Below are positions 1-64,000 of a stretch of DNA of 64,000 bases, piece by piece. This DNA comes from Candidatus Wolfebacteria bacterium GW2011_GWB1_47_1 (lineage in GTDB: Bacteria > Patescibacteriota > Minisyncoccia > UBA6257 > UBA9933): NCBI GenBank assembly GCA_001029635.1, contig CP011209.1, forward strand, positions 618,435-682,434. Reading direction: 5' to 3'. The number at the start of each line of letters is the position of its first letter. The stretch's first letter is position 1. The position numbers were made by a program, and so were the translations under genes. The notes beneath the pieces were generated by a model that saw only the letters and a list, made by a program, of their open reading frames with translations, was not told the origin of the DNA and ran no database searches.

Positions 1-2
1 TT

Positions 3-968
3 CGGATATTTGAACAGAAGGCGAGGGAAGGTGTCCGTGTTCGTTTGTTGTGCGATGCCGCGGGCAGTTCTAATCTTTATAATTCCGCACGCGTAAAGCG
101 ATTGCTTGCGAGCGGCATCGAAGTGCTCTTTTTTAATCCCATCAAGCCGTGGCGCATTAATAACTATTCGTCATGGTTTTTCCGGGATCATCGAAAGGTA
201 TTGGTCATTGATTCCCATGTGGGATACATTGGTGGTGTCGGCGTGCATCAGCGCATGCATAATTGGCGCGATACACAGGTTCGTATCGAGGGGCCGGTGA
301 TCCATGAACTGGATTACGTGTTTGATCAGATGTGGAATCGCACTAAAGAGGGAAAGTTCTTTCGTTTTAATAAGCCATTTTTTAGTGCAGAGCAGCAGAC
401 TAGCAAGCCACAGGCGCTTACGAAATATTTTTATTTTCTCACTAATTCGCCCCGATTTCATCAGCGATTCATTTACCATAGCCTGATCGATGTGATCAGA
501 AATGCGCACACGTGCGTTTACTTGACTACGCCGTATTTTATTCCTGATCTGCGCCTTGTGCGTGTACTGCGGCTTGCGGCGCGCAGAGGGGTGGATGTTC
601 GCTTGATCGTTCCTAATGCATCAGACCATCCGATCGTCGACATTGCAACGCAATCGTATTTTTGGATTATGCTCAAGGCGGGGGTACGGATCTATCTGTA
701 TCGCGATCATGTGCTACATGCAAAAACTGTCATCATCGACGATGATTGGGCGTCGGTGGGGAGTGCAAATCTGGATAGCTTGAGCCTACTCCTTAACTAT
801 GAGGCGAATCTGGTCGGTACGAACCACACGTTTGTATCGGAATTAAGAGGGCACTTCATGGAAGATCTCAACCGGTCACGGGAAGTGATCTTTTCGGACT
901 GGAAAAAACGTTCCTGGTTTCGTAAGTTGTTTGAGGCAATCACGTGGCCTATTCACAAATTTTTGTAA
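3..968 (+). CDS. cls: cardiolipin synthase / phospholipase-D family protein, C-terminal part (5' end cut by window edge)
   Basis: frame open from nt 3 (RIFEQKAREGVRVRLLCDAAGS...); second HKD motif HAKTVIIDDDWASVGSANLD; track ORF 45..968 starts at an internal TTG. Confidence 0.75.
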   Translation, partial: RIFEQKAREGVRVRLLCDAAGSSNLYNSARVKRLLASGIEVLFFNPIKPWRINNYSSWFFRDHRKVLVIDSHVGYIGGVGVHQRMHNWRDTQVRIEGPVIHELDYVFDQMWNRTKEGKFFRFNKPFFSAEQQTSKPQALTKYFYFLTNSPRFHQRFIYHSLIDVIRNAHTCVYLTTPYFIPDLRLVRVLRLAARRGVDVRLIVPNASDHPIVDIATQSYFWIMLKAGVRIYLYRDHVLHAKTVIIDDDWASVGSANLDSLSLLLNYEANLVGTNHTFVSELRGHFMEDLNRSREVIFSDWKKRSWFRKLFEAITWPIHKFL

Positions 969-970
969 AG

Positions 971-998
971 AAAAAAAGCCCGCGCAAGCGAGCTTTTT
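971..998 (+). terminator. intrinsic terminator hairpin after cls (aaaaagcc-cgcgcaagcg-agcttttt)
   Basis: GC hairpin flanked by A-run and T-run immediately after TAA 966-968. Confidence 0.6.
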
Positions 999-1027
999 GA
1001 TACAGGGAAGAGACTTTATTTCTGGTC

Positions 1028-1097
1028 CCGGTTGAGTTGGGGGAAGCGGCGGTAACGGTATATTGCCGCCTTCTTGGTGCTTCCCGGTATTTTTTTG
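1028..1097 (+). other. compound (nested) hairpin followed by T7 run; second terminator or small structured RNA
   Basis: ccggttgagttgggggaagc[ggcggtaacggtatattgccgcc]ttcttggtgcttcccgg + tattttttt. Confidence 0.4.
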
Positions 1098-1247
1098 CTT
1101 GGGCGCTCTTCCTTGAGTGATGTGATATTAGGGATAAACCCCCAACGACTATGGATCGTTCCTCCCCTTATTTCTATCCTGGTGTCGCGCAATCCGAGCA
1201 TGACTCCTCCTCTGTGAGCGTGGTTTGGTGCTGTTATTATTTAAACA

Positions 1248-1557
1248 CAGCATTTTTTTGTTGTCAAACATAGTTTTAGGGTTGTGAACCTGGATCCCGT
1301 GTCGTGGCACGGGATGACATACGCATTGCCATTCCGACCCACGAGCCTGAATCCAGAGTCCTATAGGGTAACATCACGGGTGCAAAAACTCTGGATCCCG
1401 TGTCGGAGCACGGGATGATAACTATGTTCCGCTACTATGGTGTATGTTTTCGCTCGCATGTCTTTTTCCAAGAACCGGGAAGGGTGAATGTGGTGGCAAA
1501 TAGTATCGCCTGCTATGACGCTAATCTTTTGTCCGAAATATGCGTTGGTTGAGTAAA
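1248..1557 (+). repeat. copy 1 of a ~200-nt conserved noncoding element (second copy at 50814-51017), here with a 101-nt internal insertion flanked by a duplicated 28-nt hairpin module
   Basis: about 95 percent identity to 50814-51017 outside the insertion; perfect 8-bp stem atcccgtg/cacgggat at 1294-1315 and again at 1394-1416. Confidence 0.85.
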
Positions 1558-1635
1558 CACTGTTTTGGAAAATTGCTGTCACATGGCGTATACTGTATGC
1601 ATACATGCGATCAATGTCTGTTTTTATTTTTTGCG

Positions 1636-3168
1636 ATGACAACACTTATTAAAAATATTCTACTAATTGACGGATCCGGCCAGCCTGCCGTCAAGGCCGA
1701 TGTACTTATTAAGAACGAGAAGATCGCCGCCATCGGTTCGTTTCCCCGGTATCAGGCAGATACCATTATCGATGGCATGGGTGCCTACCTTGCCCCCGGA
1801 TTCATTGATAGTAATACGCATTCTGACCGCTATTTGACCATTTTTACCAATCCCGGGCAGGAGCATTTTCTTCGCCAGGGGATAACTACGATTATCGGTG
1901 GTCAAGACGGTATTTCGCTTGCTCCGCTTCTTTACGGCTCCCTTGATCTGCAACGGTTTTGGACAGATCCTTATCGGATTAATATCGATTGGCATACGGT
2001 GCGGGAATTTTTTGCTGTTCTTGCCCGACGTCCTCTCGGGGTCAATTTTGGCACCTTGGTAGGACATTCCACATTGCGCCATTCCATTATCGGTAACGAC
2101 TTTCGCGACCTTACATCGAAGGAGTTAGGTATATTTGAATATATGGTCGAGCGGGCATTGCAAGATGGAGCATTTGGTATTTCATTTGACCTGCAGTCAC
2201 CCGTCTCTTCGCTGACGCCGACTAAGGAAATAAAAACCGCCCTTGAACTTGTGGAAAAATATAAAGGACTCGCGACCTTTAAGATTAGGAGTGGCTCTGA
2301 CACCAATGTTTATACGCATGATATTGGAGACCATATTGTACCGGCGGTCACGGAAATCATCAACCTTTCCAAGGAAACAGGGGCACGGATCCAACTGAAT
2401 AATTTTTCTCCCTTGAAGGGCTTTGAGCATGCATATCAAAAAGCGCTTGATGTAATAGAGGAAAACGCCGCCGTTGCCGACCTTTACTTTGCCATGCATC
2501 CCTTTGAGTATTCGATCATCCCCATTGTTGCCTTTTTGCCTGTTTGGGCACAGCGCGGCGGAATGGATGCGATCGTAAATAATCTGCAATCATTTGAATT
2601 TGGAGCAAAGATTGTTGCCGATCTTGAACATATTCCGGACAATCTTATTATTCATGACGCTCCCGGATTTGATTATCTCGTCGGGAAGAGTCTTAAAGAA
2701 CTTGGAGACGATCGGGGGACTATTATGCCCGAAACATTATTTGCCCTTATGCGTATGACCAAGCTGCGAGCGACACTTGTGTATGATAATCTTTCGCTGC
2801 AGGAGTTCAATCGCGCACTTGCCCGTGATCGTTCTTTGATTGTGTCGTCAGGCGCAAGCTTTGAATCACAGCGCATACAGTCTCGTCACGGCAATTTGTT
2901 CGCCGATGCAATACCTACCTTTTTGCGTATGGTTGCAACCGATAAGGCGTTATCAATCGAAGCAGCCATACGTAAGATTACTAGTATCCCCGCTCAGCGG
3001 TTAGGCATTTCAGCGCGCGGATCCATTCGCGAAGGATACTTTGCTGATCTCGTCCTTTTCCGCGACACAACAATTGAGACGGTTTTTGTGAACGGTTTCA
3101 TCGCGATTCGCGATGGCGTTTCCACGGATAATTTAAAAGGTAGGGTATTGGATCATGCACATGAATAA
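1636..3168 (+). CDS. amidohydrolase-family protein (N-acyl-D-amino-acid deacylase / D-aminoacylase-like)
   Basis: N-terminus LIKNILLIDGSGQPAVKADVLIKNEKIAAIG typical of the D-aminoacylase/metal-dependent amidohydrolase fold; first ATG inside track ORF 1540..3168. Confidence 0.65.
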   Translation: MTTLIKNILLIDGSGQPAVKADVLIKNEKIAAIGSFPRYQADTIIDGMGAYLAPGFIDSNTHSDRYLTIFTNPGQEHFLRQGITTIIGGQDGISLAPLLYGSLDLQRFWTDPYRINIDWHTVREFFAVLARRPLGVNFGTLVGHSTLRHSIIGNDFRDLTSKELGIFEYMVERALQDGAFGISFDLQSPVSSLTPTKEIKTALELVEKYKGLATFKIRSGSDTNVYTHDIGDHIVPAVTEIINLSKETGARIQLNNFSPLKGFEHAYQKALDVIEENAAVADLYFAMHPFEYSIIPIVAFLPVWAQRGGMDAIVNNLQSFEFGAKIVADLEHIPDNLIIHDAPGFDYLVGKSLKELGDDRGTIMPETLFALMRMTKLRATLVYDNLSLQEFNRALARDRSLIVSSGASFESQRIQSRHGNLFADAIPTFLRMVATDKALSIEAAIRKITSIPAQRLGISARGSIREGYFADLVLFRDTTIETVFVNGFIAIRDGVSTDNLKGRVLDHAHE

Positions 3169-4279
3169 ACTATTCAACAATCGAAGGGGTGGGCATGCCC
3201 CGGATCATGTTTTTTTATGGACCCTTGGCATCCTTGTCGTTTTTGGGATCCTTATGCTTTCTAGTGCTTCCTCGGACCTGGGAAAGATTAAGTTTGATGA
3301 CACTTTTTTTTATCTGAAGCATCAGATCTACTATGGTCTTTTGCCGGGGATCGCCGGGTTTTTATTCGCGTCGTTCTTGTACTACAAACGATGGCAAACT
3401 ATGGCGTTATATTTGCTTCTCGTGAGTGTTGGCATGCTTTTGTTGGTATTTACCCCGCTTGGTATGCATTCGGGCGGGGCGACGCGGTGGATTAATATTG
3501 GTCCTGTTTCATTGCAACCTGCAGAATTGCTGAAGCTTACTTTTATCATTTACATGGCCGCATGGCTGAGTGGTAAGCGGACTAAACGACAAACGAGCTT
3601 CACTGAAGGATATTTGCCATTCCTTTCGATCTCAGGGTTTATTGCATTACTTATTGTATTACAACCAGCCACTACGACGGTTGCCGTCATTATGATGGCC
3701 AGTTTAATTGTTTATTTCATGAGCGGCGCAAAATTTAAATATATTGCCATGACGGTTGTGCTTGGGTTCGTTGCGCTTGCGATGTTGGTCGCGATAACCC
3801 CGTATCGCATGGAACGTGTCAAGAATTATTTTCGACAAGACAAGGTTGATGTCCTTGGGAAAGGATATCATTTGGAACAGGCGAAAATCGCCATCGGTTC
3901 GGGCGGCGCCATGGGGGTTGGATTTGGTCAATCTACGACAAAGTACAAATTTCTCCCTGAACCGATAGGGGATTCGATCTTTGCCGTTGTTGCCGAGGAG
4001 CTTGGTTTTGCCGGCTCGATACTCCTTATCTCCCTCTATATCCTGCTATTTACACGGGGGCTTCTTATTGCTAGCCGATGTAAGGATAAGTTTGGACAAC
4101 TTGCGGTGATTGGTATTATTTCCGTCGTTGCGATTCAAACGTTTATCAATATCGGAGCCATTTCTGGCATCTTGCCCTTAACGGGTGTTCCATTGCCATT
4201 TATTAGTTATGGAGGAACTGCGCTCGCTATTTTTCTTACCATGATGGGGGTTGTCGTCAATATATCGAAGCATGCATAA
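3155..4279 (+). CDS. ftsW: FtsW/RodA/SpoVE-family peptidoglycan glycosyltransferase (SEDS)
   Basis: 10-TM SEDS protein; adjacency to murG suggests ftsW rather than rodA. Confidence 0.8.
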   Translation: MHMNKLFNNRRGGHAPDHVFLWTLGILVVFGILMLSSASSDLGKIKFDDTFFYLKHQIYYGLLPGIAGFLFASFLYYKRWQTMALYLLLVSVGMLLLVFTPLGMHSGGATRWINIGPVSLQPAELLKLTFIIYMAAWLSGKRTKRQTSFTEGYLPFLSISGFIALLIVLQPATTTVAVIMMASLIVYFMSGAKFKYIAMTVVLGFVALAMLVAITPYRMERVKNYFRQDKVDVLGKGYHLEQAKIAIGSGGAMGVGFGQSTTKYKFLPEPIGDSIFAVVAEELGFAGSILLISLYILLFTRGLLIASRCKDKFGQLAVIGIISVVAIQTFINIGAISGILPLTGVPLPFISYGGTALAIFLTMMGVVVNISKHA

Positions 4280-4315
4280 TAACCTACTACCTACAACCAA
4301 TAACTAATAACGATA

Positions 4316-4343
4316 GTAAAAAATCCCCGCCGTAGGCGGGGAT
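4316..4343 (-). terminator. intrinsic terminator (atccccgcc-gtag-ggcggggat + T-run on minus strand)
   Basis: hairpin plus tttttt when read on minus strand, just downstream of the 4359..4607 gene. Confidence 0.6.
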
Positions 4344-4358
4344 TAAATCGTTATTTAC

Positions 4359-4607
4359 CTAAACTAGTCGCGTCCCTGATTTTCGCAAGGTGACTGTTAT
4401 CATCACGGCAATCGCCGTAAAAACTAACAGCCATACGATAATCGGGGGGAGAAACCAAGGGACGTTCGGGAATATGATAATGATCAATCCCGTAATGACG
4501 CCAACTACCGATAATCCGATAGGATTCCAGAGAAAGAATGAGGTCATGGCAGCAATAACCGTTCCGATTCCAGCGAGCATCAGCATGCGGAGCTTCCAAG
4601 GTTTCAT
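4359..4607 (-). CDS. small membrane protein (2 predicted TM helices), unknown function
   Basis: 82-aa hydrophobic ORF; the alternative overlapping frame 4351..4599 looks non-coding. Confidence 0.4.
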   Translation of the reverse strand: MKPWKLRMLMLAGIGTVIAAMTSFFLWNPIGLSVVGVITGLIIIIFPNVPWFLPPIIVWLLVFTAIAVMITVTLRKSGTRLV

Positions 4608-4703
4608 TGCGCGCCTCCTATAAAAGTAGGATATAGATCAAAATACTGTAATATATTTACCATATTTTTATAATATTGTCAACATGATGTATACTGAATC
4701 TAT

Positions 4704-5879
4704 ATGAGAATACTTTTTACCGGGGGAGTTACCGGGGGGCACATCATGCCTCTTATATCCGTCGCCGAGAAATTGCCTATTGTGGCACAGTCGAGAGGCA
4801 TTCCATCACTTGAGTTTTTTTACCTTGGCGTGCCGGGAATGTATGCGCAGGAGCTTACTTCTAAGGGGATTACTGTTTCCCGTGTTGCTTCCGTAAAGAT
4901 GCGTCGTGGAGCGATCATCCGTAATATTATCGAACTTCCGCTTTTAATCGTTGCTATTATACAGGCGCTTTGGCGCGTGTATTGGATCATGCCTGACGTC
5001 CTCTTTTCAAAAGGAGGACCGGGGGCATTGCCTGTTGTATTGGCATGTGCCTTCTATCGTATCCCGATCATCATTCATGAATCCGATTCTGTTGCGGGTC
5101 TTACTAACCTTGCTTCTGCCCGTTTTGCCAAACGTATTGCAATTGCCTATGCGACCGCAAAAGAGTCGTTTGTCGGTACTCCTGCTAGCGATGTTGCGCG
5201 GGCTGCCATTGAGCAAAAGATCGCGTTGATCGGCAATCCTATTCGTAATTTTTTCTTAACCTCTTTTGATACGACTGATCGCGCGACTGTAAAACGCATC
5301 ATGGATTTTGATCCTGCAAAGCCCCTCCTGGTTGTTATCGGGGGGTCTCAGGGGGCTGTGCGCATCAACGAATTCCTTCTTTCAATTGCAGAAGATTTAC
5401 TTACGCGCAATATTCAAGTTTTGCATCAAACAGGGGTCAACAATATTGGCTCCGTAAAAGGTGATCTTGCGCTTGTTATGAAAAAGTATTCAAACATGTA
5501 TCAGCATGCGTATCGGGCTGTTCCGTATTTTGAAGAAGATATAAAGGATGCCTATTGTGCTGCCGACATCGTGATCTCTCGGGCGGGGAGTGGGTCGATT
5601 TTTGAGATTGCAGCCATGGGCCGTCCAGCCATCCTTATTCCTTTGCCGCAAGAGATATCGCGCGACCAGGTAAAGAACGCATTCGAATATGCCGCGACTG
5701 GAGCCGCGATCACCATCGAAGAATCTAATCTGACCCGAAATATCTTCCTTGATCAGTTAGATCGGTTGTTGGCTAATCCGACAATGCTTGCCTCGATGGC
5801 AGCCGCGGCAAAGGCATTTTCCCGTCCGGAGGCTGCGGAAGTATTAGCCAAAGAGATTGTTCATTTGGGACGCCGATAA
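4704..5879 (+). CDS. murG: undecaprenyldiphospho-muramoylpentapeptide beta-N-acetylglucosaminyltransferase
   Basis: MRILFTGGVTGGHIMPLISVAEKL N-terminus, GT28 architecture. Confidence 0.85.
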   Translation: MRILFTGGVTGGHIMPLISVAEKLPIVAQSRGIPSLEFFYLGVPGMYAQELTSKGITVSRVASVKMRRGAIIRNIIELPLLIVAIIQALWRVYWIMPDVLFSKGGPGALPVVLACAFYRIPIIIHESDSVAGLTNLASARFAKRIAIAYATAKESFVGTPASDVARAAIEQKIALIGNPIRNFFLTSFDTTDRATVKRIMDFDPAKPLLVVIGGSQGAVRINEFLLSIAEDLLTRNIQVLHQTGVNNIGSVKGDLALVMKKYSNMYQHAYRAVPYFEEDIKDAYCAADIVISRAGSGSIFEIAAMGRPAILIPLPQEISRDQVKNAFEYAATGAAITIEESNLTRNIFLDQLDRLLANPTMLASMAAAAKAFSRPEAAEVLAKEIVHLGRR

Positions 5880-5891
5880 TACGAATTACCT

Positions 5892-7769
5892 ATGCTTCGT
5901 CATTTATTACTACTCGTCTTCTTTATCACCTTAACGTTGCCTGCCTCCGTACGGGCGTTTACCGTGCCATATCAACGGGTTTTTCAGCAACGGGGATCCA
6001 TTATGGCAATTGACGTGTACGGAGAAGCGGACCCGCATTATGTTCAGTGTGATCTTGATCAATGGACCTGTATAGAAACGGGTACGAGCACTCCCAACCT
6101 TTTCCCGGAATTTACTGAAAAGCAATATATTCTTTCGAAGGACCGACAACTCGCGCTTGTTTCAGAGGGGTATGGCGCTACGCAACAGTATGACCTGTAT
6201 ACATTGGAGGCCGGCGATGTGACAAAAAAGACAATTGATTTTATCGGGGAAACAAAGCGGGCTATCTTTAGCGATGATAATACGAAAATATTATTTGTCA
6301 CCTTGTATGGTGAGTTCGTTGTTTTTAACATTCAGACTAATAGTGCCATCAAAAGCATTCCTATCGTGGGTGGAGCTTCCTTTATCCGTTTTTCACCTCA
6401 CGGAAATTATGTCGCATATTTTTCTCCCAGCACACTGAGTGGAAAAGATCGGGTTTATACACTCGTTGATGTTGCACGCGGTCACACCTATACCTGGAAG
6501 GAAAAAAATGATTATTGGGACCTTTTGAGTGAGGAAGAAAAGGCCTTTGATTTTTCTCCCGATGAGCGGCACTTTTTTTATTTGAGCGATCGCGAGGGGA
6601 CGCAGACCCTGTATATGACCCGGCTCTGGCTTCTTGATGGGATCAATGGACGACTTGGTAAGCGAATGTTCAAATCCGACTTCACGGTGAACAATTTTCT
6701 CTTTGGTGCGGATGGACTACTATATTTTACGGCAAACCGCAAAAGTCCATTAATCTGGTCCCTCTACTCGTATGATTTTAGGGATCAATTGGTTAGAGGG
6801 CTTGTTGATGATGTGCTTTATTGGCCCGCACCACAACAGAGTGGTAAATACATTATATTCCTACGCTCGAAAAATGAGCTGCCTTCGTTGTATACATTTG
6901 ATATAACGAAACGTTCCGTTGCTTCGCTTCCATTGACTATCACTGCCTCGCCTTTTCCCCTTGGAGCGGGGAAGATAAAGAATTTTTCCGGACGCTATGG
7001 CGTTTTATACACACCCGATGGCTATGACAAGAAAAAGTCCTATCCTTTGATTGTGTGGTTGCATGGCGGCCCCCATAGACAGACATCCCCATCATTTCAT
7101 TCGTACCATAGTTACGGAACGTACGATGGCATATTGGAACATTTACGTAAAAATGGTTTCCTCGTACTCAAGCTTGATTATCGGGGAAGCTATGGATACG
7201 GGAAAAAATTTGCAACAGACCTAAAGGGTAATGTAGGCAATTTGGACGTCAAAGATGTTGTCGATGCTACCGCGGTACTTAAGAAGGAGATGAAGATCGG
7301 CGAGGTCTACCCTATGGGTACTAGCTATGGCGGTTATCTTGCGTTGCGTGCGTTGGCCGGCAAACCTACGTTGTTCGATGGTGCGATTTCCGTCAATGGC
7401 GTTACGGATTGGTGGACATTAATCAATAATGACCCCGATTCGATATTTCAGGTTCATTTTAACGGGACTCCTTCTGCAAAAAATAAAGTGTTATACGACC
7501 AGGCATCTATTTTCTTGCGGTTAAATAATCTTAAGAACAAGAAGGTCATATTGGTTAATGGCGAAGAGGATGCAACCGTGCCGCATCGTCAAACGACCAT
7601 GCTTTATGATGCCTTAATTGATAAGGGGATGGCTCCGACGATTATCTCCTACGAAAAAGAGGGTCATATTTTGACCAATAGCGCAAATATTGATGATCTG
7701 TGTAATCAGGTGGTTAAGTTGCCTACAGGGTATGAAGGAAAAGTGTGCGTGCAGGCAAGTACGCTTTGA
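5892..7769 (+). CDS. S9-family serine peptidase (prolyl oligopeptidase / dipeptidyl-aminopeptidase-like) with N-terminal beta-propeller and signal peptide
   Basis: signal peptide; C-terminal alpha/beta-hydrolase GTSYGGYLALRA (GxSxG) and HGGP motifs. Confidence 0.7.
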   Translation: MLRHLLLLVFFITLTLPASVRAFTVPYQRVFQQRGSIMAIDVYGEADPHYVQCDLDQWTCIETGTSTPNLFPEFTEKQYILSKDRQLALVSEGYGATQQYDLYTLEAGDVTKKTIDFIGETKRAIFSDDNTKILFVTLYGEFVVFNIQTNSAIKSIPIVGGASFIRFSPHGNYVAYFSPSTLSGKDRVYTLVDVARGHTYTWKEKNDYWDLLSEEEKAFDFSPDERHFFYLSDREGTQTLYMTRLWLLDGINGRLGKRMFKSDFTVNNFLFGADGLLYFTANRKSPLIWSLYSYDFRDQLVRGLVDDVLYWPAPQQSGKYIIFLRSKNELPSLYTFDITKRSVASLPLTITASPFPLGAGKIKNFSGRYGVLYTPDGYDKKKSYPLIVWLHGGPHRQTSPSFHSYHSYGTYDGILEHLRKNGFLVLKLDYRGSYGYGKKFATDLKGNVGNLDVKDVVDATAVLKKEMKIGEVYPMGTSYGGYLALRALAGKPTLFDGAISVNGVTDWWTLINNDPDSIFQVHFNGTPSAKNKVLYDQASIFLRLNNLKNKKVILVNGEEDATVPHRQTTMLYDALIDKGMAPTIISYEKEGHILTNSANIDDLCNQVVKLPTGYEGKVCVQASTL

Positions 7770-7790
7770 TGCGATTTTTCGCATAATAAA

Positions 7791-7820
7791 AGACCGTCTA
7801 ATGTTTAGTCGGTCTTTTAT
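7791..7820 (+). terminator. intrinsic terminator after S9 peptidase gene
   Basis: agaccgtctaa-tgt-ttagtcggtct hairpin followed by tttat. Confidence 0.55.
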
Positions 7821-7893
7821 TATGCGGCGTTTTGTTGTATACTAAATACCTAAACGAAGTCGAGATTTTTACGAATTTAGAAGTATTGTAGCA

Positions 7894-9354
7894 ATGGAAC
7901 CACAGATTGATATACAGACCGGCCAGGAAATTCGCGTGCGTATTGCTCCGTCACCCACGGGTCTTCTCCATTTTGGAACGGCCCGGACAGCTCTATTTAA
8001 CTGGCTTTTTGCACGGCACATGGGGGGGAAGTTCATCCTGCGTATTGAAGATACTGACATAGAGCGATCAACGAAGGAATTCGAGGAAGATATTGTTACC
8101 GGACTGCGGTGGCTTGGTTTTGATTGGGATGAGGGTCCTGATAAGGGTGGCCCCTTTGGTCCATATCGACAATCTGAACGGCTTGATATCTACGCCCACT
8201 ATTTACAACAGCTTCTTGATGAAGACAAGGCATATCATTGTTTTTGTACGAAGGAACAACTTGATGTCGATCGACAGGCGATGCAAACTCAGGGCACTAC
8301 GCCTATTTATGTCGGCCGTTGCAGTGCGCTAACCAAAGAAGAACAGGTTCAGCGTATCACTGCCGGCGAAGCATCCGTTATTCGATTGCGTGTTTCGGAA
8401 GGAGTAATCGAGTTCCATGATATTATTCGTGATGTCGTTACTGTACAGTCCGCATTGATCGGCGATATTATTATCGCTCGCAGTCTCGATCTTCCGCTCT
8501 ATAACTTTGCGGTTGTGGTTGATGACTATGAGATGAAGATCTCCCATGTCATCCGCGGCGAGGATCATATTTCCAATACGCCAAAGCAGATCGTCGTGCA
8601 ACGCGCACTTGGTTTCGCCACTCCGGAATATGCACACCTGCCATTGATCCTTGCCCCCGATCGCAGCAAGCTTTCAAAGCGATACATTGAAACGTCATTG
8701 AATGATTTTAAAGCGCAGGGATACCTTCCTGAGTCGTTAGTCAATTTTATGGCGTTCATCGGATGGCATCCTACTGATGATAAGGACGTTATGGCGCGCG
8801 AAGAGCTGATTGCAGAGTTTGATCTCGAACGTGTGCAGAAAGGTGGAGGGGTGTTCAATCTTGAAAAATTGGAATGGTTGAATGCGCAATACATTAAGCG
8901 GCTACCGGTCGGAATCCTTGTCGATGAATTGATGCCATTCATTCCGCAGGAATGGAATACGCAGCGTGCGCTTTTGGAGCGCGTTGCAATAGTAGAGCAA
9001 GACCGCTTGAAGCGACTGACTGATTTTGTCGAATCTGCTGCATTCTTTTTTGCATTGCCTGATTACGAGGCCGATCTATTAGCATGGAAAGGTGCCGATG
9101 TCTCAATGACTAAGGGTCATTTGCGGGCCGTTTTGGATATCTTACGAAACGCTCCCGAGAGTCAATTTACCAAGGATGCCCTTGAGACGCTTCTTATGCC
9201 TCTGGCTGAAGAAAAGGGCAGGGGAGATATACTGTGGCCCTTGAGGGCTTGTTTGAGCGGAAAAAAGGCATCCCCAGGACCATTCGAGATCATGCCAGCA
9301 CTTGGAAAGTCCGAAGTGATCCATCGGATCGAAGTTGCGATAGAGAAATTATAA
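7894..9354 (+). CDS. gltX: glutamyl-tRNA synthetase
   Basis: RIAPSPTGLLHFGTARTALFNWLFARH...FILRIEDTD class-I HIGH region; KLSKR motif. Confidence 0.9.
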   Translation: MEPQIDIQTGQEIRVRIAPSPTGLLHFGTARTALFNWLFARHMGGKFILRIEDTDIERSTKEFEEDIVTGLRWLGFDWDEGPDKGGPFGPYRQSERLDIYAHYLQQLLDEDKAYHCFCTKEQLDVDRQAMQTQGTTPIYVGRCSALTKEEQVQRITAGEASVIRLRVSEGVIEFHDIIRDVVTVQSALIGDIIIARSLDLPLYNFAVVVDDYEMKISHVIRGEDHISNTPKQIVVQRALGFATPEYAHLPLILAPDRSKLSKRYIETSLNDFKAQGYLPESLVNFMAFIGWHPTDDKDVMAREELIAEFDLERVQKGGGVFNLEKLEWLNAQYIKRLPVGILVDELMPFIPQEWNTQRALLERVAIVEQDRLKRLTDFVESAAFFFALPDYEADLLAWKGADVSMTKGHLRAVLDILRNAPESQFTKDALETLLMPLAEEKGRGDILWPLRACLSGKKASPGPFEIMPALGKSEVIHRIEVAIEKL

Positions 9355-9385
9355 TACAACCCGAACTCATCTTTTTGTAAAGTCC

Positions 9386-10648
9386 ATGCATGGAGCATAT
9401 CACAAGGGAATAGCCCTTTACGTATTGGTCACGATCATGACAGGTTCTTTTGTTGTGGTTCGCGGAGCGGAAACGCCTCCAGAGATCAAGACAGCTATCG
9501 AAAAGAAACGTCAGGAAGAGCAAGAACTTGGCAATCAGATCAAGGCTGTACAGGGTGCGCTTGAAACGACCGCCGGTGAAAAACAGACGTTACAACGTGA
9601 ACTGACACAGATTAATAGTAACGTGAAACAACTTGACCTGGGTATCCGCTATAGTAAGACTGCCGCTGAAAAGCTCGGCTATGAGATACAAGATACACAG
9701 TATACCATTGAAGAATCGGAGGAACGGATCGAAATCCGTAAAAAGGATATTGCCGAGATGTTGAGACAGGTTCAGCAAAAGGATTATTCCGAAGGACCGC
9801 TCATGTCCATTTTAAAAGGTAAAAGTCTTACCGATGCCGTCGGTGAAATCCAGGCACTAATCGAATTTCAAGAGAATTTTTCCCAGGAGATTCGCGAGCT
9901 ACAGGGTTATACGGTCGAGCTCGATCAACACCTCAAGACCGCCGAAGAAAAGAAGCACCAGAAAGAGGTCGAGACCGAGAATTTTAAAAACAAAAAGGTT
10001 ATTCTCGATCAGACTAAACAATATCAGCAACAGCTACTTGCACAGACCAAAAACAAGGAGCAGATCTATCAGAACTCGCTTACCGAACTGAAGAAGAAAC
10101 AAGATCAGATCGATATCGAGATCGCACGTTTGGAATCCGAAGCGCGCAAGGATATTAACATTAGTGCATTGCCAAAGGTTGATACCGGACCGCTTATGAT
10201 GCCTGCGCAAGGAAGGCTTACGCAGGGGTATGGCGCTACGCCGTTCGCATTGCGTAGTTATGCCAGTAAGCGACACAATGGTATCGATATCGCTGCACCG
10301 ATCGGAACGCCGATCTATGCAGCGTCTGATGGGCGAGTCGTCGGGGTCGCTGATCAAGACTTATATTGTCGCAAAGGGGCCTATGGCAAATTTGTTGCCA
10401 TAACGCACTATAACGGATTGACCACGCTCTATGCCCATTTGTCCTTGTGGAAGGTCAGTGAAGGTCAAGAGGTAAAAAAAGGAGATGTAATCGGATATAT
10501 GGGTAGTACTGGATTTTCTACCGGATCACATCTGCATTTTACCGTGTATGCGACCCCAACGTTTAAGATAGCTCCTGCGGCGAAAAGCTGCGGACCGAAG
10601 ATGCCGTTTGGAGGGGATCTAAATCCGTTTGATTATTTGGCCAAATAA
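9386..10648 (+). CDS. M23-family metalloendopeptidase with N-terminal coiled-coil (EnvC/murein-hydrolase-activator-like)
   Basis: long coiled-coil region then M23 motifs HNGIDIAAP...GSTGFSTGSHLHF. Confidence 0.8.
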   Translation: MHGAYHKGIALYVLVTIMTGSFVVVRGAETPPEIKTAIEKKRQEEQELGNQIKAVQGALETTAGEKQTLQRELTQINSNVKQLDLGIRYSKTAAEKLGYEIQDTQYTIEESEERIEIRKKDIAEMLRQVQQKDYSEGPLMSILKGKSLTDAVGEIQALIEFQENFSQEIRELQGYTVELDQHLKTAEEKKHQKEVETENFKNKKVILDQTKQYQQQLLAQTKNKEQIYQNSLTELKKKQDQIDIEIARLESEARKDINISALPKVDTGPLMMPAQGRLTQGYGATPFALRSYASKRHNGIDIAAPIGTPIYAASDGRVVGVADQDLYCRKGAYGKFVAITHYNGLTTLYAHLSLWKVSEGQEVKKGDVIGYMGSTGFSTGSHLHFTVYATPTFKIAPAAKSCGPKMPFGGDLNPFDYLAK

Positions 10649-10656
10649 AAACTTTT

Positions 10657-10782
10657 AAAAACCTCAAAAATTAGCGAACTGCGGCGTTACGGGGCCCAGT
10701 TGTGACAGGCGCCGTACACGTAAGTGCGTTTTCTGTTACAACTTTCCCGTGCCTCGCATTTCATCTAATTTTTGAGGTTTTT
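10657..10782 (+). ncRNA. 126-nt rod-like element bounded by 18-bp perfect inverted repeats, followed by a U-tract
   Basis: left arm aaaaacctcaaaaattag 10657-10674; right arm ctaatttttgaggttttt 10765-10782; internal helices such as agttgtgacag/ctgttacaact. Confidence 0.4.
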
Positions 10783-10847
10783 TATTTTTATTCCGAAATG
10801 TTTTTAATATGACGAGTTGATATGTTGTCTGGTATACTTATATCCAT

Positions 10848-11018
10848 ATGACAGATCTCATCAATCAAATTTTTGACATTGCGAAAGGCATCGCGCGTGT
10901 CGTTGAAACAAGCCTTATCGGTCCGCTGACGATGATATTCAAGAGCCTTGGGTTGCTGTTTGTGAAGGTGTTTGAGCTGGGGCTCATGGCGGTCAAGTGG
11001 CTTATGGCTCAGCTATAA
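10848..11018 (+). CDS. small hypothetical protein (56 aa, amphipathic/hydrophobic: MTDLINQIFDIAKGIARVVETSLIGPLTMIFKSLGLLFVKVFELGLMAVKWLMAQL)
   Basis: ORF below the 60-aa track cutoff, followed at once by a strong terminator; no clear SD, so confidence is low. Confidence 0.35.
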   Translation: MTDLINQIFDIAKGIARVVETSLIGPLTMIFKSLGLLFVKVFELGLMAVKWLMAQL

Positions 11019-11021
11019 CAA

Positions 11022-11052
11022 CTGTAAAACAAAAAATTTGTTTTACAGTTTG
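11022..11052 (+). terminator. intrinsic terminator (ctgtaaaacaaa-aaat-ttgttttacag + tttg)
   Basis: 12-bp perfect stem and T-run. Confidence 0.7.
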
Positions 11053-11201
11053 AAATTATTTTAAAACGGCGCGATGTATATATGCGTTGCAAATCATCCT
11101 GCGCGGAAGCATAGAGCCTTCAAGGGGATTTTTTGATGGTCTCATAATAAGATGTAATGCATATGATCGATGGATATTAGTGTATTGCATAAACTACCCA
11201 T

Positions 11202-11239
11202 ATTATCTGTCGTGAAACCTTCATTTTGCGACAGATAAT
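11202..11239. repeat. 11-bp perfect inverted repeat attatctgtcg...cgacagataat with a 16-nt loop, downstream of the 11299..11742 gene
   Basis: seen directly; could be an operator or part of a terminator. Confidence 0.5.
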
Positions 11240-11298
11240 GTAGGACAAAAAAGCCCTTTCCTTTCGGATTGGGTCTTGTTTGTTTTACATTGGTATAT

Positions 11299-11742
11299 TT
11301 ATCTACCCCAACGATGTTTGGATGAGTTCCATGCCGACCATCCGATCTCTTCTTGAATAATAATGGCAAGCTCCAAACAATCTTTGTAATCGTTTTTATA
11401 ATCAAGATCCAGTCGTTGCGCCACGGCATCCCAGGACTCTTCGTTGATCTGTGCGAGACAATAGTCGCCCGTCTTCCGGTTGATCGCCTCCTGTTTCCAT
11501 TCCGATTCGGCCGAAATGACGCGATTCCACTGTTTGTACTCCTTGACGCCTACTTGCTGTATTAAATACACCTTTGCATCCTCTTGGGCGGTCAATGGGC
11601 GGAGTTGTACCGATCCTCCTGGTTTCGGTATCTCGTATTGAGCGATAGCGGTCATGGTATTGGATAATAATGTAGTCATTATCATCCCTATCAACGCGAC
11701 AAGCGCCTTTTTATTGTAGTGTTTCATAATCCGCGGTCTCAC
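11299..11742 (-). CDS. secreted lytic-transglycosylase-like (SLT/lysozyme-like) protein
   Basis: N-terminal signal peptide; ...AESEW...GDYCLAQINEESW resembles the SLT catalytic E-S ... G-L-M-Q-I region. Confidence 0.45.
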   Translation of the reverse strand: MRPRIMKHYNKKALVALIGMIMTTLLSNTMTAIAQYEIPKPGGSVQLRPLTAQEDAKVYLIQQVGVKEYKQWNRVISAESEWKQEAINRKTGDYCLAQINEESWDAVAQRLDLDYKNDYKDCLELAIIIQEEIGWSAWNSSKHRWGR

Positions 11743-11828
11743 CCGCGCGTAGCACCTCGTGCAGCAATCTCCTTCACACGCTCATCTATTCAGTAGTTAT
11801 GGTTTAATTAAAGCATATTTATTATATC

Positions 11829-12644
11829 TTGTCAATATTTCGATACATGGGCGATTTTGCTATACTATTGCAAACTTATAACCGTATGTATTACAAAACA
11901 GGAGAAGAATTCAAGGAAGTTTCTGGCTATGATCTTGAGCGCGGATGGTATCCTCGTGTGACAAAGATTTTGGAGATTAAATCAAAACCTGCATTGTATA
12001 AATTCTATGGAGAGCTTAGTAGTTTTGATGAGGGTGAGATAATCAAAGAAAAATCCGCTTCGGAAGGGACTATGGTGCATGAGGCATGTCAGGCAATTTT
12101 GCTTGGTCAATCCCCTTCTATTGATCCTTTGATTCAGCCGGCAGTTGACGCGTTTGTCTCCTTTATCGACCATACACCGATTCATACATCAGCTGATTTC
12201 ATCGAACGACGCATTATTAACCATGGCGAGCGGTATACCGGAACCATCGATGCATTAGCGTTGATCAATGGTAACTATGGTGTATTGGACATCAAAACGT
12301 CTCAGTCAATCTATCGCGACTACAACTTGCAGACAGCCGCGTATATGGGCGCACTTGAAAAACAATTTCCGAAGTTGCAAACCCGATGGATCTTACGTAT
12401 TGATCAGGCAAAAGAATGCAGCAAGTGTGGCGCATCGCTGCGACAGAAAGGCGGGCGTGATAAGGTGCGCGCCGGGTTTGGTAAAGGCGATCCGAAATGC
12501 GAGCACGAATGGTCCGAGATGAAGGGTTCTATTGAGTTGAAGGAATTTCCGTATTGGCAGAATGACTACAAGGCATTCCTTGCTGCAAAGAAACTTTGGG
12601 AATGGGAAAATGATTATTGGTTACGTCAGATCGGATATTTGTGA
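11829..12644 (+). CDS. PD-(D/E)XK (RecB/Cas4-like) nuclease with C-terminal Cys zinc-ribbon
   Basis: GTIDALAL...VLDIKTS (D...D-x-K), QTAAY (QxxxY) motif, CSKCG...C.H cluster; the true start may be the internal ATG near 11847. Confidence 0.5.
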   Translation: MSIFRYMGDFAILLQTYNRMYYKTGEEFKEVSGYDLERGWYPRVTKILEIKSKPALYKFYGELSSFDEGEIIKEKSASEGTMVHEACQAILLGQSPSIDPLIQPAVDAFVSFIDHTPIHTSADFIERRIINHGERYTGTIDALALINGNYGVLDIKTSQSIYRDYNLQTAAYMGALEKQFPKLQTRWILRIDQAKECSKCGASLRQKGGRDKVRAGFGKGDPKCEHEWSEMKGSIELKEFPYWQNDYKAFLAAKKLWEWENDYWLRQIGYL

Positions 12645-12685
12645 GAAGGAACGTAGGAAAAAGGAATAGGGAATAAGAAAAAAGA

Positions 12686-12706
12686 AGGCCCGCGTGTGCG
12701 GGCCTT
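12686..12706. terminator. bidirectional terminator hairpin aaggcccgc-gtgt-gcgggcctt between convergent genes
   Basis: A-run before, T-run after. Confidence 0.65.
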
Positions 12707-12724
12707 TTAATTTGACTAGCTCTC

Positions 12725-13177
12725 TCAGTTCTTTTCGAACTTGCTCAAATCGAGCATTTTGAGGGCCATATCCAGGTAGCGGAGGTGTGGGGGGAAAATT
12801 CTTGACCGCATCGACCGCACCTTTTTCAACGTGAGAACGTGGACGATTTCAGTCACTCTCCCAGCCTCGTCCTCGTTTTGCTTCTTGAGCGTTTTTGGGA
12901 GGCGTGCTATCTGCGCCAGGAAGATCCCCGAGGTGTGTGTCGGTAGTACTCTAGGCTTGTCGATGAGTCGCATGTTCTCGGGTGCAACATGTACCCCGGT
13001 CTCCTCGTTAAGCTCCCGCTCGAAGCACTCCTCGAGTGAGTCGTCTTCGGGCTCCCCGTGTCCGCCCGGGAATTCGAGGCCACGCCCCTTTCCCGGCTTT
13101 TCGATGAACACGATCCCCTCCGGAGCGAGGACCATACCATACGCTCCGAATCTTCTTCCATCTGCTTGTTCTGCCAT
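12725..13177 (-). CDS. NUDIX hydrolase
   Basis: Nudix box GGHGEPEDDSLEECFERELNEETGV (Gx5Ex7REUxEExGU). Confidence 0.85.
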   Translation of the reverse strand: MAEQADGRRFGAYGMVLAPEGIVFIEKPGKGRGLEFPGGHGEPEDDSLEECFERELNEETGVHVAPENMRLIDKPRVLPTHTSGIFLAQIARLPKTLKKQNEDEAGRVTEIVHVLTLKKVRSMRSRIFPPHLRYLDMALKMLDLSKFEKN

Positions 13178-13254
13178 TTCCTCGCTCCTTCGCTACATAA
13201 TTTGAAATCTTCTGGATTTATATAAACACTTTAATCACAATTTGTCAATATCTC

Positions 13255-13285
13255 AAAAAAGGAGCCTAGAGGCTCCTGTGTTTTT
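13255..13285. terminator. bidirectional terminator ggagcc-taga-ggctcc with flanking A/T runs
   Basis: seen in sequence. Confidence 0.6.
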
Positions 13286-13287
13286 GC

Positions 13288-14009
13288 TTACGATTCGATC
13301 CATGAGGTTCTCCCGCGGAATGCATTACGCGGGAGGTCGTCCGGTAGGATGAGTGCCAATGCGAGGATCATATCGGCAATGTCATGCGCGAAGAAATCCA
13401 GTTCCGGTCCGCTCCAGCAAGGGTGTATGAAATCGGAGTCGAGGATCTTGAGCGTTTCTTGGAGTCTTTGTGCATTACCACCCCACCGTAGTAGCGCATT
13501 ATGTACCGTCACTGCGTCGCACACATTACGCGCAACGATGTATAGATGTTTTTCAGAAAACTTTTTGTCTGCTCGCTCGAGCGTGCGTGCCATTGTCTGC
13601 CCGCCCGTCAGGATGGATATCTCGCTTAACGCTCCCGTTTCGGAAACCTCTTTTTCCATTACCCTAACGAGGAATGCAATGATCTCTACGGCAAATAGAT
13701 CTGCCACGTATCCCCTTCCCATTGGTCCCAATTCGAATACCATGTGGTCGCCTCCTTTCTTTAGCAAAAGGTCGATCGAGTTGCTCGATGGAGATGCGTA
13801 TGTATTGGCGAGCCTTGTGTGATGACAATCGCCTTGATAAATACCTCTGCAACTTCTTCCGTTACGATATCGAGATCCCCCTCCCAATCCGGGTCGGCGT
13901 ATTTTTGGTCAAGCACCTTGATTATCATGGCTATCAGGTTTTGATTGCATGCGTATTCCGCCAATAGGACTTCCATATCATACCCTTCGGTCGCCGTACC
14001 CACGCACAT
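13288..14009 (-). pseudogene. probable frameshifted gene: Rossmann-like LOG/TIGR00730-family (lysine-decarboxylase-like) or RpiB-like protein split over two overlapping frames
   Basis: N-terminal frame 14009-13761 (MCVGTATEGYDMEVLLAEYACNQNLIA...) and C-terminal frame 13887-13288 (…LLLKKGGDHMVFELGPMGRGYVA…ISILTGGQTMARTLE…EKHLYIVARNV…) overlap by 127 nt; GGxxGxMG and PGGxGT-like motifs only in the second frame. Confidence 0.35.
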
Positions 14010-14033
14010 GACGAATGTGCCTACTTTTTTCTG

Positions 14034-14237
14034 TTACCCCTGTTGTTTTACGCGTGCTCCGATGATACCGTACTTATCCACAATGATTCGCACATTGCCA
14101 ATGGTTTCATCAGGGTCATCGTATGGCCTATCGGCAATGCGAGCCTCGAGTGATTCCAAAAGGGTTTCAATGCAGCTTTTTATAACCTCGGTTGGACTTG
14201 CGCCTCTGCGTTCTGTATCTGTCGAATCGGTACTCAT
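14034..14237 (-). CDS. hypothetical small acidic protein (67 aa)
   Basis: ORF only. Confidence 0.25.
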   Translation of the reverse strand: MSTDSTDTERRGASPTEVIKSCIETLLESLEARIADRPYDDPDETIGNVRIIVDKYGIIGARVKQQG

Positions 14238-14292
14238 TCGCGCACCTCCCTAGAGAAATTGTCATTGTTCTGCCTTTAGTCTATCGATAAAC

Positions 14293-14475
14293 TTACCGCT
14301 GCGTCAATTCGCACCGGTTAATGATGATCGGGGCTCGCTCCCCATCCTTCCCGATAATAACGCCAAGTGCGAAGCTTAACGTAGTTGCCAGAATCAAGAG
14401 TCCAGCGACGGCGATTTTTTGTTTGTGCTGTCCAACGGTTGTTTTGTAGTAAAAAACCTGGTCGTTAATGGTCAT
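14293..14475 (-). CDS. hypothetical small membrane protein (60 aa, one TM)
   Basis: ORF only. Confidence 0.25.
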   Translation of the reverse strand: MTINDQVFYYKTTVGQHKQKIAVAGLLILATTLSFALGVIIGKDGERAPIIINRCELTQR

Positions 14476-14526
14476 ATGCCTTTATTCTATGCGGTTTACG
14501 TCTTCTTGCTGTGGCCTTCTGCCCCG

Positions 14527-14556
14527 TTGACAGAATGTTTTATTATACGGTATACT
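14527..14556 (+). promoter_or_regulatory. sigma-70-like promoter for rpmA (TTGACA-N18-TATACT)
   Basis: -35 at 14527-14532, -10 at 14551-14556. Confidence 0.55.
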
Positions 14557-14584
14557 GGGGTGTAACAAAAGTAATACAGATATT

Positions 14585-14630
14585 GATCATACGGCGCACG
14601 ACTCTGAACCGCCTTATGATCCTTTTTTCT
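14585..14630 (+). promoter_or_regulatory. terminator-like hairpin plus U-run in the rpmA 5' leader (possible attenuator or ribosomal-protein autoregulatory leader)
   Basis: gatcata...tatgatc 7-bp stem followed by cttttttct, 10 nt before the rpmA ATG. Confidence 0.4.
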
Positions 14631-14640
14631 CTCAGGATAT

Positions 14641-14934
14641 ATGGCACATACCAAAGCCAAGGGGTCTACTAAAAATGGCCGAGACTCCCAGGCACAACGA
14701 TTAGGAGTAAAGCGACAGCACGGCCAGACTGTCGGCGCAGGTGAGATCTTGATCCGCCAGCGTGGAACTAAATATTTGCCGGGTCTCAATGTTGCCCGCG
14801 CAAAGGATGACACCTTGTACGCGATGATCCCGGGAACCCTTCAGTTCTTGTCACGCACCAAGATTAAGTTTGACGGAAACAAGCGAAGCGTAAAAGTTTT
14901 GACCATTGTTCCGAAGACTGTTGTCGAGGCATAA
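14641..14934 (+). CDS. rpmA: 50S ribosomal protein L27
   Basis: [25 protein letters not shown]...[11 protein letters not shown]. Confidence 0.9.
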
Positions 14935-14946
14935 TGTGATATTATG

Positions 14947-14980
14947 AAAAATCCGCCTTTCAGTTGATGGGCGGATTTTT
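14947..14980 (+). terminator. intrinsic terminator after rpmA (aaaaatccgcc...ggcggattttt)
   Basis: hairpin and T-run. Confidence 0.75.
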
Positions 14981-15010
14981 GTGTCTTCATTTTCTTAAAA
15001 AACGTTTTCT

Positions 15011-15032
15011 GTACTTTTTCTGGAAAAAGTAC
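15011..15032. other. second hairpin gtacttttt-ctgg-aaaaagtac
   Basis: 9-bp perfect stem. Confidence 0.4.
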
Positions 15033-15143
15033 CAAAAAGCCTGCGAGCGAAATAAAAAAGCGGAATGCCTTTAAAAATTCCTTACGAAGTCCGAGGGTGC
15101 GCCCGTTTATCAACGGGTCCCCGCACCTCGGATTCTGTGGGAA

Positions 15144-15490
15144 TTTTTTGCGTTCATTCTGGTCGCTTTTTTACAGCTCGCGCCCGGATGTGAGGAGGTT
15201 TTCTTTGTCTATTTAATCCTTGTTTTTATATGATCGCAACATCGAATACGAGAATTTTTCTTCGTTCATTTATACTTTATTTTTACAACTCGCATTGGAA
15301 TGCGGGGAGATTTTCTTCGCCTATCTTCACGCCGTTTTTACATGCTCGCAGGTGCGAATGCGATTCAAGAATTTTTTTTGCCTTCATTGCGCAGCAGATT
15401 TTATTTTTCGTGTGCGCGTTGTCATCCGGCCCTTTATTTTTCATGCCGCTTGCCACGTGGAACATAATCATTTTTTTTATGTTGCTACCG
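15144..15490. repeat. array of about 6-7 degenerate tandem repeats, period 55-57 bp (T-rich half tttttcttcg.ttcatt..., then tttttaca.ctcgc plus a 15-17 nt GC-rich variable segment)
   Basis: unit starts near 15144, 15199, 15255, 15311, 15372 and 15437; lies between the rpmA terminators and the terminator of the minus-strand membrane gene; preceded by a nested hairpin at 15091-15131. Confidence 0.8.
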
Positions 15491-15491
15491 T

Positions 15492-15519
15492 AAAAAAAGA
15501 GCTGCGGCGTTGCAGCTCT
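15492..15519 (-). terminator. intrinsic terminator of the 15556..16209 gene (agagctgc-ggcgt-tgcagctct + T7 on minus)
   Basis: seen in sequence. Confidence 0.7.
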
Positions 15520-15555
15520 TTCTGTGTCTACGGGATGTTTTTTAGTTATGCCGAT

Positions 15556-16209
15556 TTACGATGACATCGGCTGAATTTCTTCTCGTGAGGAATCCGGTCG
15601 CCTTCCGTACTTTACGTAGAGAAACACAAGCAACCGCGCAACGAGGGCCACCCCCAGCACCTCCATTAAGAAGGTAAGGCCACTTACGGTCGCCTGTTCT
15701 CCTAGAAACGATAAGCCACTGATAAGAACATACCCAAAGACCGCGCAGGTGGTGGCTCCGCATAACATGATCGATTTCAGGGTTTCGCAGAATATCGAAA
15801 ATAGCAGGAACACGGGCATGGAAATCAGGATTAACATGGTGATGAACCACTCCGGGCGATCCGATCGCTGCGGCTCCTTGAGCTTCGGGATGAAACGCCC
15901 ATCTTGATAGCTGTAGGTGATTTCGGTTATTTCCGTTATCTGCCTGAGCGGTAATCCGAATTGTAGATCTATCGCAACTTCTTTGCCGGTCCAGCTTGCT
16001 CCTTTTCCGAATTGCTTCAGTCGGTAGGCTGTTGCCAGAGGCAGGTCCTTTGGAACATCGTTGATCATCTCGATCACTCTTTCGCCTTGGCTCACCACTA
16101 CGGCGTTTTTTACCCGCTGAAAGGACAATTCCTGATCAGCCGCAGCTAAGGCAAAACCTGAAACAGGTATACTTACCAGCAAGATTGCCATCAAAATTAT
16201 TGTTCTCAT
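15556..16209 (-). CDS. membrane protein: signal peptide, extracytoplasmic domain of about 110 aa, three C-terminal TM helices; unknown function
   Basis: SD GGGAGGGG at 16216-16226, which fits the second ATG at 16209 better than the track start at 16215. Confidence 0.55.
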   Translation of the reverse strand: MRTIILMAILLVSIPVSGFALAAADQELSFQRVKNAVVVSQGERVIEMINDVPKDLPLATAYRLKQFGKGASWTGKEVAIDLQFGLPLRQITEITEITYSYQDGRFIPKLKEPQRSDRPEWFITMLILISMPVFLLFSIFCETLKSIMLCGATTCAVFGYVLISGLSFLGEQATVSGLTFLMEVLGVALVARLLVFLYVKYGRRPDSSREEIQPMSS

Positions 16210-16312
16210 CGCCATCCCCTCCCTATCCTTTTAGTATGGTGTACTGAAAACAAAATTGCACATACCTGTTATTTTGTCAATCTCCAGCTTACGGAATGTG
16301 CTCGAGGTATTT

Positions 16313-16342
16313 TTGACTTTTTGTTGGATAGGCTTATATACT
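16313..16342 (+). promoter_or_regulatory. sigma-70-like promoter of the mini-ORF pair (TTGACT-N18-TATACT)
   Basis: -35 at 16313-16318, -10 at 16337-16342. Confidence 0.5.
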
Positions 16343-16390
16343 GGGGGTAGATTCTTTATCATTCGTCATTCTTAGTGAGGAGGTTTGAAA

Positions 16391-16534
16391 ATGTTTTCGA
16401 TACCGGGTGGCTTGGCAGAGCGATTGGGATTCCCTTCGTTCAATATCAATCTTGACCTCGATGATATCGCTGACGTCAGCGAGGAAGCAGCTGCTCACGT
16501 GTCAGTGAATCCCCGATTCGCCAGAAGGAGGTAG
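16391..16534 (+). CDS. small acidic peptide, 47 aa (MFSIPGGLAERLGFPSFNINLDLDDIADVSEEAAAHVSVNPRFARRR); leader-peptide-like
   Basis: strong SD GAGGAGG 7 nt upstream of the ATG; ends at TAG 16532-16534; below the track size cutoff. Confidence 0.55.
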   Translation: MFSIPGGLAERLGFPSFNINLDLDDIADVSEEAAAHVSVNPRFARRR

Positions 16535-16540
16535 TCTGAT

Positions 16541-16696
16541 ATGCTTATGCGAATTAAGCGTGGAGGAAAGATGGTTTTTATCCGCACTCAGCCTGCTCCG
16601 AGGACAAAGTGTTCGTGCGGTAAATTGGGGTGTTGCTGTGGCGCTGTTGATCTCTCGGCGCGTCCCTGGACAGGATATGGGTATCCCCATAGGTAA
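16541..16696 (+). CDS. small basic Cys-rich peptide, 51 aa (MLMRIKRGGKMVFIRTQPAPRTKCSCGKLGCCCGAVDLSARPWTGYGYPHR)
   Basis: SD AGGAGG 9 nt upstream; same reading frame as the preceding ORF, separated from it only by TAG plus 2 codons; 5 Cys within 10 residues. Confidence 0.55.
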   Translation: MLMRIKRGGKMVFIRTQPAPRTKCSCGKLGCCCGAVDLSARPWTGYGYPHR

Positions 16697-16720
16697 GCCG
16701 CCGCATTACTTTTTATGACA

Positions 16721-16752
16721 AATGCCTCGCCGATACGGCGAGGCATTTTTTG
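16721..16752 (+). terminator. intrinsic terminator of the mini-ORF operon (aatgcctcgcc-gatac-ggcgaggcatt + tttttg)
   Basis: 11-bp stem and T-run. Confidence 0.75.
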
Positions 16753-16756
16753 TTGG

Positions 16757-17215
16757 CTATTTTTCTGGATTGAGTGTGACGGTTATCGTGCCGTTGATAC
16801 TGTGACCAAAGCTTATTTTTATTGCATGTGCGCCAAGTGTTTTGATCTGTTTTTCAAGATCTACTTTAATCACCGCATGCGCTTTTGCCAGAGGAGAAAG
16901 CTTCGCCTTGACCGCTTCCTCGATCTCGTGCTTGGTTACCGAGCCGAATACTTCCCCATTCTTTCCTACCTTTGTGATAAAGATGAATGCGTCATCGGCC
17001 AGTGTCTTTGCCAATGCATGCAACTCTGCTTCCAGTGTCTGTTGTTGTTTTGCCTTGCTTTCCTTCTGTACTTGCAAGATATGTGTTTCATGTCCTGTGG
17101 CAATCTTAACCAGCCCCTTTGGAATGAGCATATTTTTTGCGTGACCGTCGGAGACGTTTTTTACTTCTCCCTTTTTTCCTATACCCTTAATATCCTGCAA
17201 TAATATTACCTTCAT
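16757..17215 (-). CDS. rplI: 50S ribosomal protein L9
   Basis: [35 protein letters not shown]. Confidence 0.9.
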
Positions 17216-17300
17216 AAAATTTTACGGAACTGGATTTCCGCCTTCCTGCTTTCGCATGAAGCTATAGCAAGGCAATGCGCGGGAATAGCAATTCTTATGC

Positions 17301-18557
17301 TTATTTCAATTCTGCATTAAGTGTTTCGACTGCCTTTGTGAGTTGTGGATCTCTTTCGTTCTTGAGATCTTCTTCAGTTAGACTTACTTCTACGTCGGGT
17401 GTAATGCCGTTCTTGTCGATGATCGTGCCATTAGGCGTGAGCCAATGGGCGATCGTGATTTTTACCAGTGCATTAGCTTTGAGTGGGATTAATTCCTGCA
17501 CGCTCCCCTTTCCAAAGCTTTTCTTTCCAACGAGCTTGGTGCCGTTGTTGTCCTTGAGCGCTCCCGCAAGGATTTCTGATGCGGAAGCCGATCCTTCGTT
17601 GATCAGAACCACCGTCGGAACGTCCTTGAATATCGGCATACCTTGTGCCTTGAATTCAGTGTGACCGTTGTCTTCGGATCGGAATTTTTCCGTTACTACA
17701 ACACTTCCACGCTCCATAAACCATCCTGCGATATTGACCGATGCATCGAGATAGCCTCCTGGATTATTACGCAAATCAAGAATGACTCCTTGTGGATCCT
17801 TTTCCACTGCTTCTACGAGCGCCTGATAGAATAGCAACGGAGCCTTTTCGTAAAAATTATAAAGCTGAATGTATAAGATCTTCCCATTAGTGTCTTCCTT
17901 CCCTGCGTCATTGAGCATCTTCCAATCAAGCGTTGGGATTTGGATCACGTCGCGCGTGATCTCGATATCCTTTGTATCGGGCCAACCTTCACGGAAGATT
18001 GACAGGGTCACCTTTGTTCCTTTTAGTCCGCGGATCTTCTTTACTGCGTTTTCGGTCGACAATCCTTCAGTACTCGAGTTGTCTATTTTTATGATCGCAT
18101 CACCCGGCTTGAGTCCTGCGCGATCGGCCGGCGTATTCTTGAGCGGAGCGACGACTACCAGCTGTTCGTTGCGGATTCCTATTTCCGCGCCGATGCCGCC
18201 GAATTCCCCGCTGATTTCTTGCGTAAAATCATCAGCTTCTTTTGGTGGCATGAATACGGAATACGGATCACCCGTGGCGGCGAGCATACCTGAGATCGCA
18301 CCATAGACCATTTCTTGGTCGGTTACCTGTTCGGCATTCACATACTTTTCTTGCAGCACTTTCCATACATCCCAAAAGAGGCTGAAGTCAACCTTTTCTT
18401 CGTTTCCTTCCTCAAGATTTACCACTCCCTTTACGAGCGTGACACTCGGCTCCTCGACGCCTGCCCGGTAGCCATAATAGAATGAACCACCTCCTATAAG
18501 GGCTATGCCTATTACGATACTTCCCGCTAATGCGAGCCTTTTCACCAAAATTTTCAT
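17301..18557 (-). CDS. ctpA: carboxyl-terminal processing protease (S41, PDZ-containing)
   Basis: PDZ domain (GLKPGDAIIKID) and S41 catalytic region (GSASASEILAGAL). Confidence 0.8.
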   Translation of the reverse strand: MKILVKRLALAGSIVIGIALIGGGSFYYGYRAGVEEPSVTLVKGVVNLEEGNEEKVDFSLFWDVWKVLQEKYVNAEQVTDQEMVYGAISGMLAATGDPYSVFMPPKEADDFTQEISGEFGGIGAEIGIRNEQLVVVAPLKNTPADRAGLKPGDAIIKIDNSSTEGLSTENAVKKIRGLKGTKVTLSIFREGWPDTKDIEITRDVIQIPTLDWKMLNDAGKEDTNGKILYIQLYNFYEKAPLLFYQALVEAVEKDPQGVILDLRNNPGGYLDASVNIAGWFMERGSVVVTEKFRSEDNGHTEFKAQGMPIFKDVPTVVLINEGSASASEILAGALKDNNGTKLVGKKSFGKGSVQELIPLKANALVKITIAHWLTPNGTIIDKNGITPDVEVSLTEEDLKNERDPQLTKAVETLNAELK

Positions 18558-18627
18558 TGCTCAATTGTATCAAATGAAGGGCTTAAAGTCTATTAGAAAA
18601 AGCGTGGAAAAGAGGAATAGTATAAAA

Positions 18628-18653
18628 ATAGCACCTTACTATTGGGTGCTATT
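18628..18653 (-). terminator. intrinsic terminator of thpR (atagcacc...ggtgctat + T-run on minus)
   Basis: seen in sequence. Confidence 0.6.
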
Positions 18654-18674
18654 TTAATGAATATATCGAAGATA

Positions 18675-19253
18675 TTATTCATGTAGTAACGGTATTGATC
18701 GCACGATCGAATACTTTGCTCCTGTGCTTTCGAGGTGCGTTTCCATGATGTCGATCCGTGCGACTGGAATTGGTATTGTGTGCGCAAGCGCTATAGCGTG
18801 ATCTGCTATCTTTCGCCCCTCCGGGAGTCGGGCGAGTGTGATATGGCCGTTAAAGTTCGCAAACTGTTCTCCCTGTGGGTGAATTGCGTGATTCGCGAGC
18901 TCTTGCAGAACCCCCTTTTTGAATGTTCCTAGTACTGTATTTGATTCTGCCAATAGCGTCGCCCAGATCATGCGCGGGGGTCTGTGCGGTGGCGCTGTGG
19001 TTAGCATCTTGATTGCCAACTGCGGAATTGTTATCTGTCGTGCTACATCTGTTATGATGCGCTCGATCACATCGATTGAATGTTCCTCCTGCTCTCCCAA
19101 ATAAAGCACGGTAATGTGCCAATCTTGACTAGGCGTCATTCGCGCGTTTGCATACAGGTCTGGATATGTCGCACTATCCGCCTGCAGTAATTGGCGTACG
19201 GCCTCGATTGCTTCGGGGGGTATATTGATGGCAATAAAAAGGCTTTTTTTCAT
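18675..19253 (-). CDS. thpR: RNA 2',3'-cyclic phosphodiesterase / 2'-5' RNA ligase family (2H phosphoesterase)
   Basis: two H-x-T-x motifs: WHITVLYLG and NGHITLARL. Confidence 0.8.
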   Translation of the reverse strand: MKKSLFIAINIPPEAIEAVRQLLQADSATYPDLYANARMTPSQDWHITVLYLGEQEEHSIDVIERIITDVARQITIPQLAIKMLTTAPPHRPPRMIWATLLAESNTVLGTFKKGVLQELANHAIHPQGEQFANFNGHITLARLPEGRKIADHAIALAHTIPIPVARIDIMETHLESTGAKYSIVRSIPLLHE

Positions 19254-19293
19254 ATGCCTTAGTATATCAGAGTTATTTGTATTTGCATTCCGA

Positions 19294-19500
19294 TCATTCC
19301 CGTTTAGTGTTCTTTACTAATCGCACGATAAAACAGAACCCTGTGATCGAAGAAATAATAAGAGCGACTCCGATGATACCTGCGGTGAGTGAGACCGAAA
19401 AGCCTCCTTCGTACTTCCATGCAAAAAATACCAGCACCAAGCCGACAATTGCGCGAATAGCCCGATTGACAGCCCCAATATTTTTGATGTCATTGCACAT
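19294..19500 (-). CDS. DUF2892/YgaP-like small membrane protein
   Basis: NIGAVNRAIRAIVGLVLV motif; start trimmed to the first ATG, avoiding the overlap with the upstream gene. Confidence 0.45.
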   Translation of the reverse strand: MCNDIKNIGAVNRAIRAIVGLVLVFFAWKYEGGFSVSLTAGIIGVALIISSITGFCFIVRLVKNTKRE

Positions 19501-19531
19501 ATGTGTAAATATCTTTATGCGACCTTTCTTG

Positions 19532-20620
19532 TTACGGCTGAAGAATATCTTCCGTCCTGCCATTGATTGATACTATAACTTCTCTGATGGTCGAAAATTG
19601 TTTAAGCGTGTTTATGATCTGTGCACGGATCGCCGTTACACGGCATGAGCCGCCAACGTTCCGTTCGAGGTTTTCCGTAAAATCTATACGTGCGGTTCCA
19701 TTTTCTATTATGAGCGAATTGATCTGTACGTTCGGAGATATGTTCGTAAAATAGTCAGATTCCTTGTCTTGTTCGTTTGGGCCTTTGAGGAGTTCTTCGA
19801 TAGCCGCGCGACCAATACCTTCGGTCCACGGAATCTCCCGAGTCACCGGGAATACCTTATCGCATAGGAATGCAGGGTCAAGATTGCTGTTATTAAAGAA
19901 CACGTTTACCCTTCGTGTCTTTTGAGAAAAAACGATTGGCATCTCAAACGTCTTTTGATTCTCTTCTAGTCCGCTTGGATTGTCATTTTTAAACACAAGA
20001 AATCCTGTCGCGGTCGTTGGTTCCGTAAACTCAAGTATTGTGGTGAATGGGACCAGCGATTCCGACATCCAATCTTTTGTCGCGGTGACATAGTGTTGTC
20101 CTAACGGCTTGCGGTCTGCATCGGTAATTGTTACGGGAAACACCGCCTCGAAGTACCATAGTCCGCGCGCTAATCCTTCAATTTTGACCGGGCTGACAAC
20201 CGGGTCAATTTCTGTTGGGGCTAGTATGACAATCTCTGGTGTCATAACGATGCGCAGCTCTCCGATGATAAGCGCGTCAGTAGATACTACTTCTCCCTTT
20301 CCCTCAATAATCGAGCCTCGATAGATCTGGGTTGTGTCAATAGTCTCCCCTTTTTCATTCGCGATGCGCGTTTCCGGTACGATCGCCAATTGAATCGTTT
20401 TGCCGTCATCGTTTTGCACCGTGATCATCTGCGCATTTTGCATGACATCTGTAACCGTTCCTCGGATGGTCTTATTCATGCGAATCGTGGCGGTTAGTTC
20501 GTCTCCACGTTGCTGCTCGCTCCACGGTGGAGTAACCATCCTCCATACATATACCAAGCCCATTATGATCAAGATGCCGGCAATTGTTGTTGTGGTAAAA
20601 AAGAAAGCTCGTGATCTCAT
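19532..20620 (-). CDS. membrane-anchored GerMN-domain protein
   Basis: N-terminal TM; C-terminal GerMN-like region IEELLKGPNE... Confidence 0.5.
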   Translation of the reverse strand: MRSRAFFFTTTTIAGILIIMGLVYVWRMVTPPWSEQQRGDELTATIRMNKTIRGTVTDVMQNAQMITVQNDDGKTIQLAIVPETRIANEKGETIDTTQIYRGSIIEGKGEVVSTDALIIGELRIVMTPEIVILAPTEIDPVVSPVKIEGLARGLWYFEAVFPVTITDADRKPLGQHYVTATKDWMSESLVPFTTILEFTEPTTATGFLVFKNDNPSGLEENQKTFEMPIVFSQKTRRVNVFFNNSNLDPAFLCDKVFPVTREIPWTEGIGRAAIEELLKGPNEQDKESDYFTNISPNVQINSLIIENGTARIDFTENLERNVGGSCRVTAIRAQIINTLKQFSTIREVIVSINGRTEDILQP

Positions 20621-20634
20621 ATGGTCTAAGTGTA

Positions 20635-21900
20635 TTACTTGTTCTTCGGTGGTACAAGCCGATAGATGACCCCGGCCTTATCGTCGGAGATATATGCCGT
20701 TCCATTTGGTGCGAATAGTATATCAACAGGGCGTCCGAGCGCATCGTAGTCGTCCGTGAGCCATCCGTTTATGAAATCATCCATGCCTTCATATGCGCCG
20801 TTTTCCGTCAGTTTTATACGCACAATCTTATAGCCGGTCGGCGTGCTGCGATTCCAGGATCCATGGTATGCGACTAGTAGATCATTGTGATATTCGGTAG
20901 GCCAGCTATCCGGGATGAATGCGAGTCCAAGTGGTGCGGAATGTGCCGGGATATCTATGTAGCTTGGCGTCTCGAATGGTTCCATGCACGGATTGCGGAA
21001 GTAGGTATTCTTATCGAACTCCGTATCATGAATGTTCTTCCCGTAGCAGATGGGCCACCCGTAATTCCCCCCTTTCTTGATGATATTTAGTTCGTCGGGT
21101 GGTGTGCCGTCCCCTAACATATCCCGGCCCATTTCTGTTGCCCAAATGTCCCTGGTATAGGGGTGGAAAGCCATAAAAACGCTATTACGGAGCCCTGTGG
21201 CGAACGTTTGCATCTTTCCTGTGTCTATAGCTATTTCGAGTATCTTTGCCCGATTTTGGTCCGTTTCCCGGCAGACATTACAGGACGAGCCGACCGACAC
21301 TAGGAGGTTATTTCCGTATGACAATAGGGTACGGGTGGAATGCCCGCCTCCGATCGGCAGCGGTGCGATTGCCCGCTTATCGGATGCAGTCAGCGTTTTT
21401 GGGTCGTAGGAAAATTCGCCTACCAAATCGTTTTCGGCGACATAGAGCTTGCAGTCATTCGACTGTACGCATTGTGTGACAATACCGTGAGGACTGTTCA
21501 ATCCGCCTATAACTGTTTTCGTCTCGTCACTCTTTCCGTCGTTATTTTTGTCGATGAGCGCGACCACCTTCCCTTGCGCGGGAATGCTTGCAAGTAGGAT
21601 TCCATTCGGGTCAAAAGTCAGTACGCGGGGATCGACGAGATCCTTCGCAAAGATGGAAAGTGAAAATCCCCGCGGCATGCGTAATGGACCCTGCTGCACT
21701 CGCCGTTCGGGTTCTGCTGATTCTTTTTGTTCTTCTATTGGCGCGGGAGAACTCTCCTCGATGAGTCGGACAATATCCTGTTCGGGCTCTAATACCGCCG
21801 GCCAGATGCCGCGCAGCTGCGTCCAATAAACAGCCGTCAATCCCGCTACGATTGCGATCGCAAGTATGGCCTCTATAATGATGCGTATTTTTTGTTTCAT
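20635..21900 (-). CDS. PQQ-dependent soluble sugar (glucose/sorbosone) dehydrogenase family protein with N-terminal TM anchor
   Basis: SGDH-family conserved blocks; start at the ATG that overlaps the sodA stop (ATGA). Confidence 0.65.
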   Translation of the reverse strand: MKQKIRIIIEAILAIAIVAGLTAVYWTQLRGIWPAVLEPEQDIVRLIEESSPAPIEEQKESAEPERRVQQGPLRMPRGFSLSIFAKDLVDPRVLTFDPNGILLASIPAQGKVVALIDKNNDGKSDETKTVIGGLNSPHGIVTQCVQSNDCKLYVAENDLVGEFSYDPKTLTASDKRAIAPLPIGGGHSTRTLLSYGNNLLVSVGSSCNVCRETDQNRAKILEIAIDTGKMQTFATGLRNSVFMAFHPYTRDIWATEMGRDMLGDGTPPDELNIIKKGGNYGWPICYGKNIHDTEFDKNTYFRNPCMEPFETPSYIDIPAHSAPLGLAFIPDSWPTEYHNDLLVAYHGSWNRSTPTGYKIVRIKLTENGAYEGMDDFINGWLTDDYDALGRPVDILFAPNGTAYISDDKAGVIYRLVPPKNK

Positions 21901-22508
21901 CCGAGTGCGTTGTATCTTTCTTCTACCGCCTTCCAATCGAGCACGTTCCACCAGTTTTCGATGTATTCGGGGCGACGATTCTGGTAGTGCAGATAATACG
22001 CATGCTCCCAAATATCAATAACCATAAGTGGCGCATCTCCTGTCATTAGCGGATTGTCGTGGCCGGTGGTCGAAACGATCTTGAGCTTTTTATTTGCGTC
22101 GGCCGCTAACCACACCCAGCCACTCCCAAAAATATTTGCGGCCGCCTTTGAAAATTGCTCCTTGAACGCAATAATGCTCCCAAATGTTTCTACGAGCGCA
22201 TTGCCGAGTTCTTCAGGAATATATTCTTGTGTCGCCGGATTCATAATGTTCCAATACAGCGTGTGACTAAAGTGTCCACCCGCGTTGTTGCGCACGGTCG
22301 TGCGGATCTCTTCGGGAAGCTCGTTGAGTGACTTGATCAATTCCTCGACCGTCTTATCTTGCAGGTCGGGATATTTTTCAAGCGCGGCGTTGAGCTTGTC
22401 GACGTACGATTGATGATGTTTTGTGTGATGGATCTCGAGCGTCTTCGCGTCGATGAACGGCTCGAGCGCATTATATGCGTATGGAAGCGGAGGAAGTTCG
22501 TGTTTCAT
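21897..22508 (-). CDS. sodA: Fe/Mn superoxide dismutase
   Basis: MKHELPPLPYAYNALEPFIDAKTLEIHHTKHHQSYV. Confidence 0.9.
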   Translation of the reverse strand: MKHELPPLPYAYNALEPFIDAKTLEIHHTKHHQSYVDKLNAALEKYPDLQDKTVEELIKSLNELPEEIRTTVRNNAGGHFSHTLYWNIMNPATQEYIPEELGNALVETFGSIIAFKEQFSKAAANIFGSGWVWLAADANKKLKIVSTTGHDNPLMTGDAPLMVIDIWEHAYYLHYQNRRPEYIENWWNVLDWKAVEERYNALG

Positions 22509-22632
22509 ATTGACAGTGTTATTATGTTAACGAGTTAACGGGTTGCGCGTTAGGCATCCCACCGAATCGACTACTCTAATTATATACTTCCGTGGAAAAT
22601 TTAACACTGCGATCGATCACCGTAAAACAAAA

Positions 22633-22652
22633 AACGCCCCGGGAGGGGCGTT
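22633..22652 (-). terminator. terminator module aacgcccc-ggga-ggggcgtt (family copy 1)
   Basis: T-run on minus strand; downstream of the 22669..23022 gene. Confidence 0.65.
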
Positions 22653-22668
22653 GCGGATTTGCGACAAC

Positions 22669-23022
22669 TTACGGAAGATGGCCACTGCGATCAGGAGGGA
22701 TATAGTTCATGTATATGATCTGGATGCTGTAGCGGTACATGCCAGGATACTTGCTGATGATATCCAGGATCGGTGCAAGCGTAGCCGCGTCTTTGCATGT
22801 GTGATAGATGCGTACGTACGGAGTACCCGTGAACCTTTCCTGGACCCTTCCGCCGATGTACACTTCCTTGTCGTCGGTGATCGCTGTTACGATAAGGTCG
22901 ATGTCGGGGAATGCTTCCCGAAAATAGAGGGTAATTTTTTGATCGGTATTTTGTAGGTCCCATAACGCTTGCCCTCTGCCAATGCCATGGAATTCGATCT
23001 GAACTGTTATCCTTGAATTCAT
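22669..23022 (-). CDS. hypothetical protein (117 aa), no family recognised
   Basis: ORF with its own terminator; the overlapping R-rich frame 22691..23197 was rejected. Confidence 0.45.
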   Translation of the reverse strand: MNSRITVQIEFHGIGRGQALWDLQNTDQKITLYFREAFPDIDLIVTAITDDKEVYIGGRVQERFTGTPYVRIYHTCKDAATLAPILDIISKYPGMYRYSIQIIYMNYIPPDRSGHLP

Positions 23023-23098
23023 CTAGTCTCCTCCACTCTCTATGTGATGATATACTAGGTCTAGTGTGTCTTATTATTCCGGGTTTGTCAAAACAAAA

Positions 23099-23118
23099 AA
23101 CGCCCCGGGAGGGGCGTT
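23099..23118 (-). terminator. terminator module aacgccccgggaggggcgtt (family copy 2, identical stem-loop)
   Basis: seen in sequence. Confidence 0.65.
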
Positions 23119-23132
23119 GCTGCGACGAAGGG

Positions 23133-23480
23133 TTAGTTAGTCGGGAGAGTCGCGAGCGTCTTAAGGAAAGAGCGATAGCTGTCAATCTGAACCCCATCTG
23201 TCAATTGCAGATCGAATGTTCCTTTAAGTGGTTCCAGTGCCTCAGCGACAGAAAGCATTGCGGGGTTGTCCATTTCTCCGACGATGCGAATAATCGGCTT
23301 TGCCCGCTTAAGAGCTGAATGTAGCGAAATACGCCTGTTGTTTTCTGACACGATAATACAACACTGATCCCTGGCCTCCTGAGAAATACCTCCGAGTGCT
23401 TTTTTGATATCACCTAGCGTTGCACCTGTCATCTTTTGATCAGCGAAATCACCGATGCCATCTATAAAGATATTAATCAT
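23133..23480 (-). CDS. hypothetical protein (115 aa)
   Basis: ORF with its own terminator. Confidence 0.45.
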   Translation of the reverse strand: MINIFIDGIGDFADQKMTGATLGDIKKALGGISQEARDQCCIIVSENNRRISLHSALKRAKPIIRIVGEMDNPAMLSVAEALEPLKGTFDLQLTDGVQIDSYRSFLKTLATLPTN

Positions 23481-23566
23481 ACTACATCTCTCCTTTCTGT
23501 GGCTTGCTATGAACTAAAAGTACCTTAATTCTAAATATTTTTCCTGTCAATTTATTTGGTTAAAAA

Positions 23567-23586
23567 AACGCCCCAGGTGGGGCGTT
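23567..23586 (-). terminator. terminator module aacgcccc-aggt-ggggcgtt (family copy 3)
   Basis: seen in sequence. Confidence 0.6.
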
Positions 23587-23600
23587 GGATGCGTGTCTTG

Positions 23601-23957
23601 CTAAAGTTCATCCAGATAACTTTGCCGCACTACTGCGGGCGGGTTTGACGGATTGTACCACTCCCCCTTTTTTGCCTTGGGCGGAATGTAAGACGGCATA
23701 GGGATGATATTGATGCCGTATCCTGCTGCCCGGGTGTGTTGCTCCCGTGTGCGGATCAATGTGACGATCACGGTAACATCTTCTTCCGGTTCTACCCCGA
23801 TGCGGATGATAGAGGCCGGAGCATCGCTAACCACCCGAAACATGCAGTCTTTTGTGTTAATACCGTACGTTTCGATTGCTAGCCGCATTTGTCCGAGACT
23901 TTCTTCTGCCCATTGCCGTTGGTCCGGGGATTCTATCTGTAGTTCGAAAAAGACCAT
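23601..23957 (-). CDS. hypothetical protein (118 aa)
   Basis: ORF with its own terminator. Confidence 0.45.
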   Translation of the reverse strand: MVFFELQIESPDQRQWAEESLGQMRLAIETYGINTKDCMFRVVSDAPASIIRIGVEPEEDVTVIVTLIRTREQHTRAAGYGINIIPMPSYIPPKAKKGEWYNPSNPPAVVRQSYLDEL

Positions 23958-24146
23958 AGGTCCTCCTTTTTCATGAGCTGATGATCTAGAAGTACCCTAT
24001 GGCAAATTGCTTGGCGTGTCAATTTGATTGCAAAAAGGCCCACATCGTACTGGCCTTTGGGTAGATTATAGGAGGAAGTCTTTGCTGGAATTTTCTGCGT
24101 TTCTGATATACGCCAAAACAAAAAAACGTTATGGATGTTGTTACGA

Positions 24147-24770
24147 TTATAGCGAGACTATTTTGAATGTATTGTTCTCCAGCCATACCGCCTGAGTGTC
24201 CTGGATAAAAAGAAGTGGGTCGGTATTGATTGGGAGCTTTTCGACGACTTTGCCAAATTCGTTTACGAACTCCGGATTGTTGGAGTGTGGCATGATGCTG
24301 AAGTTTATGATTCCTAACCCCTTTTGATCAGGTACATCAGCGAGGAATGGCTTTTCCTCTTCGTCGAATGCGAACATTGCGAGTGAGGGCCCCATGATCA
24401 TCGCTCCCGCGCTGGTGCCGGTATAGATGATGGAATCGTTTTTGATCGTATCAACAATAGTCGATTCAAGCCCTCTCTTTCTGATCAGCCCGACGAGATA
24501 AAAAACAGCTCCACCTGCAATGTGTAGTATATCTGCGTCCGCGAGCGTTTGCTCGAGTTCTTCTGCGGTGATGGTGCGTAGGTCGATATCCGTCGTTTCG
24601 TATCCGAGCTCCTTAAATTTTATTCGATCGTTATCTACCCACCATGGGTGTTCTTGCGCATTATCTGATGCGTTTGCAATAAAGGCAACTTTTGTTGCGG
24701 GTTTATTTTTTAATAGCGGTCTTAGGAGTGGGAGGGTTTTGTCGAGTGATGAGGCGAGGAAGAGATACAT
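24147..24770 (-). CDS. S51-family peptidase (dipeptidase E / cyanophycinase-like)
   Basis: IYTGTSAGAMIMG nucleophile region; class-I glutamine-amidotransferase-like fold. Confidence 0.7.
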   Translation of the reverse strand: MYLFLASSLDKTLPLLRPLLKNKPATKVAFIANASDNAQEHPWWVDNDRIKFKELGYETTDIDLRTITAEELEQTLADADILHIAGGAVFYLVGLIRKRGLESTIVDTIKNDSIIYTGTSAGAMIMGPSLAMFAFDEEEKPFLADVPDQKGLGIINFSIMPHSNNPEFVNEFGKVVEKLPINTDPLLFIQDTQAVWLENNTFKIVSL

Positions 24771-24782
24771 TATCTATTGTAT

Positions 24783-25397
24783 TTATTTAACTTTAGCTCC
24801 CGATTCAATCTTCTTTTCTGGGGTCAATAAGACCGGGTTTTCTGCGCCACCTGCGGCGAGGAGCATGCCATGGCTTTCAACACCCATGAGGGCTCGTGGG
24901 GCCAGGTTTGCTACTATGATGATCTCTTTGCCGATGAGTTCGTCCGGTCTGTATGCCTTGCCGATACCCGCAACGATCTGGCGACTTTCTTCGCCGAGTT
25001 CGAGTTGGAGCTTAATGAGCTTCTCTGACTTTTCTACGCGTATAGCCTCCTTAATCTTGGCTACCTTCAATTCCACCTTTGCAAAATCATCGTAGGTGAT
25101 TTCGCCATCCTTAGTAGCGGTTTCTACAGTCAATTTTTCTTTTGTCGGTTCTTGTTCCTTTACCGCTTCCTTATGAACAGCCGATTTTGGCTTGCGCTTA
25201 GTATATAGGTAATAGACTTCGAGAATACCGACGGCATTAATCAACAACAATGCGATAAACCAACCCCTTTCTTTGCGTTCAAATGCGCGGAGCAGCGCGG
25301 CTCCTTTGATGATGAATGACCACGCGAGTAGGATAAGAAACGTGAGCGGATACTGAATAATGAGTGAGAGCAAGAAGAATTGAATTTCGGTTGACAT
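24783..25397 (-). CDS. membrane-anchored tRNA-binding-domain protein (CsaA/Trbp111/EMAP-like OB fold)
   Basis: two N-terminal TM helices; C-terminal KVELKVAKI...GKEIIIVANLAPRALMGVESHGMLLAA. Confidence 0.6.
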   Translation of the reverse strand: MSTEIQFFLLSLIIQYPLTFLILLAWSFIIKGAALLRAFERKERGWFIALLLINAVGILEVYYLYTKRKPKSAVHKEAVKEQEPTKEKLTVETATKDGEITYDDFAKVELKVAKIKEAIRVEKSEKLIKLQLELGEESRQIVAGIGKAYRPDELIGKEIIIVANLAPRALMGVESHGMLLAAGGAENPVLLTPEKKIESGAKVK

Positions 25398-25474
25398 ATG
25401 CTTGAATTTGTTAGTATTGCGTTATGCATTAGTATAGCGGGTTTTGGGTATGTTTGAAAAGTATCCCTTATCAA

Positions 25475-25499
25475 AAAGGGCACGTCGTGCGTGCCCTTT
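25475..25499 (-). terminator. intrinsic terminator (gggcacg-tcgtg-cgtgccc)
   Basis: A/T runs flanking. Confidence 0.6.
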
Positions 25500-25504
25500 G
25501 CGCC

Positions 25505-25831
25505 TTACTTGCCTTTTGCGGCGACGAGCTCTTTGAGGCGTTTTTTCGCCTCTCTGAGTTTTTTGGATGATTTCTTGGCCGGGATGCCGTATTTTTTGAT
25601 TGGCCTGTCCCCTGCCTGCTCGTAGAACTCGATCTTGATGCGTGAGTCGCCGTTGTTTTTTAGCCGCGTGATGAACTCGTGTGCGACGTAGTATCCCTTC
25701 TTTTCCTTACTTTGAAATGGGAAGGTTACCTCGTTGCCGCTTGCTGCACAGGTCTCCGCTAGCGCAGCGACGATGGTTTCGTTTGAAAAATGGTTTCGTG
25801 GAACGACGATGTACTTATACTTTGGCGGCAT
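25505..25831 (-). CDS. hypothetical protein with lysine-rich histone-H1-like C-terminal tail (108 aa)
   Basis: ...AKKSSKKLREAKKRLKELVAAKGK. Confidence 0.45.
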   Translation of the reverse strand: MPPKYKYIVVPRNHFSNETIVAALAETCAASGNEVTFPFQSKEKKGYYVAHEFITRLKNNGDSRIKIEFYEQAGDRPIKKYGIPAKKSSKKLREAKKRLKELVAAKGK

Positions 25832-25902
25832 ACACTCCCCCTCTTTTCCTCAGTGATATGAACTAAACGTAGCGTCGCATGTATCGATGGTTCTGTCAAA
25901 AA

Positions 25903-25924
25903 AGCCCCCGATTGCTCGGGGGCT
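25903..25924 (-). terminator. terminator module agcccccg-attgct-cgggggct + cttgactg (family B copy 1)
   Basis: identical over more than 30 nt to the copy at 26472. Confidence 0.65.
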
Positions 25925-25941
25925 TGACTGACTTTCTGGCT

Positions 25942-26376
25942 TTACGAGAGGGGTGGGATGTACAGCACTACCAAATCCTCTTCCGTTCCCGGATTTGGAA
26001 TGTTGATGATCTCGCCTTCGATTTCATGGTGTGCGAGTACTCTCTGATACTGTTTCGCAGCCTCCAATCGACCAGCGTATTCGCCGAAACCATTGGGATA
26101 CAGGAGTGTTCCGGCGTCGAGTGATTTGCCGGCAACTTTCTCTACGTGGGCGATGAATCCAGGCTCTTCCTCCTGAATGAGTACGGAGAAGCCGCGTTGT
26201 TGCGTCGGGCCGATGAACGGCGGAATGTCGTATCGTTGTAGGATATCAATGATCGGAGCACTCCGTTGGAGGCGTATCAACGCGCTGTTGTATGCTTTCT
26301 TGCGCGCTTTGTTCCCTACTTTTTCCCCGATCGCATCAGCTCGTTCGTATAGATCGCCTTGGTCTATTTTGTCCAT
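25942..26376 (-). CDS. hypothetical protein (144 aa)
   Basis: ORF with terminator. Confidence 0.45.
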   Translation of the reverse strand: MDKIDQGDLYERADAIGEKVGNKARKKAYNSALIRLQRSAPIIDILQRYDIPPFIGPTQQRGFSVLIQEEEPGFIAHVEKVAGKSLDAGTLLYPNGFGEYAGRLEAAKQYQRVLAHHEIEGEIINIPNPGTEEDLVVLYIPPLS

Positions 26377-26471
26377 GGTCCCTCCGTTAGGACGTATATG
26401 TTAGTACTATCGACAAAAATAGCCCGAATAGATTACTTTGTCAAAGCTTTCCGATATCGCCTATCAAAAAA

Positions 26472-26489
26472 CCCCCGATTGCTCGGGGG
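26472..26489 (-). terminator. terminator module cccccg-attgct-cggggg (family B copy 2)
   Basis: seen in sequence. Confidence 0.65.
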
Positions 26490-26562
26490 CTTGACTGTCG
26501 AAAGGCTAACCGAGAATTATTGTTCCTCGTCTTCCCTTCTTGTCTATTATGGACCGTATTGT

Positions 26563-27186
26563 CTACGACTCTTGGTCCTGGGTTTTTGCAGTAGTCCACC
26601 TGCTGAAGATTTCCTTGCTTCGCTCATCGATGTTGGGATTGGTGAATCCATGCCTTTCGCAGAAGGCCTCAACGGTATTCTCGAGGCTTTTCCAAAAGGA
26701 GATTATTTCCACATACCTTTGTTTCGACGCGAGGTAGATTCTCTCATTCTCCTTTTTATCGAGGGAGCCGCCGAAGTACTCTTCTCCGAGTGGTTTGAGC
26801 GTGTTATTGTCGCCGATGCGCATTTCCCATATCTCTATCTCACTCCCATCGGGAGGACCGAATACGTGGGCGATTTTCTTGAACGAAGTGTCGGCATGTT
26901 TCTCGACTGTTGTTTGCAACAGGCCGAGCAGCTCTTGGATGTGGGCTTCGGGCGATGCAATTGAGATGTTCAGGTGTCCCCATGGCTCCGGGTAAAAGCT
27001 ACTCGGGTGGTTTTTATCTGCTTCATCCGTTTCGTCGAGGTGTCCCGAACAACTCACGCCGAATGAGGCGCAGAACGGGATCTGATGGAACAGTTCGACG
27101 AGGGTTCGAAATAGCAGATCAATTCCGCGAAATCCATACCTACTTTCCAGTAATCTGACCGCTGCGTGTTGCCGTCCGCATCCCAT
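26563..27186 (-). CDS. hypothetical protein (207 aa)
   Basis: ORF with terminator. Confidence 0.45.
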   Translation of the reverse strand: MGCGRQHAAVRLLESRYGFRGIDLLFRTLVELFHQIPFCASFGVSCSGHLDETDEADKNHPSSFYPEPWGHLNISIASPEAHIQELLGLLQTTVEKHADTSFKKIAHVFGPPDGSEIEIWEMRIGDNNTLKPLGEEYFGGSLDKKENERIYLASKQRYVEIISFWKSLENTVEAFCERHGFTNPNIDERSKEIFSRWTTAKTQDQES

Positions 27187-27286
27187 ATTTTACTCCTCTT
27201 GATTATTATTGGTGTACTAAAAATACAATACCTATTCGCACCCATTTTGTCAAAGTCTTTTGCCGACATCCTTTTCAATACAACGG

Positions 27287-27375
27287 CATACCATCGATGA
27301 AATTGAATCAATAGCCCTCTTGTATAAATATACGTGTTTCTCACGTAAATGGTTCAGTCGGGAATCGATGTAAGT
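27287..27375 (-). pseudogene. about 90-bp diverged duplicate of an internal queA segment (queA codons ...GETRIFIQEGYRFNFIDGM...)
   Basis: first 57 nt nearly identical to 29777-29833, the rest diverged; frame disrupted. Confidence 0.7.
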
Positions 27376-27489
27376 CGATCCAGTCGTCTCCATGATCCTA
27401 TTAATGCATGTGTTCCGTAGCACCTATTATTAATGGATAATGCAGAACCGCCCCGAATACTGTCATGTTAGAGTTGATCGAGAAGTTGG

Positions 27490-28314
27490 TTAATCATCGT
27501 CGTCGTCATCACCTTTTTGGGACGCTGACGGCGTTGGGGTTGTCGTTTGTTGGATTGCCTGCGAGGTTGTCTGCTGTCCGACCGCTCCAACGAGATAGTT
27601 TGCAAGCATTTGATGCGCATTCATCGAATGAGGCAGCCCCTCAAATGCAGCCGTTCCATCCCTTCCACAATAAGGGCGTATCGCGCCTACCCCGCCTGGA
27701 TGTCTCGGAATATAGCTTGTTACGTTGTAGACATTGCCATTGACGATCATCCAGCAATCGTCTGTTGTGCTGTGTTTCGCAATTTCCTGAATTGATAACG
27801 TTACTGATGGATTGGTCACGGTCGTGCTTAGTGTCGTCGGCTTTGCAGTCGATGTTGTTGGTTGTGCTGTTGCGGTCGTCGGCTTTTGCGTGGCCGCATT
27901 TTGTGCTACAGGTTTCTGTCCGAAGTCCCCTATGTAGTAGGCCTTGAGCATTTCGGTCGCGTTTTGCGAATGTGACTTTGGACTGGATGTCCGCCCTTTA
28001 GTCGCGTAGGCTTGCGTCGCATCCGTTCCACAGGTTGGGAGAATCGTGCTTGCATCTCCCGGATGTTTATCGAGATAGGTCGTTACGTCGTAGACTTTGC
28101 CGCTCACAAGGAGCCAACAACTTGCGGCGGTATTGTGCGTCAAAATCTCTCGCATAGATAACAGGGCTCCTGGTGCTACTACTGAGGCCGATTGCTGTTC
28201 CGGAGGAATCTCAACAGCCTGTTGTTTATTTTGATAAAACACTAATCCTGAGGTTAATAACGCAGTTACTAATGCCCAGAAGATAAGAAGTGATACCGCG
28301 GTCAATTTTTTCAT
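27490..28314 (-). CDS. secreted or membrane-anchored protein with two cytochrome-b5-like heme-binding domains, Thr-rich linkers and a C-terminal poly-Asp tail
   Basis: two HPGD/HPGG...GxDAT...HS...YxxG blocks; N-terminal signal anchor; ends ...KGDDDDDD. Confidence 0.7.
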   Translation of the reverse strand: MKKLTAVSLLIFWALVTALLTSGLVFYQNKQQAVEIPPEQQSASVVAPGALLSMREILTHNTAASCWLLVSGKVYDVTTYLDKHPGDASTILPTCGTDATQAYATKGRTSSPKSHSQNATEMLKAYYIGDFGQKPVAQNAATQKPTTATAQPTTSTAKPTTLSTTVTNPSVTLSIQEIAKHSTTDDCWMIVNGNVYNVTSYIPRHPGGVGAIRPYCGRDGTAAFEGLPHSMNAHQMLANYLVGAVGQQTTSQAIQQTTTPTPSASQKGDDDDDD

Positions 28315-28320
28315 GGATTT

Positions 28321-29625
28321 TTAGCGGAAGCCGAATTCTTCCGTATGTATATGTGATTTTTTTGTGCCCTTTTCAATTAATTGTCGTGTGAGGGAATGCA
28401 TCATAGGTTGCGGCCCACAAATCAGGATTTCCTTACTGTGAATATCCTCGTCCATCTGGAGTGTTGCCGCAGAAATGTGCCCTTGCGTACTTGAACAGTA
28501 TGGAACTATGCGTATACTTGGGTTGCCTTGTTCGATTGTAAGCAGTTCGTCGAGAAATACTGCCTCGGCTTTATTAGTTACGCAGTAATAGATTGTTATG
28601 TGATAGGACGAATCAGTTACCGATTTCGCCATACCAATGAATGGTGTTATGCCGATGCCGCCCGCTATCCAGATCTGGTTTTTTCCTGCAAAATGGTCGT
28701 ATAAAAATGTGCCAAAAGGACCCTCTATCTGTGCAACCGTATTCTTTGCTATCAATTTGAATTTGCCGGTATGATCTCCGAGTGTCTTTATTGCTATTGC
28801 TAATCGTGGTTCATCGGGAGTGGATATGAGCGAAAATGGATGTGACTCTTTGCCCACCTTCTCATCTTCAAAACTAATAAATACAAACTGGCCTGGTCTG
28901 TAGGCGATAGGCCTGTATGCTGGCACCATATAGATGGAAACGGTATTCTTGTCCAATGTACGCACCTCATCGACGATATATTCGATATGTGGAACAAAGA
29001 ATTTCGGGGCTAATGTGCGATAACAGATCGCCACCACGCCGATCGCGATAAATGTCGCCATCAGCCAATATAATCCTGCAGAGTTTTGTGTATCGCTATA
29101 GATGACCAAGGTGTGGATCGACGCAAGAACAAACGATACGGAAAGAAACTGGTGCGTAAGCCTCCATTTGTGATACGCGAAACTGATAAAGAAGGTCAAT
29201 ATAAGAAACAGTATCATCGAAAGCAATGCGGCAGTACCCCAGAGGATATCGGGGTCCGTTGAAAGTAAAAATAATGCCGCGTCCCGGGTGGATGCAACGA
29301 GAGCAATCTTCAGGGCAATCACTATCGGATGAAATAAGAGTAATGAGAATGTGATCGCGCCAAGTCGATGGTGAGCCACATATGCTTTATTAATGCCATC
29401 GAAGAATTGTTCCAGTATCGGATGGCGGGTGCCAAGTACTAACGTCAATGCAAATAATGCCATTCCTATCAACCCAAAGATTTGACCAATACTGGTTAGT
29501 GTATATGTGGGCGTTTCAAATCGCAGGGTAATCGGCTTCATGGTCGCCCAAAATAATAGTGGCAAAAGCGAAAGCGCCACAATAATCAACCACCCCGATG
29601 ACCTTTTTATACGCTGCAGCTTCAT
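28321..29625 (-). CDS. NOX/ferric-reductase-type flavocytochrome: FRD bis-heme transmembrane domain plus FAD- and NAD(P)H-binding domains
   Basis: paired His 13-14 apart in two TM helices (AHHRLGAITFSLLLFH; HQFLSVSFVLASIH), HPFSL, GIGITPF and CGP motifs. Confidence 0.75.
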   Translation of the reverse strand: MKLQRIKRSSGWLIIVALSLLPLLFWATMKPITLRFETPTYTLTSIGQIFGLIGMALFALTLVLGTRHPILEQFFDGINKAYVAHHRLGAITFSLLLFHPIVIALKIALVASTRDAALFLLSTDPDILWGTAALLSMILFLILTFFISFAYHKWRLTHQFLSVSFVLASIHTLVIYSDTQNSAGLYWLMATFIAIGVVAICYRTLAPKFFVPHIEYIVDEVRTLDKNTVSIYMVPAYRPIAYRPGQFVFISFEDEKVGKESHPFSLISTPDEPRLAIAIKTLGDHTGKFKLIAKNTVAQIEGPFGTFLYDHFAGKNQIWIAGGIGITPFIGMAKSVTDSSYHITIYYCVTNKAEAVFLDELLTIEQGNPSIRIVPYCSSTQGHISAATLQMDEDIHSKEILICGPQPMMHSLTRQLIEKGTKKSHIHTEEFGFR

Positions 29626-29629
29626 ATAT

Positions 29630-30667
29630 TCAGTATATCAACATACCATCTCCAAATGAAAAGAATCGAAACTTTCGTTTAATTGCAATCTTGTAGAGCT
29701 TGAAGAGTGTATCCTTGCCGATCAGTGCCGCAACCAGCATCAAGAGGCTGGATTGTGGCACGTGAAAGTTGGTTACCATACCATCGATGAAATTGAATCG
29801 ATAGCCCTCTTGTATAAATATACGTGTTTCTCCTGTTAAACGTTTCAATTGGGAATCGATACAGGCTGACTCAAGTGTTCGGACTACTGTCGTACCTACT
29901 CCGATAATGGGGCGGCCTTCCTCCTTCGCCTTGTTGAGAAAGTTTGCCGTCTGCTTGTCTATTGAAAATGATTCGGTGTGTAGCGCGCCGGTATCGAGAT
30001 GCTCCTGCGTAAGTGGCGCAAATGTACCAATGTTTACATGGAGTGTTATAAAGCGAATGTCTACCCCCTGCTTCTGCAGCTTTTTTAATAGGCGATCAGT
30101 AAAATGGAGCGATGCGGTTGGTGCTGCGACTGAGCCGGCATGCTTAGCAAATACCGTCTGGTATTTTTTACGCAATTCGCGTTCGTTGAGTGGCGATTCT
30201 TTTATGTAAGGAGGGATCGGCGTGATGCCATGGCGATCAAGTATCGTATTGAGCTGCTGTAATGGAAACGATGGCTTAAGTAGATAATATTTTCCTTCTT
30301 GTTTTGCAACATTAAAAAATAAGCCACTTGTGATCCGGACATTGGTTCCTACTTCGAGCTTGCGATCTGACATAGCGCGGATTACATCTCCCTCTTGGGC
30401 AATATAAAGGATGCGCGCGGTTCCTCCTGTCGGTTTGGTAACCGTCAGGCGCGCGGGAAGAACTTTTGTTTGGTTGAATACCAATACCGCGCCCTTTGGC
30501 AGGTATTCCCCTATATGCGCAAAGGTCGTTTCAGTGATCGAATCGGCATTTCGATCGTATACCAAAAGTTTGGCGCTATCGCGGGGCGATGCGGGCTTTT
30601 GCGCGATCAGCGTTTCTGGAAATGCGTAATCGTATTCTTTGAGTATTTTTTCTAGTGGTTTTGACAT
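29630..30667 (-). CDS. queA: S-adenosylmethionine:tRNA ribosyltransferase-isomerase
   Basis: PIPPYIKE motif and C-terminal ...FFSFGDGMLI; start at the first ATG with no overlap. Confidence 0.85.
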   Translation of the reverse strand: MSKPLEKILKEYDYAFPETLIAQKPASPRDSAKLLVYDRNADSITETTFAHIGEYLPKGAVLVFNQTKVLPARLTVTKPTGGTARILYIAQEGDVIRAMSDRKLEVGTNVRITSGLFFNVAKQEGKYYLLKPSFPLQQLNTILDRHGITPIPPYIKESPLNERELRKKYQTVFAKHAGSVAAPTASLHFTDRLLKKLQKQGVDIRFITLHVNIGTFAPLTQEHLDTGALHTESFSIDKQTANFLNKAKEEGRPIIGVGTTVVRTLESACIDSQLKRLTGETRIFIQEGYRFNFIDGMVTNFHVPQSSLLMLVAALIGKDTLFKLYKIAIKRKFRFFSFGDGMLIY

Positions 30668-30671
30668 CGGC

Positions 30672-31193
30672 TTACGGACGGAGGTATTCTTTGTTGATCT
30701 CGATCCGCTCATCGATAATTGAATTCGGATCGTTCATCCAGATCTTTGAGGGAGCTATCTTATATAATCTATAGGTGTTCTCATTGAGCAATTTTTTCAA
30801 TCCCGTATTGAATGATTTTGTTGCACGTGCGTAGGGATATGTCCGTTTGAAGTAGGTTAATGATACCTCTGGTATTTCTAAAAGTGTTACCCTTTTTGCT
30901 GTTCCTTCGATCTGTAACCCTACCCCATCCCCTATCAATTGATGGGAATCGAATATCGCCACTGCAACGCTTTTGTTCTGCCCGATATTCACACAATGTT
31001 TTGAGCGGATATGGGAAACGAAATATAAATTCAGATCATTGTCGTATGCATATACAACCGGAGATACCCATGCCGTACCGTTTTTGCCGGCACTTCCAAT
31101 CGTCATGTATTGGTTGCTCTCCAGTATCTCTTTTGCCAATTTTTGCACATCGATTGCCATAGGATTATATTTTTCCCTTTTTAATCTCTTCAC
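30672..31193 (-). CDS. pyridoxamine-5'-phosphate-oxidase-like FMN-binding split-barrel protein
   Basis: PNPOx-like fold signature in the N-terminal half. Confidence 0.55.
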   Translation of the reverse strand: MKRLKREKYNPMAIDVQKLAKEILESNQYMTIGSAGKNGTAWVSPVVYAYDNDLNLYFVSHIRSKHCVNIGQNKSVAVAIFDSHQLIGDGVGLQIEGTAKRVTLLEIPEVSLTYFKRTYPYARATKSFNTGLKKLLNENTYRLYKIAPSKIWMNDPNSIIDERIEINKEYLRP

Positions 31194-32301
31194 GCACTTT
31201 CTTCACGAATCCGTGGAAGAAGTACATGTTGTGGAATGTGAGTAACTTAAGTGGCGTTATTTCGTTTGCCTTCAAGAGATGTGTGATATACCCCCTGCTG
31301 TAGTTTTGACATACAAAACACGAGCACTTTGGATCGAGGGGTTTTTTATCCAATAAAAATGTTCTTTTTTTCAAATCCAAGCGCCCTTTCGACGTAAATG
31401 CCATACCATGCCGCGCGTAATGCGTCGGAGCGATGCAGTCGAATGTATCGATGCCTGACTTCATGATCGGGATGATATCGTCGAGATGTCCGATGCCGAG
31501 TAGGTGGCGCGGTTTATTTTCTGGTAGTTTCTTGGTTACGATATCGAGCATGCCCGTCATCGAGCCTTTGTCTGCTCCGAATTCTCCTCCAATACCGAAG
31601 CCATCGAATGGCAGACTTCCGATAAATTCTGCACTTTCGGTCCGTAGATCCTTAAACTTTCCTCCTTGTACAATACCGTAGAGTGCCTGTTTCGACTTTT
31701 TTGTCTTGAGACAAACCTTTGCCCATTCGTTAGTATGCTCGAGCGACTTTTTTGTATATGCGCGGTCGGCCATCGGCGATGTACATTCGTCGAATGCAAA
31801 GATAATATCCGCGCCGATTTGTTCTTGTATCTTGATCGATTCTTTTGGCCCGAGAAACATTTCGCTACCATCATGATAGGAGCGGAACATAACCCCGTCC
31901 GGTGTTATGCTAAGTAGCTTGGGTTGTTGGCCAAGCTCGATGATATTTTCGCTTTCCTTTTTTAGAATCTTACCGGTCTGGAAGTCCCGACCGAACCCAA
32001 GGCTAAATACTTGAAATCCGCCCGAATCCGTCATAATCGGACGTTTCCAATTCATGAATTTGTGCAGACCCCCGTGCTTTTTAAGTACGGCTTCGCCTGG
32101 ACGGATGTGGAGATGATAGGTGTTAGCGATCAGTAATTGTGCGCCTGTCGCCTCGACCTCCTCGGATGTAAGCGTTTTAATAACCCCCTGGGTTGCTACC
32201 GAAACGTAGGCAGGTGTCTCCACTGTGCCATGCGTTGTTTTGAGCATGCCTATGCGCGCCTTGCTCTTCGCCGATCGTTTTTTGATTTTGAATTCGATCA
32301 T
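31165..32301 (-). CDS. tgt: queuine tRNA-ribosyltransferase (tRNA-guanine transglycosylase)
   Basis: TIM-barrel TGT with zinc site CSCFVCQNYSRGYITHL. Confidence 0.9.
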   Translation of the reverse strand: MIEFKIKKRSAKSKARIGMLKTTHGTVETPAYVSVATQGVIKTLTSEEVEATGAQLLIANTYHLHIRPGEAVLKKHGGLHKFMNWKRPIMTDSGGFQVFSLGFGRDFQTGKILKKESENIIELGQQPKLLSITPDGVMFRSYHDGSEMFLGPKESIKIQEQIGADIIFAFDECTSPMADRAYTKKSLEHTNEWAKVCLKTKKSKQALYGIVQGGKFKDLRTESAEFIGSLPFDGFGIGGEFGADKGSMTGMLDIVTKKLPENKPRHLLGIGHLDDIIPIMKSGIDTFDCIAPTHYARHGMAFTSKGRLDLKKRTFLLDKKPLDPKCSCFVCQNYSRGYITHLLKANEITPLKLLTFHNMYFFHGFVKKVREEIKKGKI

Positions 32302-32334
32302 AGGATTATCAGTATGCGCTAAACACCTTAAAAA

Positions 32335-35022
32335 TCAAGATGTTTTTTGCTTTTCATGAGTAAATATAAGGTATTTTGCCAATTCAATGAGTAGAATTTC
32401 AATGATCCCCGCAGTGATGATAACCGCCCAGGGCCGCCATCCGAGCGACACGGTTCCCATAATGGTCTGCATACCCGGGATATAGATGGCAAATCCGAGC
32501 AGTGCCAATCCTGCGACAATTGATCCATTGATCGCCTTATTTGAAAATACCCTTCTGTGAAATATGGATGTTTTAAGCGATCTGATGCACAGTACCAAAA
32601 GCAACGAATCAAAACAGGAGAGGGCAAAGACTGCGGTGCGTGCCAAACTTACATCTTCCGTTTTGCCAAGAAATGCTGCATACAGTCCTACCGCCATCGT
32701 TCCCGTCACGAAAAAGATGAATACTAGCCACTGCTTCAGGGCGGGGGTCAATATTGATTCATGCGGATCGCGGGGCGGTTCCTGCATGATTCCAAAACGG
32801 TCCCGCTCGGTCGTCAGCGCAATATTAGGGAGGCCGTCTTCTACCACGTTGATCCAGAGCAACTGCGTTGCCAGTAATGGAATCGGCAGTCCGAACGAAA
32901 TAGTCGCGATAAACAGAAAGAGTTCCGCAAAACTATCGGAGACAAGATAGACGAATATACGGCGTATATTATTAAACATGATTCTCCCCTCCTCAATCGT
33001 CTTCAATACTGTCTTAAGACTATTGTCGAGTAGAACGATATCGGACGCTTCGCGTGCTGCATCTGTTCCTGACCCGAGTGCTATACCCACATCGGAGGTT
33101 TGGAGTGCCGGGGCGTCGTTCACACCATCACCGATCATGGCAACTACTTCCCCGTTCTTTTGCAGTGCCTGCACGATGCGTAATTTGTGGTGTGGTGATA
33201 CCCGCGCGTAAAGACATACCGACTTTGCAACCTTTGCCAGTTCTTCGTCCGTCATTGCCTCGATATCTGCTCCTTCCATAATACATGACTCTGCTGACGG
33301 TATACCCACCTCATTGGCGATCGTGCGTGCCGTCAAGCGGTGGTCCCCCGTGATTAATACCGTTCGGATACCCGCTTTGCGTGCATCCTGTATGGTATGT
33401 CTTGCGTCCGAGCGCAACGGATCTTTAATGGCAATAAGTCCTACGAGCGTAAGGTCGTTTACCAGTTCCGATACAGCCTGATATGATGGGAGTCTTTGTA
33501 GTGTTTTGCGAGCGCATGCGATTACGCGGAGTCCTGTGGAAGTTGTCATTTCCATATGGCGGATGATGCGCTCGCGTTCGGGATCTCCAATGGGATGATG
33601 CGCGCCATTTTTATCAACCGATGTTGCCAGAGCGGTGAGCTGTTCGGCCGCACCGATGATCAATAGTTCAAACGTTCCTTTCGCTGTGCCAAATACCGTT
33701 GCCGCGTACTTTGTCTCCGATTCGAATGGTGCCATATCCTCTATCCAGCGACCTTGCCAGAGCTCATTGCGGTCGACTCCTGCCTGGATGGCTGCCAGAA
33801 GCAGTGCTTGTTCCGTCGGCGTTCCGCGAATAATCCAGTCTTTTAATTCGTCTTTTGGATTTTCTATATACGCTTCATTGACGAGCGCCGCGATTTGCAA
33901 TGATGTAATGTGCGAATCTGTCGGTTCTCCATTTGTTGCCAGATCTTTTATGTCGTTTTCTTCCGCGATTGGTAATTCATGCGTTGCGGTCAGGATGTGA
34001 CTTACCTGCATCGTTCCTTGAGTCAAGGTTCCTGTCTTGTCTGTGCAGATCACCGTTACGCTGCCAAGCGTTTCCGTCGCGGCCAATTTACGCACAAGAC
34101 CTCTCTCCTTGAGAATGCGGCGCATGCCCATAACCAACACAATCGTTATCGCAGGCAGCAACCCTTCCGGAATAGCCGACGCCGCGAGTGCAAGCGATGC
34201 GATGAAAATATCAGTAAACGGTTCACCGCGCGCAACCCCTAGTGCGATGATCAATACGACGATGCCACTGATGACCGCACCCAAGACGTTTGACATATGG
34301 CCGAGCTTTATCTGGAGCGGTGTGGGCCTCCGTTCTTCTTCGCGCAAGGACGATGCGATCTTCCCGAATTCGGTATCTCCCCCTGTAGCGACGACCAGAA
34401 GCGTCGCGCGTCCTGTTTCGACGGTTGTTCCCATGAATGCCATATTGCGCTGTTCGAAGACGGGTGCTTCCGCGGCGATCGTGCCCGTACTTTTTTCTAC
34501 CGGAGACCACTCGCCCGTGAGTGCCGATTCATTGACCGTCAATCGGGTTGCCGTGATAATGCGCGCATCAGCTGGAACCTTATTCCCTGCCTTTACCATA
34601 ATGACATCACCCGGTACCAATTCGGCGGCGTCTATCTCTCTTCGATTGCCCGCTCGTATGACGCTTGCTACCGTGCGTGCCATGCTGCGCAACGACTTAA
34701 GTGCTTCGTTCGCCTTGTCCTCCTGTAAAAAACTTACGATGCCATTCAATAACAAAACTGCAACCATAAAGCTCCCATCGATGTAGTGCTGTAACGCAAA
34801 TGAGATGATCGATGCACCAACCAGGATGTACATCAATGAATTATTAAATTGTTCAATAAATATACGTAGGCGTGAATATGACGCGCCTTCCGGCAGAACA
34901 TTCTTGCCGATCTTTGTCGCGAGACCATACGCCTGGTCATCTGAAAGGCCGCTGGGGCCACTTCCGGTAGCCTCATATACTTCTTCCGCAGTCAGTTCGT
35001 GCCAAAGGATTTTAATTGCCAT
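32335..35022 (-). CDS. P-type cation-transporting ATPase (type II, Ca2+/Mg2+-like)
   Basis: DKTGTLT phosphorylation motif, TGDHRLTA, GDGVNDAPAL. Confidence 0.85.
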   Translation of the reverse strand: MAIKILWHELTAEEVYEATGSGPSGLSDDQAYGLATKIGKNVLPEGASYSRLRIFIEQFNNSLMYILVGASIISFALQHYIDGSFMVAVLLLNGIVSFLQEDKANEALKSLRSMARTVASVIRAGNRREIDAAELVPGDVIMVKAGNKVPADARIITATRLTVNESALTGEWSPVEKSTGTIAAEAPVFEQRNMAFMGTTVETGRATLLVVATGGDTEFGKIASSLREEERRPTPLQIKLGHMSNVLGAVISGIVVLIIALGVARGEPFTDIFIASLALAASAIPEGLLPAITIVLVMGMRRILKERGLVRKLAATETLGSVTVICTDKTGTLTQGTMQVSHILTATHELPIAEENDIKDLATNGEPTDSHITSLQIAALVNEAYIENPKDELKDWIIRGTPTEQALLLAAIQAGVDRNELWQGRWIEDMAPFESETKYAATVFGTAKGTFELLIIGAAEQLTALATSVDKNGAHHPIGDPERERIIRHMEMTTSTGLRVIACARKTLQRLPSYQAVSELVNDLTLVGLIAIKDPLRSDARHTIQDARKAGIRTVLITGDHRLTARTIANEVGIPSAESCIMEGADIEAMTDEELAKVAKSVCLYARVSPHHKLRIVQALQKNGEVVAMIGDGVNDAPALQTSDVGIALGSGTDAAREASDIVLLDNSLKTVLKTIEEGRIMFNNIRRIFVYLVSDSFAELFLFIATISFGLPIPLLATQLLWINVVEDGLPNIALTTERDRFGIMQEPPRDPHESILTPALKQWLVFIFFVTGTMAVGLYAAFLGKTEDVSLARTAVFALSCFDSLLLVLCIRSLKTSIFHRRVFSNKAINGSIVAGLALLGFAIYIPGMQTIMGTVSLGWRPWAVIITAGIIEILLIELAKYLIFTHEKQKTS

Positions 35023-36250
35023 GCTCAGGTGTTGTTGGTCCTGTTACCAGGTGACTATGCGTTTCATTTGCCGCAATAAAGAGTAATGATGCGAATGCCG
35101 CAGCTACGAAGCTTAACGAGAAAAATACGTTTGTCGGTAGATAATACGCAATGATCATCAGTATAGGAATAAATATGACCCGTGCCGCATTGTACAATAT
35201 TTCTCTGCTGATGATGAATGCGGTAGCATCGGAAACTGTTTTTGTTATCTTATAATATTGACTTGTCCATGCGACCATTAGTCCCGACGTCACCACATTG
35301 CCTCCAATATGCACGCCGACGAGTATCGGCGGCAGTATAATAAAAGGCCTAATCAGCCATACAACCGCATTGCCGATCGACGTCCAGGTGATCACATTAC
35401 GACGTTTTCCGTAGTCCGCAAGATATCCCACAAGATATGTCACCACGGCTGTCACGATTAGTCCGAGTGAAATGATCGTTCCGAATTCCTTGAAATTTCC
35501 TATTGCTATGAAAATGAACAGTGGCCAGATCGCCCCTCGAACGATCGCTTCGGTCGCGTAGCCAATGCCTGATATGGTAAAGGGAAACAGCTCCGGCTCT
35601 TTGAAGAGCGGAGTAATGGAATGGATGCTTAGATTCTTCGATTTGTTTCTATTCGGAAAAAAGAAGAGCGGGAATACCGAAATAAGCAATATTGCACTTC
35701 CAATAAAGAAGGTGTTTTGAAACCCCGCAGCCGCGATCAATACACCGCCAAAAAACGGCGCCGCGAGCGAAAGGATTGAGGCTAATACCGATCGCATACC
35801 CACCTCCTTCCCCAGCTTTTCCCTATGAGCTACACTTGAAAAATCAATATGGTAGCCGATGTTAAATAGCAGTCCATGTATTGCGCTTGCGATTGGCAAT
35901 GCGAAGAACAATAGCGGAATCGTCTTCATTGTTCCGAGCCCCAAAAAATATAGCACCAGAAACGGAATACTTAAAAACATCATCATCTTATCACTGAGTT
36001 TTTTGATCAGCGGCAAGAGCGAGAATGTGAATACAAGAAACCACGCCGAATGAAGAAAGTAGAACAAAAGAATCTTCCACAGGGGAAATCCAAGATTCCA
36101 AAAATAGATAGGTACGAATACCCCGATCAGCCCTTCAGCGAATGCCAAAATCGCCAGCGTTAAATACAACGTTCCCATTTCGGGATTTCCGAAGAGTGGC
36201 GTGTGATGTTTATCGGTCAGCATGATATATTCATTATATATCATTTTCAT
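35012..36250 (-). CDS. MFS-type transporter (12 TM)
   Basis: hydrophobicity pattern. Confidence 0.6.
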   Translation of the reverse strand: MKMIYNEYIMLTDKHHTPLFGNPEMGTLYLTLAILAFAEGLIGVFVPIYFWNLGFPLWKILLFYFLHSAWFLVFTFSLLPLIKKLSDKMMMFLSIPFLVLYFLGLGTMKTIPLLFFALPIASAIHGLLFNIGYHIDFSSVAHREKLGKEVGMRSVLASILSLAAPFFGGVLIAAAGFQNTFFIGSAILLISVFPLFFFPNRNKSKNLSIHSITPLFKEPELFPFTISGIGYATEAIVRGAIWPLFIFIAIGNFKEFGTIISLGLIVTAVVTYLVGYLADYGKRRNVITWTSIGNAVVWLIRPFIILPPILVGVHIGGNVVTSGLMVAWTSQYYKITKTVSDATAFIISREILYNAARVIFIPILMIIAYYLPTNVFFSLSFVAAAFASLLFIAANETHSHLVTGPTTPEHGN

Positions 36251-36253
36251 GCA

Positions 36254-37327
36254 TCACTCGAGTTTTTCGATCTTTATGCCGATGAGCCGTATTGCTTTTC
36301 GTTTTGGATTTTCTCTCGCATCGAGAAATGGTAAAAGTAGTTTGAGCGTTTCAAATTCGAACTGTGTTCTATCGTTCGTGGCCACGGGCAATGTCTTTAC
36401 CCGTGTCTTTGTCTCAAATCCTTCGAACCGTACCGTAATGCCAACGGTCTTGAATGTAACAAAATCACTTTGTGTGAAGCGTGCATAAACCTGCCCGGAT
36501 AATTTTCTTAGTAGGCCGATAATTGTTTCTCCGACCAGTGTGTCGTGTTGCAACGTTTCCTGCTCGCTTATCGATTTCGCGATCCATTCTTCTATGAGTG
36601 GTGCCTCATCCATTCCCCGCGCTTTTTCATAGAGATAGAGCCCTTGTTTGCCAACAGCCAATTCAAGCTCGAATCGGTCAAGAGCCTGCAGATCGGCGAT
36701 TGTCCCTATGCCGCGCTCAAGCAATTCATCTGCGGTTTTTGGACCAATACCCGGTATTTTGCGCAGCTTATTTTTAAGCATGAATGCCCGCACTTCTTTC
36801 GGAAGTACTACTGTTAGTCCGTCTGGTTTCTGAAAATCCGAAGCGAGTTTTGCCACCAACTTGTTCGGTCCGATGCCAATCGATGCGGTCAGTGCTTCTT
36901 TTTTGCCTATTTCTTTCTTGATTGCCTCTCCGATCTTCTGCGCCTTTGCGAACGATCCTGTCTTACTGAGATCGAAATATGCCTCATCAATACTCGCCTC
37001 TTCTACTACGTTCGCATATGATCGAACGATTTCCATAATTTTTGCCGATGTTTCCTCATATTCATGCATATTGGGTGTAATAAAAACAACACCCGGCTTC
37101 CCGCACTTCCTTGCTTCTTCTGATAGAAACCATGCAGTCGAGATTGGGAGTGCCGAATGGATGCCGTATTCACGTGCCGCATAGTTCGCCGTCGATACCA
37201 CTCCTCGCCCCTTGCCATCCTGGGGATCTGACCCTACGGCGATCGGCAATCCGTTGAGTCGCGGTTTGTTGCGCTCTTCCACTGAAGCAAAGAACGCATC
37301 CATATCAATGTGAGCGATAATCCTCAT
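36254..37327 (-). CDS. dinB: DNA polymerase IV (Y-family)
   Basis: MRIIAHIDMDAFFASVEERNKP... Confidence 0.85.
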   Translation of the reverse strand: MRIIAHIDMDAFFASVEERNKPRLNGLPIAVGSDPQDGKGRGVVSTANYAAREYGIHSALPISTAWFLSEEARKCGKPGVVFITPNMHEYEETSAKIMEIVRSYANVVEEASIDEAYFDLSKTGSFAKAQKIGEAIKKEIGKKEALTASIGIGPNKLVAKLASDFQKPDGLTVVLPKEVRAFMLKNKLRKIPGIGPKTADELLERGIGTIADLQALDRFELELAVGKQGLYLYEKARGMDEAPLIEEWIAKSISEQETLQHDTLVGETIIGLLRKLSGQVYARFTQSDFVTFKTVGITVRFEGFETKTRVKTLPVATNDRTQFEFETLKLLLPFLDARENPKRKAIRLIGIKIEKLE

Positions 37328-37395
37328 GGGTTTAGTTATACCATTTTTGGGTCAATAAAACCGCATCTTTGCATTGCGCGGGTTTATTGTGCATA

Positions 37396-38637
37396 TTATT
37401 CACTGCGAAGCGCCTCCATGGGGCTTTTCCGCGCTGCCTGTTCGGCGGGAAAAATACCAAATATAAAACCGACAATCATCGCAACTACTGCCCCGATCAG
37501 GGCTCCTTCAAAGGGAAAGAAAAATCTGAAATCGATGGCATATATCTCCCCCAAAATGACCGTTAGTAAAACGCCCCCTCCCCATCCAAGCAGGATGCCG
37601 ATCACTGCCCCTGTCATGGTCAGTATGAGCGCTTCAAAAAGAAACTGGCGCAATATGTCTTGATCGGTAGCGCCAACGGCTTTGCGCAATCCTATTTCAT
37701 GCGTCCGTTCCGTAACTGATACGAACATAATATTCATAATGCCGACGCCGCCAACGACCAATGAGATCGCGGCAATCGTTGTAAGAAGAATGGTTAGGAT
37801 ATCGGTGATCGTCGTAAGCATCGCCGCGGCATCTTCCATTGTCATGGTGTAGAAATCATCCTTGGAAATATCCTTAATATCGTGACTCTCGCGCATCGTC
37901 GTTTTGATATCCTTTACCATCGAGTTGATCACGGTTTCCGTTTTTGCCTCAACCATTATATGGCTAATGAAATGTACGCCCATGACATATAGTTGTACGG
38001 TTGTGTAGGGCATTATGAACGAATCGTCGTATGCCGCAGCTGCTCCTGACCCTTTCTTTTTTAAAATACCCACGACTCGATAGTTCTTATCCTTGATCTT
38101 TATGTGCTTTCCGATGGGATCCTCTCCCTCGAACAGTTTTTCTGCAACCTTACTTCCGATAACCACAACGCTGTTCCGTTGCGCTACATCCTCGTCTGTG
38201 AATGTTTCGCCACTGGTAAGCTCGAGTTGAAATAACCGAAAGATGACTCCCTCACCTCCCAATGCCGGCCCGGCAAACAGTTGCGATCCGAATGTTGCCG
38301 TCACGCTGCTTTCCATGTACGGCATAACCACGTTTGCGTCGGGTACGTTTTCTTTTCTCCTCAGTGCTACAATATCCTCTTCTTGAAGTGAATCGTTCAT
38401 AATAGCGCCACTAAATCCTGAAAACCCCTTGGGTTGTTTACCTGGAAGTACAAAAACATTTTTAGGACCAAAACTTTGCACTTCTCGAATGACTAATTCC
38501 TGTGCACTTGCCCCGATTGCCAGAATAAGAATAATCGACGCTATCCCGATTACGATGCCTAAAATAGTCAGGAGCGAACGTGATCGGTGCATGACGACTC
38601 CCTCATATGCAATTTTAATTCTATCTTTGTTTGTCAT
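37396..38637 (-). CDS. ABC transporter permease (MacB/FtsX family)
   Basis: MacB-like periplasmic core plus FtsX C-terminal domain; start at the ATG coupled to the upstream stop (TGAtATG). Confidence 0.75.
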   Translation of the reverse strand: MTNKDRIKIAYEGVVMHRSRSLLTILGIVIGIASIILILAIGASAQELVIREVQSFGPKNVFVLPGKQPKGFSGFSGAIMNDSLQEEDIVALRRKENVPDANVVMPYMESSVTATFGSQLFAGPALGGEGVIFRLFQLELTSGETFTDEDVAQRNSVVVIGSKVAEKLFEGEDPIGKHIKIKDKNYRVVGILKKKGSGAAAAYDDSFIMPYTTVQLYVMGVHFISHIMVEAKTETVINSMVKDIKTTMRESHDIKDISKDDFYTMTMEDAAAMLTTITDILTILLTTIAAISLVVGGVGIMNIMFVSVTERTHEIGLRKAVGATDQDILRQFLFEALILTMTGAVIGILLGWGGGVLLTVILGEIYAIDFRFFFPFEGALIGAVVAMIVGFIFGIFPAEQAARKSPMEALRSE

Positions 38638-38638
38638 A

Positions 38639-39880
38639 TCATTCGTAGCGGAGCGCCTCCATCGGACTTTTTTTTGCCGCTTGCCGTGCGGGAAAAATAC
38701 CAAAGACGAATCCGACAACCGTTGAAACGATCAACCCAGCGATGGAGCCGCCAACCGGAAACGTGAACGAAAAGTCTATACCAAATGCGTATTTTATTAT
38801 GTATGCAAGCAGAATACCAATAGTAGCCCCAATCAAAACCCCAATTACTCCGCCACTGAGAGTCAGAATAATAGCTTCTGATAAAAACTGATCCAAGATG
38901 TCTTTGTTTGTTGCCCCTAGTGCCTTGCGGAGTCCGATCTCCCGCGTGCGCTCCATGACGGATACAAGCATAATGTTCATGATTCCTACTCCACCAACGA
39001 CCAACGAGATCGCGGCAACCGCAGAAAGGAGAATGGTTAGTATGTTTGTGACATTCCCGATGCGCTGTACGATATCATCCTGCGTCATAATAAAGAAGTC
39101 ATCTCTGCTTGGATCGTCAATATTGTGATTGTTGCGCAAGAGCGTCTCGATGTCACGGGAAACGTTTTGTATATTCGCTTCCGTATCTGCTTCCACGACC
39201 ATGCGTTGAAAATATTTAATTCCTAAAATATGTTGCTGTACGACCGTATAGGGTACTACTACGGCTTCGTCAAAATTAACAAAGGATCCCTGACCTTTCT
39301 GCGCAAATACCCCCATTACCCGATAGTTTTTATTTTTGATCTTGATTTTTTTGCCAATAGGTTCTTCCGTTGGGAATAGTTCCTCCGCAACTTTCTTGCC
39401 AATGACTGCGACCTCCTCCTTTTGGCTTACGCTTTCGTCAGGAAAAAAATCACCTTGGGCCATCTTGAGGTCAAATAATCGGATAATATCGGGCGTGCTT
39501 CCCATAACCAGCCCTGCATAGGATTCGTTTTCGAAAATCGATATTATGTTTCCAAATACGATCGGAGTCACTGATGCCGCATTGGGTACGTTTGCTTTTT
39601 TTTGGAGGTCATTAAGGTCTTTTTCGCGAAGTGAATCCGTAAACAGTGTTGAGCCCGCCCCGCCAACGTCCGTCGGAGCCTTCCCAGGGACAACAAATAC
39701 ATTCTTGGGCCCCATATTCTGGATCTCTCCTACAATAAGTTGTTTGCCGCTTTCGCCTAGTGCTATAACGACGATGATCGCCCCGATGCCGATGACAATC
39801 CCGAGAATGGTCAACAAAGAACGCGATCGATGCGTCGCCAATCCCACTGCTGCCATACGTACCGTGTCCCATGTCTGCAT
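38639..39880 (-). CDS. ABC transporter permease (MacB/FtsX family), paralog of the previous
   Basis: same architecture. Confidence 0.8.
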   Translation of the reverse strand: MQTWDTVRMAAVGLATHRSRSLLTILGIVIGIGAIIVVIALGESGKQLIVGEIQNMGPKNVFVVPGKAPTDVGGAGSTLFTDSLREKDLNDLQKKANVPNAASVTPIVFGNIISIFENESYAGLVMGSTPDIIRLFDLKMAQGDFFPDESVSQKEEVAVIGKKVAEELFPTEEPIGKKIKIKNKNYRVMGVFAQKGQGSFVNFDEAVVVPYTVVQQHILGIKYFQRMVVEADTEANIQNVSRDIETLLRNNHNIDDPSRDDFFIMTQDDIVQRIGNVTNILTILLSAVAAISLVVGGVGIMNIMLVSVMERTREIGLRKALGATNKDILDQFLSEAIILTLSGGVIGVLIGATIGILLAYIIKYAFGIDFSFTFPVGGSIAGLIVSTVVGFVFGIFPARQAAKKSPMEALRYE

Positions 39881-39884
39881 GCGG

Positions 39885-40640
39885 TTATTTAATCAGATCA
39901 TCCTTATGCACCCGGTGGCGATGTTCGACCCACTCATCACTTTCAATAAGCCCGTCTTTGATATGTATAATGCGTTCTGCGGCGGCCGCGACATATGATT
40001 CATGCGTCACCATAACAATCGTGTGTCCTTGCTCGTGCAATTCCTGTAGAAATTGCAAAATGACGGCTCCTGATTTTGAGTCCAGGCTGCCGGTTGGTTC
40101 GTCGGCAAAGATGACTTTGGGGCCGTTAACCAATGCGCGCGCTATCGCGACGCGCTGCTTCTGTCCCCCGGAAAGTTTTACCGTTGGAAAATTCTCGCGT
40201 TCGGATAGACCTACCATTTCTACCATCGCGCGGGCGATCCGTGTTCGCTCAGGCTCATACACGTCTGCATAGATAAGTGGAAGCTTTACGTTTTCGATCA
40301 CGGACAGGCGCGGCAATAGGTTGAATGCCTGAAATATAAAACCGATCTTTTTATTTCTTACCCGTGCGAGTTCATCATCGGAATAATGCTCGAGATCCTT
40401 GCCGTCGAGAAGATACTTCCCTCCCGATGGGCGTTCGAGGCATCCAAGTATCTGTAATAGGGTTGATTTTCCGGACCCTGAAGGTCCCATGATGGAAACA
40501 AATTCCCCTTCGTGGATATCGAGAGAAACATCCCGGAGTGCCACCGCTTCCAGATCTTCGATCATATATACCTTGCGAAGGTTCTTCGTGGAGAGTACCA
40601 GTGGACGATTTTTATGCTTCTGTTGATCTATTTGCTCCAT
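39885..40640 (-). CDS. ABC transporter ATP-binding protein (MacB/LolD-like)
   Basis: Walker A GPSGSGKST, signature LSGGQKQR. Confidence 0.9.
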   Translation of the reverse strand: MEQIDQQKHKNRPLVLSTKNLRKVYMIEDLEAVALRDVSLDIHEGEFVSIMGPSGSGKSTLLQILGCLERPSGGKYLLDGKDLEHYSDDELARVRNKKIGFIFQAFNLLPRLSVIENVKLPLIYADVYEPERTRIARAMVEMVGLSERENFPTVKLSGGQKQRVAIARALVNGPKVIFADEPTGSLDSKSGAVILQFLQELHEQGHTIVMVTHESYVAAAAERIIHIKDGLIESDEWVEHRHRVHKDDLIK

Positions 40641-40649
40641 TGTGCCGGT

Positions 40650-42317
40650 TTAGTTGATTATCACTTTGTCTCCTTCTTGGATGCCCGATACGATTTCCGT
40701 CCGGCCGTCTGAGCCTCGTAATCCGGTTACCACCTCCACTTCTTTGACGATACCTTCCTCTTCGCTTACCAATACTGTTACGTATTTCTTGCCTTCTCGA
40801 GAGACAATATTTCTGGTAGGGATGTATAATACACCACTCTTTTCTCCGGATAGTACGTCGATATTTGCCGTAAGCCCCGGCAGGATACGGACATCTTCAT
40901 TGATGAACTCGAACGTTGTCTTATAGGTAGCCACTCCTTCCAATACGGTTGACGATATATCGATTTGAATCAATTTTGTATCAAACAACACGTCCGTACC
41001 ATACGCGTCGAGCGTTACCTGTGCCGTATTGCCCACCTTTACCTTTGCGATGTCTGCTTCTGCAACATATGATTCAATTAAAAATTTACCCGATCCGATG
41101 ATTGAAACCGTTGGTATGTTTGGTAAGATGATATCTCCGAGTGTGGGGACTATCTTCGTTACCGTTCCCGTGAATGGTGCTCGCAATATGGTCTTATCAA
41201 CCTGTGCCTGATAATAGTCTACATTAGCGCGTGCGTTTTCGAGCTGACTCTGTTGATATGCGATGTCCTGGGAAGAAGCCCCTGCGATCTTCAGGGCTAA
41301 TTCGCGTTGTGCTTGATCAAGCGCACTTTGTGCTGCGGTGATACTCGATTGGGCATTCGCAATAGCCGTCTGATTCGCCGATCGCTGTGTCGCGATCGAT
41401 TGGCGTTGTTTGTTCACGCTTGCTAGTGCGGCGACAATGCTGTTGCGCCCGGTTGAAACGGCTGTCTTGTATGTGTTGAGTGTTGTCGCATCAAGACTAT
41501 TTGGACTATTGACCACATCTTGTAGATCACCAAAAAAGACTAGGAAGATATCCAGGTGTATCTTCGCATTGTTCAGTGCGGCATCCAATGCGTCGGTATC
41601 GCCATTTATATTTTTGACCCCGTTCAGCTCTGCCGAAAAATCTGCCAAGTGTTCTGTTGAGAGAGCCCTCCCTGCCTCAGAGTCTATCCTTGCCTGACTA
41701 TTAAATGATGTGAACGATATGGTTGGTCGATCTGTATCATCATTCAAAAAAAGATTGTCTACTTGATTGCGAAGCGCGTCGTCCGACTTGGTATATGTGT
41801 CTGTTAGCGTGTCCGGTACGGAGCTGTAGAGATTTGCCAGATCGATTTCAGCCTTACTCGTTACATTTACCAGATTGCGTTCGACATCCGCCAAGCCATT
41901 CTTCGCATTGGTCACTCGCGTTTCCGAGACGGCAAGATCTTCCTGTCGAGCGCCTATCTCGAGTTGGTCGAGTTTTGCCTCTTGCGAACGAACGTTTGCG
42001 CGCGCCTGCGCGAGCTGTGCCTGGAGATCGGAATTCTCAAGCGTCATTAGCTCTTGTCCTTCTCGTACCGTATTTCCTACCGCAACGCGGATGCGAGCCA
42101 CGCGTCCACCTTTTTCAAACGCGATATCGAGGTTTTGCGTCGGCCTTACTTTGCCGGTAATGCTCACCTCTTCTCGTACCTGTCCGAGCGTAGCCGCTGT
42201 GGTTTCATATGTTTGTGCTGTTGTATTTTTGCGATAGACATATCCGCCAATCACAAGCAGCACAACCACTCCCGTAATAACCCATTTATTTTTTATCAAT
42301 GCCTTTATTTTTTGCAT
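40650..42317 (-). CDS. HlyD/MacA-type membrane-fusion periplasmic adaptor with long coiled-coil
   Basis: N-terminal TM then coiled-coil plus beta-barrel; start at MQKIKALIK. Confidence 0.75.
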   Translation of the reverse strand: MQKIKALIKNKWVITGVVVLLVIGGYVYRKNTTAQTYETTAATLGQVREEVSITGKVRPTQNLDIAFEKGGRVARIRVAVGNTVREGQELMTLENSDLQAQLAQARANVRSQEAKLDQLEIGARQEDLAVSETRVTNAKNGLADVERNLVNVTSKAEIDLANLYSSVPDTLTDTYTKSDDALRNQVDNLFLNDDTDRPTISFTSFNSQARIDSEAGRALSTEHLADFSAELNGVKNINGDTDALDAALNNAKIHLDIFLVFFGDLQDVVNSPNSLDATTLNTYKTAVSTGRNSIVAALASVNKQRQSIATQRSANQTAIANAQSSITAAQSALDQAQRELALKIAGASSQDIAYQQSQLENARANVDYYQAQVDKTILRAPFTGTVTKIVPTLGDIILPNIPTVSIIGSGKFLIESYVAEADIAKVKVGNTAQVTLDAYGTDVLFDTKLIQIDISSTVLEGVATYKTTFEFINEDVRILPGLTANIDVLSGEKSGVLYIPTRNIVSREGKKYVTVLVSEEEGIVKEVEVVTGLRGSDGRTEIVSGIQEGDKVIIN

Positions 42318-42415
42318 AATTAAATTCGTGCGATCGCACGTTACGCGTAAGAACTTTTCTTTAGTATACACTAGAATGGACGGCAAAAAAACAGCCCAAT
42401 TGGGGCTGTTTTTTA

Positions 42416-43222
42416 TTAACGAATTTCGTAGCGAAGGGTGACATTGATATTCACCTCCTGTGATCCTGGCTCGATGGATGGGGCGATCGGTGTCGCCATT
42501 TCCATTGATGAGGTCTTTAGCATATCTCCTCCTCTGCCATATGCATAGTACGGGATCTGCCCTCCACTTTCGTCGATCGAAAGTAATTTTCCAATACCGA
42601 AGTCCCCGCTCTTTGCAATCGCCTTTGCCTTTTCTTGCGCCTGCTTGATTGCTGCTTCCCGTGCTTCTGTTTCAATCTTCACCTTGTCGTCTATCGTGAA
42701 TGAAAGCTGCGAAACGGTATTGGCCCCTTTCTGGGTAAGTGTCCCCATAATATCTCCGATCTTTGCGAAGTCACGTATTTTCACCGTAGCGCTTTGTGTG
42801 ATCGTATACCCAACAATGTCCGGAGGCGGGCATGGGCGCACCTCCATCGTTGTCGGAGTAAGTGATCGTGACGAGCAATCGTAGTACTGATATCGCGGAT
42901 CGATACTAAACTGCTGCGTCTTGATATCTTTTACATCAACTCCCTGTGATTTGATGAATGAGATGATCGCATTCATCTTTTCGGCATTCTGTTCCTGCGA
43001 TTCGGTAATATCTTTACCTCCTTGCGTTACGACGCCAAAGTTAAACTGTGCGATATCCGGGATCGCCGTTACCTTGCCTTCTCCACTGACTGCGAAACTG
43101 CGAAATGATGACGGTTGTATCGATTCCGCGTACGCGCGTGCGTAGATGAACCCTGCGTAGGTGAGTAGTGTGATGGCGATGACTCCAATCGCACTAAGAC
43201 TATTTTTAATCTTTGTATCCAT
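42416..43222 (-). CDS. SIMPL-domain (DUF541) periplasmic protein
   Basis: signal anchor then SIMPL conserved blocks. Confidence 0.6.
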   Translation of the reverse strand: MDTKIKNSLSAIGVIAITLLTYAGFIYARAYAESIQPSSFRSFAVSGEGKVTAIPDIAQFNFGVVTQGGKDITESQEQNAEKMNAIISFIKSQGVDVKDIKTQQFSIDPRYQYYDCSSRSLTPTTMEVRPCPPPDIVGYTITQSATVKIRDFAKIGDIMGTLTQKGANTVSQLSFTIDDKVKIETEAREAAIKQAQEKAKAIAKSGDFGIGKLLSIDESGGQIPYYAYGRGGDMLKTSSMEMATPIAPSIEPGSQEVNINVTLRYEIR

Positions 43223-43236
43223 GATTGTGATGATGA

Positions 43237-43635
43237 TTATAGAAGTCCGAGTACTTCTTTTGATTTTAGTATGACATCCTCCATACTCCAATTCGACTTT
43301 AGGAGATAGAATGCCGGTTCCGCTAATGAAACTTTTTTGAGCATTTCATCATCGGTGTCGAAATTTGTAAGAACGATTACTTTTACCATCTTCCCCCATT
43401 CGTCTTCCCTGACCCTTTTAAGCATTGTCAGGCCGTCCATTTTTGGCATGAGAATGTCAACTAATAGTAGATCAGGATGTTCTTTAAGTGCCAACGCAAG
43501 TCCATCTTCCCCATTTCTTGCGGTCAGTACCTCTATCACTCCCTCACGTTTAAATGAGTCGACGAGCGCATTGAGCATCGATTCTTCATCTTCGACAAAA
43601 AGAATCTTTTTCCGTTGCAATGACTGTGGTTCCAT
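43237..43635 (-). CDS. stand-alone response-regulator receiver (CheY-like)
   Basis: KILFVEDEESM...LLLVDILMPKMDG... Confidence 0.85.
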   Translation of the reverse strand: MEPQSLQRKKILFVEDEESMLNALVDSFKREGVIEVLTARNGEDGLALALKEHPDLLLVDILMPKMDGLTMLKRVREDEWGKMVKVIVLTNFDTDDEMLKKVSLAEPAFYLLKSNWSMEDVILKSKEVLGLL

Positions 43636-43691
43636 ATTGCCTATAGTATATACCTGTTTTCTTTATTCGACCAGGGATTGCTTCTCTGAAA

Positions 43692-45911
43692 TTACACTGC
43701 GAGCGGTCGTGTGCCCTGTTTTGCCTTCATGCCGGTAAGCGGGAGTGATACGTAGAATGTCGTCCCTTTGTTTTCTTCTGATTCGAACCAAACCTTACCA
43801 CTCGAATATTCAATCAATGATTTTATAATATAGAGACCGAGTCCATTGCCATCAGGCTCCTTCGCGCGTGCATTGTCCGCACGGAAAAACTTTGTAAAGA
43901 TTTTCGACTGCTGATCAATTGGAATTCCCAGTCCAGTATCTTTAATCGATATCAGAATGTCCCCATCGTGTTCGTTAAGCGCTATTACGATTACACCACT
44001 TTCTTGGGTGTATTTTACCGCGTTTGTTAGTAGATTTTGAAATACCATCCGTAGTAATTTTGGATCGGCATTAATTTGAGGTAATTGTTCGCCATAATTT
44101 TTTGTTATTTGCAACTTTTTACTGGTTATTTGTGGTGCCAGATCTTTTAACGTTTCATTCATTACCGATGCAAAATCGAGCGGCTGTACATCGACCATGA
44201 AGGTTCCCATGTCAATGCGCGAAACGTTAAGCAGCGCATTTACTAAGTCGATCATGCGTTTGCTTGCGCGCATGATCTCGTCCAGGTATTGTCGTTGCTT
44301 TTCCGATAGTTCCGTATTGGACGTCGTCAGCATCTCTACGTACCAATTGATAATAGTCAGGGGGGTGCGCAATTGGTGTGATGCGATCGAAACGAACTCG
44401 GTTTTTGATTTGTCTATTTCCTTTTGTCGCGTAATGTCCCGTTCGACTCCGACGAATCCGTACAAGTTCTGCTTTTCGTCAAATATCGGTGATATATGCG
44501 ATTCTGCGATATAGAGCTGTCCATTTTTCCGCTTATTAGTTACCTCGCCATGAAAACTTTGCCTATCTTCCTTGATTGTTCTCCACATACGCCGATAAAA
44601 CTCCGCGGGCATCTGCTTGCCCCATAGTGATGGCCGATTTCCTTTCATTTCGTCTATTGAATACCCCGTAATCTCTTCAGCAGCTTTGTTTGCATAAAGG
44701 ATAATTCCCTCCTTATCCGTAATAATAATATGATCAGATGCCCCTTCAACGGCAAGTTTGAATTTTTCAAGATCCTCGGTCACCTCCTGTATTTTTTTTT
44801 CGAGAATCATGTGGGAACCTTCCAAGTTTTTTGCCATTTCGTTAAAAGACGCACCGAGATCCCCTAATTCATCTCTTGAATCCACACTTGTCCGTATGCC
44901 GAACATGCCTCGCCCGAGCTTTAATGCGGAATCTGAGAGCATCCTAAGTGGTTCGATGACTGTTCGCATTAATACATACATGAGAACCAATATAAATGCG
45001 ACGAGAATGATTACCAGCGCGAGCGTATTCGCGCGCATCTGCTCTATTGACGCAAACGCCTGAGCTCGATCTATTTCAGTTACTATTTTCCATCCATTAT
45101 CCAAACATACCATCGCTCCAATTACCAATACGCCATCGCTATTAGTGTACTGCCTCGCTTTGCCGCATTGCGCAACCACATCGCTTGACTCAGGATGTTT
45201 TGTCAGTGCACCACTTCTTTGAAGGCTAAACCCTTTGCCGTCGATGATAAATGTCGTGAGTGTTGAATATTTTGGAGAATCTTGCGTTACTGTTTTATTA
45301 AGCGTTTTCAGTACTCCTGCAATATAGTCTGCTCGAATAAAGTTTATAAGCGTCCCAATGTGCTCCCCGGTCACCTTGTCTATGAGTGGTGCACTAATCG
45401 CAAGTGAAATTTCTTCAGTGTCAAAGTGACGTATTATCTCAAAATCGCTTAGATATGTGGATCCATAATTCAAGTCTTCAGACTGGGTGAGATACACATC
45501 TTCCGATTCATTTTTACCGATTTCTGTTTGTTTTGTGGAGGCAATAACTACAGCTGTTTTATCAAGAATATTAATCCCATAGATCGATGGATCGATCGAC
45601 CGCTTATTCTTTTCCAAATGTTCATTCAGCGCTGTTATTTTTTTTGCATCTCCTGACATAACTATCTCTTTAGTTGTATCGCGAATGAATCCGTCAGATG
45701 AAAAATCAGCTGCGCGTTGGCTCATTTGTTTGATTGCTTCGAGCAGCGTCATTTTGGATGTGTTATTTACGATTGCAAGTATATCGGATGTTTCTCCAAT
45801 GATCCTATTTCTTTGTGTCGTAAAAATCATGTAGTTAGCCCCAATAACCAGCAGTAGTAGTAATGTTAGGCCGCTTAGTATTTTCCACCCTATCGTGTAT
45901 CGTTTTAACAT
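43692..45911 (-). CDS. sensor histidine kinase (TM, Cache-like extracellular domain, HAMP, PAS, HisKA, HATPase_c)
   Basis: H-box SIASHQLRTPL; N/G boxes. Confidence 0.85.
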   Translation of the reverse strand: MLKRYTIGWKILSGLTLLLLLVIGANYMIFTTQRNRIIGETSDILAIVNNTSKMTLLEAIKQMSQRAADFSSDGFIRDTTKEIVMSGDAKKITALNEHLEKNKRSIDPSIYGINILDKTAVVIASTKQTEIGKNESEDVYLTQSEDLNYGSTYLSDFEIIRHFDTEEISLAISAPLIDKVTGEHIGTLINFIRADYIAGVLKTLNKTVTQDSPKYSTLTTFIIDGKGFSLQRSGALTKHPESSDVVAQCGKARQYTNSDGVLVIGAMVCLDNGWKIVTEIDRAQAFASIEQMRANTLALVIILVAFILVLMYVLMRTVIEPLRMLSDSALKLGRGMFGIRTSVDSRDELGDLGASFNEMAKNLEGSHMILEKKIQEVTEDLEKFKLAVEGASDHIIITDKEGIILYANKAAEEITGYSIDEMKGNRPSLWGKQMPAEFYRRMWRTIKEDRQSFHGEVTNKRKNGQLYIAESHISPIFDEKQNLYGFVGVERDITRQKEIDKSKTEFVSIASHQLRTPLTIINWYVEMLTTSNTELSEKQRQYLDEIMRASKRMIDLVNALLNVSRIDMGTFMVDVQPLDFASVMNETLKDLAPQITSKKLQITKNYGEQLPQINADPKLLRMVFQNLLTNAVKYTQESGVIVIALNEHDGDILISIKDTGLGIPIDQQSKIFTKFFRADNARAKEPDGNGLGLYIIKSLIEYSSGKVWFESEENKGTTFYVSLPLTGMKAKQGTRPLAV

Positions 45912-45961
45912 GGGAGCTTTACGTGCATTATGTGTAATCAGTGCGACTTTTGATCGACCTA

Positions 45962-48199
45962 TTAGTCTTTTTTATTTGGTAATACCGCATAAAATGTCGA
46001 TCCTTTATTTTCTTCCGACTCGAACCAAATAGTCCCCCCGATGAGTTCAAGAATTGATTTTACGATATAGAGCCCGAGCCCATTTCCTTCGGGTTGCTCC
46101 TTTTGCGCATTGTCCGCACGAAAGAATTTCTCAAAAATACGTGCCTGTTGGCCGACCGGAATCCCGTATCCATTGTCTGCTACGGTGATAAGTATTTCCG
46201 CAATACCCTTCCGTGCTATTCCAATAGTAATAATCCCCTTTTCTGGAGTGTACTGTATGGCATTTAGTATCAGATTCTGGAATATAATCCGGACAAGCGC
46301 AGGATCAGCATTAATACTTGATGCCTGTGGATCATATTCTCGTACGATATGTAGCTGCTTTTTCTCGATAGGATTTCCCATCTCAACCAGTATCGAGTCC
46401 GCTATTTCCGTCAGTTGTATCTGCTCGGGTTTGACATTTAGTGCCCCCAAGTCAACCCGCGAGACGCTCAAAAGTGAATTTATCAGATCCACCATTCTTT
46501 TGCTTGCTGACTGAATCCTTCCGAGATATTCTTGCTGCTCATTATTTAGTTGCCCAACTTCTCCTTTGGAGAGCATTTGTGTGTACCAATTTATGACAGT
46601 GAGTGGGGTGCGGAGCTGATGTGATGCGATTGAGATGAATTCGTTTTTTGTTTTATCCGCTTCTCTTCGCGCTGTAATATCCCGTTGGATACTCACAAAA
46701 CCATACAGTTTCCCTTTATTCATAAGAAGTGGGGATATATGCAGCTCGGACAAATATCGTTCACCACCCTTTCTTTTATTAGTGATTTCTCCGTGAAACT
46801 CCTCCTTTTTTATCTTGATTGTTTCCCATAGTTTCCCATAAAATTCAATTGGCATTTGTCGACCCCAGAGGGATGGTTTTACTCCAATCAATTCTAACTG
46901 TGTGTATCCGGTTAGCGTTTCCATTGCTTTGTTTGCATACAGAATACGACCATCAACGTCTGTGATGATGACAGGATCTGAAACGGCTTCTATAGCCAAA
47001 CGAAACTTTTCGAAATCCGCAGTACGCTCCCATACCTTTCCCTCGAGGTTTGTGTATGTGTCATTGAGTTTCGCAGTCATGTTATTGAATGCCATTCCGA
47101 GTTCTTCAAACTCATCCCCTGTGTCAATAGTAACCACCTGTTTTAGATTTCCTTTGCCAATTTGAGATGCTACCGCTTTTAGCTTTGTTAATGGTTTTAG
47201 TAATTTTGCGACAAGCAAAAATAATAGTATTGCGACACCGGCTGACGCGAGCGCTATAAAAATACTGACAATGCGAGCGATTTTTTTTGCTACAGCTACA
47301 AAACCTTGCGTGGGTTCTTCAAGGAGAATGAAAAACGGCGCATTATTGACCCGAGCTATTCCAATAATCTCATTTCGCTGGTGTTGGGCATCATACGTTT
47401 CGAAAGCCGTTGATCGTTTAATTTCAGTAAGTATTACCCCTTCCGCTTCATACTGCAGTGGCATTATGGTGATATTGCCGAATTTATGGGTATCCGCAAG
47501 TATTTTTTGTAGTGCGGGAGACAGTGGCCTAAAGCTTTTATACAGCAGTTCTTGCCTATCAGTTTGTATCACAACCCCGTATTCGTCGATTAACATCGCC
47601 CCCCCCTCCGGACTTAATATTTTTGGACGCAATGCATCGCCGATCAATGTATCTTTTAATTTTGCGACTAAAACACCAATTATCACCCCATCGGGTGTTT
47701 TGACCGGATGCGAAAAATAATATCCGAATTTTTTACTCGTTACCCCGATTGCCGAATCAATCACTAGTTCTCCTTCAATAGCCTTTTTAAAATAAGGACG
47801 AAATCCATAATTTTGACCAACAAAGGTCGGATCGGTTGAAACCACCGTCCTCCCTGTCATATCCATTAGATAGATCGCTTGATAGCTGTGATCTATATCA
47901 AATCTAGTAAAATGGGCGAGAAGAAAGGCGTCTTGCGGCTGTGGATCCTCTTGTTGCAAATATTTAATTACCTCATCATGCGCCGCAAGATGCTGTACGA
48001 ATGATTTCGAATTATTAAACACATTCGTAAGCGTCTCTTCTTGTTGAATGACGATTGATTCGAAATATTCAATTGCGAGCACCGAGATAGTTCGCTGCAT
48101 CATACCATACACCGCGATTGTCGCGAGTGTTCCGAAAAAAAACATAACCGTAATAATTACCAGAACAACCTTCTTCTTAAATGATATACGAAGTTTCAT
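45962..48199 (-). CDS. sensor histidine kinase, paralog of the adjacent kinase
   Basis: same domain order; start at MKLRISFKK. Confidence 0.8.
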   Translation of the reverse strand: MKLRISFKKKVVLVIITVMFFFGTLATIAVYGMMQRTISVLAIEYFESIVIQQEETLTNVFNNSKSFVQHLAAHDEVIKYLQQEDPQPQDAFLLAHFTRFDIDHSYQAIYLMDMTGRTVVSTDPTFVGQNYGFRPYFKKAIEGELVIDSAIGVTSKKFGYYFSHPVKTPDGVIIGVLVAKLKDTLIGDALRPKILSPEGGAMLIDEYGVVIQTDRQELLYKSFRPLSPALQKILADTHKFGNITIMPLQYEAEGVILTEIKRSTAFETYDAQHQRNEIIGIARVNNAPFFILLEEPTQGFVAVAKKIARIVSIFIALASAGVAILLFLLVAKLLKPLTKLKAVASQIGKGNLKQVVTIDTGDEFEELGMAFNNMTAKLNDTYTNLEGKVWERTADFEKFRLAIEAVSDPVIITDVDGRILYANKAMETLTGYTQLELIGVKPSLWGRQMPIEFYGKLWETIKIKKEEFHGEITNKRKGGERYLSELHISPLLMNKGKLYGFVSIQRDITARREADKTKNEFISIASHQLRTPLTVINWYTQMLSKGEVGQLNNEQQEYLGRIQSASKRMVDLINSLLSVSRVDLGALNVKPEQIQLTEIADSILVEMGNPIEKKQLHIVREYDPQASSINADPALVRIIFQNLILNAIQYTPEKGIITIGIARKGIAEILITVADNGYGIPVGQQARIFEKFFRADNAQKEQPEGNGLGLYIVKSILELIGGTIWFESEENKGSTFYAVLPNKKD

Positions 48200-48245
48200 A
48201 AAAGTAGTCCGCAATTTAATATATATATAAGTATACAATATTTTT

Positions 48246-49382
48246 TTACGGCTCCCTATGGTGCTCAATTTTTGAGCCAATAGCTTCGGAAAGCGTCTTA
48301 AATCCATCTTGCTTAAGTAGTTCAATAATTCCCCTGTTAATTTCACTGATGACCTGAGGACCTTCAAAAATCATACCCGTTATCATTTGCACCAAGGATG
48401 CGCCACTGCAGATTTTTTTATACGCATCGTTTGCTGAAAAGATGCCTCCACAACCAACGATGATATATCTTCCCCGTGTTCTCTTATAAATATACCCAAT
48501 CATCGCATCGGACCGGTCTTGCACAAGCTTGCCGCTCATTCCTCCATATGGAGGAATGTTGGCATCCTTTATATTTTCGTTTCCTCGGTCTTTGGTTAGA
48601 TTTGTACAGATAAATCCATTAATGCGATGTCTATCCGCGACCTCAATAATCCCGTTGATATGGTCGTTTGACAGATCCGCGGACAACTTGAGAAATACGG
48701 GTTTTGTTGTTTTGATTGCATCGAGCCTTGTTAGCAACGCATCGAGTGCCGTGGGTTCCACAAATGGCTCCCCCATACAGGTGTTCGGACAACTAATGTT
48801 GATCGTAAAATAGTCTCCTATTGTTGCGAATGTCTCGAATGCCTTTGCGTAGTCGGCAATCCCCGCGTCTTGGGTTGCCGTGCTTGCATCATTGGTCATC
48901 GCAATACTTGTCCCGATCGGTATAAAAAATTTTTTTAATGCAAGCCGTTTGGCAATTACATCGCATCCGGCGTTTTTTAATCCATAATAAACAACCAGTC
49001 CTTTTGATTTTTTCATACGCCAAAGCCGCGGCTTTGGATTGCCTTTACATGCGCGGCCGGTTATCGAACCTATTTCTTCGAATCCGAACCCGACTGAGCC
49101 AATGATGTCGGTCAGGACACCATCTTTATCGAATCCCGCAGCCAGCCCTACGGGATTTGTAAATTCAATTCCTGCTATCGTTTGTTTTAATATCGGATGC
49201 GTATAGCCGAACGTCAGCCGTGTTAGTGTCCGAGTTAACGCATATCTTCCGAGGCGTTGTCCTATGTGTGTCATTGCATCGTGCACCTGTTCCGGGTCAA
49301 TGCGGAAATATATGCGCTTGAGAATATTTTTGTATATCGCGGCAATCGAGCCGTTTCTTACGGCAATGAGGCTATTTTTCAT
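48246..49382 (-). CDS. pyrD: dihydroorotate dehydrogenase (quinone), class 2
   Basis: NPVGLAAGFDKDG, GFGFEEIGSIT. Confidence 0.8.
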   Translation of the reverse strand: MKNSLIAVRNGSIAAIYKNILKRIYFRIDPEQVHDAMTHIGQRLGRYALTRTLTRLTFGYTHPILKQTIAGIEFTNPVGLAAGFDKDGVLTDIIGSVGFGFEEIGSITGRACKGNPKPRLWRMKKSKGLVVYYGLKNAGCDVIAKRLALKKFFIPIGTSIAMTNDASTATQDAGIADYAKAFETFATIGDYFTINISCPNTCMGEPFVEPTALDALLTRLDAIKTTKPVFLKLSADLSNDHINGIIEVADRHRINGFICTNLTKDRGNENIKDANIPPYGGMSGKLVQDRSDAMIGYIYKRTRGRYIIVGCGGIFSANDAYKKICSGASLVQMITGMIFEGPQVISEINRGIIELLKQDGFKTLSEAIGSKIEHHREP

Positions 49383-49445
49383 CAGTTTAGTATATATAAA
49401 AAACGATACTACTGTATCGTTTTTATTATATCATGGAATGCTTTT

Positions 49446-49694
49446 TTATTTCTGCATTGCCGCAAATTTTCCCGCAATTGCTTGCTGGGCCTTCTTTACC
49501 GCATCATTAAACACCTCCTTCATTAATTTCTGCAGTCTATCATTCGCAATACCCTCCTCAATACTCACTTCGTTTACTTCGAATGCACCATTCATCGTTA
49601 TGCGCACACCATCTCTTTCCGCCGTCACCTCCTCCTTCTGGATCGCATTCTGTAATTCTTTGAGTTGTTTTAGTTGTTTAAATGAATCGAACAT
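49446..49694 (-). CDS. ybaB: YbaB/EbfC-family nucleoid-associated protein
   Basis: family pattern; start at the second ATG. Confidence 0.75.
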   Translation of the reverse strand: MFDSFKQLKQLKELQNAIQKEEVTAERDGVRITMNGAFEVNEVSIEEGIANDRLQKLMKEVFNDAVKKAQQAIAGKFAAMQK

Positions 49695-49762
49695 ATTTTT
49701 GTTGTAGTCGTTAGTTACTATGTCAGTAAATTGTATCATACGGCGGGTAAAAATTCATATAC

Positions 49763-49791
49763 AAAAAGCCGCCAGTCTAAAGACTGGCGGT
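49763..49791 (-). terminator. intrinsic terminator of the GC-rich gene
   Basis: ccgccagtct...agactggcgg + T5 on minus. Confidence 0.65.
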
Positions 49792-49829
49792 TGGTGTTCT
49801 GCCTTGGCAAGGGGCGTGTCCGTTACGTT

Positions 49830-50612
49830 TTACTCGCCGGTAGCGACCGGCGTGAGTGTGAGCTCGCGCCCCCGGATCGCCGCATAGAGCGCGCCCCCAG
49901 CGTGGTTTATTTCACCAAGGAGCGTGCCTATTCTTTGCCCGAAGGCAAAGCGGCCGGTTACCGTCGCCTTGGACCGGGTGAGGGTCGCAATGACTGTGGT
50001 CGAGTCCGAAAGGGTCACGGCGATCTTCTTGTCCTGTACCCGCCCGAGGAACGTTACGGGTTTGCCGAATTCGTGCATGATGTCCGCCCCCTCGACCCAG
50101 TTCTCGTTGAGCTGAGAAAGAGGGATCCTTTTCAGTTGGCCGACCTGTGTGAACAGGACGCCCTGGCCGTCGTTTAAAAGTCTGATGTTGCTTATGTTCG
50201 GATTGGCGGCGCGAAGCTTGGCCGTACCGAAGCCAAAGTAGTACTGGCTCATCACCGGCGTCTTTTCCGAAGCGCTGCCCGGGAAGAACGCGGTGACCAT
50301 GTTGAGTGCCGACATCTGCTCGGTGATCAGACTAGCAACGGCCTTGACCGTTTCGTTGAGCGGCCCGTCTACTTCCAGGACCACCAGGCGATTCTTCATC
50401 TGAATACTAATGATCTTGGTCACGGGGACCGCGGGCATGATCTCCATTGCGGGAATCGGCATGCTCATCTTTTCGGCTATGCGCGCGGGGAGGTCGAGGG
50501 TCTGCGTGTGGACGCCTTTCCCCTGTACGACGAGGCTCAGGATCCTGCGAGGGTCTAACAAATTGCTGCGAAGATCTCCTACTCCGGTGTACCTGTTATG
50601 GCTGCACTTCAT
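49830..50612 (-). CDS. hypothetical protein (260 aa) encoded by a conspicuously GC-rich gene; weak Roadblock/LC7-like resemblance only
   Basis: first ATG with SD AAAGGAG; about 60% GC against a much lower surrounding GC; own promoter and terminator. Confidence 0.55.
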   Translation of the reverse strand: MKCSHNRYTGVGDLRSNLLDPRRILSLVVQGKGVHTQTLDLPARIAEKMSMPIPAMEIMPAVPVTKIISIQMKNRLVVLEVDGPLNETVKAVASLITEQMSALNMVTAFFPGSASEKTPVMSQYYFGFGTAKLRAANPNISNIRLLNDGQGVLFTQVGQLKRIPLSQLNENWVEGADIMHEFGKPVTFLGRVQDKKIAVTLSDSTTVIATLTRSKATVTGRFAFGQRIGTLLGEINHAGGALYAAIRGRELTLTPVATGE

Positions 50613-50692
50613 GAGCGCTCCTTTTCTTGTTGGGGTTGCGGTTGATGTCCTTGCCAAGACATTGTGAAATTCGAAATGTGCTACAGATTTTT

Positions 50693-50720
50693 ATTTTACC
50701 ACATCATCTAATTTTGTCAA
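50693..50720 (-). promoter_or_regulatory. sigma-70-like promoter (TTGACA-N16-TAAAAT, minus strand) of the GC-rich gene
   Basis: seen in sequence. Confidence 0.5.
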
Positions 50721-50813
50721 CTAACACTCCGCTAACGCACATTTCGGCCAAAGTAATTTACAATACCCTAATAGGGCTCCGGTTACATTGTCATATCGGC
50801 GGAGGCCGGTATC

Positions 50814-51017
50814 CAGCATTGTTGTGGAAAAATAGTTTTAGGGTTGTGAACCTGGATCCCGTGTCGGAGCACGGGATGACAACAATGTTCCGTTACTATG
50901 GTGTATGTTTCCGCTCGCATGTCTTTTTCCAAGAACCGGGAAGGGTGAATGTGGTGGCGAATAGTATCGCCTGCTATGACGCTAATCTTTTGTTCGAAAT
51001 ATGCGTTGGTTGAGTAA
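50814..51017 (+). repeat. copy 2 of the ~200-nt conserved noncoding element (no insertion)
   Basis: aligns to 1248-1317 plus 1419-1557. Confidence 0.85.
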
Positions 51018-51022
51018 CTAAT

Positions 51023-51049
51023 AAAAATCCTCTCATCGAGAGGATTTTT
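51023..51049 (-). terminator. terminator aaaaatcctctc-atcg-agaggattttt
   Basis: follows the PspC-domain gene on the minus strand. Confidence 0.65.
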
Positions 51050-51050
51050 A

Positions 51051-51293
51051 TTATGCCGCGTTTTCTTCCGTAGTTTTCTTTGCTTTAGCTACCTTTTTAT
51101 GCTCACTTCGATGTGGAACAATGAGTGCGGCGAAGATGTACGCGATCACTCCCGGGAATATTCCCGTAAAGACTACAACCAGTATCCATACGACCCGCAA
51201 CAATACGGGGTCGAGATCAAAATATTCACCTACTCCTCCGATCACACCGCTGACCGCTTTATTCGATTCGCTTTTGTATAATCGCTTTGTCAT
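51051..51293 (-). CDS. PspC-domain membrane protein
   Basis: KAVSGVIGGVGEYFDLDPVLLRVVWILVVVF. Confidence 0.75.
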   Translation of the reverse strand: MTKRLYKSESNKAVSGVIGGVGEYFDLDPVLLRVVWILVVVFTGIFPGVIAYIFAALIVPHRSEHKKVAKAKKTTEENAA

Positions 51294-51298
51294 ATCCG

Positions 51299-51988
51299 TT
51301 ATTCGCTGAGCGTTATCGAAAGGACCTTTGCCGGCTTTACCGGTGTTGATGGTTCTCCGCTGTATCGATTTGGTGTCACTGCCGCATCCGCAATTTTATC
51401 TACCGTTTCCATGCCGTTCGTCACTCGCCCAAAAATAACATAATTCTTCGGCAACGGATAATCGGCGTGCATGATAAAGAATTGGCTGCCGTTGGTATTC
51501 GGACCCGCGTTTGCCATTGCAATCGTTCCACGGGTGTATTCTCCTGTGAACGGCTCATCCGCAAACGTGTAGCCTGGACCTCCCGTACCATCCCCTTTGG
51601 GGTCACCTCCTTGAATCATAAATCCTTTGATTACGCGGTGGAATACCGTGTTATTGTAAAAGCCTTTTTTTGCGAGGGTTTTGAAGTTTTCTACCGTCTT
51701 CTGAGTCTGCTCCTTGTTTAGTTTGATCACGATCGTGCCTTCTGTTGTTTCCACCGTCGCGGTAAATTGATTTGTCATTAGTTCTGTTGATTCCATAGGT
51801 TGTTCATTTTTTGCCGACGAAGTTAGCTGTGTTTGTTTTTGTTGCGTATTCGTATTTTTCCGTGTGATGTCTGATCTCCCATACATTCCAAGACCGATCA
51901 CTATCAACACCAAGAAAATAATGAGCGCAACTCCTTCCTTGTAATTCATATGTCTATTGTACCGAACACTCCCCTTCCTTTGCAACAA
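51299..51988 (-). CDS. ppiB: cyclophilin-type peptidyl-prolyl cis-trans isomerase with N-terminal TM anchor
   Basis: FHRVIKGFMIQGGDP... Confidence 0.85.
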   Translation of the reverse strand: MLQRKGSVRYNRHMNYKEGVALIIFLVLIVIGLGMYGRSDITRKNTNTQQKQTQLTSSAKNEQPMESTELMTNQFTATVETTEGTIVIKLNKEQTQKTVENFKTLAKKGFYNNTVFHRVIKGFMIQGGDPKGDGTGGPGYTFADEPFTGEYTRGTIAMANAGPNTNGSQFFIMHADYPLPKNYVIFGRVTNGMETVDKIADAAVTPNRYSGEPSTPVKPAKVLSITLSE

Positions 51989-52025
51989 CGACGCCTTGCG
52001 GCGTCGTTGTTCTCTCCCCCTTCTT

Positions 52026-53810
52026 TTATTTCCCCTTGGATGCTCTGACGCGATCGGTTTCCGTAAGATATTTTTTGCGGAGACGGATGCTTTTAGGCGT
52101 TACTTCTAAGTATTCATCTTCGGCCATCACTTCGAGGCCACGCTCTAATGTGACGGTAAGCGGCGGAACAAGTTGAATTGCTTCGTCTGCGCGGGATGCA
52201 CGCATGTTCGTAAGTTGCTTCCCCTTGATCGGGTTAACGGACATATCGTTGCCCTTTGCGGTGTTTCCAATAACCATTCCCTCATACACCTCAGTGTTTG
52301 CCTCAATAAACAATGTGCCACGCTCCTGCAGGTTTGCCAACGAGAATGCCAATGCCTTTCCGGCTGCCATGGAAATCATGGATCCGAGTTCGGTCTTTAC
52401 GATCTCTCCGGCATACGGGCGAAACCCGATGAACCGGCTGCATAAAATACCTTCTCCGCGCGTGTCGATCGTAAACTGACCACGATAGCCTAGTAATCCG
52501 CGTGTTGGCATTTCGAACAGGAGGCGCGTATAGCTTTCAATTTGTTTCATCTGCGTCATGATGCCACGGCGTTTGCCAAGCGTTTCGATGACCACTCCTG
52601 CCATCTTTTCCGGCACATCGATTACGACTTCTTCAAACGGTTCCATCTTTTGTCCGTCCACTTCGTGCATGATGACCTGCGGTTGGGATACTTGCAGCTC
52701 AAACCCTTCGCGACGCATGTTTTCAAGCAAGATTGCGATGTGCATTTCTCCACGGCCGTATACTTTAAAGCTATCTCCTTCGGAAAAATCAACCTTTAGC
52801 CCCACATTCACTTCCAGTTCTTTATCCAAGCGCTCCTTGATCTGGCGGGTCGTTACGAACTTACCCTCCTTTCCCGCGAACGGTGAATCGTTGACAAGGA
52901 AGTTCAAAGAGATTGTCGGCTCGTCGATGGCGATCGCCGGCAATGCCTCCTGGTCGGGGTTTGCACAAAGTGTTTCCCCAATATCGATATTTGCCAATCC
53001 TGCAATCATAACGATGTCTCCGGCGCTTACCGACGGCGAGTCAACACGTTCCAGTCCCTTAAACGAAAAGAGTTTAGTAATCTTGCCATTTCGAATCTCT
53101 CCGGTCGGCTTTTTGATGATAATCGTATCCCCTACTTTAACTGTTCCTTCATAGACGCGCGCAATGGCGAGGCGTCCTAGGAAATTGTCATAGGCCAAAT
53201 TAAACGGCTGTGCGCGAAATGGTGCATCCCCACGCATATGGCTCGGTTCTACCTCTTCGATGATTGTATCGAGGAGCGGTGTCAAATCTTTTGAATCGTC
53301 CGTTAGATGTTTTTTTGCAATACCTTCTCTTCCAATCGCATAGACGGTCGTAAAGTTGAGTTGCTTGTCGGTCGCTCCTAGATCCATAAACAGTTCCAAA
53401 ACCATTTCATGTGCTTCGTCCGGATTTGCTGCCGGCTTGTCGATCTTGTTAATGATGACGATCGGCTGCAACCCCAGTTCGAGCGACTTCTTAAGTACAA
53501 AGCGAGTCTGCGGCATCGGGCCTTCCTGTGCGTCGACAACCAACAAAACGGAGTCGATCGAGCGCAGTACGCGCTCCACTTCGGACCCGAAATCCGCGTG
53601 ACCAGGCGTGTCCACAATATTGATCTTTGTGCCCTTATACATTACTGACGCATTCTTTGCGTAAATGGTAATGCCACGCTCCTTTTCGAGCGTGTTACTG
53701 TCCATGCTGACACCCTCCGCGGCTGCTCCTGTCTGTTTTAGAATAGCGTCGGTTAGTGTTGTCTTGCCGTGGTCAACGTGTGCGATGATCGCAATGTTTC
53801 GGATTTCCAT
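52026..53810 (-). CDS. typA: translational GTPase TypA/BipA
   Basis: IRNIAIIAHVDHGKTTLTDAIL. Confidence 0.9.
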   Translation of the reverse strand: MEIRNIAIIAHVDHGKTTLTDAILKQTGAAAEGVSMDSNTLEKERGITIYAKNASVMYKGTKINIVDTPGHADFGSEVERVLRSIDSVLLVVDAQEGPMPQTRFVLKKSLELGLQPIVIINKIDKPAANPDEAHEMVLELFMDLGATDKQLNFTTVYAIGREGIAKKHLTDDSKDLTPLLDTIIEEVEPSHMRGDAPFRAQPFNLAYDNFLGRLAIARVYEGTVKVGDTIIIKKPTGEIRNGKITKLFSFKGLERVDSPSVSAGDIVMIAGLANIDIGETLCANPDQEALPAIAIDEPTISLNFLVNDSPFAGKEGKFVTTRQIKERLDKELEVNVGLKVDFSEGDSFKVYGRGEMHIAILLENMRREGFELQVSQPQVIMHEVDGQKMEPFEEVVIDVPEKMAGVVIETLGKRRGIMTQMKQIESYTRLLFEMPTRGLLGYRGQFTIDTRGEGILCSRFIGFRPYAGEIVKTELGSMISMAAGKALAFSLANLQERGTLFIEANTEVYEGMVIGNTAKGNDMSVNPIKGKQLTNMRASRADEAIQLVPPLTVTLERGLEVMAEDEYLEVTPKSIRLRKKYLTETDRVRASKGK

Positions 53811-53890
53811 ACAAAAAAGCCCCCTGAGGCACTAGTGATTAATTGAGCTCCCATTATATCCTTAATCTATAAATTTGTCCAGTCAAAAAA

Positions 53891-53911
53891 GCCCCCGAAT
53901 CGAAAGGGGGC
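53891..53911 (-). terminator. terminator gccccc-gaatcgaaa-gggggc
   Basis: downstream of the HAD gene. Confidence 0.6.
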
Positions 53912-53923
53912 TTATCTAGGCAA

Positions 53924-54553
53924 TTAGAATAACAGCTGCTTGAGCCAGCGGATCTTCCTTGCTCCTTTGATGGTTTGTGCGCTGTTGGTGAGCCAGTAGA
54001 CTCGCATGCCAGCCGCTAGGGCCGACTCAACTCCCGCCTCACCATCCTCGACGGCGATACAGTCTCTTGGTTCGCATTCGAGCCGCTCTGCCGCAAGGAG
54101 AAATACGTCCGGAGACGGCTTCCCTTTGGCTACTTCATCGACTGACGCGTAACAGCTTATGTAACGATCCATCTGGATCGTCGACATACATAGTTCGATC
54201 CATGCAAGTGGTGATGCGGATGCTATCCCCATGGGGATTCCTCGTCTGTGTAATTTCCTGAGCAGCTTTTGTGCGTAATCAATCGGTTCTATTGAGCGGG
54301 CTATCGCCATTATCTGCATCCTCCGCCACTTCTCTTCAAGGAGTTCTTGCGGATCATGGCGTGGAGCCAGCTGGCGAAAAACCTCGCGTGTGTGCACACC
54401 GGCAAAGCGCCGCGAAATTTCTTCGGGCCTAACTGCGATACCATACTGTGCCAGCACAGCCGCTTCTGCCGGCGCATGAAATTCCTTTTGCGTCTTCACT
54501 AACGTACTATCGAGATCAAAGATCCATCCCTGTTTTGACCAGAGTTCGTTCAT
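53924..54553 (-). CDS. HAD-superfamily hydrolase (subfamily IA)
   Basis: DLDSTLV motif I. Confidence 0.7.
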   Translation of the reverse strand: MNELWSKQGWIFDLDSTLVKTQKEFHAPAEAAVLAQYGIAVRPEEISRRFAGVHTREVFRQLAPRHDPQELLEEKWRRMQIMAIARSIEPIDYAQKLLRKLHRRGIPMGIASASPLAWIELCMSTIQMDRYISCYASVDEVAKGKPSPDVFLLAAERLECEPRDCIAVEDGEAGVESALAAGMRVYWLTNSAQTIKGARKIRWLKQLLF

Positions 54554-54662
54554 AATCCCTCCTTTTACTATCTAGTTGTAGTGATCTATTACCAAGTGTT
54601 GCACGCGATCGTTTTGTTGTCAAAAAAGCCGCCCGATATTCGGGCGGCTTTTGAGTTGTGCG

Positions 54663-55169
54663 CTAGATGAGACTTCCTCCGAAGTACTCATGAAAACCGA
54701 GCACTTCCCCCGCTTGGTCATGGTCAAACCTAATTTCTTCTCGTCCTTTGAATTGGACGAAATTCCCACCAGGTTCAACCACATTCTCGTACCGCATACC
54801 AATGCGAGTGTGAGCCTTCGGCCCACGACCCCCATTAAAAAAGTGGCATACGTATGCCGCACCAAGCGCGTCTTTGAGGAGCGGGATTACCTCTTTGGGA
54901 TAACTTCCACCATACGACATCCACCAGACGGGCATGCCCCCGAAGAATATCATGGTCATCCCCGCCGAACGGTCAGAATGAGGCGTCGTGTAGTAGTAAT
55001 CGACTACCTTATAGCTCCCTCGTACGAACTGGATAGTGGTACACCCTGTTATAGACTCCTTGGTCTTAGTTACTCCATCCCCATCCCCTACATACCCAGC
55101 CAGCATTGCTGCAAAGAAAACGTGCTTCGCTTCTTTGAGTACTGCGTCTCTGACGATCATTACTAGCAC
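54663..55169 (-). CDS. hypothetical protein (168 aa)
   Basis: ORF only. Confidence 0.4.
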   Translation of the reverse strand: MLVMIVRDAVLKEAKHVFFAAMLAGYVGDGDGVTKTKESITGCTTIQFVRGSYKVVDYYYTTPHSDRSAGMTMIFFGGMPVWWMSYGGSYPKEVIPLLKDALGAAYVCHFFNGGRGPKAHTRIGMRYENVVEPGGNFVQFKGREEIRFDHDQAGEVLGFHEYFGGSLI

Positions 55170-55236
55170 CTCCGTTCCTTGAATTAATCTACTAAAAACA
55201 AAAATAGCACAAATGTGCTATTTTGTCAATATATTT

Positions 55237-55731
55237 TCATTTACACCATAGGCACTTCTTTATCCAAGTAGGAAGCTGCCTCGATCTCTGTATCATACCA
55301 TCAATACCCCAATATATTCCCGCATTGAAGACAACCAGCACAATAAATCCAGCGATGTAGATAATATGCTCGTCGACAATGTAGGCGTGCTCCCCTGCGT
55401 ATGGAAAGTTAAGCGTTGGAATATAATACAATGCCATAATTAGTACTCCTAGCGATGCGGCAATCCGCGTACCAACACCAAGCATAAGCGTCGCACCTAC
55501 GAGAAATAATCCCCACTCGTTCAGCATATCCACCCATGTTATATTTTGCGGCAACGCAAGCCAACCATAAAATCCTGATAGGGTTTGAGCACCGGCGAGA
55601 TAACCTACAGAAGTCCATTCCGGATTCATTAGCTTTGCAATGCCCGCATACAGAAACAACGCCCCAAGCGCCATACGCAAGAGAAACACTGCTTTTTTCT
55701 GTGATTGTGTCATATGTATACAGTATAGCAA
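55237..55731 (-). CDS. DoxX-family membrane protein
   Basis: DoxX pattern; the start may be the internal ATG 18 nt downstream. Confidence 0.6.
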   Translation of the reverse strand: MLYCIHMTQSQKKAVFLLRMALGALFLYAGIAKLMNPEWTSVGYLAGAQTLSGFYGWLALPQNITWVDMLNEWGLFLVGATLMLGVGTRIAASLGVLIMALYYIPTLNFPYAGEHAYIVDEHIIYIAGFIVLVVFNAGIYWGIDGMIQRSRQLPTWIKKCLWCK

Positions 55732-58700
55732 TTAATCCCCCTCTTGTGTCATTAAATCTCGCAGTGCGCAATACTCGCATTCTTGATCATCACATCGCTT
55801 ATCCCAAAACGCTCCTTCAATAATCTCGGACCCAACCCTTATAATTTCCTTTTCGAGTTTGACTATTTCTTCTGGCGTTACTTCAAACATTTCCTTCTTA
55901 TATTTTCCACTTTGCATCGGCTCTATAAAATCAACATCCGCCGATACCATATCATACTTTCCTTGCCTATCTAATAGGATCTTATAGAAGACTAGCTGAC
56001 GTTTTATTCCTCCTCCTTCGGTCTTTATTTCGTCATCACCTTCCATCTCATCATCCTTTGCAACGCCTTCTATTTGATTGCGGGATTTCGGCTTACCTGT
56101 CTTATAATCTACGACGTTTACTGCCTTCCCTGTATCGATAAATTCCATCTTGTCGATCTTTCCGGTCAGGCGGATCTCTGGGGTCATCATCACGTCGCTT
56201 ACCGCGTATTCGGTAAGAACGTTCCCTCTCCATATTTGGTGATACGTATCGTACCACCCTTCAAGCGCAGTTATTCCTTTTTTCTTTGCATCTTCAAAAT
56301 CCCTTCCTGTAAGCGATTGATGGCCGAGATGATATACGAATTTATCGATCAGAAACTGCTTGTCAGCACCCCGTTCGGCTAGCGCGTTGAAGAAGTCTTG
56401 CAGCGCGTTGTGCACTGCAGTCCCGAACATTTGGTGCTTTTCGGGGGCTCCGGGGATGCGCAATAGGTTTGAATAGAAATAGCGCCATGGACAGGTTAGA
56501 TAATTATTTAATGCAGTTGCCGAAAGGCCGTTGCGCATAAACAGCTCTTTGATATATTCCTTATCTCGGATATCCACAGACGTGATTGCGCGCTGAGTAA
56601 ATAATAATTCTTTGTGTCGGTTTAGCTCCTTTTCATATTGTTCTACTTGCATCGGCTCACATAGGTCTTCGCGTATCTCGCTAATAAATAACGAGGGTAA
56701 TAATTCCCGTTTGTGCGTATTTTCCTTTGCGTATGATACTGTTGCTGTCTGCTTTGCGCGTGTAAGCGCGACGTAAAATAGCCTTCGCTCATCGGCGTTT
56801 TCGTCATCACCTTCCATCATAAGATCTTCTGTCCGCGCAAATACGCTCATCGGCAGTACGAGCAACTCACGACTTCTCTTGTTGCCCCAATGCGTATCAA
56901 ATACATTGATAATATAGACATGATCGAACTCGAGACCCTTCGACCGATGCGCGGTCATTAGGCGCACCTTTCCTGTTCCATATCCACCAATGCTTCTTTT
57001 AATGGTTAGTCCATGTCGCTCCATCGTGTCCAGATGCGCGAAAAGGTCTGCGAGTTTTGCGTCTCGGTGCGTTTCTACTATTTTTTTAATCTCGTCAAAA
57101 AAGGCTGCCAGTTTTTCCATCTTCTCAACCGGTTCGGTACCCTTAAGTACGTGCGCCAACAGTCCTGATTCACGCATAATCATCTCTACGCTTTCGGCTA
57201 GACTCTTATTCTTCGCTGCCGCATTCCACTGCGCCATTTTCCCATATATTTTCTGCATACCTTCCGGATCCTGCAGATTCAGTTTTTCGTCGTGCATTAT
57301 TTGCTCTGATCGCACTACCTCGTAAATGGAGGTCCTGTTTCGATTTGCATATTCCATGCATTTATACAGGTCCAGTGGTTCAATGCCAAGAAAATCAATA
57401 TGCAACATTGCAATGAATTCCTCCGGAGATCCGAATGTATTGACCGCCCGTAATATGCGCACCATCTTTCCGATTTCATCATCACGCATGATGTCCTGAT
57501 CGGACTCTATGGCAGCGGGAATCCCCACACGCTCAAGCATCTCCATTATCGGGAATGCATCTCGATTATTTCTATACAAAATAGCGATCTCTTCTGGTTT
57601 AACTCCTTGAGCGATCCGTTCTTTTATATCGCGCGTGATACCGTATTGCTCGGCATCCTCATTTGCGAAGGAGCCAATCCTTATCGGTCGTGGGGTATGC
57701 GGGGCGTTTGCTCGCAATTCCTTTTTTCCAGGGATGACCCCATGCGCAGCATCGAGAATGATCTGCGTGGATCGATAGTTTTCTTCCAATACGATCAGTT
57801 GCGCTGATGGATATAACTTCTGAAAGTACAGGAAATTTTCGAGAGATGCGCCCTGAAACCGGTAGATTGCTTGCTTCTCATCACCTACTACAAAGATATT
57901 TGGGTCCTGATGAAATCCACACAGCAATTCAACAATCTTGTTTTGCGCATTGTTCGTATCTTGATGTTCATCCACTAGAATATATTGATACTGCTCCTGT
58001 AATAGAAGCAGCAGATTCGCATCCTTTTGCAGTGCCCCTAGCGCTTCCATAATCATATCGGCATAGTCATACCACTTTCCTTCGGCAAGCGCCTGCTCAT
58101 ACGCCTCATACAATAATACAAGCTCTTCGTTCTTTTTTATATTTTTTTGTTGCTTTTGGTACACCCCCTTCATCTTTCCCTTGTGGGCACCTTTGTCGTA
58201 ATACAGATCCTCGATGCTCTCGAATGCGCGCAACTCTTTCCCAACGATCTCCTTAAACCGGTCGACCGAAACACCTTCCTGCTTTAATTTGTCGATTGAT
58301 GACAAAATTTTCCCGACATAATATGTTGGGTCTCCATACGGTCTTAGGAGCTCTAATGGATGCTTTTCGAGCATCTGCTCGATAATCCGTACTCGGTCGA
58401 CTTCGGTTACCGGTTCGGCCCCGATGATCCTCGGAAAATTTTCCGGATAATTGCCAATAATATCATTACAAAATCCATGGAATGTACTGATCGCTACCGT
58501 GTATGCCGGGCCACCGATCAACTCCATAAGGCGGCGGCGCATCGATACCACTCCTGATTCCGTAAAAGTGAGCGCTAGAATATTATCTGGCTCCATATCT
58601 GTCTTTTGCAAAATGTTCGCAATGCGAAGCGTTAGTATCTGCGTTTTTCCAGTGCCTGGCCCTGCGATAACCATAACAGGGCCTTCTATCGTATCTACTG

Positions 58701-58758
58701 CGTGCTTTTGCTGTGCGTTAAGTTTTGCGTATGCGACTCGGAATGCATCGTTGATCAT
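55732..58758 (-). CDS. UvrD/PcrA-like SF1 helicase fused to a C-terminal PD-(D/E)XK (Cas4/RecB-like) nuclease with Cys cluster
   Basis: Walker A GPGTGKTQ; C-terminal ...VDYKTGKPK...CDDQECEYCALRD. Confidence 0.8.
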   Translation of the reverse strand: MINDAFRVAYAKLNAQQKHAVDTIEGPVMVIAGPGTGKTQILTLRIANILQKTDMEPDNILALTFTESGVVSMRRRLMELIGGPAYTVAISTFHGFCNDIIGNYPENFPRIIGAEPVTEVDRVRIIEQMLEKHPLELLRPYGDPTYYVGKILSSIDKLKQEGVSVDRFKEIVGKELRAFESIEDLYYDKGAHKGKMKGVYQKQQKNIKKNEELVLLYEAYEQALAEGKWYDYADMIMEALGALQKDANLLLLLQEQYQYILVDEHQDTNNAQNKIVELLCGFHQDPNIFVVGDEKQAIYRFQGASLENFLYFQKLYPSAQLIVLEENYRSTQIILDAAHGVIPGKKELRANAPHTPRPIRIGSFANEDAEQYGITRDIKERIAQGVKPEEIAILYRNNRDAFPIMEMLERVGIPAAIESDQDIMRDDEIGKMVRILRAVNTFGSPEEFIAMLHIDFLGIEPLDLYKCMEYANRNRTSIYEVVRSEQIMHDEKLNLQDPEGMQKIYGKMAQWNAAAKNKSLAESVEMIMRESGLLAHVLKGTEPVEKMEKLAAFFDEIKKIVETHRDAKLADLFAHLDTMERHGLTIKRSIGGYGTGKVRLMTAHRSKGLEFDHVYIINVFDTHWGNKRSRELLVLPMSVFARTEDLMMEGDDENADERRLFYVALTRAKQTATVSYAKENTHKRELLPSLFISEIREDLCEPMQVEQYEKELNRHKELLFTQRAITSVDIRDKEYIKELFMRNGLSATALNNYLTCPWRYFYSNLLRIPGAPEKHQMFGTAVHNALQDFFNALAERGADKQFLIDKFVYHLGHQSLTGRDFEDAKKKGITALEGWYDTYHQIWRGNVLTEYAVSDVMMTPEIRLTGKIDKMEFIDTGKAVNVVDYKTGKPKSRNQIEGVAKDDEMEGDDEIKTEGGGIKRQLVFYKILLDRQGKYDMVSADVDFIEPMQSGKYKKEMFEVTPEEIVKLEKEIIRVGSEIIEGAFWDKRCDDQECEYCALRDLMTQEGD

Positions 58759-58895
58759 ATAACCTATGATACCATGTCTGATATTTTATCAAAACTACTA
58801 CATGAGCTTGCAAAAAATTCAATACTAGATATAGTCTGCTGAATCAACGTTTTTTATATACCCGCAGATGCGATAGGGGTATATTTTGAGCAATA

Positions 58896-60071
58896 TCACT
58901 CCACGACGAATGATCCGCGGACCATACCCATCCAACAGCTGAATGGAATTTTCCCATCTTCTTTTGGCGTAAAGTATAGAACGTTATCTCCCGGTTCTAT
59001 ATCTTTTGTAATATTGAGTGACGGGATAATAATTCGATTGGTACATCCGCTAACCTGTTCGGCGCTAATAATCCATTTGACCGGTATTCCTTTCTTTAAT
59101 TCCAACGATTCCGGCTCGAACCCTTTTGCGGTAATGCGCGTCCTAACCTCTTGTTCATCTCCTGCTGGGACCTGTTCCTCTGCCACATTACCGGTTAGCT
59201 CCCCAGTCCGTGCGGGCGTAACTGTTCCCCAAAGTGCATGCCCCGCACTGAATGTAGCAATCGCAAACAAGAGCACAATCACCCCGGATACCTTCTTAAA
59301 GATGGACATGTTGTTTGCCGATGACCAGCTGCTTGCGACTCCAAGCGCAAGTAGTGCCGGCATCGTACCAATGGCAAATAACGCCAAACTTGCGCCTCCG
59401 ATCCAAGCGCTTCCTGATGCCAATGCAAACAACTGCATACTTTGGGTAAAGCCACACGGTAGGAAGAAGCTCAGTCCGCCCAGTACAAACGGTGTCGTAG
59501 GGTGATCTGATGTGCTTAATTTGTGCCACAATTTTGACATTCCCTCCGGAGTGCGAATTCCAAGACGCGCGATCGATGGAACTAATCCTAAAATATTTAA
59601 TCCGAGCCACGCCATAATGACCGCAATCACAATATTAAACACAGCAATCGTTGCGACGCTGATATGGATTGTGCCGCCGATCGCCCCTAGCGTGCTTCCT
59701 AGTACAAAAAAGGATGTTATTCTCCCAACATGAAATGTGATATGTGGCTGAGTAGCCCGTATCAATGACCTGTTATTTTTTCCCGCATAGCGTTGCGCGA
59801 ATGCGACCACCACTCCACCGATCGTCGCCATACAAGATGATAGCGATGCAACGATGCCGATTAATACCGCAACGCCGAACGTAATCTCTGCGCTGCCTGG
59901 CCCCAGCGTATCGAATGCCCCTGTCGAACGGATCATATTATAGAATATAATCATGATGGTTACGATACCGATCGCAGAAATCCATTCGTATAGACTCGAT
60001 CCTTTATATTTTGAATGCGCAGAGACACAGCATTTATCTTGCTGCGCATGTTTTGTAATTATTTTTTGCAT
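58896..60071 (-). CDS. membrane protein: TauE/SafE/DsbD_2-like transmembrane domain fused to a C-terminal cupredoxin-like domain
   Basis: TM Cys motifs SSCMATIGG and FLPCGF; C-terminal beta-sandwich ...GCTNRIIIPS...FSCWMGM. Confidence 0.5.
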   Translation of the reverse strand: MQKIITKHAQQDKCCVSAHSKYKGSSLYEWISAIGIVTIMIIFYNMIRSTGAFDTLGPGSAEITFGVAVLIGIVASLSSCMATIGGVVVAFAQRYAGKNNRSLIRATQPHITFHVGRITSFFVLGSTLGAIGGTIHISVATIAVFNIVIAVIMAWLGLNILGLVPSIARLGIRTPEGMSKLWHKLSTSDHPTTPFVLGGLSFFLPCGFTQSMQLFALASGSAWIGGASLALFAIGTMPALLALGVASSWSSANNMSIFKKVSGVIVLLFAIATFSAGHALWGTVTPARTGELTGNVAEEQVPAGDEQEVRTRITAKGFEPESLELKKGIPVKWIISAEQVSGCTNRIIIPSLNITKDIEPGDNVLYFTPKEDGKIPFSCWMGMVRGSFVVE

Positions 60072-60077
60072 TGTTTT

Positions 60078-60533
60078 TTATAAGGCGGCTTCGTGTATCG
60101 TCTCATCAACCTTCATTTCAATTCGCCGCTCCCAATCCATGCGCCGTTCAAATCCGCTTTTTTCCAACCGTTCCGAAATACGCCAAATACCCTGATAGAG
60201 CTTTTGTATCTCGATCAAGAGTTCGGGCATCGTTTGTTTTGTGGAAACTAATATCGACTTCTTACCTTTGAAGATACGCCAGATGACAGGGTCGATCCCG
60301 TAGGCCTTACCGCCATATTCTACAATCAGTAGATCATGATGAACCTTGCGGTCGATAATACCTTTTACAATATAGATACGCGCGTTAGGAAGCTCATCGA
60401 GAATCCAATTTCCCGCCAGATGGACAACCTCATCGCAATAATTTTGAGCCAAAATGGGCAGCGGTTTATCACCCACCTTCTTGAGTAGATGTATCATCTT
60501 CTTCTGGACACCCTCAATTAGCTCTTTAGTCAT
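60078..60533 (-). CDS. hypothetical protein (151 aa)
   Basis: ORF only. Confidence 0.4.
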   Translation of the reverse strand: MTKELIEGVQKKMIHLLKKVGDKPLPILAQNYCDEVVHLAGNWILDELPNARIYIVKGIIDRKVHHDLLIVEYGGKAYGIDPVIWRIFKGKKSILVSTKQTMPELLIEIQKLYQGIWRISERLEKSGFERRMDWERRIEMKVDETIHEAAL

Positions 60534-60601
60534 AGTGCAATTATATCACTTTATTCTTCCGCAATAAAAGCCCCTTCTTGAGAGGCTTTTATTGTGTCAT
60601 C

Positions 60602-61060
60602 TTATCGAGCAATATCGCCACAGGCATAATAGATTCCGGCTTCTTGAGGCGATTTATGTACATTAATTGCCAGTGGCAATCCTCCAAGCAACTTTGTCAT
60701 TGGTACATCGAGTATCGTCGTTGATTCACCATCAACCGGAAATGTAAGTGGGTAGACTACTTGACCGATTGATGCACACGTCCCTGTGTGGATATGTGCA
60801 GGCTGGACTACTCCCTCCGGCCCTCCTGTCAGTTTGAGGACCACCTGCGTCTTTCCATTTGTAGCAGTCAGTGTTGCGGTTCCCATTTGTCCTGATCCAT
60901 TTTGGGAATCAAGAACAACGACCATTGCCTGCGCCTGCGGAGCTGGTACGGAAATTTCAGGGGCAGTCGTTCCTCGGCGAAATGCTTGAGAAGCGCCATA
61001 TCCTCCTATAGCTATCGCAATCAGCACCAATGTACCAAACATGACCATTTTTTTGTCCAT
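60602..61060 (-). CDS. CHRD-domain protein with signal anchor
   Basis: AHIHTGTCASIG... Confidence 0.55.
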   Translation of the reverse strand: MDKKMVMFGTLVLIAIAIGGYGASQAFRRGTTAPEISVPAPQAQAMVVVLDSQNGSGQMGTATLTATNGKTQVVLKLTGGPEGVVQPAHIHTGTCASIGQVVYPLTFPVDGESTTILDVPMTKLLGGLPLAINVHKSPQEAGIYYACGDIAR

Positions 61061-61220
61061 TGTTTTCGTATATGTATGTAGTTTTTGTCTGTATGCCCTA
61101 TGCCACAGTCGACCTACTGGGTATGCTATGTATCATGCATTATTATATCACGTACTAGTATATAAGACGACTTTCGTTTGTATTGCATTTACTAGCGGTA
61201 TATAAGCGCATTGTGTAATT

Positions 61221-61242
61221 AAAAAGCCCGGATGATCCGGGC
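61221..61242 (-). terminator. orphan minus-strand intrinsic terminator gcccggat-c-atccgggc + T5
   Basis: no annotated minus-strand gene upstream of it; terminates the minigene transcript. Confidence 0.6.
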
Positions 61243-61282
61243 ATTAGGTTGCGGAGCGATAGATATGATTCATCCATCGCCC

Positions 61283-61348
61283 CTAGCGTATACAGCCTTC
61301 TTTGCAGTGGTTAACCGCTGCGAGGGCCCATTTTTTGCTTGTCCACAT
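61283..61348 (-). CDS. 21-codon mini-ORF (MWTSKKWALAAVNHCKEGCIR) with consensus SD, inside a roughly 160-nt promoter-to-terminator unit
   Basis: AAGGAGG 9 nt upstream of the ATG. Confidence 0.35.
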   Translation of the reverse strand: MWTSKKWALAAVNHCKEGCIR

Positions 61349-61386
61349 GGGGTGCTACCTCCTTTTTTCGATATGTACAGATTCGA

Positions 61387-61415
61387 ACTATATAACAACC
61401 CTTACACCTTGTCAA
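61387..61415 (-). promoter_or_regulatory. sigma-70-like promoter TTGACA-N17-TATAGT on the minus strand, overlapping face-to-face the putative obg -35
   Basis: -35 at 61415-61410, -10 at 61392-61387. Confidence 0.5.
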
Positions 61416-61446
61416 TATACTTGTTTTGTTCTACACTGTATCCATT

Positions 61447-62415
61447 ATGCTGATCGATGACGTAGTAATCAAAGTAAGTTCCGGACGCGGTGGGCGGGGC
61501 GCAGTTGCCTTCAATAAGAATATGAAGAGTCTTGGGCCTGCGGGCGGAAGCGGTGGTAATGGCGGAAACGTCATTGTTGAGGGTGCTTCGGATTTGGGTC
61601 TTTTAAGCCAATTCCGCTATAAAAAGGATGTTTCTGCGGAAAACGGCGAGCCGGGTAAGCCTCAGTTCAATGATGGCCACACTGGCGTTGATCTCATACT
61701 TAAGGTTCCCGTAGGGACCATTCTTCACAACATGACAACCGGTGCCGATTATGAAATCGTCAAGATTGGCGAGCGCATCACGATCGCCAAGGGAGGCAAG
61801 GGAGGCAAGGGAAATCTGCAATTCAAGTCATCCACCAATACCAGCCCGACTCAATATCAAAACGGAACGCCCGGAGAGGAATTCATGTTTCGGCTCGAAT
61901 TAAAGCTGATCGCGGACGTTGGCATTATTGGATTACCAAGTGCCGGGAAATCCAGTCTTTTAAACGAAATTACCAATGCACAGAGCAAGGTCGGTAACTA
62001 CCCATTCACAACCCTCGAACCGAACTTGGGAGTGTACTATGAGCTGATTTTGGCTGATATTCCAGGACTGATCGAGGGATCTAGTGAAGGAAAGGGATTA
62101 GGTGACCGATTCTTGCGCCACATTGAGCGAACCGAAATATTATTCCATTTAGTTCCCGCTGATTCCACAGACCTTGCCCATGATTATGCAATCATTCGTA
62201 AGGAGCTCGGAGCACACAATCCCGCTCTGCTCGCCAAAAAGGAATACCTCTTTTTAAGCAAGAGTGATACCGTCGCGGAGCCGGAGCTCAACGAGAAACT
62301 TGCGCTTCTCAAAAAACTCAATCCTACTGTTACTCCAATTTCGGTATACAACTGGGAGAGCCTTGACGGCGTAAAACGCATTCTCAATGAAGTAATTAAG
62401 CAGAAAAAGGTTTAG
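61447..62415 (+). CDS. obg: GTPase Obg/CgtA
   Basis: MLIDDVVIKVSSGRGGRGAVAF...; track ORF begins at an upstream TTG at 61426; the plus promoter TTGTCA-N17-TACACT ends a few nt before the ATG (possibly leaderless). Confidence 0.85.
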   Translation: MLIDDVVIKVSSGRGGRGAVAFNKNMKSLGPAGGSGGNGGNVIVEGASDLGLLSQFRYKKDVSAENGEPGKPQFNDGHTGVDLILKVPVGTILHNMTTGADYEIVKIGERITIAKGGKGGKGNLQFKSSTNTSPTQYQNGTPGEEFMFRLELKLIADVGIIGLPSAGKSSLLNEITNAQSKVGNYPFTTLEPNLGVYYELILADIPGLIEGSSEGKGLGDRFLRHIERTEILFHLVPADSTDLAHDYAIIRKELGAHNPALLAKKEYLFLSKSDTVAEPELNEKLALLKKLNPTVTPISVYNWESLDGVKRILNEVIKQKKV

Positions 62416-62460
62416 TATTGCTTCGTACAAAAACCGACCCATTGCGGGTCGGTTTTTGTA

Positions 62461-62904
62461 TTATTTGATAATCGTCTTTTTAATATGCTCCAGTATTTCT
62501 TCCGGATGTCTCTCGCATAGATTTTTTTTGATACGCATGGCTACTATCTTCTTTACCGCTACAGGAAGCAGAGCCTCAACTTCTCCTACGATCGGAGATA
62601 CCAGCACAATCTGTGTCGGCGTCACGCGACCAACAATATCCTTTGCCGCTGTCCTGAATTTTGCCGTGAATTCCTGTTGATACTGCTCTTTTGTTGTCTT
62701 AGAGCTTCCTCCGGTTACGCCCGTTTTGCCTGTCCTCACCGAAAGGCCTTCCTTATCGGAATACCTGATGCGTGGAATGCGGAATGTTTCGATCTTCTCT
62801 ATCACTCCATCTCCGGCAAGATAGAACTCTGCCTCTTGCGTCCCCGTTAGGATCACTAGCGCCCTTTCTTTTTTGAATTGTGGAAATTGTTGTGCGATCT
62901 TCAT
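62461..62904 (-). CDS. hypothetical protein (147 aa)
   Basis: ORF only. Confidence 0.4.
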   Translation of the reverse strand: MKIAQQFPQFKKERALVILTGTQEAEFYLAGDGVIEKIETFRIPRIRYSDKEGLSVRTGKTGVTGGSSKTTKEQYQQEFTAKFRTAAKDIVGRVTPTQIVLVSPIVGEVEALLPVAVKKIVAMRIKKNLCERHPEEILEHIKKTIIK

Positions 62905-62935
62905 ATCATTTATTATATACCATTAAGAATATTTA

Positions 62936-63934
62936 TCACAGATACCCTTCTTTCCGCAGTGTGGATACTACGCCTTCGGTGTCATGTTGTGCCATCAAAT
63001 GTATACGCAGCTCCCGCGCTCCATCGAAGCCGTGCACATATGCCTTGTAGTGTTTCTTCATTACATCAAACCGTTTTGCGTCTCCAAATAACTCCTCGAA
63101 TAATCGAGAATGCTCAACCATAACCCGCATTTTTTCCTGCAATCCGATATTGCGCGCGTCGACCTCTTTTCTTGCTTTGTACGCGTTCTTATCCGCAAAG
63201 AACCACGGATTCCCGAACATTCCCCTACCGACCATAATACCATCGACACCATACTGATTTACCCGTTCCATTGCTTCGGTCATATTTTGCACATCTCCGT
63301 TTCCCAATATAAACGGCCGTTCTTTGCCTGTATAATATGTACGTGTCATTTCAGCACCTCGCGCTATGACGTCCCAATGAGCGGGAACATCAGACATTTC
63401 CTTTTTTGTTCTTCCGTGAATAGTTATCGCAGCAGGCTCCATTTCTAAAATATGAGGCAACCACTCATCTAGTGTTTCCTTTGCATATCCTATGCGTGTC
63501 TTTACCGAAACGGGTATCGTTCCCGCTCCCCGTTTTGTTTCGGATATTATTTTCTTTGCTAGTTGCGGACTTTGAATCAACTTTGCGCCCGCATTCTGTT
63601 TCTGGATGTTCTTATCCGGACATCCCATATTAATATCTATGCCGTCAAATCCAAGTTCCTTAACCAAGAGCGCCGTCTGATAGAAATGTTCCGGTGTCGC
63701 GCCAAATACCTGCGCAACAATCGGCCGCTCGCGATCGTCAAAGCGAAGATCGAGCATTAACGCTTCCCTTCCCGCAGAACATATCCCATCGCATGATACG
63801 AATTCCGTCCACATTATGTCGGGCTTTCCGTATGTTGCGATCATGCGGCGAAATGCCGCATCAGTAACATCTGCCATTGGTGCCAGTGCAAAAATAGGCA
63901 TGTCTAAGTTTTTCCAAAATCCATGTTCGATCAT
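62936..63934 (-). CDS. dus: tRNA-dihydrouridine synthase
   Basis: FALAPMADVTDAAFRRM... TIM-barrel Dus motifs. Confidence 0.85.
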   Translation of the reverse strand: MIEHGFWKNLDMPIFALAPMADVTDAAFRRMIATYGKPDIMWTEFVSCDGICSAGREALMLDLRFDDRERPIVAQVFGATPEHFYQTALLVKELGFDGIDINMGCPDKNIQKQNAGAKLIQSPQLAKKIISETKRGAGTIPVSVKTRIGYAKETLDEWLPHILEMEPAAITIHGRTKKEMSDVPAHWDVIARGAEMTRTYYTGKERPFILGNGDVQNMTEAMERVNQYGVDGIMVGRGMFGNPWFFADKNAYKARKEVDARNIGLQEKMRVMVEHSRLFEELFGDAKRFDVMKKHYKAYVHGFDGARELRIHLMAQHDTEGVVSTLRKEGYL

Positions 63935-64000
63935 ATACTTATAGCCCCAGCCCTGCGGGGATTTGCAGCGTCTTCAAAAATGCCGGGATGGCAAATAGTA

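Follow-up and report, generated by a model that had tools for sequence, protein, structure and literature searches.

A candidate micro-protein gene divergent from obg in a clade of Candidatus Wolfebacteria

The minigene locus and its neighbours

In the window, i.e. the whole 64-kb stretch of DNA analysed here (64,000 nucleotides), the essential ribosome-assembly GTPase gene obg lies on the plus strand and is transcribed away from a short minus-strand unit, referred to below as the minigene. The initial annotation had described this unit as a promoter, a Shine-Dalgarno (SD) site, a 21-codon open reading frame (ORF) and an intrinsic terminator. Using the sequence itself, the ORF list and motif scans, we recovered all of these elements at the positions first described. 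The features of the locus are as follows:

61447..62415, plus strand: obg, 322 aa, with GTP1_OBG and MMR_HSR1 domains (domain and protein searches)
61409..61437, plus strand: obg promoter TTGTCA-17-TACACT (-35 at 61409-61414, -10 at 61432-61437)
61410..61415, minus strand: minigene promoter -35 element TTGACA (consensus scan)
61387..61392, minus strand: minigene promoter -10 element TATAGT, 17-nt spacer
61357..61364, minus strand: Shine-Dalgarno site AAGGAGGT, 9 nt from GGAGG to ATG
61283..61348, minus strand: small ORF of 21 codons plus TAG, MWTSKKWALAAVNHCKEGCIR (ORF list)
61253..61283, minus strand: 13-bp hairpin GGGGCGAUGGAUG / loop AAUCA / UAUCUAUCGCUCC (RNA folding), its first base being the last base of the stop codon
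61226..61242, minus strand: intrinsic terminator stem GCCCGGATCATCCGGGC, 7 bp, GC-rich, with a 3-nt loop
61221..61225, minus strand: terminator T5 tract, directly 3' of the stem
61142..61150, minus strand: extended -10 element TGaTATAAT 5' of the CHRD-like gene, after the terminator (read from the sequence)
60078..60533, minus strand: gene for a 151-aa protein with a predicted transglutaminase-like cysteine-peptidase fold (AlphaFold model)

The minigene promoter agrees with the consensus at 11 of 12 positions (consensus scan), and transcription would start near 61380. This gives a 5' UTR of ca. 32 nt and a predicted transcript of ca. 160 nt (163 nt were folded), in which an A/C-rich spacer separates the hairpin after the ORF from the terminator. 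Counting both strands, the 64-kb window contains only four promoter matches of at least 11/12, and the composite of promoter, SD site, short ORF and terminator occurs a single time.

For obg, the ATG at 61447 was adopted as the start codon and an upstream TTG at 61426 was rejected, as most close homologues are 322 aa long with full query coverage. The obg promoter matches 9/12 consensus positions compared with 11/12 for the minigene promoter. Only 9 nt separate its -10 element from the ATG, which leaves no room for an SD site, and the obg mRNA is thus likely leaderless or nearly so. Several further genes in the window have the same leaderless layout. The two -35 elements had been proposed to overlap and indeed have 5 bp in common, with TTGACA running from 61415 to 61410 on the minus strand and TTGTCA from 61409 to 61414 on the plus strand.

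Downstream of the terminator lies a 152-aa gene for which the label CHRD had been suggested. Pfam lends this label little weight (E = 7e-4), as the score of 20.8 bits falls short of the 24.1-bit cut-off. Based on the extended -10 element at 61142..61150, this CHRD-like gene is likely a separate transcription unit.

Conservation and coding signature of the peptide

To compare the locus among relatives, three distinct related loci (L001, L002 and L003) were obtained from genome and metagenome scans with Obg. An Obg protein search returned 15 clusters at ≥81% identity, and exact-sequence look-ups of ten of these yielded L159-L167, L170 and L171. The comparison set comprises 14 distinct lineages, including the window, with Obg proteins at least 81% identical. 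The nearest Obg relatives, at 88-90% identity, are from Candidatus Wolfebacteria, which places the window in the Patescibacteria (candidate phyla radiation). The whole unit of promoter, SD site, ORF, hairpin and terminator, divergent from obg, is found in 14/14 lineages, with the L167 sequence ending before the hairpin. Relatives with Obg identities of 71% or less have a different obg neighbourhood, and the unit was not found there. As the 14 lineages come from a single narrow clade, part of this conservation reflects shared ancestry; despite this narrowness, synonymous sites in the 14-sequence codon alignment are near saturation.

All parts of the unit follow the same pattern. The promoter TTGACA-17-TATA(G/T)T is common to all 14 lineages, with an identical -35 hexamer, a 17-nt spacer and either TATAGT or TATATT as the -10 element. 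Further, the distance from the minigene -35 to the obg ATG is equal in 13/14 lineages and 1 nt longer in L167. A GGAGG-type site precedes the start codon in all orthologues, reads GGGAGG in four and is often lengthened to AGGAGGTGAT. The terminator consists of a GC-rich stem followed by a T-run in 13/13 lineages with sequence at that position. The minigene is without annotation in any of the relatives fetched, and at one related locus a spurious 53-aa ORF has been annotated on the opposite strand instead.

The 14 orthologous peptides are 18-27 residues long and contain two cysteines. Besides MWTSKKWALAAVNHCKEGCIR of the window they are MWTSKKFALAGVNHCKEGC(M/T)R, MWTQRKWVLAAVNRCKEGCIR, MWTQHKWKLAAVNHCKEGC, MWTQRNWTLAAIAHCSCGDEGGC, MWTRKHHMRAVAHCSCKGEGGC, MWTKKHHMRAVAHCSCKDEGGCPR, MVGTNRRWRLATVSHCEDGC, MWTNRTYALRPVTRCKEGCRRSGNGCM, MWTGHYRLRPVTRCKEGCIR, MWTTNYRLRPVTRCKEGCRIKDDE, MWTAHYRIRPVTRCKEGCIR and MWTARFRIRPVSHCKEGC. 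The N-terminus reads MWT (MVGT in one lineage), and the C-terminal motif is of the CxxxC type, usually CKEGC, with C-x-C-x5-C in three lineages. Met1, the threonine at position 3 and both cysteines are invariant, and Trp2, Val12 and the glycine before the last cysteine are nearly so, while position 14 (His/Arg) shows no conservation. After the G-C that closes the core come 0-8 residues that show no conservation. In character, the peptides are mostly basic and hydrophilic, and they are neither membrane nor signal peptides. A lipoprotein signal peptide was considered for MWTSKKWALAAVNHC and rejected, as the corresponding YRLRPVTRC segment of the other subfamily is not hydrophobic.

The reading frame is intact in all 14 lineages, with 0 stops and 0 frameshifts, so that the 21 codons proposed by the initial annotation are kept wherever obg synteny is kept. 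In a Nei-Gojobori analysis of the codon alignment, pS was 0.727 and pN 0.269, resulting in a pN/pS of 0.37 in the ORF frame. By comparison, the two shifted sense frames gave 1.64 and 1.02, and the codon-aligned antisense frame gave 1.43. The minimum numbers of changes at codon positions 1, 2 and 3 were 18, 20 and 40, meaning that the third position is about twice as variable as the other two. Codons of the conserved Thr, Cys and Gly residues change only synonymously (ACA/ACG/ACC, TGC/TGT and GGC/GGT/GGA/GGG). An antisense ORF that is open over the span in all orthologues was also considered and rejected based on its pN/pS of 1.43 and on its first codon position being the most variable.

The hidden expressed minigene proposed in the initial annotation is strongly supported at the sequence level, with an apparently protein-coding ORF, a pattern of purifying selection and the unit present in 14/14 lineages. 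Judging from these substitution patterns, the minigene is an unannotated micro-protein gene kept by selection on its amino-acid sequence, and represents a new family. Searches of Pfam and NCBIfam with five of the MWT peptides and with two peptides of the sister-lineage ORF1 described at the end of this report returned no meaningful match. A family HMM run against six-frame translations of 170 sequences (853 kb) recovered only its own source orthologues; the next-best match, at L121 (E = 0.14), lacks the cysteines. As far as seen, the family is confined to one Wolfebacteria clade.

We consider it probable that the minus strand from 61415 to 61221 forms a complete, self-contained transcription unit from which a micro-protein is translated. 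A near-consensus, sigma-70-type promoter would drive the ca. 160-nt transcript, the strong SD site in the short 5' UTR would lead to translation of the 21-codon ORF, and the stable hairpin would be followed by intrinsic termination. Stand-alone bacterial micro-proteins of this kind include E. coli MntS, MgtS and CydX and B. subtilis SpoVM. Like their genes, the minigene has its own promoter and terminator and a strong SD site ahead of an ORF below 50 codons, is conserved at the amino-acid level within its lineage and is of a type missed by gene callers. In contrast to these examples, the minigene peptide is hydrophilic and basic, not membrane-embedded, carries a CxxxC motif and has no similarity to a described family. 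Candidate phyla radiation (CPR) genomes are very small, and no function is known for a large fraction of what they encode; annotation systematically overlooks genes of fewer than 30 codons. Here, what appears to be a strongly signalled and selected micro-protein gene directly adjoins a likely leaderless, essential obg gene.

Possible roles of the peptide

Action as a free, abundant small protein would be the most likely mode, and the paired thiols suggest a redox-active or metal-binding peptide. With only two cysteines and a non-conserved His/Arg at position 14, a classical metal site is out of reach for a monomer. The peptide may perhaps also act as a partner or substrate of the putative transglutaminase-like cysteine peptidase encoded downstream. 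A thiol-based redox or metal peptide, perhaps serving as a partner or substrate of this neighbouring peptidase-fold protein, is a tentative assignment with a limited chance of being correct.

The gene that follows the terminator differs between lineages. It encodes a weakly CHRD-like protein of 148-154 aa, an unrelated protein of 136-185 aa or the 151-aa protein; those of the 136-185-aa proteins that were read from the DNA have an N-terminal hydrophobic, signal-like stretch. The extended -10 element of the CHRD-like gene is not conserved as such, and the gene itself is missing at several orthologous loci. In case of L001 and L003, the 151-aa gene adjoins the terminator and has a TATAAT 6 nt before its ATG (leaderless type). 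The 151-aa gene lies on the same strand as the minigene and downstream of it at 11/12 related loci with sequence there, the 1.5 kb of L160 ending earlier. It was not found in the relatives with Obg identities of 71%. The minigene and the 151-aa gene appear to be transcribed separately, and 0-2 unrelated genes lie between the two.

The 151-aa family is seen in this clade only; it comprises 18 database clusters, of which 17 show ≥75% identity. A sequence search of the PDB with the 151-aa protein gave nothing significant. Its AlphaFold model (pLDDT 77) showed structural matches to transglutaminase-like cysteine peptidases and amidases, namely protein-glutaminase (7.6), S. pyogenes TglA (7.4), LapG (6.9) and the CPR protease CPR-C4 (6.2). 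The best matches also include VASH1 and VASH2, tubulin C-terminal carboxypeptidases whose structures were solved with the small partner SVBP. Peptidases of this type combine a papain/transglutaminase-like fold and a Cys-His-Asp triad. In the model, Cys33 is located at a helix N-terminus and His65/His66 at the start of a strand, with Asp67 and Asp81 nearby, and all of these residues are invariant. The vasohibin-SVBP pair, in which a transglutaminase-like cysteine carboxypeptidase depends on a small peptide as its obligatory partner, serves as an analogy only: SVBP is 66 aa long and unrelated in sequence to the minigene peptide, and the two genes considered here would be separately transcribed. 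We regard the co-occurrence of the minigene with the 151-aa gene and the SVBP-partnered structural matches as a functional lead, not as evidence, given that the clade is narrow.

Alternatively, the peptide could be a processed precursor or substrate of the RiPP or cofactor type, for example with its C-terminal tail trimmed after the final cysteine by the neighbouring putative peptidase. The G-C end of the core with its unconserved tail of variable length would fit such processing, as would the co-occurrence of a clade-specific peptidase-fold neighbour whose best structural matches include VASH1 and VASH2 solved with SVBP. On the other hand, the peptides match no precursor family in NCBIfam or Pfam, no radical-SAM protein, cyclodehydratase or other known maturase is encoded within ca. 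5 kb, and the genes for the peptide and the 151-aa protein appear to be separately transcribed. There is a formal resemblance to PqqA-type peptides, which have ca. 20-25 residues, often start with MW(T/K) and are encoded by an unannotated mini-gene. The minigene peptide is similar in size, start and lack of annotation. However, despite its MWT start it lacks the Glu and Tyr whose cross-linking gives rise to PQQ, no pqqB-E genes are found nearby and there is no NCBIfam match. Overall, we consider a processed precursor unlikely, and a free small protein is the reading we prefer.

A more elaborate scenario would join these elements into a clade-specific thiol-peptide system, consisting of a highly expressed CxxxC peptide, a partner or trimming peptidase acting in a vasohibin-SVBP-like manner, a co-transcribed, Cys/Gly-rich selenocysteine (Sec) mini-peptide in four sister lineages and physical coupling to obg by way of the common -35 region. 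This is speculative and its chances are small. If true, either the peptide-peptidase partnership or the selenocysteine in the sister ORF would point to a so far overlooked redox or metal chemistry of CPR bacteria that is based on peptides.

Promoter overlap with obg and the structure of the transcript

The initial annotation had suggested mutually exclusive divergent transcription from the overlapping -35 elements. The obg promoter is conserved as TTGTCA-17-TA(T/C)A(G/A/C)T in 14/14 lineages, and its -10 element lies 9 nt from the ATG in 13/14 lineages and 10 nt in L167. The overlapping -35 geometry is likewise present in 14/14 lineages, shifted by 1 nt in L167. As a consequence of the 5-bp overlap on opposite strands, the upstream region of each promoter is the spacer and -10 element of the other. 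The two -10 elements are 39 bp apart and the predicted starts ca. 65 bp apart. Because the -35 elements overlap, RNA polymerase bound in one orientation would exclude binding in the other, and competition between minigene and obg for RNA polymerase is plausible based on this arrangement. The strong 11/12 minigene promoter should out-compete the weaker 9/12 obg promoter. We consider such promoter competition a plausible second layer in addition to production of the peptide; if true, it would be a compact case of -35 sharing as a regulatory device.

Bidirectional promoters have been described by Warman et al. with overlapping -10 elements and starts 7-25 bp apart, mostly 18 bp (bioRxiv 10.1101/2020.01.31.928960). 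The minigene-obg pair is similar in that divergent promoters are built on overlapping, near-palindromic core elements, such that polymerase bound at one promoter should keep the other from being occupied. It differs in that the -35 elements (TTGACA/TTGTCA) overlap here, with the -10 elements and predicted starts much further apart. Taken to its extreme, the same geometry would make the minigene promoter a DNA-level decoy, strong enough to throttle or condition obg through the common -35 region, with the peptide being of minor importance. The constant spacing in 13/14 lineages (the L167 shift aside) and the difference in promoter match are consistent with this, and mutual exclusion of RNA polymerase is documented for symmetric bidirectional promoters with a shared -10 element (PMC12825309). 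Yet a decoy has no need for a conserved SD site, a peptide under purifying selection or a conserved 3' hairpin. A role as a decoy alone is therefore improbable, although it would be compatible with, and not exclusive of, the micro-protein transcription unit that we favour.

At the RNA level, the predicted 163-nt transcript folds more stably than shuffled sequences (z = -3.2). The hairpin after the ORF has ca. 11-14 bp and is found in all lineages whose sequence extends far enough. It begins at the stop codon or a few nucleotides 3' of it, except in L001 and L162, where its start lies inside a C-terminal extension of the ORF. L167 is cut off before this hairpin, and terminator counts are therefore given for 13 lineages. 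The hairpin shows covariation, with both sides changed in 10/13 pairs and 0/500 shuffles reaching the observed score.

These properties, together with an sRNA-like layout from promoter to terminator within ca. 160 nt, would fit a non-coding small RNA whose conserved hairpins are functional and whose ORF is incidental. The frame-specific selection pattern argues against this, and so does the retention of start codon, SD site and reading frame in 14/14 lineages. Moreover, the 5' UTR between the -10 element and the SD site cannot be aligned among lineages whereas the peptide can. A search of the whole window against Rfam gave no match at the gathering threshold, and a search of a 600-bp region at E values up to 10 returned only terminator-like noise, the best hit being Yfr1 (E = 0.1), which essentially covers the terminator hairpin. 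A scan of the window for tRNA and tmRNA genes found none. A purely non-coding RNA is thus very unlikely.

The transcript may still combine coding with an RNA role. Dual-function sRNAs are exemplified by SgrS/SgrT, RNAIII/hld and SR1/SR1P, with which the minigene shares a short structured transcript, a small ORF and a conserved hairpin outside of the ORF. It differs from them in having no evident base-pairing target and no Rfam family.

Regulation of obg by an antisense sRNA or by a leader peptide had also been proposed, and neither version held up. The transcript is not cis-antisense to obg, as the two transcripts have no overlap, the predicted starts diverging from each other. Duplexes of the minigene transcript with the obg 5' end had energies within +/-1.4 sd of shuffles in 13 lineages, i.e. 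complementarity is not above chance, and a role as an evident trans-acting regulator of obg is not supported. A leader peptide for obg can be ruled out, the minigene being located on the opposite strand.

Toward the genes on its own strand, the ORF could in principle be the leader peptide of a translation-coupled attenuator acting on the CHRD-like, secreted or 151-aa gene, similar to leader-peptide transcription attenuators of the trpL, hisL and pheL type. The minigene resembles these in that a short ORF, a hairpin and an intrinsic terminator precede genes on the same strand. As the hairpin directly borders the stop codon, its 5' arm would be opened by a ribosome terminating there. Unlike in trpL, hisL or pheL, no antiterminator structure that excludes the terminator was found in 13 lineages. 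The terminator stays the minimum-energy structure in 13/13 lineages with the 13 nt after the stop masked, which argues against an antiterminator forming under the ribosome. The ORF also contains no run of regulatory codons. A conserved promoterless gene directly downstream was not found: the next gene varies between lineages and, where examined (window, L001 and L003), has its own promoter. A classical leader-peptide attenuator can be ruled out on these grounds, and for the broader attenuator reading we see hardly any chance.

Four sister lineages (L002, L003, L164 and L170) carry an extra, SD-preceded mini-ORF (ORF1) that is located downstream of the promoter and upstream of the MWT ORF. ORF1 encodes peptides rich in Cys and Gly, M(T/P)C(N/S)G(N/D)CGG or MKRRCPGCGCGCGEGGG, and always ends in GGT-TGA. 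The UGA is conserved in 4/4 cases and is followed by an invariant hairpin, GCAAGC-GGUC-GCUUGC, with 18 nt from UGA to loop. Bacterial SECIS elements have their apical loop 16-37 nt 3' of the UGA (PMC10778597), a range that includes the ORF1 distance, and selenocysteine at or near the C-terminus with a SECIS element after the stop has precedent (PMC4607533). The Rfam SECIS model did not match the sister loci, and the literature searches yielded no relevant work on Patescibacteria or Parcubacteria that deals with selenocysteine or selenoproteins. The window itself carries neither ORF1 nor its hairpin, and no Sec machinery was found among the 38 window proteins scanned against Pfam. TGA otherwise serves as a normal stop codon in these genomes, with five of the MWT ORFs ending in TGA. 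In three of the four sister lineages, the ORF1 frame runs on past the first TGA, shows synonymous changes there and reaches a second TGA whose position is the same in all three. In L170, the second TGA follows two codons later, an arrangement compatible with a plain stop as well as with a short Sec peptide.

Genes downstream of the minigene

The features considered here are as follows (window coordinates).
60602-61220: variable slot that separates the minigene terminator from the 151-aa gene (equivalent in L159-L165 and L170)
60078-60533, minus strand: 151-aa gene
58896-60071, minus strand: 391-aa fusion of a DsbD_2 transmembrane domain with a cupredoxin-like domain
55732-58758, minus strand: 1008-aa protein

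As an insertion site, the slot varies between loci: nothing occupies it in five of the related loci carrying the minigene beside obg (L001, L003, L162, L164 and L171), and it holds a weakly CHRD-like protein of 148-152 aa in the window and L159, while a similar 154-aa protein is located downstream in L160. In other loci the slot carries unrelated proteins of 136-185 aa, with a signal-like N-terminus in those read from DNA.

Where sequence reaches far enough, the 151-aa gene is always found downstream of the minigene. Its product, whose family was seen in this Wolfebacteria clade only, had no matches in Pfam or NCBIfam. Structure prediction points to a transglutaminase-like cysteine-peptidase fold, with matches to vasohibin, protein-glutaminase, TglA and CPR-C4, and Cys33, His65/66 and Asp67/81 are invariant. 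Further downstream, the 391-aa fusion and the 1008-aa protein are encoded on the same strand as the minigene, and a 996-aa homologue of the latter (L164) has UvrD-helicase and PD-(D/E)XK nuclease domains. Two features hint at a role for this neighbourhood in copper or redox handling: the cupredoxin fusion and the HIHTGTC motif of the CHRD-like protein.

Translation initiation signals in the window

The predicted promoter of the 151-aa gene is of the leaderless type (TATAAT, 6 nt, ATG). In seven window genes of at least 100 aa, the -10 element of a sigma-70-like promoter ends 6-9 nt before the ATG, an arrangement suggesting that this genome commonly produces leaderless mRNAs.
Genes at 61447 and 4704
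Genes on the minus strand: 62904, 60533, 51949, 36223 and 18557

The minigene, unlike these seven genes, has a very strong Shine-Dalgarno (SD) site. Another candidate small gene lies at 16313-16534 (plus strand); no terminator was detected for it, and it comprises TTGACT-18-TATACT (10/12), an SD site and a 47-codon ORF (MFSIPGGLAERLGFPSFNINLDLDDIADVSEEAAAHVSVNPRFARRR).

An additional mini-ORF in sister loci

Four sister loci carry an additional Cys/Gly-rich mini-ORF with an SD site upstream of the minigene ORF, which the window lacks.
L002, 2813-2883, minus strand of locus: extra mini-ORF
L003, 2813-2883, minus strand of locus: extra mini-ORF
L164, about 1314-1384, minus strand of locus: extra mini-ORF
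L170, about 1290-1386, minus strand of locus: extra mini-ORF

The products read MTCNGNCGG, MPCNGNCGG, MTCSGDCGG or MKRRCPGCGCGCGEGGG, and the ORF ends in GGT-TGA in every carrier, with an invariant hairpin (GCAAGC-GGUC-GCUUGC) 18 nt 3' of the UGA. Beyond this UGA, three of the four carriers have no in-frame stop until a second TGA, at the same place in each. Judged from these sequence features, the mini-ORF could be a selenocysteine mini-peptide with a SECIS-like (selenocysteine insertion) hairpin; alternatively, it could be a plain ORF of 9-17 aa followed by a putative protein-binding hairpin.

As for public annotation, the gene call in L162 is a 53-aa ORF (1244-1405, plus strand) on the strand opposite the minigene, and thus exemplifies how annotation pipelines mis-handle this locus.
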